Translations under genes and position numbers: made by a program
Notes under the pieces: model-generated
The model's input: the letters and a program-made list of their open reading frames with translations, nothing else
Databases searched by the model: none
What the model was told of the DNA's origin: nothing
Shown here: piece after piece, positions 1 through 64,000 of the stretch
Numbering within the stretch: position 1 is the stretch's first letter
How the letters are laid out: the number at the start of each line of letters is the position of its first letter
DNA from: Phycisphaerae bacterium
GTDB lineage: Bacteria; Planctomycetota; Phycisphaerae; UBA1845; Fen-1342
Direction of reading: 5' to 3'
Length of the DNA: 64,000 nt
NCBI GenBank assembly: GCA_050115495.1
Contig: JASFQK010000024.1
Span: forward strand, 1 to 64,000

Positions 1-149
1 CGCATGACACGAAAACCAAAAACAAAGGCCACGGCAAGCTGAAACGCCCCAGCAAGCTGCCCACCGCTCCACCACCACGAGCAAACACCAAGAAACGAGC
101 CGCGTGACAAGGTTAGTACCATTGGGTGAAACCCGCCCTACGTTGCGCG

Positions 150-1160
150 TCATTTTATCAGGTGAGCATCGGCGGGCGAGGCCGGGCCTTCGCGACCGCT
201 GTAGACCTCGACGCCCTGGAGGGTCCAGATGTTGTCGTCATTGACGCCGGCGTTGGGCGTCGTGGCCCACTTGAAGTGGCCGTCTGCCATGAGGACGTTC
301 TGACCGGCGGCGTTGTGAGCCGGCGAGTTGCGCAGCATCGAATCGCGCAGGCCGAGTCGCTCGAAGAGCGGCACACCGTCTTCGAAGATGGGGTTGTCGT
401 CGGCCATGATGGGCAGACCGGGCTGGTCGTCGAGCTTCGGACGGACGCCGGCCATGTTGAAGTACGCGTAGGAGACGTTGCCGGACTCGATGAAGTCGTT
501 GTGGCCGCCCACCTCGCCCTTGGGCATCGGCGAGCCACCCTGTGCCGGGCAGACGAAGACGCGCGGATCGTTGACGTAGTAGCCGCGGAGGAGGCGGTAG
601 ACGTGGCGGCGGTTGGGCAGCGTGACGACGCGCGGGTCGTCGCTGGGCCGCCAGGAAGCCTGCGGACCCCAGCCCGCAAAGGGCAGGCTTGCCCCGAACG
701 TCGAGGCGTACTGCTGCATACCCTGCCCGATGCGGGCCAGATTCTGGGAGCACCCCATGCGCTGGTTCCGTTCGCGCATGTTGAGGAGGCTGGGCACGCC
801 AATGCCGACCATCAGCACGATCATGGCGGCGACGGAGATGATCTCGCGGAGGTTGCCGAGGCGGATGACGCCAGTGTCGGCGGCCGCGGCGACGTCGGAC
901 CAGTCATCCTGCGGGCGGACGACGCGCAACGGCGGCGGGGTCTGAGCGACGCGGGCCTTGATCCGGGCGGCCAGGTCTTTCGGCGCCGCGGGCTTCGGCA
1001 AGGCGTGGAGCGTGCGAAACACGGCGGTCAGGGCTTCGTGCTGCTCGGCGAACTTCGGATCGGCGGCGATCCGGTGCTGGCAGGCCCGGCGCTGTGTATC
1101 GGTCAGGTGACCGAGGTGAAAGTCCAGTAGTTCAGCGTCAAACGAATCTTCCGCAGGCAT
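150..1160 (-). CDS. Membrane-anchored anti-sigma factor with DUF1559/pseudopilin-like extracytoplasmic domain
   Basis: Start re-called at ATG 1160 (MPAEDSF; AAGGA RBS-like upstream). Anti-sigma-like N-terminus (LLDFHLGHL...PKPAAPKDL), TM helix IISVAAMIVLMVGIGVPSL, then CSQNLARIG, FVCPA and HNAAGQNVLMADGH motifs. Directly downstream of an ECF sigma gene. Confidence 0.75.
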   Translation of the reverse strand: MPAEDSFDAELLDFHLGHLTDTQRRACQHRIAADPKFAEQHEALTAVFRTLHALPKPAAPKDLAARIKARVAQTPPPLRVVRPQDDWSDVAAAADTGVIRLGNLREIISVAAMIVLMVGIGVPSLLNMRERNQRMGCSQNLARIGQGMQQYASTFGASLPFAGWGPQASWRPSDDPRVVTLPNRRHVYRLLRGYYVNDPRVFVCPAQGGSPMPKGEVGGHNDFIESGNVSYAYFNMAGVRPKLDDQPGLPIMADDNPIFEDGVPLFERLGLRDSMLRNSPAHNAAGQNVLMADGHFKWATTPNAGVNDDNIWTLQGVEVYSGREGPASPADAHLIK

Positions 1161-1186
1161 TGCCGTCCTTCCGTCTAACCGCTGCC

Positions 1187-1834
1187 TCAGGTGTCGGTTG
1201 CGCCGGCCCGGGCCTGGCTGTTCCACAGCCGGGCGAAGTGGGTCACGGCGGCGTGGAGCCGAGATTTGACCGTGCCAACGGGGATGTTGAGGATCTCCGC
1301 GATCTCGGTGTAGGGCAACTGGTGGTAGTAGCCCAGGACCAGGATGAGTCGCAAATGATCTGGCATGGCACCGATCAAGGCTCGCACCGCTTCTTTCGTT
1401 TCCTCCGCCGCCGCACTGGCGCCCGCTGGCGTCTCGGCGGCTTCGATCAACTGCCCGACGGCCGGGCCCTCGTCATCCGGCCCTCGGGCTTCGAGCGAGT
1501 GCTCGAAGCGACGACCGCGGCCACGCAGGTAATCCCGTGCCTTATTGGCGGCGATCGTGTACAGCCACGGTCGAAAGCGGCGACCGGGGTCAAACGAGCC
1601 GGCCGCCAAGTGGACCTGAATAAACGACTCCTGCACCAGGTCGTCGGCCGCGGCGCTGTTTCCGACGAAGCGAAACAGGAACCCGTACAACTCGTCGGCG
1701 TAGCGAGCCACGAGAGCGTCAAACGCGTTGGGGACACCGGCCAGGTGATCCGCCAGCAGTCTTTCGTCTGATCGCTCCTGCACCGCAGCTAATCTCCATA
1801 CGCCCGGAAGGCGGGTTGGTTCGCTCGTGGTCAA
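1187..1834 (-). CDS. ECF (sigma-70 group 4) RNA polymerase sigma factor
   Basis: Region 2 (AADDLVQESF...FRPWLYTIAANKARDYLR) and region 4 HTH (YTEIAEILNIPVGTVKSRLH). Confidence 0.93.
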   Translation of the reverse strand: MTTSEPTRLPGVWRLAAVQERSDERLLADHLAGVPNAFDALVARYADELYGFLFRFVGNSAAADDLVQESFIQVHLAAGSFDPGRRFRPWLYTIAANKARDYLRGRGRRFEHSLEARGPDDEGPAVGQLIEAAETPAGASAAAEETKEAVRALIGAMPDHLRLILVLGYYHQLPYTEIAEILNIPVGTVKSRLHAAVTHFARLWNSQARAGATDT

Positions 1835-1987
1835 AAAGGCCTGTCGGGCGCCCTCCCGGCGGTTATCGGATCTTCACAATCGGGCGGCCGGGCGGCGTCG
1901 CGCGGGTCGGCCGACTGCACCAGTATATTCGACGGGGGCGAAGGTTGCTTGGGGGGGAATTCGGGGGAGGTCGGGTGGCGAGGCGCT

Positions 1988-2075
1988 CAGCCGTCCCGAT
2001 GGGACTGGGGGGACAGCGCGGCCGCGGGAACCCAGCACTGCGTGCTGGGCTACAATCAGCCGTCCCGCCGGGACT
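1988..2075. repeat. REP-like cluster: two CAGCCGTCCCGnnGGGACT hairpins flanking palindrome CCCAGCACTGCGTGCTGGG
   Basis: Near-identical direct repeats at 1988-2006 and 2057-2075, with an 8-bp-stem palindrome at 2031-2049, in the divergent intergenic region. Confidence 0.65.
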
Positions 2076-2307
2076 AAGACTGCGGCGTGCGGGGCGTGGT
2101 CGCGGGGGGGGACGGCGGGTGGCTTGCGACGGGGTGCCGGTGTGGGGAGAATGAGCGGGCGGAGCACTTGGTTGAATGTGTTGTCGGCGGGGCGCTGCTC
2201 GGGAGTGGCGGCGCGAGGCTGAGCCGGGTCGGTGGCGTGATATTCCGCCGATCGGTATCGGATCCGCCGGAACCGGTTGCGGCCGGTCCTTTCCAGGGGT
2301 ACGCAGC

Positions 2308-3846
2308 ATGTCCGGTAATCCCATAGCGGCACTGTCCTGCCCCGGTGGGGAGAAGACGCTCGCCGCTTTGCTCGAAGCCTCGACGGTCCTCAACGCGTCG
2401 CTGGACCTGTCGGCGACGCTGCAAGCCATCGCCCGGACGGCGGCGACCGTCCTCGACGCCGAGGGGAGTTCGGTCATTCTGCTGGATCAGCCGCGGCGGA
2501 AGCTGGTGTTCGAGGCGGCCGTCGGGGCGCGGAGCGACGTGCTGCTGGGCGAGGAGTTCGACGCCAGCCTGGGCATCGCCGGCCAGGTGGCCTCGACGGG
2601 ACAGGGAATGCTGGTGCCGGACGCGGCGGAGGAACCACGGTTCTTCGGCGGGATCGACGCGAAGACAAACTGGACGACGCGCGACGTGCTGGCGGCGCCG
2701 TTGCGGCATCGGGGGACGGTCATCGGCGTGGTCGAGGTGCTGAACCGCCGACCGCCGGGCAAGTTCGCGGAGACGGATCTGGACGTGCTCCAGGTGTTCG
2801 CGAACCTGGCGGCGAGCAGCGTGGCCAACGCGCAGCAACACGAGGGACTGCAGCGGGCGTACTGCGGGCTGCGCGAGATCTCCCGGCATGATGAACCGAT
2901 CGTGGGCGACAGCCCGGCGCTACGGGAGGTGATGGGGCTCGTGCAGCGCGTCGCCGGCACGGACGCGACGGTACTACTGCTGGGCGAGACGGGGACGGGG
3001 AAGGAGCTGACGGCGCGGGCGATTCACGCGCAGAGTCCGCGGCAGCAGCGACCGTTCATCGCCATCAACTGCGCGGCGCTGCCGGAGACGCTGCTGGAGA
3101 GCGAGCTATTCGGGCATGAGGCGGGAGCGTTCACCGGGGCGACGGGGCAGAAACAGGGGCGGTTCGAGTTGGCCAACCGGGGGACGCTGTTCCTGGACGA
3201 GATCGGCGATCTGAGCCTGTCGACGCAGATCAAGCTGCTGCGCGTGTTGCAGGAGCGAGAGTTCGTGCGGGTGGGCGGCGTGAAGACGATCGCCTGCGAC
3301 GTGCGCATCATCGCGGCGACGAACCGCGACCTGCGGCAGGCGATGGAGCAGGGCACGTTCCGCAACGACCTGTACTATCGCCTGAACGTGTTCCCGATTC
3401 ACCTGCCGCCGCTGCGCGAGCGGCCGGAGGACGTCGTTGCCCTGGTGAAGCACTTCGCGGCGTCGGCGGCACAGGAGATGAGTCGGCCGGAGCCGAGCGT
3501 GTCGGCGGAGGCGCAGGCGCTGCTGGGGGCGTATCCGTGGCCGGGGAATATCCGCGAGCTGCGCAACGTCATGGAGCGGGCCGTGCTGTTGTGCGACACG
3601 GGGACGATCACGCCGGCGCAGCTCCCCAAGGAGCTGACGGGCGGTGAGGAACCGGCGTCGGCTGATGAGCCGGCCTCATCGCTGGAAGACTACGAGAAGG
3701 CGATGATCGTCAAGGCGTTGAGCGAGCACGACTGGAACCAGTCGCACACGGCCCGGGCCCTGGGGGTCAGCCGGGACAACCTGCGGTACCGGCTGCGCAA
3801 GTACAACATCCGACGCCCCGACGCGGACGAAAACCACCAATCCTGA
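2308..3846 (+). CDS. Sigma-54-dependent transcriptional activator, GAF + AAA+ + Fis HTH (NifA/FhlA-like architecture)
   Basis: GAF domain, Walker [31 protein letters not shown]-terminal HTH. Start re-called at ATG 2308 (MSGNPI). Confidence 0.93.
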
Positions 3847-3952
3847 CGACGACGCACCGCCACGCCGGCAGCCGGGTGCAACCTCGGCGGTGGCCGCATG
3901 TACATATGTGCGTCACTTGGGAAACCCAACCTTTCCAGACAGGAGGCTAGAC

Positions 3953-4849
3953 ATGATCACGCCCCGACAGAGGTGGACTGCGCTGGCGCTGGTGGCCGTG
4001 CTGGCCGTCGCGGCGGCCGTAGCCCAGGACGCCCGCCGGCGGCCACGGGCAGAGGGCCACCCTACCACACAGCCGGCGGAGCCGCGCAGCGAGCGAGGGC
4101 CGCGCGTACAGGTGGAGGCGGCGCGGCCGGAGCACCATGAGCCGGCGACGATCCAGGTGTTCCGGCTGAAGCATGCGAACGCGGAGTTCGTGGCCAACAT
4201 CGTCGGCCAGATGCAGCGGGTCATGGAAGACAGGGTGATCGCCAGCCCGGACGGGCGGACGAATTCGCTGGTGGTGGCGACGCAGAGCAAGCAGACGGGG
4301 CAGCAGATTCGCGAGCTGGTCGAGGCGCTGGATGTGCCGGCGGAGTACAGCTCGGAGGCGGAGGAAACGCGTTGCATCGCGCTCAACAGCACGCCGGCGA
4401 GCAAGATGATCGAGTACTTGTACAAGCTGGCTCCCCGATCGAGTGAACTGCGCTGTGTGGCCGATGACAGCACCAACACGGTTTGGCTGGTCGGGCCGCA
4501 GGCGCTGCTCGAAAGACTTGCGGATATCGTGACCTGGATGGACAGCCGAACCGGCAACGACGGCGGACCGCCGCGCGAACTGCGTGTGTATCGCTTCGAG
4601 AACGCCGTCGATGGACGGGTGGCCAACACGATCAATGCGGCTGCCGAGATGATGCGCCTCGATGGAAACGTGATCTTCGACCCGGCGTCGGGGATGCTGC
4701 TCATCTGTGGGGAGCGGAGCGCCACCGACAGGCTGGAGCAGATAACCAAGGCACTCGACGTTCCGCCGCGACCGGATGCGCCGCCGGAGCGGCCGCGTAT
4801 GCGTCGCGAGCGGCCGGCGGCCGAGGAGCCGAAATCGGAGGAACCGTGA
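3953..4849 (+). CDS. Exported protein with three Secretin_N (NolW-like) repeats, no secretin barrel
   Basis: AGGAGG RBS before ATG 3953; signal peptide; repeats VFRLKHANA...DGRTNSLVV...ELVEALDVP, IALNSTPA...DDSTNTVWL, VYRFENA...DPASGMLLI...KALDVP. Confidence 0.75.
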   Translation: MITPRQRWTALALVAVLAVAAAVAQDARRRPRAEGHPTTQPAEPRSERGPRVQVEAARPEHHEPATIQVFRLKHANAEFVANIVGQMQRVMEDRVIASPDGRTNSLVVATQSKQTGQQIRELVEALDVPAEYSSEAEETRCIALNSTPASKMIEYLYKLAPRSSELRCVADDSTNTVWLVGPQALLERLADIVTWMDSRTGNDGGPPRELRVYRFENAVDGRVANTINAAAEMMRLDGNVIFDPASGMLLICGERSATDRLEQITKALDVPPRPDAPPERPRMRRERPAAEEPKSEEP

Positions 4850-4973
4850 TCGGGCGACGCGGGTCGCCATTCGTCTGATCGCTGACCGGCCCGGGGTATC
4901 AGTTGGCGTCAGGGACGAGGCCGTTGTGGCATCTCCCCTGACGCCGGCTGTTTTCTCCGCGGCGAGGACTGGG

Positions 4974-4996
4974 GATTCGAGATCTCAGATTTGAGA
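4974..4996. repeat. 7-bp-period tandem repeat (GATTCGA GATCTCA GATTTGA)
   Basis: Seen directly; a longer run of the same unit lies at 11235-11273. Confidence 0.55.
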
Positions 4997-5036
4997 TGGG
5001 GGGCCTCGGTGAAACACGGTGCCACAGGCCCGAACG

Positions 5037-5169
5037 GTGTGCCACTGCTCTTGAGCAGTGCGCTTCGCCGGGCGGGGGAGCGAACGTCTGTCGGCCGTCT
5101 AACGATGCGCTCACGTGGATGGACGCCGGTTGCGCTGCGGGACTGCACTGCTCAAGAGCAGTGGCACAC
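5037..5169. repeat. REP-A doublet: inverted 25-bp copies of GCACTGCTCAAGAGCAGTGGCACAC
   Basis: Copies at 5037-5061 (reverse) and 5145-5169; each is itself a hairpin. Third copy at 47995-48019. Confidence 0.85.
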
Positions 5170-5230
5170 GTTGCGTTGCTCGGCGAGGACGAACGTTTGT
5201 TGGCGATCGACGGCCGACACGGCGGTCGGT

Positions 5231-5315
5231 GTGTGGCATGCCGAAGCGCAGCGCCGGCATGTTGCTCGTGGCGACGAGAAGCCATGCCGGCGCCAGAGGC
5301 TTCAGCATGCCACAC
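5231..5315. repeat. REP-B doublet (GTGTGGCATGCCGAAGCGCAGCGCCGGCATG...inverted copy)
   Basis: Left arm identical to 47877-47907; right arm degenerate. Confidence 0.85.
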
Positions 5316-5318
5316 TCC

Positions 5319-5371
5319 GGCTCACGGCTCACGGCTGGTAGCTGACGGGTGAGGGCTGATGGCTGACGGCT
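5319..5371. repeat. 7-bp-period tandem repeat (GGCTSAY-like)
   Basis: ggctcac ggctcac ggctggt agctgac ... ggctgat ggctgac; related runs at 47771-47815 and 48054-48072. Confidence 0.6.
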
Positions 5372-5471
5372 ACCCTGGACGCTACATTGCCCACGCTGGC
5401 GTGGATCGCGGTACAATCGGGGCGGGCCGGCAGCACTTGATCGAGAGTTGTGCGTGCGTTGGGCCGGCGCG

Positions 5472-6218
5472 ATGCGCGGAGATCGCCGGACTGTGGACAC
5501 GTCTCGCACTTCCAAGACACACCGGGCGAACGACGCCACCTGGCTGTCGGTGCAGAGTGCGCGGGTGGCGGCGTGTGAGCGGTGCGTGCGGCTGCGGAAC
5601 TACTGCCGGCGGGTGGCGACGGAGAAACGAGCGGCGTATCGCGACGAGACGTATTGGGGGCGGCCGGTGCCGAACTTCGGCGACGCCGAGGGGCGGCTGC
5701 TGATCGTCGGGCTGGCGCCGGGCGCACACGGGGCCAACCGGACGGGGCGGCTGTTCACCGGCGACCGGAGCGGCGACTGGCTGTATCGGGCACTGCACAA
5801 GGCCGGCTTCGCCAACCAGCCCACCTCCCAGCGCGTCGGCGACGGGCTGACGCTCGACGATTGCCTCATCACCGCGGTGTGCCTCTGCGCGCCGCCGGCG
5901 AACAAGCCCGCATCGGACGAACTGCGGCGGTGCGCCGACTTCCTCCGCGAGACGCTGACGCGCGCCCCCTGGCATGTTCTGGTGGCTCTTGGCGGCGTGG
6001 CGTGGACGCACGTCGGCCGGGCGCTCGAAGTGCGCTGCGGGCGGTTCGGGCACGGCGTCGAGCACGAGCTGGCCGACGGGCGGACACTGCTGGGCTCGTA
6101 CCATCCGAGCCAACAGAACACGTTCACCGGGCGGCTGACCGAGGCCATGTTCGACGCGGTCTTCGCCCGCGCCCGGCGGCTGCTGGCCGCGGGGCCCCGC
6201 CGACAATCGCCGCTATAA
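5472..6218 (+). CDS. Uracil-DNA glycosylase, family 5 (UdgB-like, Fe-S)
   Basis: CxxCxx[31 protein letters not shown] motifs. Start uncertain (5448 or 5472). Confidence 0.9.
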
Positions 6219-6245
6219 TTGCCCAACCGAAGCGTCGCGCCCGAC

Positions 6246-6325
6246 GAGAAAGGGAACAGGCACCTCGCCGTGTGCAGGTTCCATGACGACGCCGACCCTG
6301 TGGCTCGGAGCCAGTCCCCTTTCTC
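6246..6325. repeat. REP-like inverted pair GAGAAAGGGAACAGGCACC / GGAGCCAGTCCCCTTTCTC
   Basis: 19-bp arms at 6246-6264 and 6307-6325, 16/19 complementary, intergenic. Confidence 0.65.
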
Positions 6326-6361
6326 GCCGGGCGATCCGTAGAGTCCCGCGGAGCATGCTGC

Positions 6362-8176
6362 ATGAGTACCCCCACGCTGCACGAACGTGTCAGCGATGAA
6401 CTACTGCCCTACGTCCGCCAGCCGGCCCAGTACATCGGCGGCGAGGTCAACCAGCTCGTGGAGCCGGGCGATTGGGCGCGGGCCGAAGTGCGCATCGTCG
6501 TCGCCTTTCCCGACACGTACGCCATCGGCATGTCACACCTGGGCTCACAGATTCTGTACTGGCTGGCGAACCATACGCCCGGCGTGTGTGCCGAGCGGGC
6601 GTACTGCCCGTGGATCGACGCCGAGGCCGTCATGCGGCGGCAGCAGATCCCGCTGTTCACGTGGGATACGCGGCAACCGGTCGCCGACGCGGATATCCTG
6701 GCCATCTCGCTGCAATACGAACTGGCGTTCACCAGCGTCCTGAACATGCTGGACCTGGCGGGGATTCCGGTGCTGTCGGCGGAGCGGACGAACGCGCATC
6801 CGCTGGTCGTCGCCGGCGGGCCGCAGGCCGATAACCCGGAGCCGATGGCGGCGTTCGTCGACCTGGTCGTCATCGGCGACGGCGAGCAGAGCTTCGCGCA
6901 ACTCATCGAGGCGGTGCGGGAGTACAAGCGGGCGGGCGTGCCGCGGCGGGAGATGATCCTGCTGCTGGCGCGACGATTCCCGTGGGTGTATGCGCCGAAT
7001 CTCTATGCGGCGGCGTATCGCGAGGACGGGACGCTGGCGGGGTTGCGGCCGCTGGCGGAGGGGTTGCCCGAGCGGATCGAACGATGCCACACGGTGGACT
7101 TCGACGAAGCACCGTTTCCGACGCGGCCGCTGGTGGCGTGGACGCAATCGGTGCACGACCGCATCGCGATCGAGATCATGCGCGGCTGTCCGCAGCTTTG
7201 CCGGTTCTGCCACGCGGGGTATACGAAGCGACCGCTGCGCTATCGCAACGTCGAGCGTGTGCTGGAGATCGCCGCCGAGTCGTTCGCGGCGACGGGGCAC
7301 GATGAGATCAGCCTGCTGTCGCTGTCGACGGCGGACTATCCGCACCTGGCGGAGCTGGCGCGGCGGGTCAACGAGCGATTCGCGCCGGAGATGGTGAACA
7401 TCAGCTTCCCGTCGCTACGTGTGGACCGCATGCTTCAACACATCCCGGACATGGCCAACCAGGTGCGGAAGGCGGGGCTGACGCTGGCGGTCGAGGCCGC
7501 GAGCATGGACATGCGGCGGGCCATTCGAAAGAAGGTGCTGGACGGGGATCTGCTGGATGGGGTGCGGGCCGCGTACGCCGCCGGCTGGAACCGCGTGAAG
7601 CTGTATTTCATGGCGGGGTTCCCGGGGGAGCGGCCGGAAGACATCGATGGCATCTATCACCTGTGTCGGGCGATCGCCGACGAGCGGCGGCGGTTGGGCA
7701 AGCCGCCGGCGGCGGTGACGGCGTCGGTCGGGTGGCTGGTGCCGAAGCCGTTCACGCCGCTGCAATGGGCGGGTCAGGCGCGGCTGGAGTACTTCAAAGC
7801 GGTCGAGCGACGGCTGCGTGACTTGGCCCGGTCGGGGCCGAAGTGCATTCGGTTCAAGATGCACAGCGCGGAGCGGTCGGTGCTGGAGGGCGTGTTCGCG
7901 CGGGGCGATCGGCGACTGGGGGCGGTCGTGCTGGAGGCGTGGCGGCGCGGGGCGCGGTTCGATGCGTGGGATGAGACGTTCGACAACGGGCGGTGGCTGG
8001 GGGCGTATGCGGCGACGGGCGTCGATCCGGACTGGTACGCTCACCGCGAGCGGGCGGCAGACGAGCGGTTGCCGTGGGATCACATCGGGCAGCATCTGCC
8101 GCGCGAGTTTCTGCGGCGGGCGTGCGATGATGCGCTCCGTGTCATCCGGGCCCGCGACGGTGCAGACTCACCATGA
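6362..8176 (+). CDS. B12-binding-domain radical SAM protein (TIGR03960-like)
   Basis: PAQYIGGEVN, FPDTYAIGMSHLG, EIMRGCPQLCRFC (CxxxCxxC), PKPFTP, GARFDAW. Confidence 0.88.
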   Translation: MSTPTLHERVSDELLPYVRQPAQYIGGEVNQLVEPGDWARAEVRIVVAFPDTYAIGMSHLGSQILYWLANHTPGVCAERAYCPWIDAEAVMRRQQIPLFTWDTRQPVADADILAISLQYELAFTSVLNMLDLAGIPVLSAERTNAHPLVVAGGPQADNPEPMAAFVDLVVIGDGEQSFAQLIEAVREYKRAGVPRREMILLLARRFPWVYAPNLYAAAYREDGTLAGLRPLAEGLPERIERCHTVDFDEAPFPTRPLVAWTQSVHDRIAIEIMRGCPQLCRFCHAGYTKRPLRYRNVERVLEIAAESFAATGHDEISLLSLSTADYPHLAELARRVNERFAPEMVNISFPSLRVDRMLQHIPDMANQVRKAGLTLAVEAASMDMRRAIRKKVLDGDLLDGVRAAYAAGWNRVKLYFMAGFPGERPEDIDGIYHLCRAIADERRRLGKPPAAVTASVGWLVPKPFTPLQWAGQARLEYFKAVERRLRDLARSGPKCIRFKMHSAERSVLEGVFARGDRRLGAVVLEAWRRGARFDAWDETFDNGRWLGAYAATGVDPDWYAHRERAADERLPWDHIGQHLPREFLRRACDDALRVIRARDGADSP

Positions 8177-9780
8177 GCGCGCCGCGGGGAAGAGACCGCG
8201 ACGAGGCTCGGCGTGAGGGCGGGGTGGTCTACACGCCGGCAGCGGTGGCTTCATACCTGGCAGAGCAGGCGCTCGAACGTGTGCCGGACTCAGAGAGCGG
8301 ACCGCGGGTGCTCGATCCGGCCTGCGGGGTGGGAGCGCTGCTGCTGGCGGCGTATGAGGTGCTGCTCCGGCGGAGGCAGGAGAGCGGGCCGCGGCTGACG
8401 TTGCGGGAGCGGGGGCGGCTGGCGAATGAGTGTCTGTTTGGCATTGATATCGACCCGGTCGCGGTTGAGACGACGCGGCTGGCCCTGCGGCGGGCAGTGC
8501 TAAACGGGGAGAGCAAAGACGGTGGCGCTACCCCCCTGCCCGACTTCGTCGACAACATTCGGTGCGGGAATGCGTTGGTCGATGAGCAGGCAGAGTTCGA
8601 TGTCGTCGTCGGCAATCCGCCGTATCTGTCGTATTCCGGGCGGCAGGCGGTGGCGTTACCGGCGGAGGAGCGGGCGTACTATCAGGCACACTACTGCGCG
8701 AGCGGGTGGCTGACGGCGCACGGGATGTTCATCGAGTTGGCGGCGCGGCTGGCGCGGCGCGCGGTCGCGATGATCGTGCCGGGGCAGGTCGGGCACCTCG
8801 CGGGGTATGCGGGTGTGCGCGAGGCGCTGGTTCGGCGGATGGGCCCCGTGGAGGTGCGGTACTGGGGCGAGAGTGTCTTTCCGGGGATCACGACGCCGGC
8901 GCTGACGTTTGTTGCCGACACGGCGTATCGCGGACCGGTGCGGATCGTGTCGCCGATCGGGCGGGAGGAAGAGGCGCACGTGCGCGGCGGCGAGGCGTGG
9001 GTCGCTGCGGGCGGCGGGCGGCTGATCGACAAGCTGCGGGACGGGGCGGGCTCGCTCGGCAAGCTCGTCGCCGACCCGGGCGTGCATACGGGGAACTGCG
9101 CGCGGCAGCTCGTTTGTGCGGCGGCGGATGCGCCGAAGCAGTCTGCACCACTTCTGGAGGGGCGGCAGGTCTCGCGCTACGCGTGTGCGCCGGCGGAGCG
9201 GGTGTTGCGGCTGGATTATCGGCCGCGGCGCGGGGAGTACTTCCGGATCGGTGCGGAGCCGGATTACGCTGACGTGCCGTTCGTGATCCGACAGACGGCG
9301 GCGTGGCCGATCGTCGGACCGCGGCGTGGGGCGGTGCACTTCCGCAACTCGCTACTGGCGCTCCGGCGGCCGGTAGACGGAACGGATGTGCGGTACGTGG
9401 TGGCCCTGCTCAATTCGCGGCTGCTGCGCTACGTTTACCGCCAGACGGTGCATGAGTCGCGGCAGCGGGCGTTTCCGCAGGTAAAGGTCCGGTCGTTGCG
9501 GGCGTTGCCCATTCGGTGGCCGGACCTCGCCAATGCGGCGGAACGGCAGCGGCATGACGAGATCGTGCGGCTGGCGGGCCGGCTACTGGCACTGCACGAG
9601 GAGCTGGCGGAAGCGGATGCGGGGCGGAGGGCGGCGGTCGAGCGGCGGATCGCCGAGGCGGATCGGCGGCTCGACCGGCTGGTGTACGAGGTGTACGGGC
9701 TGACGCCCGCCGAGATCGACCAGGTCGAGGCGGATGAGGGCGAGGGGGCAGTTTCCGGGACCGCTCCCGGCCTTGTATAA
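8173..9780 (+). CDS. Amino (N6-adenine) DNA methyltransferase with TaqI-like C-terminal specificity domain
   Basis: YTP, VLDPACGVG (motif I), FGIDID, FDVVVGNPPY (motif IV), C-terminal ALLNSRLL...LDRLVYEVYGLT. ATGA overlap with the upstream gene. Confidence 0.88.
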   Translation: MSAPRGRDRDEARREGGVVYTPAAVASYLAEQALERVPDSESGPRVLDPACGVGALLLAAYEVLLRRRQESGPRLTLRERGRLANECLFGIDIDPVAVETTRLALRRAVLNGESKDGGATPLPDFVDNIRCGNALVDEQAEFDVVVGNPPYLSYSGRQAVALPAEERAYYQAHYCASGWLTAHGMFIELAARLARRAVAMIVPGQVGHLAGYAGVREALVRRMGPVEVRYWGESVFPGITTPALTFVADTAYRGPVRIVSPIGREEEAHVRGGEAWVAAGGGRLIDKLRDGAGSLGKLVADPGVHTGNCARQLVCAAADAPKQSAPLLEGRQVSRYACAPAERVLRLDYRPRRGEYFRIGAEPDYADVPFVIRQTAAWPIVGPRRGAVHFRNSLLALRRPVDGTDVRYVVALLNSRLLRYVYRQTVHESRQRAFPQVKVRSLRALPIRWPDLANAAERQRHDEIVRLAGRLLALHEELAEADAGRRAAVERRIAEADRRLDRLVYEVYGLTPAEIDQVEADEGEGAVSGTAPGLV

Positions 9781-9827
9781 TCCGCGATTTCGGCGACAAC
9801 TAGCGTGAGCCCCCTACGGAGAATCGC

Positions 9828-11210
9828 GTGAGCGCAGCCACCAAGCCCATCCAACCCACCGACGGCATGACCATCACCCACGACACCGTTTTCGCCCCGG
9901 GCGTGTACGTGCTGCCCGATGGGCTGAAGATCGCCGGCGACGGCATCACGCTCGACGGCGGCGGGGCGACGCTCGTCGGCGTGGAGCGCCGGGGGGCGGG
10001 CATCACGATCGACGGGCACACGGGCGTCACCGTGCGGAACGTGCGGCTGCGCGACTACTACCACGGCATCGTCGCCCGCAGAGCACACCAGTTGACGCTC
10101 GCCGCCAACCAGATCACGTCAACCGGCGACATTCCGGCGAACACGATCTTCCTCGACATCTGGCTGCCGGCGGCGGAGGCGTACGGCGGGGCGATTCTGC
10201 TCGAAGATGTGGACGGGGCGGCGGTCCACGACAACGACGTGCAGCACCAGCTCGCCGGCCTGCTGACGTACGGCTGCAAGCGGCTCGACGTTCGGCGGAA
10301 CAACGCGAGCTACAGCAGCGGGTACGGCATTCATCTGTTCGAGACGTGCGAGAGCGTGTTCGAGGAGAACTACGCGGACTACTGCTGCCGGTACGAGCCG
10401 CGCGACAAGCCGGCGCCGCGCGTCGGGGCGCATACGGCCGGGCATATGGGGGCGGACGCGACGGGTTTCCTGATCGTGCACAACTCGTCCAAGAACGTGT
10501 TTCGGCGGAATTTCGCCCGGCTTGGCGGCGATGGGTTCTTCCTCGCCGGCCGGAGCGCGAAGGGCGAAGCGGTGCCGTGCAACGACAACCTGTTCGAGGA
10601 GAACGACGGGTCGCTGAGCCCGAACATCGCGTTCGAGGGAACGTTCAGTGCACGGAACGTCTACCGCAACAACTGGGCGGATCGGTGCAACTTCGGATTC
10701 TGGCTCGGGTTCTCGACCGATTGCACGATCGAGGGCAGCCGCATGGTGCACAACCGCCAGGCGGGCATCGCCGTCGAGAACGGGGCGCGGTTCGAGGTGC
10801 GGGGCAACGACTTCCAGCGGAACCACATCGCCGGGATCCTGATGTGGTCGCAGTACGCGGAGACGTGGTTTGCGGAGTTGCCGGACCAACGCACGGCGCA
10901 CCACTGGCGCATCACGGGCAACAAGTTCTTCGGCAACGGAGCAGGGATCGCCATCCGCGCCGACCAGGAACACGGCATCCGGCCGTTGCCGCCGGCGATC
11001 TGCGGCAAGCGAGAGCTGCGTCCGCACGATCACGAGATCCGGGGCAACGACCTCCAGGACAACCGGGTCGGTATTCACCTGCTGGCGACGGACCGGGTGA
11101 CGATCGAGGAAAACACGTTCAACCGGAACGTGGAAGCCGACATCCGGCGGGAGGACGACCAGGATTCGCAGGTGGGCCCGAATCTGGGGCTGCGGGGGGC
11201 GTATCTGTAG
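9828..11210 (+). CDS. Right-handed parallel beta-helix protein (NosD/Beta_helix-like)
   Basis: Many GIxL...N-x-(F/I)-x-x-N repeats; no obvious signal peptide. Confidence 0.75.
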   Translation: MSAATKPIQPTDGMTITHDTVFAPGVYVLPDGLKIAGDGITLDGGGATLVGVERRGAGITIDGHTGVTVRNVRLRDYYHGIVARRAHQLTLAANQITSTGDIPANTIFLDIWLPAAEAYGGAILLEDVDGAAVHDNDVQHQLAGLLTYGCKRLDVRRNNASYSSGYGIHLFETCESVFEENYADYCCRYEPRDKPAPRVGAHTAGHMGADATGFLIVHNSSKNVFRRNFARLGGDGFFLAGRSAKGEAVPCNDNLFEENDGSLSPNIAFEGTFSARNVYRNNWADRCNFGFWLGFSTDCTIEGSRMVHNRQAGIAVENGARFEVRGNDFQRNHIAGILMWSQYAETWFAELPDQRTAHHWRITGNKFFGNGAGIAIRADQEHGIRPLPPAICGKRELRPHDHEIRGNDLQDNRVGIHLLATDRVTIEENTFNRNVEADIRREDDQDSQVGPNLGLRGAYL

Positions 11211-11234
11211 GGCGAGTGAACAGCGGCGTGTGGG

Positions 11235-11273
11235 GACTTCAGATCTCAGATTTGAGATCCTGGATTTGGGATT
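11235..11273. repeat. 7-bp-period tandem repeat (GACTTCA GATCTCA GATTTGA GATCCTG GATTTGG)
   Basis: Seen directly, between convergent genes; same unit as 4974-4996. Confidence 0.6.
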
Positions 11274-11440
11274 ACGCAGCCGTTGGATATCACTCGCCGC
11301 CCGGGAGGTTCGGACAGATGCGAAACGACGGCGGCCGGCGAGAGTGCCGGCCGCCGATCGGAGCATGATTGTCACCCTGCCGGACAGGCTGCGCGACGGC
11401 AGCCACGGGGCCGCGACGGGCGGCGCAACCGCTCCCGGTG

Positions 11441-12706
11441 CTAGGGCTTGTCGCCAGACTGAGGCTTGTCGCCGGTCCGCGGCTTGTCACTGGGCGTCGG
11501 CTTGTCGCTGGGCTCCGGCTTCTGGCTGGTGCGGGGGAGCTGCGGCGTCTGGCGCGGCTGAGCGTTGCGAGGCTGCATCCCAGGGATGGGATAGCGGGCC
11601 GCGTCGCCGGTCGGGCGCGAGGTGGCGCCGGGGACGCGGTTCCGCCGCGGGATCTGCCGCTTGACGACCATGACGTACAAATGCTGGAACTGGGGGTCGG
11701 CGTCGTCGGTGGTGACTTCGATCCTGATGCCGGTCTCGGGGATGGCGTTGTAGGGCGGCACCGTCAGCATGATCTGGATCTGGCCGAAGCGCTCGCCCTC
11801 GGCGACCGGCGCGGGCGGACGGATCTCGCAAGTCACGCCGGGATGATTGGCCTTGGCCTCAAGCACCTTGACGGGCGTGTCGGCCTTGTACATCACGCGG
11901 ACCGTGCGGCGGGACTCGGCTTTCGAGTCGGAGCTCATGAACACGCGCGACGGCGTAAGCGAGACGCGCGGCTGGACGCTGGCGAAGACGGGGATGGACA
12001 GCGTAGGCACTTCCTCAAGCCCGGTCTCAAGCACGACGTTGATGTGGTTCGTGCCGTTGCGCAGCGGAGGAACCGTGGTCGCCTTCAGCTCGAACTTCCT
12101 GCCCGGCTCAAGCTCCTTGAGCTGGATGTCGAACGGGGTGAAGTTCTGGCCCTCCTTGACCTTGAGGTTCATGGGCTTGTCGACGGTGCTCTTGAGGGTG
12201 ATGGTCACCGTCTCGTGGCTGTCGGCGTCGAGGCGGTGCATGGCGATGCGGTCGGATGGCTGGGCATCGACGATGGCCTTGACGGTGCCGTGGACGGGGA
12301 TGATGACCTGCGACTGCTCCGGGTCGTTCGTGGTGATGATGACCTTCTTGCTGGCCGGACCGGGGCGACGAGCGTCGTAGCGGATCGTGAAGGAGGTCGT
12401 CTCGCCGGGAGGCAGCGGGGTCCGGGGCTTGGAGGCGGCGGTGCAACCGCAGGTCGTGCGGAGGTTGAGGATCAACGGTGCGGTGCCGACGTTCTTGACG
12501 GTGAACTCACGCTCGGGCGGGGTACCCTGCCAGATCTCCCCGAAGTCGAAATCGGTGCCGCTGATCTCGATCTTGGCCTGGCCGGCCGAAGGCTGGGATG
12601 CCGGCGGAGTCGGCCGAACGACATCCGGATTCTGCGCCACCGCGAAGGCGACGAGACTGACTGCGGCGAGTACGCCGACGCATGTGCGAATACGTGACAA
12701 GCTCAT
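11441..12706 (-). CDS. Exported DUF1573 (Ig-like) domain protein
   Basis: Signal peptide; FDFGEI...F.VKNVGTAPL...TCGCTA...PPGET motif; further Ig-like domains; repetitive C-tail. Confidence 0.8.
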   Translation of the reverse strand: MSLSRIRTCVGVLAAVSLVAFAVAQNPDVVRPTPPASQPSAGQAKIEISGTDFDFGEIWQGTPPEREFTVKNVGTAPLILNLRTTCGCTAASKPRTPLPPGETTSFTIRYDARRPGPASKKVIITTNDPEQSQVIIPVHGTVKAIVDAQPSDRIAMHRLDADSHETVTITLKSTVDKPMNLKVKEGQNFTPFDIQLKELEPGRKFELKATTVPPLRNGTNHINVVLETGLEEVPTLSIPVFASVQPRVSLTPSRVFMSSDSKAESRRTVRVMYKADTPVKVLEAKANHPGVTCEIRPPAPVAEGERFGQIQIMLTVPPYNAIPETGIRIEVTTDDADPQFQHLYVMVVKRQIPRRNRVPGATSRPTGDAARYPIPGMQPRNAQPRQTPQLPRTSQKPEPSDKPTPSDKPRTGDKPQSGDKP

Positions 12707-12911
12707 CGGGAAACTCCCTCGGTAGCCACGCCGACGGCGCGGCCAACCTGGACCTTCGGATTTCCGGGCGGGTTGAGCGCCACCGCTACCCGAGCGGACG
12801 ACATTCCGGCGACGGGCCTCCGCGCCGGCACACTTCGTTATTCATCGGACGGGCCGGGGCGCTCGGGTGAAGCGCCGGCGCCGGACCGGCTCACCCCCGC
12901 CGAACAGCGAA

Positions 12912-12941
12912 GCGGCCCGCCGGGGCTTGCCGGCGGGCCGC
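12912..12941 (-). terminator. Intrinsic terminator-like hairpin downstream of tRNA-Ala
   Basis: GCGGCCCGCCGG/CCGGCGGGCCGC 12-bp stem followed by TTCGCTGTT on the minus strand. Confidence 0.65.
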
Positions 12942-12947
12942 CTGAGA

Positions 12948-13020
<73 letters not shown>

Positions 13021-13030
13021 AACTCCTCTT

Positions 13031-13058
13031 ATTATAAGTGTCCGGCGAAAGCGGACAA
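13031..13058 (-). promoter_or_regulatory. Sigma-70-type promoter of tRNA-Ala
   Basis: TTGTCC-N16-TATAAT ending 10 nt upstream of the tRNA 5' end. Confidence 0.65.
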
Positions 13059-13071
13059 CTCGCTTAACGTC

Positions 13072-13500
13072 TCATAATGCCGCACGAACACGCTCGGCAA
13101 GGGTGGCGAGCTGCTCGGGCGGGGCAGGCGAAGCCTTCCAGCGGTATCCCAGTCCGTCGGCCGGGCGACGGGGCACAATGTGAAAGTGCACATGGGGGAC
13201 AACCTGGCCGGCGACCTCGCCGTCGTTCAACAACACGTTGCAGCCCTGGGCACCGACCACCGACACGACAGCCTGAGCGACGCGGCCGAAAGCCTGGGCC
13301 AGAGCCGCAGCCCACTCGGCGGGCAACTCCGCGAGCGTTTTCGCGTGATGCCGCGGAATGAGAATCGTGTGGCCGGCAGCCAGGGGCTGAATATCCAGGA
13401 AGCCGAGAACGTGCTCATCTTCAAAGACACGCTGGCTGGGGATCTCGCCCCGAATGATCTTGCAGAAGACACAGTCAGCGGCGAGCTCTCCGGCGGCCAT
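13072..13500 (-). CDS. HIT family nucleotide hydrolase
   Basis: DCVFCKI, GHTILIP, QVVPHVHFHIVPR histidine triad. Confidence 0.93.
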   Translation of the reverse strand: MAAGELAADCVFCKIIRGEIPSQRVFEDEHVLGFLDIQPLAAGHTILIPRHHAKTLAELPAEWAAALAQAFGRVAQAVVSVVGAQGCNVLLNDGEVAGQVVPHVHFHIVPRRPADGLGYRWKASPAPPEQLATLAERVRAAL

Positions 13501-13505
13501 GAGGG

Positions 13506-14195
13506 CTACTCGTCCTGGGTCTCGCTCGGGGCGGTGGTCGGGGCGTCGGTCGGGGCAGCAACGGCCTTACGACCGCGACGCGAGCCGCGGCGCGGGGCCG
13601 GCTTGCCGGCGAAGACGGTGTACTTCACGCGGGCCCGACGCTTGCGCTCGGTCTTGTCCGTGGCCTTGGGGCGCGGCTGGTCTTCCTGGCCGACCCACTG
13701 AATGATGGCCAGCGCGCCGCCATCGCCGAGACGGCGATCGGCCAGCTTGATGATGCGCGTGTAACCGCCGCTGCAACCGCGGGTCTCGTTGCGCTTCTTC
13801 ATGGCGGGTCCGACATCAGCGAAGAGCTTGTGGATGACGGACTCGGCGGTGAACTTGACGCCGGCGCGAGTGGTGCTGGCGCGGTAACGACGGCCGGAGC
13901 GGGAACGCAGGACCTTGGCGCGCTTGGCGTCACTGAGCTTGTCGTAATCCTCGCGATGCTCCGCGGGAATGATGGACCGGTCGTTCAGAAGCGCGATGGC
14001 CCGCTGGCGGGCAGCGAGGCTGCCGTCGATGGCCAGGGTGACGAGCCGCTCGGCGAAGGCCCGGATTTCCTTGGCCTTGACGAGGGTGGTGCGAACTTCG
14101 CCGTGCTCGATGAGGCTCTGGGCAAGGTTGCGCCGGAAGGCCTCGCGATGCTCGGCGGTTCGGTTCAGCTTTCTACCGCGTACCAGGTGTCGCAC
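13506..14195 (-). CDS. rplQ: 50S ribosomal protein L17 (internal insertion, C-terminal extension)
   Basis: MRH...RKLNRT, TTLVKAKE, GGYTRIIK; position after rpoA. Confidence 0.95.
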   Translation of the reverse strand: MRHLVRGRKLNRTAEHREAFRRNLAQSLIEHGEVRTTLVKAKEIRAFAERLVTLAIDGSLAARQRAIALLNDRSIIPAEHREDYDKLSDAKRAKVLRSRSGRRYRASTTRAGVKFTAESVIHKLFADVGPAMKKRNETRGCSGGYTRIIKLADRRLGDGGALAIIQWVGQEDQPRPKATDKTERKRRARVKYTVFAGKPAPRRGSRRGRKAVAAPTDAPTTAPSETQDE

Positions 14196-14204
14196 AGCGT
14201 CACC

Positions 14205-15245
14205 TCAAATCTGCTGCGCCGGTTCGCCGGCGGTCACTTGGTTATCGCCAGACGCGGGCCGGGGCGCGACGTTCATGCCCAGCATGAGACCCATGTCCTG
14301 GAGTTTGGATTTCACTTCCATGAGGGAGGTTTTGCCGAAGCTGCGCAACTGGAGGAGATCGTCCTCGGTCATGGAGACGAGGTCGCCGACGGTGAGGATG
14401 CGCGCGGCTTCGAGACAGTTGCTGGCCCGGACGGACAGCTCGAGGTCGGCGATCGAGCGATCGAGCTTGCCGCGCAGCTCCTCGTCGACGACGGGGGCCG
14501 GGGCGTCGGCGGGGACGGCCGCGGCCGTCTGGCTTTCGCCGAGCTCGAAGTACTGGACGAAGGGGTTGAGGTGCTTACGGAGGATCTTGGCGGCCTCGAC
14601 CAGGCCGTCCTCCGGGCACACGGTGCCCTTGGTCCAGATCTCGATGACGAGACGGTCGTAGTTGACCTTCTGGCCGACACGGGTCTCCTCGACGCGGTAG
14701 CGCACGCGGGTCACCGGAGAGTAGAGGGCGTCGACGGGAATGACGCCGATCTCGGTGTCCTCATCGGTGAACTCGCTGGCGGGCACGTAGCCGCGACCGC
14801 GGGCGACGGTGAGCTCGGCCGAGAAGGGCACGTCCTCGGTCAGCGTAGCAATGAGCTGATCGGGGTTGGCCACGATGATGGCCGGGTCGCACTCGAAGTC
14901 GCCGGCGCGGACCTCGCCGGCGGTGCGACGCTCGACGCGCATCGTCTTGGGCGTGTCGGCGTCGAGGTCGACGACGACAGTCTTGATGTTCAGGACGATG
15001 TCCGTAACGTCTTCGAGCACGCCGGGCAGGGAACAGAACTCGTGGTCGGCGCCGGCGATGCGGACATGAGTGATCGCCGAGCCTTCGAGGCTCGACAGGA
15101 GAATCCGCCGCAGGCTGTTACCAACCGTCGTTCCAAAGCCGCGTTCGAACGGTTCGACGATGAAGCGGGCGTACTTATCGGTGCTGCTCTCTTCGTCCCG
15201 TACCACGCGTGTCGGCAGTTCGAGGCCCCGCCATCTGATTCGCAT
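14205..15245 (-). CDS. rpoA: RNA polymerase alpha subunit
   Basis: Start re-called at MRIRWRG (15245); [39 protein letters not shown]. Confidence 0.98.
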
Positions 15246-15303
15246 TTCGCCATGCCTCCCGAGATCGAGCTCTGGGCCAACACCAAACCTGCAAACGACG
15301 CCG

Positions 15304-15945
15304 CTACCGAGAGCAGAACTCAACGATGAGCTGCTCCTCGACGGGGATGAGGACGTCATCGCGGCCGGGCAGGGCCACGACGCGTGCTTCGAGCTTGCCG
15401 AGATCCACCTGGAGCCAGCTTTGCGGCGGGGGATTGGGCACGCCTTCGAGCAGGGCCATCTGGGCCTGCGCGTACTTGCGTGACTTGTCCCGCCGATGGA
15501 CGGCGATCTCGTCGCCGATCTGGACGAGGTATCCCGGCCGATCGACCTTGCGACCGTTGACGAGGATGTGGCCGTGGACGACGGCCTGCCGGGCGCCACG
15601 GCGGCCGGCGATAAAACGGGTTTTATAAACGACGTTGTCCAGGCGCCGCTCCAGAAGCTGGAGGAGGGCGACGCCGGTATTCTCGGGGGACTTCTCCGCG
15701 AGGGCGAAGTAGCGGCGGAACTGGCGTTCGAGAATGCCGTAGTGCCGCTTGACCTTCTGCTTTTCACGGAGACGGACGCTGTACTCGGAGCTCTTGCTCC
15801 GCCGCCAGGCGTGCATGCCCGGGGGATAGTTCTTGTATTCCTTCTCGAGGGGGCTCTTGCCGCTTTCATCGCGGATGGGCTTGAGCATCAGGTTGACGCC
15901 CTCGCGCCGGGAGAGCCGCGCTGTAGGACCAGTGTGCCTGGACAT
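15304..15945 (-). CDS. rpsD: 30S ribosomal protein S4
   Basis: [26 protein letters not shown]. Confidence 0.98.
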
Positions 15946-15948
15946 GCC

Positions 15949-16353
15949 CTAGACCCTCCGCCGCTTGCGAGGCCGGCACCCATTGTGAGGCAGCGGGGTG
16001 ACATCCTCGATGGACTGAATGCGCAGGCCAGCCGCCTGGAGAGCGGTGATGGCCGACTCGCGACCGGAGCCGGGGCCCTTGACGCGAACCTCTACCTCAA
16101 CGACGCCGTGCTTCTTGGCCTCGTTGGCCGCGTACTGGGCGGCGCGCTGGGCGGCGAAGGGGGTGCTCTTGCGGGCACCGCTGAACTTCTTCTCGCCGCC
16201 ACCGACGGGCACGGAGCCCGACGAGGACCAGCACAGGGTGTCACCGTTGGTGTCGGTGATGGTCACGTGGGTGTTGTTGAACGAGGCGCGAATGTGCACG
16301 ATGGCCTTCGCGACGCTGCGTTTGGCTCGCCGTTTGGATCCTGACTTGGCCAA
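15949..16353 (-). CDS. rpsK: 30S ribosomal protein S11
   Basis: [26 protein letters not shown]. Confidence 0.98.
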
Positions 16354-16383
16354 TTGCCTAGCTCCCTTTCCGTACTAACCGCA

Positions 16384-16773
16384 CTAGCCGCGGTGCATTT
16401 CCTTGACGCCCTTCTTGCCGGCCACCGTCTTGCGCGGGCCCTTGCGGGTACGGGCGTTGGTGCGGGTGCGCTGGCCACGGACGGGCAAGCCGCGGATGTG
16501 GCGCAGGCCGCGATAGCAGCGGATGTCCCGCAGGCGGGCGATGTTCTGCTGCACCTGGCGGCGCAACTGACCCTCGACCACGTAGTCGGCATCGATGATG
16601 TTGGCGATGCGGCTGACCTCGTCCTCGCTGAGCTTGCCAGCGCGGGTGGCCTCCTCGATCTGGGCCTTGCCGAGGATCTCGCGGGCCCGGAAGGGACCAA
16701 TGCCGTAGATGCGCTGCAAGGCAACGTCGATGCGTTTTTCGTTGGGGATGTCTACACCGGCTACACGTGGCAT
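16384..16773 (-). CDS. rpsM: 30S ribosomal protein S13
   Basis: [26 protein letters not shown]. Confidence 0.98.
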
Positions 16774-16794
16774 GTCTGGCGCCTCTCCTGGGGA

Positions 16795-16908
16795 CTAGCC
16801 CTGACGCTGCTTGTGTCGAGGGTTCGTGCAGATCACGCGCACGATTCCGCGGCGCTTGATGATCTTGCAGTTCTCACAAATTCGCTTGACGCTGCTGCGC
16901 ACCTTCAT
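16795..16908 (-). CDS. rpmJ: 50S ribosomal protein L36 (Zn-ribbon type; below ORF-track cutoff)
   Basis: Hand translation [37 protein letters not shown]. Confidence 0.97.
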
Positions 16909-16938
16909 CCGCTCACCTCGTGCCGCCGCCCGCGGCCG

Positions 16939-17736
16939 CTAACCTCCATCCGACAAAACGTCGGCGCCGTGCTCAGTCACGGCAATCATGTTCTCGAAAT
17001 GCGCCGCCAGAGAGCGGTCCTTGGTCACTACCGTCCAACCCGACGCATCACCATACTCGACACCCGGGCTACCGGCGGTGACCATCGGCTCGACGGCCAG
17101 CGTCATGCCCGGAGTCAGTTCAAAATCCGCATCGGCCTGCCCGCGGGCCCAATAGTTGGGCACCTTGGGCTCCTCGTGCATCTCGCGGCCGATACCATGG
17201 CCGACGAACTCGCGAACGACACTGAAGCCGCGCCGCTCGACGCTGCGCTGCACCTCGCGAGCCACACGGCTCCAGCGAAGGCCCGGCCGAATCTCGGCCA
17301 CCGCCACCTCGAGCGATTCCCGCGTCGCGTCCAGCAACGCCTGGGCCGGCGGTGCGATGCGCCCGACGCCGAACGTCCGGGCGGCGTCGCCGCAATACCC
17401 CTTCAGCCGCACGCCACAGTCGATACTGACGATGTCGCCCTCCCGCAGGGGGCGATCATCCGGAATACCGTGCACCACGGCCTCGTTCACCGAGGCACAG
17501 ATGCTCGCCGGAAACGGGAACTTCGCCTGCGGGTTCCGCACACCCAGGAACAGGGCCTCGGCACCCGCCTCCCGAATCATCTCGGCGGCCCGACGGTCCA
17601 ACTCCGCCGTCGTGACCCCCGGCTGCGTGAGCTGCTGCATTTCGGCCAGGATGCCGTATACCACTCGACCCGCGGCCCGGAGCAGCCCGATCTCACGCGG
17701 CGATTTCAGGACGACCCTCGCCGCCGTCACCTTCAT
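16939..17736 (-). CDS. map: Methionine aminopeptidase type I
   Basis: SVNEAVVHGIP, IDCG...GDAARTF, GHGIG..MHEEP, EPM, HFE. Confidence 0.96.
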   Translation of the reverse strand: MKVTAARVVLKSPREIGLLRAAGRVVYGILAEMQQLTQPGVTTAELDRRAAEMIREAGAEALFLGVRNPQAKFPFPASICASVNEAVVHGIPDDRPLREGDIVSIDCGVRLKGYCGDAARTFGVGRIAPPAQALLDATRESLEVAVAEIRPGLRWSRVAREVQRSVERRGFSVVREFVGHGIGREMHEEPKVPNYWARGQADADFELTPGMTLAVEPMVTAGSPGVEYGDASGWTVVTKDRSLAAHFENMIAVTEHGADVLSDGG

Positions 17737-18398
17737 CCTGCCGTGCCCAGCGAATTCACGATCTCTGCGACTTTCTGACCGACGGCGTCGGCCCCGACAC
17801 TGGCATCCACCGTGAAGAAGCGACCCCGGCCGGAATAGTATCCGATCAGGGGTGCCGTCTGCGCACGGTAAGTGGCCAGCCGGGTCGCCACGACGTCCTC
17901 ACGGTCGTCCAGGCGCTGCACGACCTTGCCACCGCACTTGTCACAAACATCCGCCACCTTCGGCGGCATGAACCCAGTATTATAAGTCGCTCCGCAATCG
18001 CTGCAAACCCGACGGGACACGATTCGCTTAATGATCTCCGCGTCGTCGAGTTGGAAATCCAGGACGGCGTTGACGTCGAGCTTCCGCTGCTGAAGGCCAG
18101 CGTCCAGGGCCTCGGCCTGCGGAACGGTGCGGGGGAAACCATCGAGGATGAAACCGCTCCCGGCCGGGAGCTTGTCCACCGCCGACAGCATCACACCCGT
18201 GATGACCTCGTCCGGAACCAGCGTGCCGGCCTTCATGTAGGACTGGGCCTTCAAGCCGACCTCGCTGCCCTCCTTGAGCTCGCGGCGAAGCGTGTCGCCG
18301 CTGGAGAGCTGGACGAAGCCGTACTTCTCGGCGAGACGCGCGGCCTGCGTGCCCTTGCCGGAGCCTGGAGGTCCGAGAAAAATGAGCCTGGCCGCCAT
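17733..18398 (-). CDS. adk: Adenylate kinase (Zn-LID)
   Basis: GPPGSGKGTQA, LDGFPRT, CxxC...CxxC LID. Confidence 0.97.
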   Translation of the reverse strand: MAARLIFLGPPGSGKGTQAARLAEKYGFVQLSSGDTLRRELKEGSEVGLKAQSYMKAGTLVPDEVITGVMLSAVDKLPAGSGFILDGFPRTVPQAEALDAGLQQRKLDVNAVLDFQLDDAEIIKRIVSRRVCSDCGATYNTGFMPPKVADVCDKCGGKVVQRLDDREDVVATRLATYRAQTAPLIGYYSGRGRFFTVDASVGADAVGQKVAEIVNSLGTAG

Positions 18399-18399
18399 A

Positions 18400-19779
18400 T
18401 TAGTACATTCCTTTCACGCGAGCGACGCCTTCCGGTCCGAGGAACCCAGGGTAGTTCCTCATGATCAGGTTGGCCTCCACGCGGTGAATCAGGTCGAGGA
18501 CGACACTGACGACGATCAGCAGACCGGTTCCGCCGAGGAAGGCGGAGACCCGGAAGGAGATGTCCATCTGGATGGCGACGATGGAGGGGATCACGGCGAT
18601 GATGGCGAGGAAGCCGGCACCGACGTACGTGATGCGCTCCATGACGGCCTCGAGGTAGTCGGCGGTACGTTTGCCGGGTCGGAGGCCGGGGATGAAGCTG
18701 CCCATGTCGCGCAGGTTGTTGGCGAGCTCCTTCGGCTGGAACTGGACGGAGGTCCAGAAGTAGGCGAAGAAGAAGACCATCGCCACGTAGGACACTTCGT
18801 ACAGGTAGCGGCCGGGCCAGAAGGTGTCGTGGAAGAAGCTCCACAAGCCCCGCGGCCAGACGTTCGCCCCATCGAGCCAGCCGAAGATCATCTGCGGGAA
18901 GAGCAGGAATGAGCTGGCGAAGATGATCGGCATCACGCCGCCGTGATTCACCCGTAACGGGAGGTAGTGGCGCTGGCCACCGACCACGCGGCGACCGCGG
19001 GTCTGCTTAGCCTGCTGGATGGGGATGCGGCGCTGGGCCTGGGTGATGAGGATGGCCCCGGCGACGACGGCGACGAAGGAGATCACCAGGAAGATGACCT
19101 TCTCGGCGGTCATGGCGTCGGAGGCGGCCGCACTGCCACGGCTGGCCCAGAACCCGCGGGTAACCTCGAACAGGACGTTCGGCAGGCGGGCGATGATGCC
19201 GGCCATGATGATCAGACTGATGCCGTTACCGATACCGTACTCGTCGATCTGCTCGCCGATCCACATCAGGATGAGCGTGCCGGCCATGAGGGCCGTGATG
19301 GCGGTGAGGTAGAAAGTACCGGTGCGGGCGAAGTCTTCGTGGACCAGGCTGGCCTCGCCGCTGTTCAGATAGCGTACCCAGAACACGGCCTGGATGAAAC
19401 AGAGCAGGACCGTGAGATAGCGGGTGTATTCCTGGATCTTGCGGCGGCCGGTCTCGCCCTCCTTCTGGAGTTTCTCGAGGGAGGGCAGAACGGTAACGAG
19501 GAGCTGGAGAATGATCGATGCGCTGATGTAGGGCATGATGCCCAGACCGAACATGGTGCTCTGGCCGAGGTCACCGCCGGTGAACATGGAGAACAGCTCG
19601 GCGGCCTGCTCGGCAGCACCGCCACCGCCGCCCTGCCAGTGGCGAGACAGGGCTTCCTGATTCACGCCGGGCAGAGGGACGTAGTAGCCGATGCGATAGA
19701 CGCAGAGCATCATCAAGGTGAAGAGCACCTTCTTGCGGAGGTCGGGGATGCGGAAGACGTTAATGAAGGCACGGATCAT
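18400..19779 (-). CDS. secY: Preprotein translocase SecY
   Basis: LGIMPYISASII, GIGNGISL, FIPGLRPG, GGTGLLIVV. Confidence 0.98.
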   Translation of the reverse strand: MIRAFINVFRIPDLRKKVLFTLMMLCVYRIGYYVPLPGVNQEALSRHWQGGGGGAAEQAAELFSMFTGGDLGQSTMFGLGIMPYISASIILQLLVTVLPSLEKLQKEGETGRRKIQEYTRYLTVLLCFIQAVFWVRYLNSGEASLVHEDFARTGTFYLTAITALMAGTLILMWIGEQIDEYGIGNGISLIIMAGIIARLPNVLFEVTRGFWASRGSAAASDAMTAEKVIFLVISFVAVVAGAILITQAQRRIPIQQAKQTRGRRVVGGQRHYLPLRVNHGGVMPIIFASSFLLFPQMIFGWLDGANVWPRGLWSFFHDTFWPGRYLYEVSYVAMVFFFAYFWTSVQFQPKELANNLRDMGSFIPGLRPGKRTADYLEAVMERITYVGAGFLAIIAVIPSIVAIQMDISFRVSAFLGGTGLLIVVSVVLDLIHRVEANLIMRNYPGFLGPEGVARVKGMY

Positions 19780-19809
19780 TGGGGCTCAACCTCGCTTACG
19801 ACTCCGCGA

Positions 19810-20385
19810 TCACGCTCCGCTATCGGCCTGAGGCTCGGCTTCACCAGCGGCGGGCTTGGCCGCGGGCTTGGCGGCCGGTTTCCGGCCACTGCCCTTGGCG
19901 GTGTTTCGTTTGGCCGCCGCCTGCTTGGCGGGGTCCGCGCGCTCGATGAGGGTAACGCTTCCGCCGGCCTTCTCGATGGCCTCGCGGGCCTTGCCGCTGA
20001 AGGCGTGGGCGGAGATGGACAGCTTCCGTTCGAGCGTGCCCTTGGCCAGGATGCGTACGGCAGTGCCGGTCCGCACGAGCCGGTGGGCGCGCAGGGTTTC
20101 GGGGTCGACCGTGTCGCCGTCGGCAAAGCGCTCGTTGAGCGTGCCCACGTTGACGACCTCATACCGGGTGGCGAACTGGAAGTTGCTGAAGCCGCGCTTG
20201 GGCAGGCGACGGAAGAGGGGCATCTGCCCGCCTTCGGTCAGGGGGCGCGCCGCGCCGCCGGCGCGGGACTGCAAGCCCTTGTGGCCGCGGCCGCAGGTCT
20301 TGCCCTTGCCGCTGCCGTTGCCGCGGCCGACGCGCATGCGCCGCTTGTTCCGGCCGCCCTTGGCGGTTACGTCGTTAATCATCAT
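19810..20385 (-). CDS. rplO: 50S ribosomal protein L15
   Basis: RVGRGNGSGKGKT.GRGHKG, EGGQMPLFRRLPKRGF. Confidence 0.97.
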   Translation of the reverse strand: MMINDVTAKGGRNKRRMRVGRGNGSGKGKTCGRGHKGLQSRAGGAARPLTEGGQMPLFRRLPKRGFSNFQFATRYEVVNVGTLNERFADGDTVDPETLRAHRLVRTGTAVRILAKGTLERKLSISAHAFSGKAREAIEKAGGSVTLIERADPAKQAAAKRNTAKGSGRKPAAKPAAKPAAGEAEPQADSGA

Positions 20386-20977
20386 GGCCGGTATCCTGCG
20401 CCTGCGGTTCGCCCTCGATCTTGCGGACCGGTTCCGCCGGCAGATCCAGTTTCACGCCGCGCAACGCCTCGACCGTGGCCCGCGAACGGAGCGCCTTGAG
20501 GCCGGCGATGGTGGCCTTGACCAGGTTCTTGGGGCTGCACGAACCATATACCTTGGTGAGCACGTCCTTGATGCCGGCCAGCTCGAGCACCGCACGGGGA
20601 GCGGAGCCGGCGATAACGCCCGTACCTTCGGCGGCGGGGATCAGGACGACCCGGCTGGCGCCGAAGCGACCGATGACCCGGTGCGGAATGCTCGTGCCCT
20701 TGAGCGGGACGGGGAACATGTTGCGGCGGGCCTGCTTGACGCCCTTCTCGACAGCCGGCGGCACCTCGTTGGCCTTGCCGTAGCCAAAGCCGACGTTGCC
20801 GCGGCGGTCGCCGACGACCACCAGGGCCCCGAAGGAAAAGCGCCGGCCGCCCTTCACGACGGTGGCACAGCGGTAGAGCTTAACCAGGACGTCGTCCAGG
20901 TTGGAGTCTTCGCCGCCGTCGCTATCCCTGCCTCGGCCTCGGCCGCGGCCTCGCATTGGTCTGGGGCGTGTCGCCAT
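20375..20977 (-). CDS. rpsE: 30S ribosomal protein S5
   Basis: VVKGGRRFSFGALVVVGD, PAAEGTGVIAG. Confidence 0.98.
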   Translation of the reverse strand: MATRPRPMRGRGRGRGRDSDGGEDSNLDDVLVKLYRCATVVKGGRRFSFGALVVVGDRRGNVGFGYGKANEVPPAVEKGVKQARRNMFPVPLKGTSIPHRVIGRFGASRVVLIPAAEGTGVIAGSAPRAVLELAGIKDVLTKVYGSCSPKNLVKATIAGLKALRSRATVEALRGVKLDLPAEPVRKIEGEPQAQDTGHDD

Positions 20978-20997
20978 AAGCCTCTCGCCTCGAATAG

Positions 20998-21366
20998 CTA
21001 GAACTTAAGGCCGGCTTCCCGGGCGGCCTCAGCCAGGGCCCGGATGCGGCCGTGATACAGCAGTCCCCGCCGGTCAAAACAGACGGTCTCGATGCCCAGC
21101 TCCCTGGCCCGCTGAGCGAGGGCCTTGCCGACGATCGTCGCGGCGGCGCGGTTGCCACCGTAGGGCAGCTCCTTGCGCAGCGCTTCAGACTGCGACGAAA
21201 TGGCGCAGACCGTGCGGCCGGTCGTATCGTCGATGATCTGGGCCGCAATGTTGCGGTGCGAGCGCCAGATGGCCAGCCGCGGACGCTCGGGCGTACCGCT
21301 GATCCGCTTGCGGACGCGGCGAACGCGGCGCCGCAGCCGGATTGCTTTCAAGTTGACGGAGTTCAT
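20998..21366 (-). CDS. rplR: 50S ribosomal protein L18
   Basis: RPRL...RS, AQIIDD, FDR...YHGR...AREAGLKF. Confidence 0.97.
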
Positions 21367-21393
21367 GCGTAATACCTCACGCCTTGCCGACTA

Positions 21394-21987
21394 TTAGCCG
21401 CCGCCGCCGGCGAAGACCTTGCCGGCCTTGCGCTGAATGTGCTCGCCGGCGTAGCGGATGCCCTTGCCCTTGTACGGTTCGGGCTTGCGAATCTTGCGGA
21501 TCTCAGCGGCGAACTGGCCGACCTGCTGCTTGTCGGGGCCGCTCACCGTGAACTTGGCCGGCTCGTTGTCGCCACGGGCCGCCTGGACGGCGACCTCGAT
21601 CTCGATACCGGCGGGAACGGGGATCTCGTACTGGGCCTTGCGGCCGACGCCGCGGCCCATGTAGCCGACGTTCAGCAGGAGGGAGCGACCCTCCATCTTG
21701 CAGCTATAGCCGGTACCGTAGACTTCCAGGCCGATCGCATAGCCCTGGGAAACGCCGTGGACCATGTTGGCGATGAGGGCGCGGGACAGGCCATGGAGGG
21801 CCCGGGAGCGCTTCTCGTCGTCCGGTCGCCGGCAGATGACTTCCTGGTTCTCGACAGCGACGGTAATGGGGGCCGGGGCGGTCCAGCTCAGCTTGCCCTT
21901 GGGGCCGGAGACATGGACATCCTGGCCGGTGACGTTGACAGTCACGCCGCCGGGAACAGGGATCGCTTTTTTGCCAATCCGCGACAT
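21394..21987 (-). CDS. rplF: 50S ribosomal protein L6
   Basis: MSRIGK, GPKGKL, RKPEPYKGKGIRY. Confidence 0.98.
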   Translation of the reverse strand: MSRIGKKAIPVPGGVTVNVTGQDVHVSGPKGKLSWTAPAPITVAVENQEVICRRPDDEKRSRALHGLSRALIANMVHGVSQGYAIGLEVYGTGYSCKMEGRSLLLNVGYMGRGVGRKAQYEIPVPAGIEIEVAVQAARGDNEPAKFTVSGPDKQQVGQFAAEIRKIRKPEPYKGKGIRYAGEHIQRKAGKVFAGGGG

Positions 21988-21991
21988 GGGT

Positions 21992-22390
21992 TCACCACAC
22001 TGTGCACAACAATTCGCCGCCGACTTTCTGCTGGCGGCACTGACGGTCGCTCAAAACGCCACGGCTGGTGGAAACGATAGCGATGCCGAGGCCGTCGAGG
22101 ACACGAGGCATCTCGTCCACGCCGCGGTAGACGCGGCGGCCGGGGCGGCTGGCGCGGTCGAGCTTCTGGATGACGCGTTCGCCGCGTTCGCCGTATTTAA
22201 GGTCGATCTCGATGACGCCCTGGGTGGCGTCGTCGATCGACATGAAGTCGGTGATGTAGCCTTCGTCTTTGAGGACGCGGGCCACGCCCAGGCACACCTT
22301 GCTGCGTTTCACGCGCACGCGGCGCTTGCCGATCGTGTTGGCGTTGCGGATTCGCGTGAGCATGTCGGCAATCGGATCAGAAATCGCCAT
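21992..22390 (-). CDS. rpsH: 30S ribosomal protein S8
   Basis: [32 protein letters not shown]. Confidence 0.98.
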
Positions 22391-22399
22391 GGGCCGTCC

Positions 22400-22585
22400 T
22401 CACCAGCTCGCCTTGCGCACACCCGGGATCCGTCCTTCGCCGGCCAGCTTGCGGAAGCAAAGGCGGCAGATGCGGAACTTGCGGTACACGGCCCGCGACC
22501 GGCCGCACAACTCGCAGCGCGTGTAGGCGCGGACGCGGTACTTGGGCGTCCTCTTGGCTTTTAACTTCAGTCCCAGTCTGGCCAT
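22400..22585 (-). CDS. rpsZ: 30S ribosomal protein S14, type Z (Zn-binding)
   Basis: 61 aa; RCELCGR...ICRLCFR...PGVRKASW. Confidence 0.96.
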
Positions 22586-22592
22586 CGTGCTG

Positions 22593-23153
22593 TTAACTCC
22601 TGAACGGCATGCCGAGCTTGGTGAGCAGCATCCGGGCCTCGGCGTCGTTCCGCGCGGTCGTGCAGATGGTAATGTTCATACCCTGCTGAAACGTGACCTT
22701 GTCCGGGTTGATCTCGGGGAACACGCCGCACTCGGTCAGGCCCATGTTGTAGTTGCCGTGGCCGTCGAAGCCGCCCGGATCGAGCCCGCGGAAGTCGCGG
22801 ACACGGGGAATGGCCAGGGCGACGAGGCGGTCGAAGAACTCGTACATGCGGCGGCCGCGAAGCGTCACCTTCAGGCCGGCGCTCCAGCCCTCGCGGACCT
22901 TGAACTGCGAAACGCTCTTGCGGGCCTTGGTGACCTGCGGCTTCTGGCCGGTGATGGTCGCCAGATGCGTCTGCGCTTCGACGAAGCGGCGATTCTCGTG
23001 GGCCTTGTTGCCGCTCTCCTGGATGGCCTTGCCCAGGCCCATGGAGACGACCACCTTGTCCAGCTTCGGCAGGCTGAGGACGTTCTTGCGTCCCAGGTCC
23101 TGCTGCAAACCGGACACGACCTCCTGGCGATACTTTTCCAGCAGACGTGTCAT
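22593..23153 (-). CDS. rplE: 50S ribosomal protein L5
   Basis: [26 protein letters not shown]. Confidence 0.98.
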
Positions 23154-23524
23154 CAGCGCTGCCCAGCCTTCATCTCATCGGTGCCCCGCGTCACGTCGCT
23201 GAGCACGGTGCCGCTCGTGCTGACGCGCTGCTTGGCGACGCGCTCACCGGCGGCCGGATGCTTCAGCGTGAAGCGCACCCGCGTGCGCTTGCCCGTGCGC
23301 GGATCCAGCGGCATGACGTTTGACAGGTGAATGGGGGCCTCCTTCTGGATACGGCCGCCCTGAGGGTGCTGCCGGCTCTTGCGAACGTGCCGGTAGACCA
23401 TGTTCACGCCTTCGACAACGACCCGCTGGTGCTCGATGTCGATGCGCAACACTTTGCCGCGGGCGCCCTTGTGGGCCCCGGCGATCACCTCGACGATGTC
23501 ATCACGGCGAACGCGAGCCGCCAT
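23153..23524 (-). CDS. rplX: 50S ribosomal protein L24
   Basis: KOW motif, VVVEGVN, EAPIHLSNV; start re-called at ATG 23524. Confidence 0.95.
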   Translation of the reverse strand: MAARVRRDDIVEVIAGAHKGARGKVLRIDIEHQRVVVEGVNMVYRHVRKSRQHPQGGRIQKEAPIHLSNVMPLDPRTGKRTRVRFTLKHPAAGERVAKQRVSTSGTVLSDVTRGTDEMKAGQR

Positions 23525-23526
23525 GG

Positions 23527-23916
23527 CTACCACACCTCCTCGGCCAGCGAGATGATCTTGCCGAAGTTCTTCTCGCGCAGCTCGCGGGCGACGGCGCCGA
23601 AGACGCGCGTGCCCTTGGGATTGCCGTCGTTGTCGATGATCACGGCGGCGTTAGAGTCAAAGCGGACGTACGTGCCGTCGTGACGACGGGTCGGATACTT
23701 GGTGCGGACGATGACGACGCGGACCTTGTCGCCCTTGTTCAGGTCGGAGGACGGCAGCGCGGCCCGCACGGAGCAGATGGCGATGTCGCCGACCCCGCCG
23801 GTGCGCAGGCGCCGCTTGCCCTGCCCGGAGGCGCCACCCTTGAGGACCTGGATGCACTGGAGGTCCTTGGCGCCCGTGTTGTCGGCCACGTCCAGATGCG
23901 TGTACTGGGTGATCAT
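23527..23916 (-). CDS. rplN: 50S ribosomal protein L14
   Basis: [29 protein letters not shown]; start at MITQYT (23916). Confidence 0.97.
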
Positions 23917-24233
23917 CGGCCGGCCCCCTTCGTGGCGGTCGGGCCTTTCTCCAGTATGCGGACCAGGCGCCAGTGCTTGGTCTTGCTGAGCGGGCGGCAC
24001 TCGACCACCTCGACCACGTCACCCAGCTCCGCCTCGTTGCGCTCGTCATGCGCGTGCAGCACGATGCGGCGGCGGACGTACTTTCCATACTTCGGGTGGC
24101 GAACCTTGTACGTGAACGTCACCCGGATCGTCTTGTCGCGCACGGCCGAGGTGACGGTGCCGACGCGCGCGGGCCTTTGACGGCGAACACGCGGGGGCGT
24201 CACGACGGCCTGTCCTGGTCCTGCTGTTTCCAT
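23913..24233 (-). CDS. rpsQ: 30S ribosomal protein S17
   Basis: [25 protein letters not shown]. Confidence 0.96.
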
Positions 24234-24278
24234 GCGAGCGATCCGATATTCTGGCTCAATAACCCTGTCTTCTCTCGG

Positions 24279-24521
24279 TTACTTGCGGGCGGCCTGCGCC
24301 GTGAGGCGCGCCTGCCGCTGCTCGATGTTCGTTTCCCCGCGCTGCCGCAGAATGGTCAGAATGCGGGCGATCGTCTTCCTGGCCTTGCCCAACTGCGTGG
24401 GATCCTCGAGCTTCTCGGTGACCGCCTGGGCCCGCAGGTCGAACAGGTGCCGCCGCAGGCGCTCGAGCTCGGTGTGCAGCTCGTCGGTCTTCATGGCGCG
24501 AATGGCTTCAAGCTTGAGCAT
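24279..24521 (-). CDS. rpmC: 50S ribosomal protein L29
   Basis: LFDLR...ARKTIARILT; operon position. Confidence 0.94.
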   Translation of the reverse strand: MLKLEAIRAMKTDELHTELERLRRHLFDLRAQAVTEKLEDPTQLGKARKTIARILTILRQRGETNIEQRQARLTAQAARK

Positions 24522-24533
24522 GTGCGCCGCCTC

Positions 24534-24956
24534 CTACACGCTGTGCCGCCGGACGACGAAGCGCGTCCGCACGGGCATCTTGTGGGCCACTCGCAGCAGG
24601 GCCGTCTTGGCGACGTCCTCACTGACCCCGCCGATCTCGTACATCACCGTGCCGGGCTTGACCAGCGCCGTCCAGATCTCCACCTCACCCTTGCCCTTAC
24701 CCATGCGAACCTCGAGGGGCTTCGACGAGATCGGCGTGTGGGGGAAGATGCGGATGTAGACGCGGCCCTCACGTTGGAGGAAGTGCGTCGCGGCCACACG
24801 ACCGGCCTCGATATGCCGCGAGGTGATCCGGCCGGGCTCGAGCGACTGCAATCCGAAATCGCCGTAAGAGACCTTGTTGCCGCGCGTGGCGTTGCCGCGC
24901 ACGCGGGCCTTCTGGGCCTTACGGAACTTGACGCGTTTGGGCATGTTGGCCGGCAT
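24534..24956 (-). CDS. rplP: 50S ribosomal protein L16
   Basis: PKRVKFRK, RIFP, VRMGKGKG. Confidence 0.98.
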   Translation of the reverse strand: MPANMPKRVKFRKAQKARVRGNATRGNKVSYGDFGLQSLEPGRITSRHIEAGRVAATHFLQREGRVYIRIFPHTPISSKPLEVRMGKGKGEVEIWTALVKPGTVMYEIGGVSEDVAKTALLRVAHKMPVRTRFVVRRHSV

Positions 24957-24980
24957 GGCCTGCTACTCCTCTTGCCGCCT

Positions 24981-25670
24981 CTAGCGGCGTGCCCGACGAC
25001 GGAAACGGCCGTCCGCCGCCTCGGCCGGCTGCTCACCATAGGCGCCGCGATACACCCATACCTTGATGCCGATGGCACCCACCTTGGTCACGGCCACCGA
25101 GATGGCGTAGTCGACCTCGGCCTGCAGCGTCTGCAGGGGGATCGAACCCAGCATCTGCGTTTCGACGCGGGCCATCTCGGCGTTGCCCAACCGCCCGGAG
25201 CAGATGATCTTGATGCCCTTGGCCCCGGCGGTCATGGCCGCCTCGCACTTCTGCTTCATCACGCGGCGGAAGCTGGTGCGCTTCTTGAGCTGCTCGGCGA
25301 TGTTCTGGCCGACGAGGCGGGCGTCGATGTCGGGGTTCTTGATCTCGACGATGTTGACGGACACGCGACGGTCGATGAGGTCCTCAAGGCGCTCCTTGAG
25401 CTTGTCGACCTCGGCACCCTTGGCCCCGATGACCACGCCGGGCCGGGCCGTGTGCAGGATGACCTTGACCTCGTCGCGGGTGCGTTCGATCTCGACCTTC
25501 GAGACGCCGGCGAAGGGCGGGCGCTCGTTGAGGTTCTTCTCGATGAAGCGGCGGATGCCTTCGTCCTCGACGAGGAAGGCGCCGAAGGCCGCCTTGGGGG
25601 CGTACCAGCGCGACTTCCAGCCTTCGGTGACACCGACGCGGAACCCGATTGGATTGACCTTCTGACCCAC
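24981..25670 (-). CDS. rpsC: 30S ribosomal protein S3
   Basis: GTG start at 25670 (MGQKVNPIGFR), RPGVVIG, SGRLGNAEMAR. Confidence 0.97.
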   Translation of the reverse strand: MGQKVNPIGFRVGVTEGWKSRWYAPKAAFGAFLVEDEGIRRFIEKNLNERPPFAGVSKVEIERTRDEVKVILHTARPGVVIGAKGAEVDKLKERLEDLIDRRVSVNIVEIKNPDIDARLVGQNIAEQLKKRTSFRRVMKQKCEAAMTAGAKGIKIICSGRLGNAEMARVETQMLGSIPLQTLQAEVDYAISVAVTKVGAIGIKVWVYRGAYGEQPAEAADGRFRRRARR

Positions 25671-25674
25671 GGTG

Positions 25675-26007
25675 TTAACCCTTCTCGTCCACGGCCACGA
25701 TGATGTGCGACGTCCGCTTGAAGATGGCATGCGCCCGGCCGCGATCCTTGGGATGCCAGCGCTTGATGATGGGGCCGGCGTCGACGCGCGCCTCGGAGAC
25801 GAAGAGCTTGCTCATAGTCGCCTCGCGCTCGTTGGCGCTGGCCATGGCCGAACGCAGGACCTTGTCCACCATGCGCGCGGCCCGCTTGTGCGTGAAGCGC
25901 AGCAACTCGAGGGCCTCGTCGCAGCGACGGCCACGAATGAGGTCGACGACCAGCCGCGCCTTGCGTTCGGCGATTCGGGCAAAGCGGTGCTTGGCGGTCC
26001 AGGCCAT
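25675..26007 (-). CDS. rplV: 50S ribosomal protein L22
   Basis: KARLVVDLIRG, RGRA...KRTSHI. Confidence 0.97.
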   Translation of the reverse strand: MAWTAKHRFARIAERKARLVVDLIRGRRCDEALELLRFTHKRAARMVDKVLRSAMASANEREATMSKLFVSEARVDAGPIIKRWHPKDRGRAHAIFKRTSHIIVAVDEKG

Positions 26008-26025
26008 GACTTCCGTACTCCTTCG

Positions 26026-26298
26026 TTACTTCGCCGCGCCCCGGGCGGTATGGGCCCGGAACGTTCGCGTCGGGGCGAACTCGCCCAGCTTGTGGCCGAC
26101 CATGTCTTCCGTCACGAACACTTTCAGGAAGTGCCGGCCGTTGTAGACCTCAAACGTAAGGCCGATGAACTCCGGGACGATGGTGCAGGCCCGGTTGAAG
26201 GCCTTGATGGGCACGCTGCTGCCCGCGGCGCGCGCCGACATCGCCTTGTGGAAAAGGTTCTCGTCTACGTACGGGCCTTTCTTCGAGCTACGGGCCAT
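26026..26298 (-). CDS. rpsS: 30S ribosomal protein S19
   Basis: [24 protein letters not shown]; start at 26298. Confidence 0.97.
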
Positions 26299-26318
26299 CG
26301 GACATCCTCGTGCGGCGA

Positions 26319-27191
26319 TTACCACTTCCGCCGGAGTTTCGCCTCACCATATGACTTCGTAATACGGCGGCGCAGGATGCGCCGGTTGGAACGGGCCCGG
26401 GGGCTGCGGGTGCGGCCGCCCTTGGCCAGCTTGCCCCAGGGCGAGCAGGGGTGACGACCGCCGTTGCTGCGGCCTTCGCCGCCGCCCAGCGGGTGGGCGA
26501 CCGGGTTCATGGCCTTGCCGCGAACGTGCGGTCGGCGACCCAGGAAACGGGACTTGCCGGCCTTGCCCAGGCTGACGTTCTGGTGGTCCAGGTTGCCCAA
26601 CTGGCCGATGGTCGCCCGGCACTCGACGCGCACCTGGCGCATTTCGCCGGAAGGCAACTGGATGGTCGCCCAGGTGCCCTCGCGGGCGAGCAGGCGGGCC
26701 ATACCGCCGGCACTGCGGACGAGCTTGCCGCCCTGGCCGGCAGACAATTCGATATTGTGCACGTGCATGCCGAGGGGGATCGAGGAGAGGGGCATGCAGT
26801 TGCCGATCTTGGGCTCGACCCGGTGGCCGCTTTCGACCTCGTCGCCGGCCTTCAGGCCGAGCGGGGCGAGGATGTACCGCTTCTCACCGGTCTTGTACTC
26901 GATGAGGGCGATGTGGCAGGTGCGGTTGGGGTCGTACTGGATCTCGAGCACCTGGCCGGGGACGTCATCGAGACGGCGCTTGAAGTCGATGATGCGGTAG
27001 AGGCGTTTGTTGCCGCCGCCGCGGAAGCGCGAGGTGATGACGCCGTGATGGTTGCGGCCGCCGCTGCGCTTGAGGCGCTGGACCAGCGACTTCACCGGCC
27101 GGTTCTGATGGCGGTGCGTAATCTCGCTGTAGTCGTTGACGCTGGCGTTGCGCCGCCCGGGGGAAGTCTTTTTGTAAATCTTGACGCCCAT
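26319..27191 (-). CDS. rplB: 50S ribosomal protein L2
   Basis: [23 protein letters not shown]. Confidence 0.98.
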
Positions 27192-27215
27192 GGCTTTCCC
27201 TCGTCTGCGCCTCCG

Positions 27216-27509
27216 CTAGAACAAGTCGATGTGGCTGTCGTGGTCGACGGTCACAATCGCCTTCTTGATCTGTCGTGTGCGGCCGAACTTCCACCGGTAG
27301 CGGCGGAGCTTGCCGGGCCGGTTCGAGGTGCGCACGTCCAGGACCTTGACGCCGTAGATCTTCTCGACGGCATCGCGGATCTGGGCCTTGTTGGCGTCGG
27401 CGTGGACCTCGAAGCTGTAGGTGCCGCCGCGCTCCTTGGTGGACTGGCGCGCCTGGAACGAGCTCTTTTCCGTAACGAGCGGCCGGATGATGGTGTGGTA
27501 TACGTCCAT
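27216..27509 (-). CDS. rplW: 50S ribosomal protein L23
   Basis: PLVTEKS, ANKAQIRDAVE, KKAIV. Confidence 0.96.
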   Translation of the reverse strand: MDVYHTIIRPLVTEKSSFQARQSTKERGGTYSFEVHADANKAQIRDAVEKIYGVKVLDVRTSNRPGKLRRYRWKFGRTRQIKKAIVTVDHDSHIDLF

Positions 27510-27512
27510 GGA

Positions 27513-28157
27513 TCAGCTCCCCCGCTCCGACCGGACGGCCTGCTCGCGAAAGGCGGCGAAGGCCTCGCGGGTGAAGATGAGCTTGCGCCGCGACAGGATG
27601 TCGAAGGCGTTCAGCTCGGCCACGTCGCGAATCTCGGTCCGCGGGATGTTGCGGCCGCTCTTGTACATAATGGGATCGATGCCGGCCGTGGCCAGGACGC
27701 AACCGCGCTCCGCATGGATCTTGCCCAACAGCGAGGCCAGGCGAGCGGTCTTTGGCGCGTCGAGCTTGAACCCGTCGACGATCATGGCGTCTTCGCTCTG
27801 GATCTTGGCCAGCACGGCGTGGTTGCGAGCCAGGCGGCGCATCTTCCGCGGCATGTCCTGACGGTAGTCGCGGAGCTGCTTGGCGAACGCCATGCCGCCG
27901 CCGCGACGAACGCAGGTGCGGACGTTGCCCATGCGGGCCCGGCCGGTGCCCTTCTGGCGGTAGATCTTGCGGGTCGAGCCTTCCACATCGCTGCGGCTCT
28001 TCGTCACCACCGTGCCCTGGCGACGGTTGGCGTGGTAGCGGACCACGGCCTGCTTGAGCAGTGCGGCGTTGGGGGTGCCGCCGAGGACGGATTCCTCGAT
28101 CTGCTCGGTGCCGACCTGCTGGCCGCCTTCGTTATAGACCGGTACGTTCAACATCAC
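27513..28157 (-). CDS. rplD: 50S ribosomal protein L4
   Basis: RQGT..TKSRS, RQKGTGRAR, GGG. Confidence 0.97.
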   Translation of the reverse strand: MMLNVPVYNEGGQQVGTEQIEESVLGGTPNAALLKQAVVRYHANRRQGTVVTKSRSDVEGSTRKIYRQKGTGRARMGNVRTCVRRGGGMAFAKQLRDYRQDMPRKMRRLARNHAVLAKIQSEDAMIVDGFKLDAPKTARLASLLGKIHAERGCVLATAGIDPIMYKSGRNIPRTEIRDVAELNAFDILSRRKLIFTREAFAAFREQAVRSERGS

Positions 28158-28168
28158 TTGTGCTCCCG

Positions 28169-28825
28169 CTACGAGCGGGTCTTGGATTTCCGCACCATGA
28201 CAAAACCGCCGTTGGGACCAGGGATGCTGCCCCGGATCAACAGCACGTTGTTCTCGGCGTCGACGCCGACGAGCGACTGGTTGCGCATCGTCTGGCGGAC
28301 GTGGCCCATGTGACCGGCCATGTGCCGGCCCTTCTTGCCAGCGCCGCTGGTACCGCGGTTCTGGCAGCGGCTGGCGATGCTGCCCGGCGAGCGGTGCTTG
28401 CGCTCGGTGCCGTGCGAGGCCGACTGCCCGCCGAAACCCCAGCGCTTCATGCCGCCCTGCGTGCCCTTGCCCTTGGTGATGCCGGTGACGTCGACATACT
28501 TGACGTCGGCCTGGGCAAAGACCTCGACGGTGATGGTGTCGCCGATCTCGTGATCGGCGGCCTCGCCGAGGCGCACCTCGCGAATGCAGGCCTTGGGGGC
28601 CGTCTGGGCCTTGCGGGCATGACCGATCTGCGGCAGCGTGCTGCGGTGCGGCTTGACGTCGCCGAAACCGATCTGAACGCTGTCGTAGCCGTCGGGCCCG
28701 TCGGCCCGCTTGACCTGGAGAACGATGCAGGGACCGGCCTCGACGATCGTCACGGGGACGCGCACGCCCGAGGGGTCGAACACCTGCGTCATTCCGATTT
28801 TCTTACCGATGATGGCCGGGATCAT
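28169..28825 (-). CDS. rplC: 50S ribosomal protein L3
   Basis: GKKIGMTQ, KGKGTQG, MAGHMG, GSIPG; start at MIPAII (28825). Confidence 0.97.
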   Translation of the reverse strand: MIPAIIGKKIGMTQVFDPSGVRVPVTIVEAGPCIVLQVKRADGPDGYDSVQIGFGDVKPHRSTLPQIGHARKAQTAPKACIREVRLGEAADHEIGDTITVEVFAQADVKYVDVTGITKGKGTQGGMKRWGFGGQSASHGTERKHRSPGSIASRCQNRGTSGAGKKGRHMAGHMGHVRQTMRNQSLVGVDAENNVLLIRGSIPGPNGGFVMVRKSKTRS

Positions 28826-28906
28826 ACCTCGGCACTCCTGCCGCAGGACGAAGCGATATCGCTTCGCCCGCCACACCAATAACCAACGAAGCCGGCGCGG
28901 AGCCGG

Positions 28907-29215
28907 CTACGCCTTGATCTTGACAAACACGCCCGCGGGAACCACCAGGCGGTTGAGCGCCTCAACCGTGCGAGAGGTTGGCTCGAAAATATCGATCACC
29001 CGCTTGTGGGTGCGCATCTCGAACTGTTCGCGAGATTTCTTGTCAATGTGCGGTGAGCGCAACACTGTGTAACGCTCGATCCGCGTAGGCAGCGGCACCG
29101 GTCCGCACACGCGAGCACTGGTGCGCTTCGCCTGGTCCACGATCTCCAGGGCCGACGCATCGAGTGCTCGATGGTCGTACGCCTCCATCCGAATGCGTAT
29201 GCGTTCTCCGGCCAT
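28907..29215 (-). CDS. rpsJ: 30S ribosomal protein S10
   Basis: [29 protein letters not shown]; start at 29215. Confidence 0.98.
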
Positions 29216-29281
29216 ACCGCTGATGTCCGTCCGTTCCGTAGGGGTTCGCGCTGGCTCCGGCCAAGCGCGCCGAGACATGCC

Positions 29282-29309
29282 AAGATAACGTAACCCCCAC
29301 ATTCGTCAA
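29282..29309 (-). promoter_or_regulatory. Putative sigma-70 promoter of the S10 operon
   Basis: TTGACG-N16-TATCTT about 65 nt upstream of rpsJ. Confidence 0.55.
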
Positions 29310-29385
29310 GGGCCGCCCCACAAAAACGCGCTTCACGCCTCGTAATAGCGGTCGAGGCACGCAGCGAACGCCGTTTTCGACGCTG

Positions 29386-30294
29386 TCACGGCCCGGGAAC
29401 GATCACGTAGACGTACGACACGCGCCGGGGGTCGCCGAGCAGTTCGACGGATAGGTTGTAGTGCAGAGCCGACTCGGGCAATCGCTCGGAACCCGTTATC
29501 CGGCCGATACTTAGAGCCGTCGGTAGCTCCATCGACGCCGGCACGAGCACGAGGTCGAAGCCCAGGCTGCGATAGTCGGCGTCGGCCCGCGTGATCTCCA
29601 TCCGCCCGTGACCGCGTCCGGACAGGACGTAACGGGCCGCCGTGGTCTGCCAGCCGCCGTCTTCGCCGATGCGAGCGAGGCTGACGGGCTCTCCGGCCTG
29701 GGGTGCGCCGAACTGCGGATCGGTGGCCAGCAGCACGCGGCTGACGCGCGTATGCACCTCGGTTACACGGCCGACAAGCCATTGTTCGAGGAGGAGTTGG
29801 CGACCCGTCCGTTCTGGATTGCGCTCGGCCGCAGGCGTCCCCGCCGCCACCCACAGTCCCTCACGCACGCCACTGAGCGAGCCGCGGCCAATCAGCAGGG
29901 TTTCCCGCCGGGGAGAGGCGTCGTAGCCGAGCACGGGAGCGATGACGATTTGCCCGCCGAGTTCGCCCAACTGGCCGCGCAGGCCGGAGACCTCATCGAA
30001 ACGGGTTTCGAGGTCGGCCAGCCAGGCTTCCTGGCCGGCGACGAGGCGCTCCAAACGAGCATTTTCCTCGATAAGTCGCGAGAATTCTGCGGCCGACGGG
30101 ATCGGACCCGGGTCAGCGGCGTCGGCGACGTAGCGACCGGTGCCGCTCACGGCCCACTGCGGCAGCCCGACGAGCTGCACGAGCCCGCGGACCCAGCTCG
30201 TCCACGCCACCGGCAGCAAAGCCATCACCGCGGCGAGGACCATGAGAATCAGAAACGTGTGCGACTTGGAACGCATGCGCGGGCGTGGGCTCAT
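29386..30294 (-). CDS. mreC: Rod shape-determining protein MreC (divergent)
   Basis: N-terminal TM, coiled coil (LIEENARLERL), LLIGRGSLSGVREG, LVGRVTEV...SRVLL; follows mreB. Confidence 0.8.
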   Translation of the reverse strand: MSPRPRMRSKSHTFLILMVLAAVMALLPVAWTSWVRGLVQLVGLPQWAVSGTGRYVADAADPGPIPSAAEFSRLIEENARLERLVAGQEAWLADLETRFDEVSGLRGQLGELGGQIVIAPVLGYDASPRRETLLIGRGSLSGVREGLWVAAGTPAAERNPERTGRQLLLEQWLVGRVTEVHTRVSRVLLATDPQFGAPQAGEPVSLARIGEDGGWQTTAARYVLSGRGHGRMEITRADADYRSLGFDLVLVPASMELPTALSIGRITGSERLPESALHYNLSVELLGDPRRVSYVYVIVPGP

Positions 30295-30375
30295 AGGAGA
30301 TTCGCGGCGGCCCGGTTCGCGGCGGGCGGAGACAGCCGGCCGCCGAACGCGGCAGCCGGCGCGGTGCGCCCGGGC

Positions 30376-31428
30376 CTAGTACTCACCCTCGTCCGACTCG
30401 ATGGACGGCCGCCACTCGTCCAGATGCTCGAGAAATTCGCTGGTGCCGCGGGCCACGCAGGTCAGCGGGTCGTCGGCGATATTGACGTCCACGCCGGAAG
30501 CCTTGGCCAATACCTGGTCCAACCCGCGGAGCAGCGCGCCGCCGCCGGCGAGCTTAATGCCGTTGTCGACGAGGTCGGCGGCGAGTTCAGGCTCGATCCG
30601 CTCGAGGGTACGGAGCACGGCCTCGATGATCTGGCCGGCGGGTTCCTTCAGGGCCTCGCGGATTTCTTCGCTGGTGATCACAGCGCGGCGCGGCAGACCG
30701 CTGATCATGTCGCGGCCCTTGACCTCGAGCTTCACCTCTTCGGCGAGCGGGGCGGCGGAGCCGGACTGAATCTTGATGCTCTCCGCGGTTTGCGGGCCGA
30801 CCATCAGGTTGTAGTTGCGCTTGAGGTAGTTGACGATGGCGCTGTCCATCTCGTCGCCGGCGACGCGCACCGACGTGCAGTCGGCGATGTCGGAAAGGCT
30901 GAGGACGGCGACTTCGGTCGTGCCGCCGCCGATGTCGACGATCATCGAAGCCGTCGGCTCGCTGATGGGCAGGCCGGCGCCGAGGCCGGCGGCGAGGGGC
31001 TCCTGCACGATGTAGACCTGGCGGGCACCGGCGCGGCGCGCCGAGTTGTACACGGCCCGCTTCTCGACGGCGGTGATGCCGGAGGGCACGGACACGACGA
31101 CGCGTGGATGAGCGAGCCCGCGGTTGCCGTGGACCTTGCGGATGAAGTAGCCGAGCATCGCCTCGGTGATGTCGAAGTCGGCGATGACGCCATCCTTCAA
31201 CGGACGAATGGCGGTGATGCTGCCGGGCGTGCGGCCGAGCATCTCCTTCGCAACGAGACCGACGGCGTTGCCGTTGTCGAGGACCTGGTTGGTGCCCTTG
31301 CGGACGGCGACGACCGATGGCTCGTTGAGGACGATACCCTCCCCCTTGACCGCGACCAGGGTGTTGCAGGTCCCCAGGTCAATGCCCATGTCCAGGCTGA
31401 ACAGCCCCATGAGTCGGCGGATGAACAA
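30376..31428 (-). CDS. mreB: Actin-like protein MreB
   Basis: IDLGT, NEPSVVA, RPLKDGVIADF, VDIGGGTT, GGGALL; TTG start with GGAGG RBS. Confidence 0.97.
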   Translation of the reverse strand: MFIRRLMGLFSLDMGIDLGTCNTLVAVKGEGIVLNEPSVVAVRKGTNQVLDNGNAVGLVAKEMLGRTPGSITAIRPLKDGVIADFDITEAMLGYFIRKVHGNRGLAHPRVVVSVPSGITAVEKRAVYNSARRAGARQVYIVQEPLAAGLGAGLPISEPTASMIVDIGGGTTEVAVLSLSDIADCTSVRVAGDEMDSAIVNYLKRNYNLMVGPQTAESIKIQSGSAAPLAEEVKLEVKGRDMISGLPRRAVITSEEIREALKEPAGQIIEAVLRTLERIEPELAADLVDNGIKLAGGGALLRGLDQVLAKASGVDVNIADDPLTCVARGTSEFLEHLDEWRPSIESDEGEY

Positions 31429-31542
31429 GGGTCACACCTCCCCCGCCGACCATCGTGCGGCCGGTCGGCGACCAGCCACCGCAACTGCCGGGATCATGTC
31501 GCCTCCTTGCGTCCCGGACCGCCTGACCCGCCGGCCTTACGC

Positions 31543-31716
31543 TTAGCTACCGGGCGGCGGCAACAGCGATCCGAACAGGCTCATCGCGCGAGCGCCGACG
31601 TAGAGCGTCGCCGCCAATACGAACAGAAACGCCACGACCACCAACGCCGTATAGATGTCGTTTTCCGCCGCTGGCCGACTGCTGGTCCGGGCCGGTCCTG
31701 TGTTGGGTAATGCCAT
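31543..31716 (-). CDS. Small single-pass membrane protein, 57 aa (not in ORF track)
   Basis: MALPNTGPARTSSRPAAENDIYTALVVVAFLFVLAATLYVGARAMSLFGSLLPPPGS*; GGAG upstream; 20 nt after the stop of the preceding gene. Confidence 0.75.
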   Translation of the reverse strand: MALPNTGPARTSSRPAAENDIYTALVVVAFLFVLAATLYVGARAMSLFGSLLPPPGS

Positions 31717-31736
31717 GATGCTGCTGCTCCCGCGGT

Positions 31737-32612
31737 CTAGTTCCCGGTACCTTCCAGCCCGTAAGCCACGGCGTCGCCTGGCCGCACTTCTTCCTTGATC
31801 GTCTTCAGCTTGCCGCCGGCCTGGTCGGGCCAGACGCGGTCGACGACGAGCTCGGCGACGAAGGACTCACCGCGGTGCACCATGAACGTCATGCCGGAGA
31901 CGACGCCGGAAGTCTGCCCGATGTTGATGCTGGCGTAGTTGCCGTCGATCGCGGTGACTTCGCCGCGGATGGGGCCGGCGACGGGCGCCGCGACGGGCAT
32001 GACACCGGCGACGGTCTCACTCGCCGAGGCCACGCGGTGCCCCTCGGCCATGCGCTGCTGGAGCGCGGCGACCTGCTGCTCGGCGGCGTAGAGCTTCTCC
32101 TGCAGATTGCGAAGCTGGTCCGTCATGATGGTGACGTTGGAGGTCAGCTCCAGCACGCGGCTGTTCAGACGCGTGTTGCGGGTCTGCAAGTCGATGTTCT
32201 GCGTAAGCAACGCTTGGTTCTGCTTCTGGAGGGCGGTGTTCTCGCCGGTGAGCACGCCGAGCATCTCTTCGAGTTTCTTCCGGCCGGCGTCGGCGGCGAC
32301 CGCCTCGTTGGTCCGGCGGGCAAGCTCGTTCTTCGAGTCGGCCAACTCGTTGGCCAGGTCCTGACGCTGCCGGTCGTTGACGTCCAGCTCCTGCGTGAGC
32401 CGCTGGATTTCGTCCTCCTTGATGGTCAGCGAGGCCTCGGCGACGCTCTGAACGCTGTTGCGCTCGGTGATGGCGGCACCAGCCTGCTCCTGATACTTCG
32501 TGGCCAGCTCCCGCCAGTTAACCCACTGGGCGGCGGCAGCGATGAACAGGCAGGACATCGCGATCGACAGGACGGCATTCAGGACGATGAACACTTTCGT
32601 CATGGTGCTCAC
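31737..32612 (-). CDS. Membrane-anchored long coiled-coil protein with C-terminal beta domain
   Basis: TM KVFIVLNAVLSIAMSCLFIAAA, about 160 aa of heptad pattern, C-terminal ASINIGQTSGVVSGMTFMV. Confidence 0.8.
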   Translation of the reverse strand: MSTMTKVFIVLNAVLSIAMSCLFIAAAAQWVNWRELATKYQEQAGAAITERNSVQSVAEASLTIKEDEIQRLTQELDVNDRQRQDLANELADSKNELARRTNEAVAADAGRKKLEEMLGVLTGENTALQKQNQALLTQNIDLQTRNTRLNSRVLELTSNVTIMTDQLRNLQEKLYAAEQQVAALQQRMAEGHRVASASETVAGVMPVAAPVAGPIRGEVTAIDGNYASINIGQTSGVVSGMTFMVHRGESFVAELVVDRVWPDQAGGKLKTIKEEVRPGDAVAYGLEGTGN

Positions 32613-32849
32613 GAGCGAACTCCTTTACAACCTCAGGAGGAGTCAACCGTCGGCGACGTCGGCACCTGCGGGCAGACGCGGCCTGCTGTAGCCTTACAGG
32701 CCCGAACGGGACAGTCCGGTCGGGATTGTACGGGCCGTCCGGCACAATGCAACCCGGATTGTGCCACGTCAGTCCCGCCGGGGCAATGGCCGCGGTCCGG
32801 AGAAAGCGGCGGTTGCCAACGGCGCCCCGCACTCGCTAGGCTACGTACC

Positions 32850-33872
32850 ATGGAGCTCTCGGTAACGCTGCGTGAACCGCAGAAACGCGCCGGGCTGTTC
32901 GGGACGAGCGACCGGCACCTGCGGCGAATTCGCGACGAGTTGGGCGTGCGCCTGCTCGCCCGCAACGACGTTCTGCGCATCCAGGGCGAACCGGCCCAGG
33001 TGGCCCGGGCCGCCGCCGTCATCGAGTCCCTCCAGGAGCTGCTCCACGGCCGGGAATTCCTGGACGATGAGGACGTGGCCGAAGTACTGGCGAAAACCGG
33101 GGACCGGGTGGCCGCCAGCGACCCCGACGCCCTGCCGGTCTTCACCGGCCACACCGTCATCCGGGCCCGCACCGATGGCCAGCGGCACTACATCCACGCC
33201 ATGCTGAACCACGACCTGGTCTTCTGCGTGGGGCCGGCGGGGACCGGTAAGACCTACCTGGCCGTCGCCGTCGCCATCCACCTGCTGAAGGCCGGCAAGA
33301 CGAACCGCATCGCCTTGGTCCGGCCGGCGGTCGAGGCGGGCGAGAAGCTGGGCTTCCTACCCGGGGACCTGCAGCAGAAGGTGAACCCCTACCTGCGGCC
33401 GCTGTTCGACGCCATGCACGACATGATGACGTTCGACCAGCTCAAGCGTTTCCTGGTCAACGACGTGGTGGAGGTCATCCCCCTGGCCTACATGCGGGGA
33501 CGGACGCTGAACAACGCGGTGATCATCCTCGACGAAGCGCAGAACTGCACGCCGTCGCAGATGCTCATGTTCCTCACGCGGCTGGGCCATCACAGCAAGA
33601 TGATCGTGACGGGAGACGACAGCCAGAGTGACCTGGAGCCGGGGCAGCCGTCGGGCCTGATCGACGCCCTGCATCGGCTGCGCGGCATCCCGGGCATCGA
33701 TATCCTCCGTCTGACCGACGCGGATATAATCCGTCATCGCCTCGTGCAGGCGGTAGTGGCTCGTTACGCAGACACCGCGGCAGCGAGCCGGAACAGGCGA
33801 GCCGAGACCGATAATCCGGGCATGTCCTCGCACGCCGCCGGCGAGTCCGATAGCGCACCGGCGGCGGGCTGA
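32850..33872 (+). CDS. phoH: PhoH-like ATPase (KH + P-loop)
   Basis: GPAGTGKTYLAV, RPAVEAGEKLGFLPGD, YMRGRTL, DEAQN; start at MELSV (32850). Confidence 0.95.
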   Translation: MELSVTLREPQKRAGLFGTSDRHLRRIRDELGVRLLARNDVLRIQGEPAQVARAAAVIESLQELLHGREFLDDEDVAEVLAKTGDRVAASDPDALPVFTGHTVIRARTDGQRHYIHAMLNHDLVFCVGPAGTGKTYLAVAVAIHLLKAGKTNRIALVRPAVEAGEKLGFLPGDLQQKVNPYLRPLFDAMHDMMTFDQLKRFLVNDVVEVIPLAYMRGRTLNNAVIILDEAQNCTPSQMLMFLTRLGHHSKMIVTGDDSQSDLEPGQPSGLIDALHRLRGIPGIDILRLTDADIIRHRLVQAVVARYADTAAASRNRRAETDNPGMSSHAAGESDSAPAAG

Positions 33873-33907
33873 AGTTCCCGCCCGGGCGTGTCGAAGGCGC
33901 TATTCTG

Positions 33908-36343
33908 ATGTGGCCGTTTGCCAAGAAATCAGCGCGTCGCCAGGAGATACGCCGCTCGCGTACCGAGCGCGGTGCCGGGCGCGTGTCGCGCCTGCTCGGC
34001 CAGGAGCAGTTGCTGCGGGCCGTCTTCCTGGCGGGCGTGGCGGTGGCGGCGGCGATCCTGCTGAACATCGGGGGGGATGTGCTGCCGTACCGGATTGGGC
34101 AGTCGGTGCCGCGGGCGGTGGCCTCACGCTGCGAATTCTCCGTCGACAACCAGGCGCGGACGCTCGAAAAGCGCTTGCAGGCCTACAACACGGCCGACAC
34201 CTACTATGAGCTCGACGCGTCGCTGGTACGCGACATTCGCGGCCGGCTGACCAACGCCCTGCAACTGGCCAAGGAGCACGCCGCCGACCCGGCCGAACTG
34301 GTGGCCGAGGCGCGGAAGGTGCGGATCGTGCTGGACGACGCCGGCCGGGACGAGCTGATACGGATGGCGACGCTGACCGACACCGCCGAGTTACAGGCGG
34401 CGGTGGAGCGTTTCCAGCGTGCGGTGGACAGCGCCATCAGCCGGCTGGTCTTCCCGCCCTACCAGCTTCCGATTCTGGTCGAGGCGGTGGAGCCGTCGCG
34501 GCGAAGGACGCCGCTGAACGCGATCCTGGTGGATCCGGGTGAGCCACAGGCGAACACGCCCGCGCAACGGCGGGCGGTGCCGGTGGCCCGGCTGCTGAGC
34601 ACGTCGCGTCCGGATGCGGGTGAGACCGTCGCCGAGGCCGTGGCGCAGGCCTTCTCGGCCCCGCTGCGGGCGAGCATGCAGGCCTCGATTCTGGCGATGC
34701 TGCGTGGCGAGGGCGAAGGTGAGGGCAGTCTGCGGCCGGTGTACCGGTATCTGCCGGAGCAATCGGAACGGGCCGCCCTCGAAGCCCGCGATCGCGTCGA
34801 GACGCAGACGGACACGTACGCGACCGATCAGCAGCTCATCGCCGCCGGCCCGATCACCAAAGAGGAATACACCCTCCTGCAAGCGGAGCACGACGCGTAC
34901 AACACCTGGGTCGCCACCGCGGGGGCGCCGACAACGGAGCCGGGCGGCGTGGCGGAGTCTGTTGAAGGGGGTGTGCTCGATCGTGAGGCGGCGCAGGCCG
35001 CGGCGGCTCGGGCGGCCTGGCGAGCCAGTTGGCTGTCGGCCGCCGGTCGCGGGCTGCTCGCCCTACTGGTGACGCTGGGTCTGGCGTATCTCGTCTGGCA
35101 GATGAAGGGGCGGGTGCGCATCGACCCGCGGCGGCAACTGCTCGCGACGGGGCTGCTCATGGGGCTGCTGGCGGTGGCCCGACTGCTGTACGTGCTGACG
35201 GGTGTGCCGCACTATGCGGTCGGCGTGCAGGCCTTTGCGGCTGTGCTGCTGGCCATCGCCCTGGCCCGCGGGCCAGTGCTGGCGGTTTGCGGGGCGCTGG
35301 CCCTGCTGATCACGATCGCCACGCGACAGGGCGTCGGCTTCTTCCTGCTGCTGATGTCGGTGTCGATGGTGCTGCTGGCGGGTTTGCGCGACATTCGCAG
35401 CCGCGGGAAGATCGTGGCCGTGGGCAGTGCCGCCGGCGCGGTGGCCCTGGTTACGGGGCTGGCGGTGGGGCTGATCAACGGGCAGACGCTGAGCTTCGCG
35501 TTCTGGCGGCAGGCGGCGCTGGCCGCGGGGGCGACGTTGGCGGCGGCGTTCATCATCGAGGGCATCCTGCCCACCATCGAGCGGCTCTTCCACTTCAGCA
35601 CGAGCATGACGCTGCTGGAATGGTGCGATGCCAGCAAGCGGCTGCTGCGGCTGCTGGCCGCCGAGGCACCGGGCACATACAACCATAGCTTGTTGGTCGG
35701 GACGCTCGCGGAGTCGGCGGCGGAGGCTGTCGGGGCCAACGGCCTGTTGGCCCGTACCGGGGCCTACTACCACGACGTCGGCAAGATCAACAAGCCCGAG
35801 TATTTCGCCGAGAACCAGGCCATGGGCGTCAGCCGGCACGACCGCCTCTCGCCGGCGATGAGCCACCTCATCATCATCGGGCACGTGAAAGACGGCATCG
35901 AAATGGCGGTCGAGTATGGCCTGCCGGCCAGCCTGCACCCGTTCATCGGCGAGCATCACGGCACGACGCTCGTGCAGTACTTCTATCACGCGGCCAGCAT
36001 GCAGCGCAAACCGGGCGATCGCGAGGTGTCGGACGTCGAGTTCCGCTATCCGGGGCCGAAGCCACAGTCGAAAGAGACGGCGATCGTCATGCTCTGCGAC
36101 GGCGTCGAAGGCGCGGTGCGGGCCATGCCCGAACCAACCGCTGGCCGGATCGAGGACGTCGTCACCAAGATCGCCCAGCAACGTCTCGTGGACGGGCAGT
36201 TCGACGAGTGCGACCTGACGTTCCGCGAGCTCGAGACGATCGAGCGCAGCCTGGTGAAGAGCCTCTGCGCCATCTACCACTCGCGTATTCAGTATCCCGA
36301 GCGCGGCGACGAGGAGAAGACGGTCAACTCGCGGGCGTCGTAG
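33908..36343 (+). CDS. 7TM-HD phosphohydrolase (PgpH/YqfF-like)
   Basis: Large extracytoplasmic domain, about 7 TM helices, APGTYNHS, YYHDVGK, EHHGT, YPGPKP; phoH-HD-ybeY synteny. Confidence 0.92.
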   Translation: MWPFAKKSARRQEIRRSRTERGAGRVSRLLGQEQLLRAVFLAGVAVAAAILLNIGGDVLPYRIGQSVPRAVASRCEFSVDNQARTLEKRLQAYNTADTYYELDASLVRDIRGRLTNALQLAKEHAADPAELVAEARKVRIVLDDAGRDELIRMATLTDTAELQAAVERFQRAVDSAISRLVFPPYQLPILVEAVEPSRRRTPLNAILVDPGEPQANTPAQRRAVPVARLLSTSRPDAGETVAEAVAQAFSAPLRASMQASILAMLRGEGEGEGSLRPVYRYLPEQSERAALEARDRVETQTDTYATDQQLIAAGPITKEEYTLLQAEHDAYNTWVATAGAPTTEPGGVAESVEGGVLDREAAQAAAARAAWRASWLSAAGRGLLALLVTLGLAYLVWQMKGRVRIDPRRQLLATGLLMGLLAVARLLYVLTGVPHYAVGVQAFAAVLLAIALARGPVLAVCGALALLITIATRQGVGFFLLLMSVSMVLLAGLRDIRSRGKIVAVGSAAGAVALVTGLAVGLINGQTLSFAFWRQAALAAGATLAAAFIIEGILPTIERLFHFSTSMTLLEWCDASKRLLRLLAAEAPGTYNHSLLVGTLAESAAEAVGANGLLARTGAYYHDVGKINKPEYFAENQAMGVSRHDRLSPAMSHLIIIGHVKDGIEMAVEYGLPASLHPFIGEHHGTTLVQYFYHAASMQRKPGDREVSDVEFRYPGPKPQSKETAIVMLCDGVEGAVRAMPEPTAGRIEDVVTKIAQQRLVDGQFDECDLTFRELETIERSLVKSLCAIYHSRIQYPERGDEEKTVNSRAS

Positions 36344-36386
36344 CCGCGAGCGTCGTGCGCTGTCCAGGCAACCTGGGGTCCCACCC

Positions 36387-36860
36387 ATGCGTCCCGCTCA
36401 ACCGCCGCTGGACATCACCGTTTCGTGGCAGCTTCGCGAGTCGTGGCGGGCACTGCGCCTGCTGTGGCAGGTGGCCGGGCACGTGGCGGCGGCGGAGGGT
36501 TTTCACAGCGGGTCGTTGTCGGTGGTGGTCGTCGGGGCGCGGGCCATGAGTACGCTGCATCAGCGGTATCGCGGGCAGCCGGGGCCAACGGACGTGCTGG
36601 CGTTCGACCTGGGGACGGAGCGGCGGCGGGGGATTCTCGACGGGGAGATCGTGCTGTGCGCTGACGTGGCTCGCCGGCGGGCCGGGCGGCGCGGCTTGGC
36701 GCCGGCCCGGGCCGAGCTGGCGCTGTACCTGGCACATGGCGTGCTGCACCTGGCGGGGTATGACGATCACAGCCCGGCGGGCTTCCGGCGGATGCACGCC
36801 CGGGAGGATGACCTGCTGAGCGAGCTCGGTCTGGGACGGGTGTTCGCGCGGGGCGCATAA
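36387..36860 (+). CDS. ybeY: rRNA maturation endoribonuclease YbeY
   Basis: PTDVLAF, GEIV, HGVLHLAGYDD. Confidence 0.92.
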   Translation: MRPAQPPLDITVSWQLRESWRALRLLWQVAGHVAAAEGFHSGSLSVVVVGARAMSTLHQRYRGQPGPTDVLAFDLGTERRRGILDGEIVLCADVARRRAGRRGLAPARAELALYLAHGVLHLAGYDDHSPAGFRRMHAREDDLLSELGLGRVFARGA

Positions 36861-37039
36861 GCCGACAACGGGCGACGGGCCGTTTTTCCACTTTGCAGCG
36901 GGGGGCCGCAGTAGTATGTTGAGCGATGGAACGCCCGCACGGGATGCAGGCTGTTTGACGGGGCGGCATGTCCCTGGCGCCGGGCGCCTGCGGAGGCCTG
37001 GGCAGAGGGGGGCCGACCAAGTACGCCGGGAGGAGCCCG

Positions 37040-37891
37040 ATGGCGCGGATGAGTTGTCCCCACTGCGGGCAGCAGTATCGTCTCCCCGAGGGACGGCTGG
37101 GGCAGAAAATGCGTTGCGCATGGTGTGGGTCCACGTTCGTGGCCGGGACCGACGAACACAACACATCTCCGCCGCTGCCGGCCAAGCCAGCCAAAGCAGC
37201 GGCACCAGCGAGACCGGTTAGAGCAACCAAGCCGGCCGCAGAGGCCGGCACGCTGCGCGTGTCCTGTCCGAACTGCCAGGCGCACATCAAGCTCCCGGCC
37301 AGTGCCGCCGGACGACGGCTGAAGTGCCCGAAGTGCGGCAAGGTGCTGCGGGCGCCGGGGTCGAGCCCGGCACCGGCTGCCGTACCACCCCCACCGCCGG
37401 CACGAGAACCAGCACGTCAAACCGCGAGTGGCGTTGGCGACGACGACTTCGAAGACCTGATGGCCACGGAGCGTGCCGGCGAGGCGATCGCGGTTGAACG
37501 TCCCGTGATGCGAGCCCCGCAGCCGATACCGGAGGCCACGGAGACGCCCGCCGCGAGCGAACGATCGTTCTCGTTGTCGATCGGGCCACTGAGCAATCCG
37601 TGGATGCTGGCGCTCGCCATCGTGGTCGCATTCACGGTGACGTTGCTGATCGCGGACGTGGCTCCGGTAATCGGATTGATCGGCCTATGCCTCGCGGCGC
37701 TGTTCCAACTTGGCCTGGGGCTGTGCGTGCTGGTCTGTGCCTTCCGGGAATCCGTGCTCACCGGCATCCTGTGCCTGTGTCTGCCCTTCTACGTGCTGTA
37801 CTTCATCTATGTGACCTGTGATGACTCACGGCTGAAAGCGATGTTCAGCGCGTCGCTGGCGATGAACGTCCTGGCCTGGGCCCTGCCATAG
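37040..37891 (+). CDS. Double zinc-ribbon membrane protein
   Basis: AGGAG RBS; CPHC...CAWC and CPNC...CPKC ribbons, Pro-rich linker, C-terminal TM helices. Confidence 0.75.
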   Translation: MARMSCPHCGQQYRLPEGRLGQKMRCAWCGSTFVAGTDEHNTSPPLPAKPAKAAAPARPVRATKPAAEAGTLRVSCPNCQAHIKLPASAAGRRLKCPKCGKVLRAPGSSPAPAAVPPPPPAREPARQTASGVGDDDFEDLMATERAGEAIAVERPVMRAPQPIPEATETPAASERSFSLSIGPLSNPWMLALAIVVAFTVTLLIADVAPVIGLIGLCLAALFQLGLGLCVLVCAFRESVLTGILCLCLPFYVLYFIYVTCDDSRLKAMFSASLAMNVLAWALP

Positions 37892-37899
37892 CGCGTCAT

Positions 37900-38361
37900 A
37901 TGATTGCCCCCACCCAACGAGCCGTCGCACTCCGCACGCCCAGCCAGCGCTGGTTCGGGCGGCGCAGCGGCGTGGTCGCGTGGGTGATTCTGGCGTTCGC
38001 GCTCGTTCACCCGGCGCACGGCCTGGGCTTACCGATTTGCATGTGGCGGGCGGCGGCCGACGTGCCCTGCCCCGGATGCGGGATGGCCCGCAGCTTGAGC
38101 TGCACGCTGCGCGGCGACATCACACAGGCGTGTGCATATCACCCGTTCGGCCCGATCTTCGCCGGGCTGTTCGTGGTCATGGGCGTGGTGGGGTACCTGC
38201 CGGAATCCGCCCGCGGGCGCTTCATGGCGTGCCTGGACCGTCATGGCAGGTGGACAACAGCCGCCTACGTCACGCTCATCGGCGCGTTCCTGGTGTTCGG
38301 AGCGGTCCGGGCCCTGGTGGCGTTCGGCCACAACCTCGCCGGCGGCGCGCCGTGCGGCTGA
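37900..38361 (+). CDS. DUF2752 family membrane protein
   Basis: C.WR....PCPGCGM.RS...GD...A..YHP motif. Confidence 0.85.
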   Translation: MIAPTQRAVALRTPSQRWFGRRSGVVAWVILAFALVHPAHGLGLPICMWRAAADVPCPGCGMARSLSCTLRGDITQACAYHPFGPIFAGLFVVMGVVGYLPESARGRFMACLDRHGRWTTAAYVTLIGAFLVFGAVRALVAFGHNLAGGAPCG

Positions 38362-38371
38362 CGGCGTTCGT

Positions 38372-39019
38372 CTACCGCCGCCGCAGCAGTCCCAACCCAG
38401 CGGCGAGCACGAGGACCGGGCTCGTCGGCTCGGGGACTGGGGTCGCCGACACGGTGAACTGGAACGCGTCCATACCATCTATGGATTCGAAAAACGGCAT
38501 GGGCACGGTCATCGTGTTACCGTCCACGCGCAGCAGCCACTGCGTGCCGACCGGCGGGCCGCCCTCGACACCGTCGGGAACACTGATCAGTTCGAGCGTG
38601 TACACCCAGTCGGCCGGCGGCTTGTAGTAGCTGTCGGCGCGGATGGAGAAGTACATCGTGTCTTCAAGCTCTGAACCCGGTTCGGCCCAGACGTGGATGG
38701 GCCCCCAGGTCTTGGAGTCGCCGGGGTCCATCTTGGCCTTGTGGTCGGTCCGATAAAATCCGGTCGGCCCGGTCCATTCCGGCGGGTTAAACTCGTGGTA
38801 GATGGACGCATGCCCGTCGCCGGTGAGCTCGTCCGGCCAATCGAGCTGGTCGTCCCAGTCGTCCGTGGCGTCGGACCTGACGCCGAACTGGTGCATGGTT
38901 CAGCCGCAACCGGGGCCGTAGTCGTAGAAGAAGCGGAATTGCTCGGCATCGGCGGCGGCCGGTTCGTTCAAGGCCGTCGCCGCCACGATCAGGCCCAGTG
39001 CCCAGACCCAGCGCTGCAT
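38372..39019 (-). CDS. PEP-CTERM exported protein with in-frame UGA at codon 40 (candidate selenoprotein, 215 aa)
   Basis: GGAG RBS + ATG 39019, signal peptide MQRWVWALGLIVAATA, ...YGPGCG-TGA(38900-38902)-TMHQF... in the same frame, ending VPEPTSPVLVLAAGLGLLRRR. Confidence 0.75.
38855..38891 (-). promoter_or_regulatory. Candidate bacterial SECIS element
   Basis: mRNA after UGA: ACCAUGCA-CCAGU-UC-GGCGUC-AGGUCC-GACGCC-ACGGACG-ACUGG; perfect 6-bp upper stem, loop starts after 21 nt with G at loop position 2. Confidence 0.6.
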
Positions 39020-39331
39020 TCTGTAGCTCCGCACCGCCCCGCTGCCACTTGTCACCGACGCCAGCCGGCCCACTGCGGCGCGCAGATCATCCCTGCAACT
39101 CGTTCGAGCGAAAGGGATTACCCAGCGCACTTCCAGTCTCCGGCCCCAACCGACTCGCCGCTGGGTCGATTCTACTGAAACACGTGTCTCAAAACAACCC
39201 AGAGCCACCGGGCCGTGGAACGGTATGCGGAATCGGGCGCGGTATGCGAGGCACGATGTCGCTGCCCCCCTGCCCATCCTGGCCGGTCCGTATAGAATGC
39301 CCACAGGCGCCAGCAGGAGGTATGACTGCGG

Positions 39332-40138
39332 ATGTTGCCGGGTCGCCGTGTGGGCGGATTCACGTTGATCGAGCTGCTCGTCGTCGTCGCGATTATCGCG
39401 GTGCTGCTGGCGATTCTGCTGCCGTCGCTCGCTCATGCGCGGGCCGCGGCCCGGGTCGCCGTCTGCGCGAGCAATCTGCGGCAGCTCGGGGCGGCCGTTC
39501 ACGTTTACGCGAACAACAACGACGGGCTCATTCCCCGCGGGCCGGACGGAGCACACCCCTACGACATCACCGGCAACCAGATGGCCACGAACCAGTTGTG
39601 GATCGGCTCCGGCACCGCCCCGCCGCCCACCGTCCCGCACATGTACCAGGGTCTCGGCCCCCTGCTGAAAACCACCTGCCCCGAAGCGCGAGCCTTCTTC
39701 TGCCCGGCGGACGGCAAGCAGAACCTGCAACAGGAGCTGCCCAAGATCGGCACCGACGAGGACGCCTACGGTTCGTACCTGTATCGCCAGCTCGACCAGT
39801 TGCCCGAGGGCTACGAACGCGGTTTGCTCGACACGCTCGGCGAGAACATCGTCGACGAGGTCGCGATCCCCGTGGAAACCCTGGCCTTCGACATGAACAG
39901 CTTCGGTCCCGAGCCGTATTATCAGGCCAACCACGACGGGCTCGTCGTCAACGTGCTGTACCGCGACGGCTCGGTTCGGCGATTCGCCATGCGCGACGAC
40001 TGCCTGGCGATCCCGCTCGAAGCCTTCTTCTCGCCGACGGGGATCTTCACCGCGCTCGACCAGATCCTGGTTAACGCGGACTACGCCTACCGCACGGGCC
40101 GGCCCGCCGAAGCGCCGCGCCTGGAGACCGTCAAATAG
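39332..40138 (+). CDS. Prepilin-type N-terminal cleavage/methylation protein (DUF1559-like)
   Basis: [43 protein letters not shown]...NVLYRDG. Confidence 0.9.
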
Positions 40139-40149
40139 GATCCTTAGCC

Positions 40150-41544
40150 TTGCCTACGACGCCTGCGATCGCGCTGAACCCGCCGAATTGGGGGACGTGG
40201 CGGCCGTGCCTTGCCGCCGGGATTGTCGCCGCTTGTCTCCTGGCCGCTGTCGCCGACGCGCAGCCGCCACAACCGCTCGACCCGATGTGGACGTGGCAGC
40301 CGTCGGAAGGCGTCGAATGGGTGGAGGCGGTGCCGGGTTCGGAGCCGCCGTTGATGCTCGTGGCGGCGGGCGACGCGAAGCTGTACATCTTCGCCGTCAA
40401 CCAGGCCCCGCAGCGGCTGCCGGCGTTCGTGCAGGCACGGGCCGGCGTGCGACCGGTGCCCTATGCACCGGAAGCGGTTCCGGCCACCACGACGACCACG
40501 CAGCCCGCCGCGAGCAGACAGCTCATGTACTGCACCGACCGGCTGGCCGCCTACGCCCTGCGGCCCGGCCAGCCGGTGAAGCTCCAGTGGCAGGCCGGAA
40601 GCTGGCGCGAGGACTTGGCCGAGCCGATCGAAGGCGTAACCACTCCCGAAGACGTGTTCCAGGGCGACCCGGAGCAATTGCCGCGAATCGTCGACGCGGC
40701 CGGAACCGGTTACGGCCTGCTACTCCTCCGCGATGACGGGCTGTTCGGGTTGCTCGACCGCGACGACGGGCACGTCCGCTGGAAACACCAACTCCCGCCT
40801 ACGACCGCCGCTGAGCTGCATTTCTGCTGCGACCGCGTGGCGCTGCTGCGGCAGGAAGGGGCCAACGCGGCGGCGGCGTTCGTCGATTCGTCCGCGGGAA
40901 CGCTCACGGACATTCCGATTCCGCCGGAGACGCCGTGGCCGCTCTGGAGCGAATTGACGAAAGACGGCCTGCTGCTGGCGCAGCCGACGAGCATCATGTT
41001 GTACACGGCGGCGGGCGGGCGGCGGCTGTTCGAGACGAGCGAAGAGGCGGCGGTGCTGGCCCGCACGCTTCACGTGCACCGCGGGAACCTCCTGCTGTTC
41101 GGCACGAACGACGGGCAATTGCACGCACTGGACGTGTCCGCCGGCCGGGAGCTGTGGGCCACCATCGATCACCCGGATCGGCGGGCCGGCTGGGATCTGC
41201 TGCGGGCGCAGGGCGACGAGCTGTTCAGCGGTGCGGGGCGGCTGCTGGTCTGCCGCGACGTGGAGAGCGGGAAGAGACGGGCGCGGTTCGCCGGACGGGG
41301 CGGCGCCCGCCTGCTGGACGTGCGTCAGCGAAGTGAGGCGCTCTGGCTGGTCTGGGGGGCGGCCGGCGTGAACGGGGAACGACTGCTGCTGGAGCGGCTG
41401 GGCTGGACGGCAACGCCGACGCCGAAGTTCGAGCAGCGGGTGTTCGGGTTGGGTCAGATCGCGCAGCTCCGCAGTCTGGTGTGGATCGAGGATCGATTGG
41501 TGGTCGCCGGCGGCGATGGGCTGTCCGTGTTCCCCCTGCGCTGA
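40150..41544 (+). CDS. Exported PQQ-like beta-propeller repeat protein
   Basis: Signal-like N-terminus; LDRDDGHVRW, ALDVSAGRELW, CRDVESGK repeats. Start uncertain. Confidence 0.65.
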   Translation: MPTTPAIALNPPNWGTWRPCLAAGIVAACLLAAVADAQPPQPLDPMWTWQPSEGVEWVEAVPGSEPPLMLVAAGDAKLYIFAVNQAPQRLPAFVQARAGVRPVPYAPEAVPATTTTTQPAASRQLMYCTDRLAAYALRPGQPVKLQWQAGSWREDLAEPIEGVTTPEDVFQGDPEQLPRIVDAAGTGYGLLLLRDDGLFGLLDRDDGHVRWKHQLPPTTAAELHFCCDRVALLRQEGANAAAAFVDSSAGTLTDIPIPPETPWPLWSELTKDGLLLAQPTSIMLYTAAGGRRLFETSEEAAVLARTLHVHRGNLLLFGTNDGQLHALDVSAGRELWATIDHPDRRAGWDLLRAQGDELFSGAGRLLVCRDVESGKRRARFAGRGGARLLDVRQRSEALWLVWGAAGVNGERLLLERLGWTATPTPKFEQRVFGLGQIAQLRSLVWIEDRLVVAGGDGLSVFPLR

Positions 41545-41662
41545 GGGGGAACGGGCGGCGCTTGCCGGCGGCGGATGATTGACCTACGCTCTGCGTCGGG
41601 TCGGGTACGAGTGAAGACTCGGCGGCGTACGGGCCAGCGCAGCGGACAGCAGTGAGACAGAG

Positions 41663-42019
41663 ATGGACATAGCGAGCGAAAACCACGCGGGCGTGACGTT
41701 GCTGCGGCTGACGGGGGAGCTGGCCGGCGGGGAAGACAACCCCCTGATCGGCGCGGTTACGGACCAGCTCGGCGACCGCGGGGCACGCGTCGTGATCGAT
41801 CTTGGCGACGTGCACTTCATGAACTCGGCCGGCCTCGGCGATCTGGTGCGGCTCGTCGCCCAGGCGAACGTGCAGGAGTCGCGCGTGGTGCTGGCGAACC
41901 TGTCGGCCTACCTCGCCGGCGTGCTGGAAATGACGAAGCTCGACCGGTTCTTCGAGACGTACAGCACGGCGGAAGATGCGCTGCGTACGCTCGGCGAGCA
42001 GACGCGGGCGAAGTCGTAG
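41663..42019 (+). CDS. STAS-domain anti-sigma factor antagonist
   Basis: LRLTGEL, VVIDLGDVHFMNSAGLG (phospho-Ser site), TKLDRFF. Confidence 0.92.
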   Translation: MDIASENHAGVTLLRLTGELAGGEDNPLIGAVTDQLGDRGARVVIDLGDVHFMNSAGLGDLVRLVAQANVQESRVVLANLSAYLAGVLEMTKLDRFFETYSTAEDALRTLGEQTRAKS

Positions 42020-42113
42020 AACGCGAGGCGCCCGCAGTCGCTGCCGACGCCGGGCCCAGAACGACCCCGGCCTTCGCGTGCGTGCCGTCGGCCTGCCGTT
42101 CAGGCAGAACACG

Positions 42114-42542
42114 TCAGCGCACCGTAACGCGCCGCACCCGCCACCGATCCTGCTTCCTGCTGTCGTTCAGACGGATCTCGAATGTCCGGGCGTCCGTCCA
42201 CGTGATGAACGTCTGCGCGTCTCCGCAGTGCGACCACCCCGCGGCAACGACGCGCCAACGCTCCCACCAATGCCGCTTGTGCAACACCCAGACGTAGTGC
42301 AGCCCCACGTGTGCCGCGCCGGCGTTGTTGAGCACGTGCCGGACGACCTCGCCGCCGGGACTGACCGACTCGGTGACCTCCGAGTACAACCAGAACAGCT
42401 CCAGGTCTTCAGCCAGCACGCCCGCCGGCCAATACGCAGCAGTCAGCATGCACGCCACCCCCAGGAAAGGCGCAATGAGCACTGCGGCCGTTCCAAGCCG
42501 GCGTGCCACCCTTCTCCGGCGCGACGGCGCATCGGCGTGCAT
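42114..42542 (-). CDS. Hypothetical membrane-anchored protein
   Basis: One N-terminal TM followed by a Trp-rich beta-like segment; GGAG upstream of nearby starts. Confidence 0.5.
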   Translation of the reverse strand: MHADAPSRRRRVARRLGTAAVLIAPFLGVACMLTAAYWPAGVLAEDLELFWLYSEVTESVSPGGEVVRHVLNNAGAAHVGLHYVWVLHKRHWWERWRVVAAGWSHCGDAQTFITWTDARTFEIRLNDSRKQDRWRVRRVTVR

Positions 42543-42702
42543 CTGCCATCTCCGCTGCTCAGGACAACGGGATCACTCTACTCCGGTCAGACACGTGTTC
42601 CCGCTGTTCGCATGGTCTCGCGCTCGCCGCGGGAACCACCGGTTCCGCTGGCGGCCAGCACTGGCAGGCGTTCGCGCGGGCTGTTTGGTGGCTCCGTTCA
42701 GA

Positions 42703-42728
42703 CGTCCGGTGCGGAGCCCGGACGCTAC
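42703..42728 (-). repeat. GTAG-type REP (GTAGCGTCCGGGCTCCGCACCGGACG)
   Basis: GTAG foot + 7-bp stem; near-identical copy at 47735-47760. Confidence 0.7.
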
Positions 42729-42856
42729 AGCAGGGCACCCGCCTGCGTACCATCCCTGCTCGTATGTACGCACGTACTGCAGATCAGGTTCGCAACCCCC
42801 GCGCCGCAGACATCGTGGCAGATTGGTGACACGGACAACCGCCGGGCGGCGGCCGG

Positions 42857-43417
42857 TTAGTCCACTTCGCGGCCGAGGAGGAAGCCGGTGAGGGCGCCCA
42901 TTTGGAGGACGGTGGCGAAGGCAAGCTTCACGAGCAGGGCGTCGCGCGGCTCGCCGAAGATCCAGTCCGACGCCGCCCACAGCAACAGCCCCGCCACGAG
43001 CGCCTGGGCGATCGAGCCGAAGAGCCGGGCGAGCGAGAACTCGTACTGACGCTTCTCACGCACGGTCGAGCTGACCAGGCTGCGCAAATCGCCGAGGACA
43101 CGCTCCACACGCTCGATGGTGGCGAGGAGGTCGGCGACGCCGGCGCGGCGGTTTGATGGCTCCGCCGACTCGGGGCCATGTGGCGGGGACGGGGCGCGCT
43201 CCGCCGACTCGGGCGCGTGTGATGGGCGCGCCGTCGATTGAGGCAACTCGGGAGCATGCGGTGGACGCGCGGTCGATTCCGACAGCTCGGGGCCGTGCGC
43301 CGAAGGCGGGGTCGGCTGCGACGACTCGGCGCCGGGCGGCGTGGGCTGCGGCGAATCGTCGCCGCCCGCGCGGTCGATCTCACTGATGAAGAGACCGCTG
43401 GTTTCGCGCTCGTCCAT
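42857..43417 (-). CDS. Hypothetical membrane protein with 13-aa tandem repeats
   Basis: Pro-rich repeat N-terminus, short coiled coil, two C-terminal TM helices; GAGG RBS. Confidence 0.7.
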   Translation of the reverse strand: MDERETSGLFISEIDRAGGDDSPQPTPPGAESSQPTPPSAHGPELSESTARPPHAPELPQSTARPSHAPESAERAPSPPHGPESAEPSNRRAGVADLLATIERVERVLGDLRSLVSSTVREKRQYEFSLARLFGSIAQALVAGLLLWAASDWIFGEPRDALLVKLAFATVLQMGALTGFLLGREVD

Positions 43418-43426
43418 AGCTCGTCC

Positions 43427-44410
43427 TCACGCCGACAGGTGTTCGAGTATGGCCTGCCGCAACAACGGCAGCAGGATCTCGTGGTGGCCGATGACGCTAT
43501 GTCCGCAGCCGGGCGCTACCGGGCGGGAGATGACGTTCTGCGTGGGCCGGTAGTGCCGCAGCATGTCGAAATTCGCCGTGTGCATCCCGGTCAGCGGGTG
43601 GCCGAGATTGCGAGCGACGGAAACGGCTTTGAGAAAGACCTCGGGCATGACGACGGCGGAGCCGACGTTGAGCCAGACACCGCCGGCCTGATCGTCGCCG
43701 GCGGCGTTCAGATCCGCCACGACGGCGCAGAGGGTGCGAAAATCGGCCAGCGTCGCCGCACCGAGCGCCGCGCCGTCGGCGTCGGGGTGCATGTGCACGG
43801 TGTCGGTGCCGATCGCCACGTGCACCGTCGCCGGCAAACCGAGCCGCGCCGCCGATGCGAACAGGCTCAAGTGACGGTACGAGACGTTTTCCGCCGACAG
43901 CAGCTCACCGAGCGCGCGACCGAGCCCGGGACCGGCGGCGCCGCGGCGGGCGGCTTCGTTCATGCGCTCGCACGTCTCGGTCACCATGCCGAAGCTGCCG
44001 TCGCGGATCGTGTCGGCGACCTCTTCGCTGGTCGCACCAGTTTCGGCGAGTTCGAGATCGTGGATCGCGCCCGAGCCGTTCGTGGCCAGGGCGGTGATGA
44101 TGCCACGCTCCATCAGGTCGATCACGACCGGCGAGCAGCCCGTCTTCACCACGTGGCCGCCGAAAGCGAAGATGACCGGCCGCCCCGCTCGGCGGGCGGC
44201 GACGACCGCGTGCACCACCTGCATGAGTTGGTCAGCGCCGAGGAAGGACGGCAGTGACGCCAGCCACTCGCCGAACGAGCAACCCGGCGGCGGCGTCTTG
44301 CCCAGCAGCGTGGCGGCAACCTTATGGGCGCGGGCGTCGCGTGACTTCATGCGCAATCGCGTGAAATCCAGTTGCGCCGGCCCGGAATGGGGTTGCTTCC
44401 GCGTGCTCAC
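43427..44410 (-). CDS. Deoxyhypusine-synthase-like (DHS-fold) protein
   Basis: FGGHVVKTG, ALATNG..AIHD.E, VHVAIGTD..H, GSAVVMPEVFLKA, GHHEI. Confidence 0.75.
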   Translation of the reverse strand: MSTRKQPHSGPAQLDFTRLRMKSRDARAHKVAATLLGKTPPPGCSFGEWLASLPSFLGADQLMQVVHAVVAARRAGRPVIFAFGGHVVKTGCSPVVIDLMERGIITALATNGSGAIHDLELAETGATSEEVADTIRDGSFGMVTETCERMNEAARRGAAGPGLGRALGELLSAENVSYRHLSLFASAARLGLPATVHVAIGTDTVHMHPDADGAALGAATLADFRTLCAVVADLNAAGDDQAGGVWLNVGSAVVMPEVFLKAVSVARNLGHPLTGMHTANFDMLRHYRPTQNVISRPVAPGCGHSVIGHHEILLPLLRQAILEHLSA

Positions 44411-45447
44411 TTGCTCTCCTCGAACAGGTGCCGCAACCGCGCCGCAAACTCGCCACGCGGATCGGCCAACTCCAGCCGCGCCTCCAGGCGCAGCAACTCG
44501 GCCGTCCCGCCGGCGTCAGGGGACGAGGCCCACAGCGTCCCCAACTTCACCCAGTCCTTGCGCGTGGTCACCACGCAGGCCGCCTCCTGTCGGCGAGCCT
44601 CGTTGGTGATCGCCAACACGTCGATAGCACTGTAACGATGGTGGTCCGGGAAGACCAGCGGTTCGACGACGTGGTCGGAGAGTTGTCGCAGCAGGCGCAG
44701 GAACGTGCCCGGGTTGCCGAGGCCGCACACGGGCAGCACGACGCGCTCGCGCAGCACGTCGACCGGGCGCACTTGGTCATCGGCGGCGACGAGTTGCGAC
44801 GGCGCCAACGCCGCCCGACTGATCGGAACCGCCGGCGCCCAGTGCTGTATCGTGCGCATCAGCTCCTGCACGGCGACCGGATCGACCTGGTTGCTGCGCG
44901 TGATGACGACCCAGTGCGCGCGGCGCAACGATGCCGGCGGCTCGCGCAGACGCCCCGCCGGCAGCAGGCGCCCGCCGCCCCACGGGTTGAGCGCATCGAT
45001 CAGGACGACGTCGAACGTGCGGCGCAGCCGGCGATGCTGAAAGCCGTCGTCGAGCACGAGACAGTCAGCGTTGTGCTGTTGCCGAGCGGTGGCCGCGCCG
45101 GCGACGCGGTTCGGATTGACCACGACCGGCACATCGGGCAGGGCCAGGTGGAATTCCTGCACCTCGTCGGCGACGGCCTCGGCCGCGGCGCCGTAGCCGC
45201 GAGTGAGTATCGCCGGTCGATGGCCCGCCGCCCGCAGGCGGGAGACGATCTCGATGGTCAGCGGCGTCTTGCCCGTGCCGCCGACGGTGAGGTTGCCGAC
45301 GCTGATCACGGGCACGCCGGCGTCGTGCGAAGCGGACGAAACACGGTCGTACCAGAGGTTACGAGCGGCGATCACGGCGTGATAACCGACCGTGGCCGGC
45401 GCAAGCAGCAGGCGCAGCCAACGCGGATTGGTGCCGGGGAGATTCAT
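44407..45447 (-). CDS. lpxK: Tetraacyldisaccharide 4'-kinase
   Basis: SVGNLTVGGTGKTP, LTRGYG, LDDGFQH, LPAGRLREP, FPDHH, TTRKDWVK; start approximately 45447. Confidence 0.95.
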   Translation of the reverse strand: MNLPGTNPRWLRLLLAPATVGYHAVIAARNLWYDRVSSASHDAGVPVISVGNLTVGGTGKTPLTIEIVSRLRAAGHRPAILTRGYGAAAEAVADEVQEFHLALPDVPVVVNPNRVAGAATARQQHNADCLVLDDGFQHRRLRRTFDVVLIDALNPWGGGRLLPAGRLREPPASLRRAHWVVITRSNQVDPVAVQELMRTIQHWAPAVPISRAALAPSQLVAADDQVRPVDVLRERVVLPVCGLGNPGTFLRLLRQLSDHVVEPLVFPDHHRYSAIDVLAITNEARRQEAACVVTTRKDWVKLGTLWASSPDAGGTAELLRLEARLELADPRGEFAARLRHLFEESK

Positions 45448-45472
45448 CGATATCCGAATCGGCGGGGGCAAC

Positions 45473-46408
45473 TCAGCGGACCGGCAACACACCGGTCTCG
45501 CGCTGCCACTTCACGGAAGCGGGTACGCCGGCGGTCAGAGGCGTCCGCGGCTCGTAGCCGAGGAGGCTGCGGGCCTTGGTGATATCGGCCACGTAGCGGG
45601 TGACTTCGCCGACGCGTGACGGTTCGTAGGTGACGTTGGGCTCTTTCTGGAGCGAGAGACTGATCAGGTTGACGAGGTCGACCAGGGTCGCCCCCTGCCC
45701 GCAAGCCAGGTTGATCGTCTCGCGCGAGAGGCGGCCGCTGGCCAGGGCGTCGATCCCGCGCAGCACGCCGTCGGCGCAATCATCGACGTACGTGAAGTCC
45801 AGCACCTTCTCGCGGCCGTAGACGACGATTGGCGTACCGTCGACGATGCGGCGGATGAACAGCGGGATCACGCGCTCCAGCCGGTCGATGTCGCAGTCGT
45901 ACCGCCCGTAGACGTTGCTGAAGCGGAAGACCAGGTGCGGCAGGCCGTAGCACTCGGCGTACGAGTAGATGAAGGCCTCGGAGGAGATCTTCGAAGCGCT
46001 GTACGGGCTCTCGGCCACGACGAAGTCGGCCTCGGACTCCTCGGTGATGTGACGATGGATGTCGCCGTAGACCTCGCGCGAGCTGCCGAAGATGAGCGGC
46101 GTGCGGTGCAGGCGGCAGAATTCGAGAACGTTGAAGGCGACGCCGACGTTCTCCATGGCCCGGGTGGGCACTTCGACGAGCTCGAACACTTTGGCGTGAG
46201 CCGCCAGGTGCAGGACGACGTCGAAGTCGCCCTCGACGCCGAGGTCGCCGCCGGTGCAGGACATCAGGTTACGCACCACGGTGGGGACGCGGTCGGTCCA
46301 CGTATTGGGGCGGACGTCGATGCCCTGCACCTGGTCGCCGCGGGCAAGCAGCGCGAGGGCCACGTTCGTTCCGATCTGCCCGCTCGATCCGGTGATGAGA
46401 ACCCGCAT
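45473..46408 (-). CDS. NAD-dependent epimerase/dehydratase (extended SDR)
   Basis: MRVLITGSSGQIG, HLAA, SPYSASK (YxxxK), RFSNVYG; start at 46408. Confidence 0.92.
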   Translation of the reverse strand: MRVLITGSSGQIGTNVALALLARGDQVQGIDVRPNTWTDRVPTVVRNLMSCTGGDLGVEGDFDVVLHLAAHAKVFELVEVPTRAMENVGVAFNVLEFCRLHRTPLIFGSSREVYGDIHRHITEESEADFVVAESPYSASKISSEAFIYSYAECYGLPHLVFRFSNVYGRYDCDIDRLERVIPLFIRRIVDGTPIVVYGREKVLDFTYVDDCADGVLRGIDALASGRLSRETINLACGQGATLVDLVNLISLSLQKEPNVTYEPSRVGEVTRYVADITKARSLLGYEPRTPLTAGVPASVKWQRETGVLPVR

Positions 46409-46494
46409 GCTGGCTCCGGCTCTAGAACATAGGTCTGTGTTGCCGCCTTTGTACGGCCCGGGGTGCGCGCCGTCAACGCGGCGGCACGCCGGCG

Positions 46495-47145
46495 TCAGCC
46501 CTGCTGCTGTGGACGGGCCTGGGCCCGCAGCCAGTCCAACCCCTCGTCGGCGACGGACTGGATGACCTGGGGGTACAACTCGCGTTCGGCGACGCCGACG
46601 CGGTGGGCCAGCGTGGCTGGATCGTCGCCGGGTTCGACCGGGACGCGGGCCTGGGCGACGATCGGCCCGTGGTCGTACAGCTCGTCGACGAGGTGCACGG
46701 TGCAACCGCTTTCGGTCTCGCCGGCGGCGAGGACGGCGGCGTGCACGTGGGCGCCGTGCATGCCCTGGCCGCCGAAGCGCGGCAGCAGCGCCGGGTGGAT
46801 GTTCAGCACGCGACCGCGATAGCGGTCGGGCAGGCGCCAGTGGCAGAGGAAGCCGCCCATGACGACGAGATCGACGCCGGCCCGATCGATCGCCGCCGTC
46901 AGGGCCTGCGAAAAGGCCGCGTCGTCGGGGAAGTCGATCCGGCGGATGATTTCGAGCGGCAGGCCGGCGGAGCGGGCGACGTCCATGCCGGCCACATTCC
47001 GGCGGGAGCTGACCACGAGCGCAATCTCGACGCCCCGCAGCCGCCCGTCGGCCAGCCGGGCCGCGAGGTTATCCAGGGTCGTCCCGGAACCGGAAATCAG
47101 CACGGCGATCCGCAGCGGGCGGCGGCTATCCTGGCTTGACAACAT
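46495..47145 (-). CDS. purN: Phosphoribosylglycinamide formyltransferase
   Basis: ISGSGTT, NIHPALLP, SGCTVHLVD..YDHGPI. Confidence 0.95.
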   Translation of the reverse strand: MLSSQDSRRPLRIAVLISGSGTTLDNLAARLADGRLRGVEIALVVSSRRNVAGMDVARSAGLPLEIIRRIDFPDDAAFSQALTAAIDRAGVDLVVMGGFLCHWRLPDRYRGRVLNIHPALLPRFGGQGMHGAHVHAAVLAAGETESGCTVHLVDELYDHGPIVAQARVPVEPGDDPATLAHRVGVAERELYPQVIQSVADEGLDWLRAQARPQQQG

Positions 47146-47340
47146 GCGGGCATCATAGGGTTAAGGCCGGCCGGCGGGGAGAGTGGCGGCCCCCGACTGC
47201 GGACTGGCAGGGCAGGAGCCGATGATATATTATCGACGGGGTATGCAGCCGAGCCGGCGGCGTCGGCCGGACCCGAGCCGTGGTGCCCGCGGGGGTGGTC
47301 CGCGGCAGGTCCCCTGGAGCCCCTAGCTGAGGATCTCAAC

Positions 47341-47721
47341 GTGGCCGTCAGGCAGAACACCTACGAGAAACAGGCCAAGCTGAGCGTACTGCTGGCCATC
47401 GTCGGGGGCGTGTGCACGCTAGCGGGGGCTTTCTTTATCCTCCGTGCCTTCGATCCGACGAGCTTCCAGACGGTCTACAGCAGCCGGAGCCTGCGGCTGC
47501 CCGCCATTCTCGGAGCGCTGTTCGTCGGACTCGGGGCGGCGGGGATCGGCTGGCTGCTCGGGCTGCTCAGCGCCGGGAACCGGCTAAACAAGCTCAACCG
47601 CCTCTCCTGGATCGGATTCTTCGCCTGCTCGGGCGTCATCGCCCTCGGCATGTCGCTGGGGATCTTCTTCTACCTGACGAGGTTCGCCCCGCCGGTAAGC
47701 AAGATACCGGGCGCGGGTTAG
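47341..47721 (+). CDS. Hypothetical three-TM membrane protein
   Basis: GAGGA RBS + GTG; three hydrophobic segments. Confidence 0.7.
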   Translation: MAVRQNTYEKQAKLSVLLAIVGGVCTLAGAFFILRAFDPTSFQTVYSSRSLRLPAILGALFVGLGAAGIGWLLGLLSAGNRLNKLNRLSWIGFFACSGVIALGMSLGIFFYLTRFAPPVSKIPGAG

Positions 47722-47734
47722 TGGCAGGCGGGCT

Positions 47735-47760
47735 GTAGCGTCTGGGCTCTGTACCGGACG
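47735..47760 (+). repeat. GTAG-type REP (GTAGCGTCTGGGCTCTGTACCGGACG)
   Basis: Matches 42703-42728 (reverse complement) at 23/26. Confidence 0.7.
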
Positions 47761-47876
47761 GCGGCGGGGAGCCGTCAGCCATCAGCCGTCAGCTTCCGAC
47801 TTTGAGCCACGAGCCGGGCACGACATCCCACTCCCCTGATCGCCGGATTCCCTGATCCCATGCTCTCGCGCAACCT

Positions 47877-47961
47877 GTGTGGCATGCCGAAGCGCAGCGC
47901 CGGCATGTGCCACTTGTACGCTGGCACGTTCATGCCGGCGCTGCGCTTCGGCATGCCACAC
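47877..47961. repeat. REP-B doublet, perfect 31-bp inverted repeat
   Basis: 47877-47907 and 47931-47961 are exact reverse complements. Confidence 0.9.
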
Positions 47962-47994
47962 TCCCTTGTCGGGCGTCGGTCGCGCTTTCGGTCA

Positions 47995-48019
47995 GCACTG
48001 CTCAAGAGCAGTGGCACAC
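47995..48019. repeat. REP-A copy
   Basis: Identical to 5145-5169. Confidence 0.85.
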
Positions 48020-48106
48020 CGTGGCGTTGCCGCGAAAGCCGGGCGTGCGCTCCGGCTCATGGCTCATGGCTTGGAAGCAGTGGCGGATGGCGGGAGACTG
48101 CGTGAA

Positions 48107-48700
48107 CTACGGCTTGGGGCCGAGCTCGACGCGAGTGACGTCGCCCTTCTCGTAGCGGTGCATGTACTCCTCGGCGCGGGCCAGCATGCCGATGAACTGG
48201 CCGCCGGGGACGTAGCCGTACTCGCTCAGGGGACTGGCGATGCCGAGGTAGTTGAGCTCGCGCCAGGCGTAGCGGCCCAGGCCGGTCAGCCGCCAATTGA
48301 GGCCGCTGCGGATGCCGCAGGCCCGGCAGAGGAGGTAACCCACGCTGCCGCGGCTGATAAGGGCGTCGGCCGGGTAGTCCCAACCGCCGGGGATCACGCT
48401 ACCGGCTTCGAGGGCATCGGTCAGGGCGGCGAAGTCGCCGTCGAAGACCTCATTCTTCCATAGGATGTAGACGGCCCGGTAGGCGGGCTCGACGGTCACA
48501 TAGGGCTGGTCGGCGATGTACTCGGCCAGGGCGCCGTTGCCCTCGGTGGGTACCGCCGGCTGCGTCGTCGCCCGCGGACCGGGGGCCTGGCAGCCGGACA
48601 GGAGCAGCCCCAGGAACAGGATGCACCACACCAGCGGGCCGGTGCCGCCGGCGCTACGCTTGCCGCACGTTGATCCCGCGAGGCTCATCAGAAGCTCCAC
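48107..48700 (-). CDS. Putative lipoprotein
   Basis: Lipobox LLLSGC; overlaps the upstream barrel gene. Start uncertain. Confidence 0.7.
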   Translation of the reverse strand: MELLMSLAGSTCGKRSAGGTGPLVWCILFLGLLLSGCQAPGPRATTQPAVPTEGNGALAEYIADQPYVTVEPAYRAVYILWKNEVFDGDFAALTDALEAGSVIPGGWDYPADALISRGSVGYLLCRACGIRSGLNWRLTGLGRYAWRELNYLGIASPLSEYGYVPGGQFIGMLARAEEYMHRYEKGDVTRVELGPKP

Positions 48701-50100
48701 GTCAACCCGGTGAAGATGAAGTGCCGCGCGTGGCAGTCCTGGTAGGCGTCGCCGGGGAAGAAAACGCCCCAGCGCGTCGTCCAGGAAACATCCGAGGCCA
48801 GGCGCCAGTTGATGAAGTAATCCATTTCCCAGCCGACGTAGCCCTCGAACTGCTCGGCGGTGAAGTCGCTGATCGCGGCCCGCGACCGGTTCTTGTGATA
48901 GAGGAACCAGTTCGTCCCGATCTCCAGGTCGTGCAGCAGCTCGATCTGCTCCAGCGGGGCGAGCGAGGCGCCGGCCCGCCAGATGTGCAGGTTGCTCGGC
49001 GTCAGGCCGGTGGCCAGACCGGTGTCGCGATAGCCGAAGCCCACGAAGCTCGTGTCGCGGGTGTCGCCGCGATTGCCGCCCTCGGCGTTGGTCGGGCTGA
49101 AGAGGCGGTCCGCGTCGCCGCTGGCGAACATGTACTCGGCGGCAAGGCGGGGCCGCATGGGCAAGTCGAAGAGGTACTCGACGCCGACATCCCAGCCGAA
49201 GGCCTCGACGTAGTCGCGGTGCAGCCAGTCGCCGTCGCCGTAGCTGTGGCCGGACTCGAACACGCCCTCGGCCCAGTAGTTGAGGTTATGGGCGAGTTCG
49301 CCGCGGGCGCCGAAACCGAGGTAGAACGAGTCGTACTGGTAGTTCTGGAAGAACGTACGGGGGCGCTCGTCGGTGCGGTCGTTGTTCCACAAGGCGTAGA
49401 CGAAGGGCCGGTGGCGGTCCCAGCCGTCATAGGCGACCTGAACGCCGTAGAAAAGGCGGTCGCTGTGCGTATCGACGGCGTTGCTGCGGTCGATGTTGGG
49501 ATAGCTGCCGATCGTGCGGCCGACCAGGCCGGTGACGAGGAAGTCGTGCAGGCGGCCCTCGAGCACGACGGCGTCGAGGGGCATGTCCAGGGCGTATCCG
49601 GTTCCGAAGAGGACCGATTGCCGCCCGATGCGGGCCTTGAGCTGGAACGGGTCGCCGGGCTCGGCGAAGTGCAGAGCGCGGCCGATGTCGACCTGGTACC
49701 AGGCGCGGTCGAAGTTGGGCCCCCACCAGTCCTTCTGCCGCCCGATCTGGTCGCCGCAGCGGAAGTGCGTGTAGTGGAGGCGCACGCGGGCGAAGATCTC
49801 GTGCGTGCCGTCGTCGATGCTGGCCCGCGTCCAGAAAGCGAGACCGGGCCGCTGGACGTAGCGGGAACGCTGCACGCCATCATCGAAGTGGAAGGCGTAG
49901 TACTCGAGCCAGCCGCCCCACTGGAGGTCGAGCGCCGAGGAAAGCGGGGCCAGTTCCCGCCGTTCGTCGCGCAGCTTGTCGTCGATGGTGCGCTGCTGTT
50001 GCAGGAAGCTGCCGGAGGTTGCGGCCTCCTGGGCCGGCGCGACCGTCGCCGCGACCAGCCACACCAGCACCGGGGGCAGAATCGCCAGACTTGACCGCAT
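48688..50100 (-). CDS. Outer-membrane beta-barrel (alginate export family-like)
   Basis: Signal peptide from ATG 50100; aromatic-rich amphipathic strands, IGRQ...G.G, FASGD, C-terminal FTGLTWSF. Confidence 0.75.
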   Translation of the reverse strand: MRSSLAILPPVLVWLVAATVAPAQEAATSGSFLQQQRTIDDKLRDERRELAPLSSALDLQWGGWLEYYAFHFDDGVQRSRYVQRPGLAFWTRASIDDGTHEIFARVRLHYTHFRCGDQIGRQKDWWGPNFDRAWYQVDIGRALHFAEPGDPFQLKARIGRQSVLFGTGYALDMPLDAVVLEGRLHDFLVTGLVGRTIGSYPNIDRSNAVDTHSDRLFYGVQVAYDGWDRHRPFVYALWNNDRTDERPRTFFQNYQYDSFYLGFGARGELAHNLNYWAEGVFESGHSYGDGDWLHRDYVEAFGWDVGVEYLFDLPMRPRLAAEYMFASGDADRLFSPTNAEGGNRGDTRDTSFVGFGYRDTGLATGLTPSNLHIWRAGASLAPLEQIELLHDLEIGTNWFLYHKNRSRAAISDFTAEQFEGYVGWEMDYFINWRLASDVSWTTRWGVFFPGDAYQDCHARHFIFTGLTWSF

Positions 50101-50262
50101 CACACCCACTCGCTTTGAAAGGCCCAGACCCGACCCGGGCGTCGACCGCCGCCGCGCACCGCGCACGCAGGGAGTCGGGCGTTCCCGCCAGTCCGATAGC
50201 AAGCCGTGGCGGGCAGTGGTAGCATGCAAGCAGCCGGGGCGGGTGTCAATCGTGTTGCCGCA

Positions 50263-50829
50263 ATGGCGAGCGAAATCGAGGTCAAATTCCGGCTTTCCAC
50301 ACCGCAGGGGCTGCGACGCCGCCTGCAAGAACGGGCTGCTGCGCCCGCGGGGCAGGTCACCGAGGTCAACCGGATGTTCGATACGGCGGACCGGCGTCTG
50401 CTGGCGGCCGACAGCGGGTTGCGGGTGCGCACCTGCCGGGCGGAGGGCGGCGCGACGTCGCACACGCTGACGTACAAGGGGCCACGCCGCGGCGGGCCGC
50501 TGAAGGTGCGCGAGGAGATCGAGGTCACCGTGGGTGATCCGGCCGCCCTCGGCGGCGTCCTGGCCCGGCTCGGCCTGCGGGAGGTCGTCACGTTCGAGAA
50601 GCACCGCGAGACCTGGCGCGTGGCCGACTGCACGGTGACGCTGGACGAGTTGCCGGTCCTGGGCTGGTACGCCGAGATCGAGGGCCCGTCAGCGGAGTGC
50701 GTACAGGGGGTCCGGGCGGATCTGGACCTGGCGGACACGCCGGCGGTGGAGGAAACGTACGTGCACCTCGCCGCCGCCCACGGCGTCACGGACGCCGACG
50801 GGTGCGTTCGCCTACTGTTCGAACCGTAA
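50263..50829 (+). CDS. CYTH domain protein (class IV adenylate cyclase-like)
   Basis: EIEVKF, LRVR, LTYKGP, REEIE, EKHRE, EIEG; start at 50263. Confidence 0.9.
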   Translation: MASEIEVKFRLSTPQGLRRRLQERAAAPAGQVTEVNRMFDTADRRLLAADSGLRVRTCRAEGGATSHTLTYKGPRRGGPLKVREEIEVTVGDPAALGGVLARLGLREVVTFEKHRETWRVADCTVTLDELPVLGWYAEIEGPSAECVQGVRADLDLADTPAVEETYVHLAAAHGVTDADGCVRLLFEP

Positions 50830-50861
50830 CACCGACTGTGGGAGCCGTGCAGGAAGCAGAA

Positions 50862-50890
50862 GAAGGGCCGTCGCGTGGCGGCGGCCCTTC
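50862..50890. terminator. Hairpin between convergent genes
   Basis: GAAGGGCCG...CGGCCCTTC stem; T-rich tail on the minus strand. Confidence 0.55.
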
Positions 50891-50922
50891 CGGTTACGCG
50901 GAGCCCGCGGACCAGACCCGGC

Positions 50923-52098
50923 CTAGCGACGACGCCACGCCGCCAACCCGACGAGAGCCAGGAGCACTACCGTAGCCGGCTCCGGGACACAGTACGTGGA
51001 CAGGTCCCAGTCCTTCACGTTGCCGGCGAGCGTGAAGTAGCGATCGTCGGGGAACACGATCCGCTCCCAGTCCGGCTGGTAATCCAGATCCCAGTAGAAC
51101 CGGAGCTGACCGCCGTCAGCGGATTCGAGCACTTCGGTCGGCAGCCACTCCGTGCCGGTGTCGTCGACGAGGCGGACATCCTCCTGCCGCCCCAGAATGC
51201 GGTCGGTGTAGTCGACGAGGAGCCATATTTCCTTCTCGTTCTCCTCGACATACTGGTTGTCGACGTGGAAGGTGTTGTCGTCCACCCAGGACGGATCGTC
51301 GTAGACGTCTTTGAGCGAGCCGGCCTCGCGGAAGTCGGCGTTCCAGACGCCGTCCTGGTCGGTGTCGCTGCTGAACCAGGCCACATCGTATTGGGACATC
51401 GCGTATTGCGGCTTGTTGAGACCGTCGCACAACGTGATGTAGGACTGGGCAGTCCACGCCTGGTAGTCGGACAAGTCCCAGCCACCGGCCGCCGGGAAGC
51501 TGTTCGTATACACGTCATTGCTGACGACGCCCGGGGCGGTGCGATCGGAGTCGTGCCAGACGGACTGCGAGCCGAGGCCGTTGTCGTAGTTGCCGCCGAC
51601 GAGCGTCATGCAATGTGGCGGGTAGTCCCAGCCGACGGCGACGTACTGGCAGCGAGCGAGCTCATCGAGCAGGAAGTTGTAGTCGGGCCGGCCCAGCGGC
51701 GGGTCATACTGATACACGGCGGTCACATCCGTGTAGCCGTTGAGCGGGCGGTACTCGACCGAGTCCGGGTTCTTGCCGTAGGTGTAAAGCCAGTAGTTGA
51801 TGGCCCGATCGGCCCAGCCCAGGTTGTTCCAGCCGAGATCGGTGATGAGCTGGTTGTAGATGCTCTGGGCGCGCAGTTGGGCCGAGGCGCCCGTCCCGTA
51901 GCCGGCCCCGCCGAGCAGGTTGGCGGCGGCCGCCTGCCAGCAACTGTTGTCGCCGGCGTCGGGCCAGCCCGGCAGCTCGGGCCGGTCGAGCTTATTCACG
52001 TCGGGCACGTCTTTGAACACGTCCCAGTCGTCTCCGCCGAGTGCCCCGGCGGCCAGCAGGCCGACGACAGCCAATGCCATGAAACCTCTGCTGATCAT
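50923..52098 (-). CDS. PEP-CTERM exported protein with papain-clan (IdeS/Mac-like) cysteine protease motifs
   Basis: GAGGAGG RBS + ATG 52098; signal peptide; DNSCWQAAAANLL, HCMTLVGGNYD, DSD; C-terminal VPEPATVVLLALVGLAAWRRR. Confidence 0.75.
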   Translation of the reverse strand: MISRGFMALAVVGLLAAGALGGDDWDVFKDVPDVNKLDRPELPGWPDAGDNSCWQAAAANLLGGAGYGTGASAQLRAQSIYNQLITDLGWNNLGWADRAINYWLYTYGKNPDSVEYRPLNGYTDVTAVYQYDPPLGRPDYNFLLDELARCQYVAVGWDYPPHCMTLVGGNYDNGLGSQSVWHDSDRTAPGVVSNDVYTNSFPAAGGWDLSDYQAWTAQSYITLCDGLNKPQYAMSQYDVAWFSSDTDQDGVWNADFREAGSLKDVYDDPSWVDDNTFHVDNQYVEENEKEIWLLVDYTDRILGRQEDVRLVDDTGTEWLPTEVLESADGGQLRFYWDLDYQPDWERIVFPDDRYFTLAGNVKDWDLSTYCVPEPATVVLLALVGLAAWRRR

Positions 52099-52581
52099 GT
52101 CTTCCTCCTCGTCCTCGTGGACGAACACCCCCGGTTCCGTCACGTGAACCGGTTTCCTGCCGCGCGATTTCGGCAGGCCCCTCATCCGCTCGAAGGCCGC
52201 GGGGTCAATGCCCCGCGCTCTGCGTGGGACGCGCGACGCCAGCAACGCGCTTGCAGCACATGCGTCCAACGACACGCCTACGCACCGAGGAGTGCGCCAT
52301 CACCAATGAACAACCGGGTGGACAGGTCGAACGGCCTCTCACCCACTCACAGAAATGCAGCTCCCGTCCGAAGGAACGGGAACGTGACGTCCGCGCTCGC
52401 CGAACTCAGCAACGCCGGGAGCTTCGGCACGCCCTTCAGTCGCGAGCCGTCACCGGCCGGCGGAGGCGGACTCGAACCGGCCGAACGTCTCGACATTCTC
52501 GGCATACAGTACGCTTCTGCCGGCCGCGTGGAATCCGCATGTGGGCCGTCGGCTATTCAGCCAATGCGCCGGCCGGCGTTT

Positions 52582-52941
52582 TCAGACCTCACCGCGCTGG
52601 GGCGATTGCAGGCGACCCATTTCGTCGGCGGTGGAAAGGGCAAGGTGCTCTGCGAAGACGCGCACGAGGAGACCGGCCCGGCTGCGCACGTCGAGCTTGT
52701 GGTAGACACGCTCCAGGTGCGTGTGCACAGTGTGCGCGGAGATTCTCAAGGCGCGGGCGATCGCTGCCTCGGTTTGATCCTGGAAGATGCACTGGAGGAT
52801 CTGTAGTTCACGTTCAGACAAGCGCAGGGCCTGGCCGAGGCGAGACCACTGCGCGTCGGTCAGGATCTCCTGCCCCTGCTCAGGAACCCAGTTCCCCCCG
52901 CGCCCCGGCTGTAACTCCGAACGCGGCGGTTCAGCGGCCAT
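52582..52941 (-). CDS. Stand-alone LuxR-type HTH regulator
   Basis: LSERELQIL...IARALRISAHTVHTHLERVYHKLDV; start uncertain (52941 or 52971). Confidence 0.85.
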   Translation of the reverse strand: MAAEPPRSELQPGRGGNWVPEQGQEILTDAQWSRLGQALRLSERELQILQCIFQDQTEAAIARALRISAHTVHTHLERVYHKLDVRSRAGLLVRVFAEHLALSTADEMGRLQSPQRGEV

Positions 52942-53117
52942 GACATACCCCTCATCATCCCGGGAAGGCATTGGCGGCTGGGTTCGGTCGCCGTCATGGG
53001 CCGGCGCCGGGCACCACAGACGTGCTGCCGCATACCGCCCGGGACATGTTGTCCATACGCAGGTCTGAAGCTGGGCTCCCTCAAGCCCGGTCGAACTGCG
53101 CCCGAATCATAAAGTGC

Positions 53118-53145
53118 ATATTAAACCCCCGAAACGGCACGTCAA
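53118..53145 (-). promoter_or_regulatory. Putative sigma-70 promoter upstream of the LuxR-type gene
   Basis: TTGACG-N16-TAATAT in a locally AT-rich patch. Confidence 0.5.
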
Positions 53146-53162
53146 GACTAAGTGCGCAAACC

Positions 53163-54107
53163 TTATGAACAACTGGCCCGAACACGGAGCATTCCGGCCA
53201 GCCAGCGGCGCAGCGCGCCGTCGTCCCCGACCAACTGCCCAAAGCGGATGATCGATGACTGAATGGCTCCGCGACCCACCTTGGCCCGCTCCGGATCACG
53301 CTCCGCCCGGGCCAGCGTCATCGCGCCCCAGGCGATCGGCAGACCACAGAACGACCGCAGGCCGGCGGCATGAGCCGGCAACGCCAAAACGAACTCCACA
53401 CCCTTCTGGAGGCTCTGCCGGGCCTCATTCAGCACGGCCCGGTAAATCTCCGCCGACGAAACCTCGTTGCCCACCGGCGTAGGCAGATAGCGGCGACCTT
53501 GCTGGGAATCCTTTAGGGCGTCTTTGAGGATATTGACGAGCTGAAGTCCGATACCCAATTCGACCGCCAACTCGCGCAGGTTGGTCAGCGCTGGGATGCG
53601 CAGGAAGTGCGCCATCATCCGACAGAGCATCTCCCCGACGACGCCGGCCACGTAGTAGCAGTACTCGCGCAGCTCCCCGGCGTCGCGGATGGCGGGATAG
53701 GGCGCCCCACGGGCCGCGGCCCGCTCGGCAAGCTCCCCCACGCCCGTGATCATCTTCCGGGCACATTCGCGGACGGCCGCCCCATGCTCGGCGTCGAGGG
53801 CAGCGATCCGGGACAGGACCTCACGCATCTGGGCCATCAGCCGGCGCTCGGCGGGAATCTCCCCGATCGGCCGGGCTAGGCTGTCCGGCACGTCCACCGC
53901 CGGATCGTCCAGAACCGCCATCAGGCTGGCGAAATGCTCGCGTCGCTCGGCGGCGGAGAGTTCCGGGGCGTCCTCGATGGTGTCCACGATGCGCATGAGC
54001 AGGTAGGCCAGCCCGACCGGGTCGGCCAGGCCGCGCGGCAACATCGGGATCAGAATCGCGTAAGTGCGCGAGACGCCCTTCAGGTGCTCGGCGATGAAGC
54101 TGTCCAT
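53163..54107 (-). CDS. Squalene/phytoene synthase family (squalene-synthase-like)
   Basis: VSRTY, YLLMRIVDTIED, YCYYVAGVVG, GLQLVNILKD, GRRYLP. Confidence 0.88.
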   Translation of the reverse strand: MDSFIAEHLKGVSRTYAILIPMLPRGLADPVGLAYLLMRIVDTIEDAPELSAAERREHFASLMAVLDDPAVDVPDSLARPIGEIPAERRLMAQMREVLSRIAALDAEHGAAVRECARKMITGVGELAERAAARGAPYPAIRDAGELREYCYYVAGVVGEMLCRMMAHFLRIPALTNLRELAVELGIGLQLVNILKDALKDSQQGRRYLPTPVGNEVSSAEIYRAVLNEARQSLQKGVEFVLALPAHAAGLRSFCGLPIAWGAMTLARAERDPERAKVGRGAIQSSIIRFGQLVGDDGALRRWLAGMLRVRASCS

Positions 54108-54157
54108 GGCTCGCGCCGCCCGCTCCCGGCTGTTTGGTCCCCCAGTCCGTCCGTCCG

Positions 54158-56152
54158 CTACGAATCCTTACGGATGGTACGCGAGACCTCACGCGGTGTC
54201 GAGCGAATGGCATCCGCACCCTCACGGGCGGCCCGGACGGCCCGGCGCACCACCGCGGCGATGCCCGCCGCGTCGATGCCGGCCGAGGCCAACTGGGCAC
54301 TGCGGGCCCCGTGGGCGTAGAAGTCGTTTTCCGCCAGGCCGAGTCTGATTACGTTCTCGGTCGGCAGGCCGAGGCGGTTGGCCGTCTCCAGAACGGCGCT
54401 GCCGAAGCCGCCGGACACGGAGTGGTCCTCGACGGTGACCACCGGCGTGCCGCGGGTAATCGCCGTGGTGACCATGTCGGCGTCGATCGGCTTGGCGAAG
54501 CGAGCGTTGACGACGGTGATGAAGATGTCGTCCTGCTCCAGCGTGCGGGCGGCGTCGAGGGCGAACTGCACCTCGGAGCCGTAGGCCAGGACGGTCGCGT
54601 CCGGCCCCTCCCGCATGACCCGGGATTTGCCCAGGTAGAACGGGGGTGTCTCGCCGTACGGCGTCGGCACCGTGTCCCGCGGGTAGCGCATGGCGAACGG
54701 CCCGTCGAGCTTCAGCCCGAAGCGCAGGGCGGCGAGCAGCTCGGGCTCGTCCGCCGGGGCCATGAGGACCATGCGCTGGAACGGGCGGAGGAAGGCGATA
54801 TCGAGGTAGCCGTGGTGCACGGCGCCGTCACCGCCGACCACGCCGGCCCGGTCGATGCACAGGCCCACGGGCAACCCTTGCAGGACGAACTCCTGGAAGA
54901 CCTGGTCAAAGGCTCGCTGGAGGAACGTTGAGTAGATGCAGGCCAGCGGGCGCAGGCCGGACTTGGCCATGCCGGCGGCGACGTCCACGGTGCAGCTTTC
55001 GGCGATGCCGCAGTCGAGCACCTGCTCCGGGAACTCGTTGCGCACCTGGGCCAGGCCGGTGCCATCGGGCATGGCGGCGGTGAGGGCGTGGACGCGGGGA
55101 TCCTCGCGCATAATCTCGATGACCGCCCCTGCCAACGCGCTGGTCCAGCTCTTCCGCTCGCTCTTTACCGGTGAGACGGTGTCGCCCGTGACGGTCAGCT
55201 TGCCGGGGCTGTGGTAGGCACAGGGATCGGCGGACGCCCAGTGGCAGCCGCGGCCCTTCTCCGTATGCACGTGCAGCAGGACGGGATGCGGAACGTCTTT
55301 GAGCAGCGCGAGAATCTCGGTGAGACTGCGGAGATCGTGGCCGTCGACGGGGCCGAGGTACATGAAGCCGAGCTGCTCGAAGATCTGCTCGGGCGAAACC
55401 GAGGCCTTGATGCTGCGCTTCAGGTGCTCGAGGGCGCCGTAGACGCTCTTGCCGACGAGCGGCACGCGAGGCAGCGCCGCCTCGACCTGCGCCTTGGCCT
55501 CGCCGTAAATGCTGCTGGTGCGGAAGCGGGCCAGGTACTTCGCCAGACCGCCCTGCGTCTTCGAGATGCCCATCGAGTTGTCGTTGAGCACGACGAGGAA
55601 CTGGCGGCGGAGCGTGCCGGCCTGGTTGAGCCCCTCGAAGGCCAGACCGTTGACGATGCTGGCGTCACCGACGAGGGCCACGACGTGGTTCTTCCGGCCG
55701 AGGGCGGCATCGCCGCGGGCCAGGCCCGTCGCGGTGGCGATGGCGGTGCCGGCATGGCCGACGTCGAACAGGTCGTAATCACTTTCGCCCTGGCTCGGAA
55801 AACCGCTGAGGCCGCCGGCCTGACGGAGCGTGTGGAAACGGGCGGCGCGGCCGGTGACGAGCTTGTGCACGTAGCACTGGTGGCCAACGTCCCACAGCAG
55901 GCGGTCGGTGCGGAAATCGAAGACGCGGTGCAGAGCGAGGGTCAGCTCGACGACGCCGAGATTGCTGGCCAGGTGCCCGCCGCACTGGCAGACGGTTTCG
56001 ATAATCCGCGTCCGGATCTCGGTCGCCAGCCGCTCGACCTGGTCCAGCGGGAGCCGGCGCAGGTCGTCGGGCGATTCGATCGTTTCGAGGATTCTGCTGT
56101 TCACGGGGGGCTCCGTTGCATCGGGCGGCCGGACGAGCCGGTCAATGGTCAC
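54158..56152 (-). CDS. dxs: 1-deoxy-D-xylulose-5-phosphate synthase
   Basis: GGHLASNLG, WDVGHQ.Y.HK, GDAS...AFEGLN, LNDN, IYSTFLQRA, DGAVHHG. Start may be 56104. Confidence 0.97.
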   Translation of the reverse strand: MTIDRLVRPPDATEPPVNSRILETIESPDDLRRLPLDQVERLATEIRTRIIETVCQCGGHLASNLGVVELTLALHRVFDFRTDRLLWDVGHQCYVHKLVTGRAARFHTLRQAGGLSGFPSQGESDYDLFDVGHAGTAIATATGLARGDAALGRKNHVVALVGDASIVNGLAFEGLNQAGTLRRQFLVVLNDNSMGISKTQGGLAKYLARFRTSSIYGEAKAQVEAALPRVPLVGKSVYGALEHLKRSIKASVSPEQIFEQLGFMYLGPVDGHDLRSLTEILALLKDVPHPVLLHVHTEKGRGCHWASADPCAYHSPGKLTVTGDTVSPVKSERKSWTSALAGAVIEIMREDPRVHALTAAMPDGTGLAQVRNEFPEQVLDCGIAESCTVDVAAGMAKSGLRPLACIYSTFLQRAFDQVFQEFVLQGLPVGLCIDRAGVVGGDGAVHHGYLDIAFLRPFQRMVLMAPADEPELLAALRFGLKLDGPFAMRYPRDTVPTPYGETPPFYLGKSRVMREGPDATVLAYGSEVQFALDAARTLEQDDIFITVVNARFAKPIDADMVTTAITRGTPVVTVEDHSVSGGFGSAVLETANRLGLPTENVIRLGLAENDFYAHGARSAQLASAGIDAAGIAAVVRRAVRAAREGADAIRSTPREVSRTIRKDS

Positions 56153-57062
56153 GGGCGATCACGTAGCGGGCCATTTCGCGAAGACGATCAGCACGCTCGC
56201 CAAACATGTCGACGGCGGCCAGGGCGGCGGCCACCTCCTCGTGCGCCCGGCGGCGGCTCGCTTCGGTGCCGTGGGCGGCGGGGTAGGTCTGCTTGGCCGC
56301 GGCGGCGTCTTTGCCGACCTGCTTGCCCAGGGCCGCGGTCGAGCCGGTCACATCCAACAAATCATCGGTGATCTGAAACGCCAATCCTAAGTGGCGGCCG
56401 TAGTCGCTTACCGCCTCGCGGGCCGCGGCATCGGCCCCGGCGCACAAAGCGCCCATCCGACACGTGGCCTCGATCAATCGGGCGGTCTTGTGCAAGTGGA
56501 TGTACTCCACCAGGGTGGCGTCGGTCGGCCGCTCTTCGCCGTCCACGTCGGCGCCCTGGCCCTCGACCATCCCCAGGGCTCCGGCCGCCAGGGCCTGACC
56601 GAGAGACGCGGCCAACTCCGCCGGATACGCCTCCAGCAGCAGCGCGAACGCATGCGTGGCCAGCCAGTCGCCGGCGAGAATCGCCATGGCCTCGCCGAAG
56701 ACCTTGTGGTTGGAGGGCTGCCCGCGGCGGAGATCGTCGTCGTCCATGGCCGGCAGATCGTCGTGGATGAGCGAAAATGCGTGCACGCACTCCACGGCGA
56801 TACCGGCGGTCAGGGCGACCACTTCGACGCCGCCGCAACAGCGACAGCACTCCATCAGTAATACCGGGCGAAAACGCTTCCCGGGCAGCGCCACTGAATA
56901 CCGTACGGCTTCACCCAGGCGACTGTGCGTCCCAAGTGAAGTTTCCAGCTTTTTCAAATGCGTTGTGATCGCCGCGTTGACGCGGGCCAGCGCACCCGCA
57001 TACCACTCCAGCCCGACCGGCACCCCCGGCGAACTCGCGGCGCGCTCCGTACTGACGTTCAC
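56142..57062 (-). CDS. ispA: Polyprenyl (farnesyl) diphosphate synthase
   Basis: GKRFRP, SLIHDDLPAMDDDDLRRG, AILAGD, KT, FQITDDLLD; start approximate. Confidence 0.92.
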   Translation of the reverse strand: MNVSTERAASSPGVPVGLEWYAGALARVNAAITTHLKKLETSLGTHSRLGEAVRYSVALPGKRFRPVLLMECCRCCGGVEVVALTAGIAVECVHAFSLIHDDLPAMDDDDLRRGQPSNHKVFGEAMAILAGDWLATHAFALLLEAYPAELAASLGQALAAGALGMVEGQGADVDGEERPTDATLVEYIHLHKTARLIEATCRMGALCAGADAAAREAVSDYGRHLGLAFQITDDLLDVTGSTAALGKQVGKDAAAAKQTYPAAHGTEASRRRAHEEVAAALAAVDMFGERADRLREMARYVIARDH

Positions 57063-57207
57063 AGCTTGGCCAGCTCCTCGGCGGCTCGTCGGCCCGACGA
57101 CCCCAATCCAAACAACGCAGCATAATGGCGGACGGGCCGGCTTGCCAACCCCCGGCCGCTCCGATAATGTCGCACCCGCCACACATAAGGGCCATTGTTT
57201 CGCATCC

Positions 57208-57792
57208 ATGAACCCACGGCTGACACCCGATTTCGTCCTCAGCGGCTACCGCGCCGGCGTCTTTCCCATGGCCGACGACGCCGGCGACATCTACTGGTAC
57301 AGCCCCGACCCGCGGACGATCTTCGACCTCGAGGGCTTCAAGGTCTCCCGTTCGCTGCGCAAGACCATTCAGCGAGAGGTGTTCGAGGTCCGAGTCGATA
57401 CGGCGTTTGATGAGGTGATCGCCGCCTGCGCCGACCGCCCGGAGGGCACGTGGATCTCGACGAGGATCATGAAGGTGTACTCCGCCCTGCATCGGGCGGG
57501 ACACGCCCATTCGGTCGAGTCGTGGCAGGAGGGGCGGCTGGCAGGCGGACTGTACGGCGTGAGCATCGGCGGGGCGTTCTTCGGCGAGTCGATGTTCTAT
57601 CGCGTGACGGACGCGTCGAAGGTAGCGCTGGCGGCGTTGGTGACGCGGCTGCGCGAGCGGGGGTTCAGGCTGCTCGACACGCAATGGACGACGCGGCACC
57701 TCGAGCAGTTCGGCGTGATCGAGGTGTCCCGCCGGGTGTACCTCTCGCTATTGCGGCGCGCCCTGGCACGGCCGTGCACGTTCGTGGATTGA
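57208..57792 (+). CDS. aat: Leucyl/phenylalanyl-tRNA--protein transferase
   Basis: Y..G.FPM, SPDPR, TWI, AHSVE, GGLYG...FFGESMF, DASKVAL, DTQ; start at 57208. Confidence 0.95.
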   Translation: MNPRLTPDFVLSGYRAGVFPMADDAGDIYWYSPDPRTIFDLEGFKVSRSLRKTIQREVFEVRVDTAFDEVIAACADRPEGTWISTRIMKVYSALHRAGHAHSVESWQEGRLAGGLYGVSIGGAFFGESMFYRVTDASKVALAALVTRLRERGFRLLDTQWTTRHLEQFGVIEVSRRVYLSLLRRALARPCTFVD

Positions 57793-57868
57793 GGCGGCGG
57801 TGCGGTGTGCGAGACGTTTGTCGCAGGCGACGTCGGCCACGGGGGGCCGACGCTACGATGCCGTCCGA

Positions 57869-59839
<1,971 letters not shown>

Positions 59840-59930
59840 GTTGCGACGCTCTCCCAGGTTGTTGTACGTCAGACAGGAAGAGCATGCATTGTTGAGGAAG
59901 GTGTGGCGCGGGTCAACGGCGGGAATCCGC

Positions 59931-59951
59931 GGCGGGCAGAACCCACCCTAC
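59931..59951 (-). repeat. GTAG-type REP (GTAGGGTGGGTTCTGCCCGCC)
   Basis: GTAG foot + GGTGGG/CCCGCC stem; related degenerate copy at 124-141. Confidence 0.55.
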
Positions 59952-59972
59952 CATGGGCCGGGGTTCGGGCGC

Positions 59973-60010
59973 AATAAACTGGGCGGCCGGCTCCACGTGG
60001 CCGACCGCCC
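59973..60010 (-). terminator. Intrinsic terminator after the small-gene pair
   Basis: GGGCGGTCGGC...GCCGGCCGCCC followed by AGTTTATT. Confidence 0.6.
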
Positions 60011-60044
60011 GCGAGAGAAAGATGCGACCTGGTGGCGGAGCCTG

Positions 60045-60323
60045 TCAGAAGTCGACCCGCACGTCCATTGTGTGGGCCAGGGCCCGAGCCTGATTGACGC
60101 CGAGATAGGGGTTTTCACTGATCTTCGTTACGAGCAACGGTTCGGAGCCGATCAGGTTGATGGGCGGGTGCCGTGCTGCGCCAAGACCGTCGCCGGGTAT
60201 GCGCAGCAAGTGACCGCTCCAATTGCACACGTACGTGCCGGGTCCGCCGATTTCGTCGAAGGGGACGGTTGCCCCGACCACCACGCCGCCGATGATGAGC
60301 GACGGATCCTCAAGTCTCGCCAT
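60045..60323 (-). CDS. Small conserved hypothetical protein (YVCNWxGHLLR family), paralog 1
   Basis: GGAGG RBS; ungapped similarity to 60678-60974. Confidence 0.85.
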   Translation of the reverse strand: MARLEDPSLIIGGVVVGATVPFDEIGGPGTYVCNWSGHLLRIPGDGLGAARHPPINLIGSEPLLVTKISENPYLGVNQARALAHTMDVRVDF

Positions 60324-60596
60324 CCGTACTACCTCCCGGCTCGCGGTGTGAGCGCACCGAGAGCGCGGCTCCTATGGCCCGAATCTTGTTTGTTGCAATG
60401 CTCGCGACCCGAACGGCCGGCCGGCCGACGTCCTGTCAACCGGTCCGCACGCCGGGTATGGCCCGACTATGGCAGTGGCGCTTGTGACTCGTCGACCGTT
60501 ACCGGAGTCGAGCGGGCGCTCCGCCCCGCGTCACGACCGATCCGTTCCTGTGGCAATCAAGGAGGCGCCGAGTTCCACACTGCCTGATGCACACTA

Positions 60597-60625
60597 AGTT
60601 TTGCACAGCCTGTTGCGAATGTCAA
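60597..60625 (-). promoter_or_regulatory. Putative sigma-70 promoter
   Basis: TTGACA-N17-AAAACT about 270 nt upstream of ATG 60323. Confidence 0.45.
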
Positions 60626-60677
60626 AAAAAAGACGGCAAGAGCGCAGAGTACGTCGCGGCGCGGCGTACACGATGCG

Positions 60678-60974
60678 CTAGAAGTCGGCGGTGATGCTGA
60701 AGTCGGCGGCGAGGCGCTTCGCTTCGGCGACGGAAACGTCGGGGTCGTCGCTGATCTTGGTGACCATGAGCGGCGTGCTGCCTACGATGTTGATCGCCGG
60801 CGAACTGTCGCGGCTGAGCGCGCCGCGCGGCACGCGCAGCAGGTGCCCGTCCCAGTTGCAGACGTACGCCCCGGGCGTGTCCACATAATCAAACGGCACC
60901 GAGGCTCCGAGAGTGGTCGCGGCGGACTGGGCGTGACGGCTCACGCTGACGGCGGTCTTCATCTCATCTCTCAT
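60678..60974 (-). CDS. Small conserved hypothetical protein (YVCNWxGHLLR family), paralog 2
   Basis: 39/76 identity (hand count) to paralog 1. Confidence 0.85.
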   Translation of the reverse strand: MRDEMKTAVSVSRHAQSAATTLGASVPFDYVDTPGAYVCNWDGHLLRVPRGALSRDSSPAINIVGSTPLMVTKISDDPDVSVAEAKRLAADFSITADF

Positions 60975-61307
60975 AATTCACCCACTACTTGGATACGCAG
61001 TCGCTCCAACCGGCGGAGCGATCTGCCGGGAGCGGGGCTCCCCTGCCAACTCGGCGAAGCTGGACCCGCAAACGCGAGACCCGGGAGGCCCACGGTCAAC
61101 CTCTCCTGACCGAGCCTTCCCGTCATCCTTATCGGTCGCGCAAATCTTTCCACTTGAGTTGCCGCCCCGGGGACACGCCGTCGCCGCCCCGTCAGCGTCC
61201 GCTTATGCTACGATACGCCCCGCGCGGTGCTGGTTCGGCCACGATCCGGTGAGAATCGTGTGAATTCCGGGTGTTCCCGCCGCGCTAGTCGACCGGAGAC
61301 CGGCAGC

Positions 61308-63278
61308 ATGGTCAGCGACAGCCCCGAGAAGCCGGCAGGTTCCCGACCGGCGGCGTCGCCGGTGCTACCATCGCTCACGCAGCGGTACGCCCGCAACCTC
61401 GCGGCCCTGTACCGCAGCCATCCGGCACTGGCCCCGCAGATCGACGCCCTGCCCTTCTCCGCCTGCGTGCCGCTGGAGCCGACGCGCGACGGGCATTACA
61501 CGGTGCGACTGATCGCCGATGACGGCAAGCCGGTTTACGCCCACAGCCGGTACCGCCCGGTGGAAGAAGCCAGCCGCTTCGTCGAGGCCCAGCGTCGCGC
61601 CCCGGCGGAGGGCACGACTGAGGACGACCCGGGCAGCCGGACGTATTTCATCGCCGGCCTGGGACTGGGATATCACCTGGAGGAGTTCGAGCGGCAGGGT
61701 CAGCCGCGGCTGATCGTGGCGGAGGACGACCTGGCGCTGATCAAGGCGGCGCTGTGTGTCGCGGATCTGTCGAAGCCGCTGGCGGACGGGCGGCTGATGC
61801 TGCTGACGTCGGTGGACAAGGGGCTCTTCCACGCCACGCTGCGTCCGGTGAACGCCGACGTGCTGCTGGGGCTGCGATTCGTCACACCGCCGCAGGCGAC
61901 ACGCTATCACCTCGCGTTTCAGGCCGAGGCCCGGCGGCTGCTGATGGACTTCCTCGCCTTCGCCCGGCTGCAAATGGTGACGCTGCTGCGAAACGCGAGA
62001 ATCACGTGTCGCAACATCGCCTACAACCTCGGCGCGTACCTGGCCCGGCCGGGCGTCGAGGTGCTCGCCGGTCGCGGGGCGGGCTATCCGGCGATTCTCG
62101 TGGCGGCGGGGCCGTCGCTGGCGCGCAACGTCGAGCAGTTGGGCGCGCTGCGCGAGCGGGCCGTGATCGTCGCCGTGCAGACGGTGTACAAGGCGTTGCT
62201 GGCCCGTGGGATTCGGCCGCACTTCGTGACCAGCCTGGACTTCCATGAGATGTCGGCGCAGTTCTTCCGCGGGGCGGGCGATCCGGGCGACTGTATGCTC
62301 GTTGCCGAACCGAAGGCGACGTGGCATGTGCTCGATGCGTTCCCCGGGCGGACGCACGTGCTGAGCAACGAGTGGTACGCCGACGCCCTGCGCGAACGGG
62401 CCCCGCACCGGGCCGGTCTGCGGGCGGGCAGCACCGTGGCGCATCTGGCGTTCTACCTCGCCGAGCATCTGGGCTGCGATCCGATCATCCTCGTCGGGCA
62501 GGATCTGTCGTTCACCGAAGGGCTGTACTACCCGGCGGGCATGCCGATCGAGCAGGTCTGGGCGCCGGAGATGGGGCGCTTCGACACGATCGAGATGAAG
62601 CAGTGGGAGCGGATCGTGCGGATGCGGGCGTCGTTGCGCCTGGTCAAGGACATCCACGGGCGTGACGTGTACACGGACGACCAGATGTTCACCTACGCCG
62701 AGCAGTTCCAAAGCGATTTCGCCGGCTCGCGGGCCCGCATCATCCACGCCAGCGAAGGCGGCATGCGGCTGGCGGGGACCGAGGTCATGACGCTGCGCGA
62801 GGCGGCGGAGCGCTACTGCACGCGCCCCCTGCCGGCGGAGCTGTTCGCCGCCGGCGGCGAGCCGGCGCCGGTCACACCGCGTGAGCAAGCCGCGGCGGCG
62901 CTGGCCGAGCGTGCGGCGGAAGTCGCGAAGCTCAAGAAGATCGCGGTGGAGATGCGCGGCCTGCTGGAGAAGCTGGTCGGGCTACTCGATCGCCCGGATG
63001 AGTTCAACCGGGTCGTAGTGCGCGTGGACGACCTGCGCATGGAGATCCAGCAGTACGACCGCACGTACAAGATGGTCGTCGGCGTGTCGCAGGCGGCGGA
63101 GCTGCGGCGCTATTCGGCCGATCGGCGCATCGGCGAAAAGGAGCGCGAGACGCCAGAAACGGCCCGCCGGCGGCTGCTGCGCGACCGCGAGTTTGTCGAG
63201 GCGTTCATCGACGGCTGCACGTACCTGGCCGACCTGCTGCCCGAAGCCCTGGCCCGGCTGGAGAGGAAGCCCGCATGA
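61308..63278 (+). CDS. Motility-associated factor (Maf)/DUF115 glycosyltransferase-like protein
   Basis: HSRYRP..EA, GLGLGYH, AILVAAGPSL, GIRPHFV..LD, GSTVAH, IILVGQDL; start at 61308. Confidence 0.85.
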   Translation: MVSDSPEKPAGSRPAASPVLPSLTQRYARNLAALYRSHPALAPQIDALPFSACVPLEPTRDGHYTVRLIADDGKPVYAHSRYRPVEEASRFVEAQRRAPAEGTTEDDPGSRTYFIAGLGLGYHLEEFERQGQPRLIVAEDDLALIKAALCVADLSKPLADGRLMLLTSVDKGLFHATLRPVNADVLLGLRFVTPPQATRYHLAFQAEARRLLMDFLAFARLQMVTLLRNARITCRNIAYNLGAYLARPGVEVLAGRGAGYPAILVAAGPSLARNVEQLGALRERAVIVAVQTVYKALLARGIRPHFVTSLDFHEMSAQFFRGAGDPGDCMLVAEPKATWHVLDAFPGRTHVLSNEWYADALRERAPHRAGLRAGSTVAHLAFYLAEHLGCDPIILVGQDLSFTEGLYYPAGMPIEQVWAPEMGRFDTIEMKQWERIVRMRASLRLVKDIHGRDVYTDDQMFTYAEQFQSDFAGSRARIIHASEGGMRLAGTEVMTLREAAERYCTRPLPAELFAAGGEPAPVTPREQAAAALAERAAEVAKLKKIAVEMRGLLEKLVGLLDRPDEFNRVVVRVDDLRMEIQQYDRTYKMVVGVSQAAELRRYSADRRIGEKERETPETARRRLLRDREFVEAFIDGCTYLADLLPEALARLERKPA

Positions 63279-64000
63279 GAACCGTGGCGGCCGTCTTCGC
63301 CGACTTCGAGCAGACGTTCCTGGGCGGACCGAGCCAACTGCTAAGCGAGCTCGGTGGTGTGCCGATCCTGCGGCGGACGCTCGAACGCCTGCGGCAGGTG
63401 TCGGGGCTGGATGCACGGTGCCTGCTGGTGCGGCCGCGCGACCAGGCGGCGGCGGAGCGGGCGTTGCGTTCCTGGGAACTGACGGGAGCAATCGAGTTGT
63501 TGCCGCTCGATCGTGGCGTGCGGCCGCGGCAAGGGCTGCTGCGCTCGGCGCGGAAGTGGCTGCTCGACGGATGGCGCGGCAGTCCGCTGGGCACGACGTG
63601 GTTCGACGAATACCTCGACCTGGTGGGCGTGGCCCAGGTGCTCGACCATTACGAGTGTCACGCCGTGCTGGCCCTCGAAGGGCACATGCCGCTGCTCGAC
63701 GTCGAGCTCTGCGGGGCGATGGTCGGGCAAACAAGCGACTTCGAGGGTGAGGCGAAGATGATGTTCACGCAGGCTCCGCCCGGGCTGGCCGGCGTGATCC
63801 TGCATCGCGACCTCACCCGCGAGTTGCTCGAACAGGACATCCCGCTCGGGCTGCTGCTCACGTATCGCCCGGAGATTCCCCGGGGCGACCCGATCAACCA
63901 GCCGATCTGCACGCACGTTGCCGACGAGGTAGCTCACACGGCGATGCGGCTCACCGGTGACACCCGGCGTTCACGCGAGCTGCTTGCCGCCGCCATCGCG
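63275..64000 (+). CDS. Partial CDS, nucleotidyltransferase-fold (SpsF/cytidylyltransferase-like) N-terminus; runs off the window
   Basis: ATGA overlap with the Maf-like gene; MRTVAAVFAD...LGGVPILRRTLERL...; frame appears open to the window end. Confidence 0.6.
   Translation, partial: MRTVAAVFADFEQTFLGGPSQLLSELGGVPILRRTLERLRQVSGLDARCLLVRPRDQAAAERALRSWELTGAIELLPLDRGVRPRQGLLRSARKWLLDGWRGSPLGTTWFDEYLDLVGVAQVLDHYECHAVLALEGHMPLLDVELCGAMVGQTSDFEGEAKMMFTQAPPGLAGVILHRDLTRELLEQDIPLGLLLTYRPEIPRGDPINQPICTHVADEVAHTAMRLTGDTRRSRELLAAAIA

Follow-up and report, generated by a model that had tools for sequence, protein, structure and literature searches.

The region from position 38372 to 39019 on the minus strand of the analysed window, a stretch of 64,000 nucleotides from contig 24 of a 5.97-Mb genome assembled in 85 contigs, very probably constitutes one intact gene for a secreted selenoprotein, in which an in-frame UGA is read as selenocysteine (Sec) and which carries both export and sorting signals. 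As far as can be judged from sequence, the mechanism of Sec insertion would be the canonical one, and the protein family would be new. The conserved recoding signal, the pairing of Sec with Cys, the Sec machinery and the domain layout are shown by comparative evidence.

The preliminary description of this DNA had proposed an ORF led by a ribosome-binding site, which starts with a signal peptide, halts at a TGA (38900-38902) after YGPGCG and runs on in the same frame for 175 codons into a PEP-CTERM tail. Translation bore out both halves of this proposal. From the ATG at 39019-39017, 39 codons (MQRWVW to YGPGCG; MQRWVWALGLIVAATALNEPAAADAEQFRFFYDYGPGCG) lead to the TGA, beyond which the frame stays open for 175 more codons up to the TAG at 38374-38372, with VPEPTSPVLVLAAGLGLLRRR as the C-terminal end. 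The features of the gene, in the order of its transcription, are the following.

38372..39019, minus strand: complete selenoprotein gene, 215 codons including one predicted Sec codon, stop codon TAG at 38372-38374; from the translation with TGA read as U.
39027..39030, minus strand: putative GGAG Shine-Dalgarno-like motif with a 7-nt spacer to the ATG; read directly.
38945..39019, minus strand: putative Sec-type (export) signal peptide, residues 1 to ~25, MQRWVWALGLIVAATALNEPAAADA; read directly, with a putative cleavage site.
38906..38908, minus strand: codon of Cys38, the partner of Sec40 in the C-G-U motif; the column is invariant in alignment A1.
38900..38902, minus strand: UGA predicted to be read as Sec, residue 40; TGA in 41/48 and Cys in 7/48 at the aligned site, Sec machinery present.
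38867..38884, minus strand: predicted SECIS hairpin with a 6-bp stem, GGCGUC/GACGCC, which begins 15 nt past the UGA, and the loop A-GGUC-C; minimum free energy (MFE) of -9.8 kcal/mol, conservation and covariation.
38438..38938, minus strand: predicted all-beta (sandwich-like) core domain, residues ~28-194; AlphaFold2 model.
38375..38437, minus strand: PEP-CTERM sorting tail (VPEP, hydrophobic helix, RRR); TIGR02595 score of 16.0 bits, exactly at the cut-off of 16.

Inspection by eye revealed n-, h- and c-regions of the typical kind at the N-terminus of the window protein, with neither a lipobox Cys nor a twin-arginine motif in its signal peptide. In all 15 aligned homologs the N-terminus has a basic residue and, after it, a hydrophobic stretch, and the starts chosen for the homologs are also preceded by purine-rich motifs. 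The whole-length alignments of the homologs run across the TGA of the gene.

The segment 38775-38925, which includes the TGA, is identical, without a single difference, in a second, low-depth assembly from another sample and another study (run X2). The contig of run X2 was the one counted, as the other assembly containing the locus is possibly the source of the present DNA and thus not independent. Among the sequencing runs listed as containing the locus there is no RNA run. Because the run X2 assembly agrees and 35 other genomes share the TGA, we consider that the TGA at 38900-38902 is not an assembly error, and its genuineness, on which the earlier proposal depended, is upheld.

With the read-through protein as the query, 60 related genomes were searched in six frames, and 15 further homologous places came to light, 11 of which contain exactly one in-frame TGA. 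In this first set the TGA is always found at the same aligned codon, within C-G-U or C-U and ~10-15 residues past the signal peptide, and three homologs have C-G-C at the aligned site. When a profile was searched against all 279 genomes of the order, 43 of them proved to contain homologous places, 50 in total, of which 41 have the TGA (36 genomes including this one), seven have Cys and cover the site, and two are cut by contig ends. At position 40 of the homologs, the two states that the preliminary description had named for a check, TGA and Cys, are thus the only ones found (41 and 7 of the 48 informative places), and Trp or any other residue never occurs there. As read from the DNA, the seven non-TGA forms of the order are C-G-C, C-T-C or C-G-H-C. 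The Sec forms always have a Cys one or two residues before the site (C-x-U or C-U), the adjacent C-U form, preceded by Gly, Ser or Ala, being present in six homologs. Alignment of the homologs with the window protein gave identities of only 30-45%, so that the TGA has been kept over a long divergence. One of the 41 TGA forms, the paralog G156:C58, carries an extra in-frame TAG and looks decayed, which leaves 40 intact TGA forms.

That the gene is a pseudogene with a recent nonsense mutation, whose translation ends at the TGA after 39 residues, is scarcely credible: TGA does serve as an ordinary stop elsewhere, including at the end of several homologs, and the G156:C58 paralog of another genome has indeed the look of decay, but the TGA recurs at the same codon in 41 places of 36 genomes at this level of divergence with the frames intact on both sides, the alternative residue is always Cys, and a covarying hairpin follows the TGA.

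The relationships among the forms were analysed in an unrooted maximum-likelihood tree of 45 rows (38 Sec and 7 Cys), from which two fragments of fewer than 120 residues were left out. The Cys forms are dispersed over the tree between Sec forms, and the Sec/Cys label needs seven changes, at least four of which are forced by well-supported branches. Sec appears to have been replaced by Cys at least four times, a direction of change that we infer solely from the 38:7 majority. In a sample of the phylum outside the order, with six candidates per genome scored, none of the 400 genomes gave a match at E <= 1e-8. A profile search among 1.84 billion representative sequences returned 319 relatives at E <= 0.001, 71 of them at E <= 1e-30. 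The closest relatives in this library are either C-x-C forms, of which there are 11 representatives, or proteins that start directly after the Sec site, whereas more distant full-length relatives of the domain lack both cysteines. The beta domain is therefore probably a scaffold or binding module, and it was probably this clade that equipped an already existing extracellular beta module with the reactive motif.

In the public annotation, the gene is represented by a 174-aa protein (P0152) truncated at the Sec codon, and its nearest named relative, a 178-aa 'PEP-CTERM sorting domain-containing protein [Phycisphaerae bacterium]', is truncated at the same point. We consider the current annotation of these genes to be wrong, as the N-terminally truncated proteins of 174-178 aa would consist of a sorting tail without a signal peptide. 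Taken at face value, this annotation corresponds to two products, a secreted peptide of 39 aa and a separate 174-aa protein initiated at the ATG at 38896, one codon past the TGA, and both the annotated 174-aa ORF and the 178-aa homolog annotated in the same way speak for it. However, the downstream Met is not conserved, the homologs having QSH, SAG, GST or VAG there, the 174-aa product would have a sorting tail while lacking a signal peptide, in-frame conservation extends over the 14 residues that precede the TGA (F-x-F-x-F-A-F-G-x-x-C-G), and the Cys forms are single uninterrupted ORFs. We regard two separate products as very improbable, and a single read-through protein remains the preferred reading.

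The hairpin GGCGUC-AGGUCC-GACGCC described earlier is present at 38884-38867. The lower stem that had been placed beneath it, CCAGU (38891-38887) with ACUGG (38859-38855), also exists in the sequence, but its pairing is not conserved among the homologs: 45% of the cells in these columns are paired, compared to 43-44% when the columns are slid by one, and 43 of 500 shuffles reach the observed value. It was consequently rejected as a part of the SECIS, its pairing hardly exceeding that of the slid controls. The upper hairpin behaves differently in the same kind of comparison. A GGUC loop, invariant throughout, caps a G+C-rich stem of 6-7 bp in every one of the 40 intact TGA forms. The distance from the UGA to the start of the stem is 15 nt in 39 cases and 21 nt in the single form that has a two-residue insertion. 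In an alignment of 12 Sec forms, 92.9% of the cells pair, against 81.4 +/- 2.0% for shuffled alignments (0 of 500 reach the observed value) and 30-50% for slid controls. Four of the seven stem pairs show compensatory changes on both sides, with a covariation score of 0.439 compared to 0.221, a score as high as the former being attained by none of 500 shuffles, and the covarying hairpin anticipated among the homologs was thereby recovered. RNAalifold independently predicted six of the pairs. Only 3-5 of the 7 positions pair in the seven Cys forms, six of which lack the GGUC, and by this comparison no Cys form has the hairpin.

The folding energy of the lone sequence was also computed. For 38840-38915 it is -25.8 kcal/mol, compared to -25.92 +/- 3.21 kcal/mol for shuffled sequences (z 0.04), so that the thermodynamics of a single sequence decide nothing and the support for the hairpin comes from the comparison of homologs. 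No Rfam family was found at E <= 1 on 38700-39100. A scan of the whole genome for the pattern of a UGA followed by a GGUC hairpin gave 211 matches, mostly noise in this G+C-rich genome. The preliminary description had likened the loop to that of the E. coli fdhF SECIS, which according to it contains CAGGUC; a search for literature linking SelB, SECIS and GGUC found none. The published bSECIS model specifies a loop of 3-9 nt, a stem of 4-16 bp, a G in the first two loop positions, a distance of 16-37 nt from the UGA and an MFE of <= -7.5 kcal/mol (PMC13188914). The element found here agrees with this model: the hairpins have loops of 4-6 nt with G as the first or second base, stems of 6-7 bp and spacings of 21-22 nt, and the one in the window combines a 6-bp stem with the loop AGGUCC, a spacing of 21 nt and the -9.8 kcal/mol given above. 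The mean over 27 hairpins is -9.2 kcal/mol, 22 of the 27 being at or below -7.5 kcal/mol.

As the hairpin lies within the coding sequence, it also affects the protein. The GGUC spans the codons xGG-UCx and imposes the dipeptide Trp/Arg-Ser, which is found in all Sec forms, in 12 of the 14 database representatives that start just past the site, these being truncated gene calls, and in none of the 11 C-x-C representatives. The compensatory changes in the stem are made through changes of amino acids, Val, Ala or Thr on one side and Asp, Gly, Asn or Ser on the other, as would be expected if a constraint on the RNA took precedence over the peptide. Selection on the peptide G-V-[WR]-S-x-A-T could account for part of the conservation of the hairpin. 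This account is countered, although not base by base, by the loss of the hairpin in the Cys forms. The family offers a clean natural case of an RNA signal dictating a protein sequence, the Trp/Arg-Ser dipeptide vanishing together with the hairpin whenever Sec is changed to Cys.

The genes that Sec insertion and sorting would need, for which a search of the genome had been suggested, are all there: selA, selB, selC and selD as well as an exosortase gene. The matches to selA and selB scored 532 and 302 bits, respectively, and neither gene contains an internal TGA, which argues against a reassigned code. The tRNA-SeC, with the anticodon TCA, is encoded at C24:83297-83391, on the same contig as the selenoprotein gene and ~44 kb from it. 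The selD gene has an in-frame TGA of its own, and the loop of the hairpin behind that TGA contains GGU. The exosortase (PF09721, 168 bits) is located on contig 7 (C7:122169-122921). A selA match was obtained in 34 of the 36 TGA-form genomes, and the two genomes without one, G081 and G199, are 87% and 74% complete. This co-occurrence is not discriminating, because 236 of the 279 genomes of the order have selA.

Hairpins downstream of stop codons can promote read-through. The UGA might for that reason be read by a near-cognate Trp or Cys tRNA, or under a reassigned code, with the hairpin acting only as a stimulator. Such read-through without Sec is improbable in the extreme, considering that Cys is the sole substitute at the site (7 of 7 non-TGA forms), that the SECIS of the organism's own selD has a GGU-containing loop as well, and that selA and selB have no internal TGA. 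In addition, the loop displays G-G-U, as bacterial SECIS elements do, and lies at the expected distance (PMC13188914). The reading of the UGA as Sec at residue 40, which had been put forward from the window alone, is therefore the one supported by the machinery, the alternation of TGA and Cys and the covarying hairpin. According to this reading, SelB carrying Sec-tRNA(Sec) would decode the UGA at 38900-38902, the mRNA hairpin at 38884-38867 serving to recruit SelB as in the standard bacterial SECIS mechanism.

The product would comprise the signal peptide, the Cys38-Gly-Sec40 motif ~13-15 residues into the mature protein, the all-beta domain and the PEP-CTERM tail. The domain, of ~165 residues, was modelled with confidence by AlphaFold2 with a 15-sequence alignment (residues ~28-194, pLDDT 86.4, pTM 0.79). 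In the model, the strands 28-34 and 43-47, the first two of the domain, flank the C38-G-U40 turn, and the motif would thus sit at the tip of the first beta-hairpin. Foldseek found no match to the model in the PDB at E <= 0.001, and a wide search with VIA-align reached a Z of 5.0 at most, which common beta sandwiches also attain, and hence no significant structural neighbour. The core domain matched no Pfam or NCBIfam model at E <= 1, and the PEP-CTERM tail is the sole recognised part of the protein. In a protein atlas, a natural Cys-form homolog fell exclusively into clusters of 'hypothetical protein', in which PEP-CTERM is found in 62% of the members. Following Sec-dependent export and cleavage of the signal peptide, the protein would probably be handled by the exosortase and displayed outside the cell, with the cell surface or the exopolysaccharide layer as its place of anchoring.

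The C-termini of the homologs are PEP-CTERM tails in most cases and dockerins in several, and one homolog has a PKD-like domain and another membrane anchor. Four genomes (G152, G155, G156 and G158) have, on the C-terminal side of the Sec domain, a dockerin (Dockerin_1) and then a multihaem cytochrome c region of ~380 residues, with about nine CxxCH motifs as counted by eye and with matches to Cytochrome_C554, Paired_CXXCH_1 and Cytochrome_C7. This fusion concerns 4 of about 48 homologs. The cytochrome and dockerin fusions suggest an extracytoplasmic redox role for the Cys/Sec selenenylsulfide.

Outside the cytoplasm, Cys38 and Sec40 might cycle between the selenol/thiol and the selenenylsulfide state, or might bind a soft metal. 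That they form a redox-active selenenylsulfide, or a soft-metal site, is probable because the site alternates between Sec and Cys only, a Cys precedes it by one or two residues, and a cytochrome is fused to the domain in four genomes. A genuine selenoprotein whose Cys-x-Sec pair is structural or metal-binding, as a trap for soft metals or metalloids or as an intermolecular cross-link in a surface fibre, and not redox-catalytic, is a possibility that we take seriously while holding it to be rather unlikely. It would agree with the wider domain family, which lacks both cysteines and whose fold does not need them, with the C-terminal anchoring modules (PEP-CTERM, dockerin and PKD), and with weak structural neighbours that include pilins and fibre subunits (CfaB, CooA, TasA and archaeal cannulae; Z 3.9-4.6). 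However, these structural matches are at noise level, the fusion to a multihaem cytochrome fits electron transfer better, and Sec is catalytic in most of the known families according to reviews. Compared with a structural or metal-binding role, redox catalysis appears slightly the more plausible and takes about half, or a little more, of the high confidence that we place in the selenoprotein as such.

Animal thioredoxin reductase has a Gly-Cys-Sec-Gly redox tail, and C-G-C or C-x-C motifs are disulfide-exchange motifs. The likeness to the present protein is one of chemistry only, a Cys adjacent to or one residue away from Sec on an exposed element that could form a selenenylsulfide, whereas the protein is unrelated and its location and fold are different. 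Among bacterial genes with an in-ORF SECIS, for which the E. coli formate dehydrogenases are the reference, the combination of a UGA with a small stem-loop, the dependence on selA, selB, selC and selD and the existence of Cys homologs are the same as here, according to their published description (PMC13188914). However, the present protein is unrelated to any listed family, and its loop is strictly GGUC in all 40 forms. With the exosortase substrates of the PEP-CTERM type (TIGR02595, PF07589) it shares an N-terminus with the look of a signal peptide, the C-terminal PEP motif, the hydrophobic helix, the Arg cluster and an exosortase in the genome. Full-text literature searches for a PEP-CTERM protein named as a selenoprotein, and for a link between selenoproteins and exosortases, brought up unrelated papers only.

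A Cys-Gly-Sec motif is also common to the UshA-like family (NF041198, 'UshA_like_PCGU'), a C-x-U family that was first described from ocean metagenomes (PMC2398784). The multihaem region of the long homologs matches positions 400-510 of the 519 positions of NF041198 with 115-122 bits (E 1e-33 to 1e-35). These scores are far under the cut-off of 275 bits, and no 5'-nucleotidase or metallophosphatase domain is present here. The window protein has no match to NF041198 at E <= 1, and full-length UshA-like PCGU members were found neither in its genome nor in 80 relatives. Similarly, no match was obtained to PF13192, NF041203 or NF041072, the thioredoxin-fold and rhodanese C-x-U models, at E <= 1. 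In a 2026 review of prokaryotic selenoproteins, each family of the table is tied to a Pfam, NCBIfam or CDD model, and the C-x-U entries there are rhodanese form 3, UshA-like, ferredoxin-thioredoxin reductase and Trx-like Sec.1. Neither 'PEP-CTERM' nor 'Planctomycet' occurs in the available text of this review, and the same holds for that of the deep-Sep and BSepDB papers. The preliminary description had not recognised a described selenoprotein family, and this assessment is in line with the lack of a Pfam or NCBIfam model and with the absence of the protein from the review table as available. By comparison with this table and with the available text of the three papers, the family appears to be unlisted. 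An unnamed 'hypothetical' Sec candidate from a planctomycete is recorded in Table S9 of PMC4807772.

The bacterial selenoproteome would thereby gain a well-supported family, represented by 40 intact Sec forms that, within a single order, are spread over 36 of 279 genomes. Its Sec belongs to a protein for which exosortase-mediated anchoring on the outside of the cell is predicted and which in some species is fused to multihaem cytochromes, and this points to extracytoplasmic selenium redox chemistry in the Planctomycetota. More tentatively, this could be the first selenoprotein family that is sorted to the outside by an exosortase or a dockerin, in which electrons from multihaem cytochromes would pass along an extracellular transfer chain to the exposed Cys-x-Sec hairpin as its terminal reactive site; we consider this extended reading doubtful. 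If it were true, wetland planctomycetes would possess a selenium redox chemistry at the cell surface, by which, for instance, sulfur or selenium species, metalloids or peroxides could be reduced within the exopolymer layer. The multihaem cytochromes in question are fused to the Sec domain in some species and separate in this one.

The gene neighbourhoods are not conserved among the homologs, and no conserved operon partner was found. A downstream neighbour that seemed to be conserved was rejected, as it corresponds to the antisense of the housekeeping RsgA GTPase gene. In the window, the neighbours of the selenoprotein gene encode a DUF2752 protein, a zinc-ribbon membrane protein, a DUF1559 prepilin-type protein and a BamB-like protein.

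The tRNA-SeC gene of this genome (anticodon TCA) is located at positions 83297-83391 of contig C24, approximately 19 kb past the end of the window, and lies on the same contig as the selenoprotein gene, at a distance of approximately 44 kb. The selD gene (contig C36, positions 5956-6891) itself codes for a selenoprotein, with the selenocysteine in the context …KAAG-U-AAK…, and its hairpin, GCGCAG-GUA-CUGCGU, starts 27 nucleotides 3' of the UGA and has GGUA as its loop region.

The selenoprotein gene, on the minus strand, is flanked in the window by the following genes:

37900-38358, plus strand: DUF2752 membrane protein that contains a CPGCG motif; convergent with the selenoprotein gene
39332-40135, plus strand: prepilin-type N-methylation/DUF1559 protein, divergent from the selenoprotein gene
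40150-41541, plus strand: BamB/PQQ-like beta-propeller protein, divergent from the selenoprotein gene

The end of the DUF2752 gene and the stop codon of the selenoprotein gene are within approximately 10 bases of each other. The pair of DUF1559 and BamB/PQQ-like genes likewise adjoins the selenoprotein homolog in G005, a genome of the same genus.

The second copy of the homolog in genome G156 (contig C58, positions 9693-10208) retains the TGA and looks like a decaying copy, as an in-frame TAG, at the codon for the loop Ser of the other Sec forms, ends its ORF early. In the Cys form of G079 (contig C15, positions 257115-257753), the GGTC is retained and Trp-Ser is still encoded, and the stem pairs at just 3 of the 7 positions, which suggests that Sec was recently replaced by Cys here and that the SECIS is in decay. 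In G093 (contig C26, positions 49282-50848), a C-U Sec form is arranged in tandem with a Cys paralog whose motif is C-G-H-C, and the two might constitute a selenium-dependent isoform pair.

Finally, the window's own genome contains multihaem cytochrome c genes (contig C4, positions 93074-107906, loci L084-L086), with domains similar to the C-terminal region of NF041198, the model for UshA-like PCGU selenoproteins. Their products are possible redox partners.
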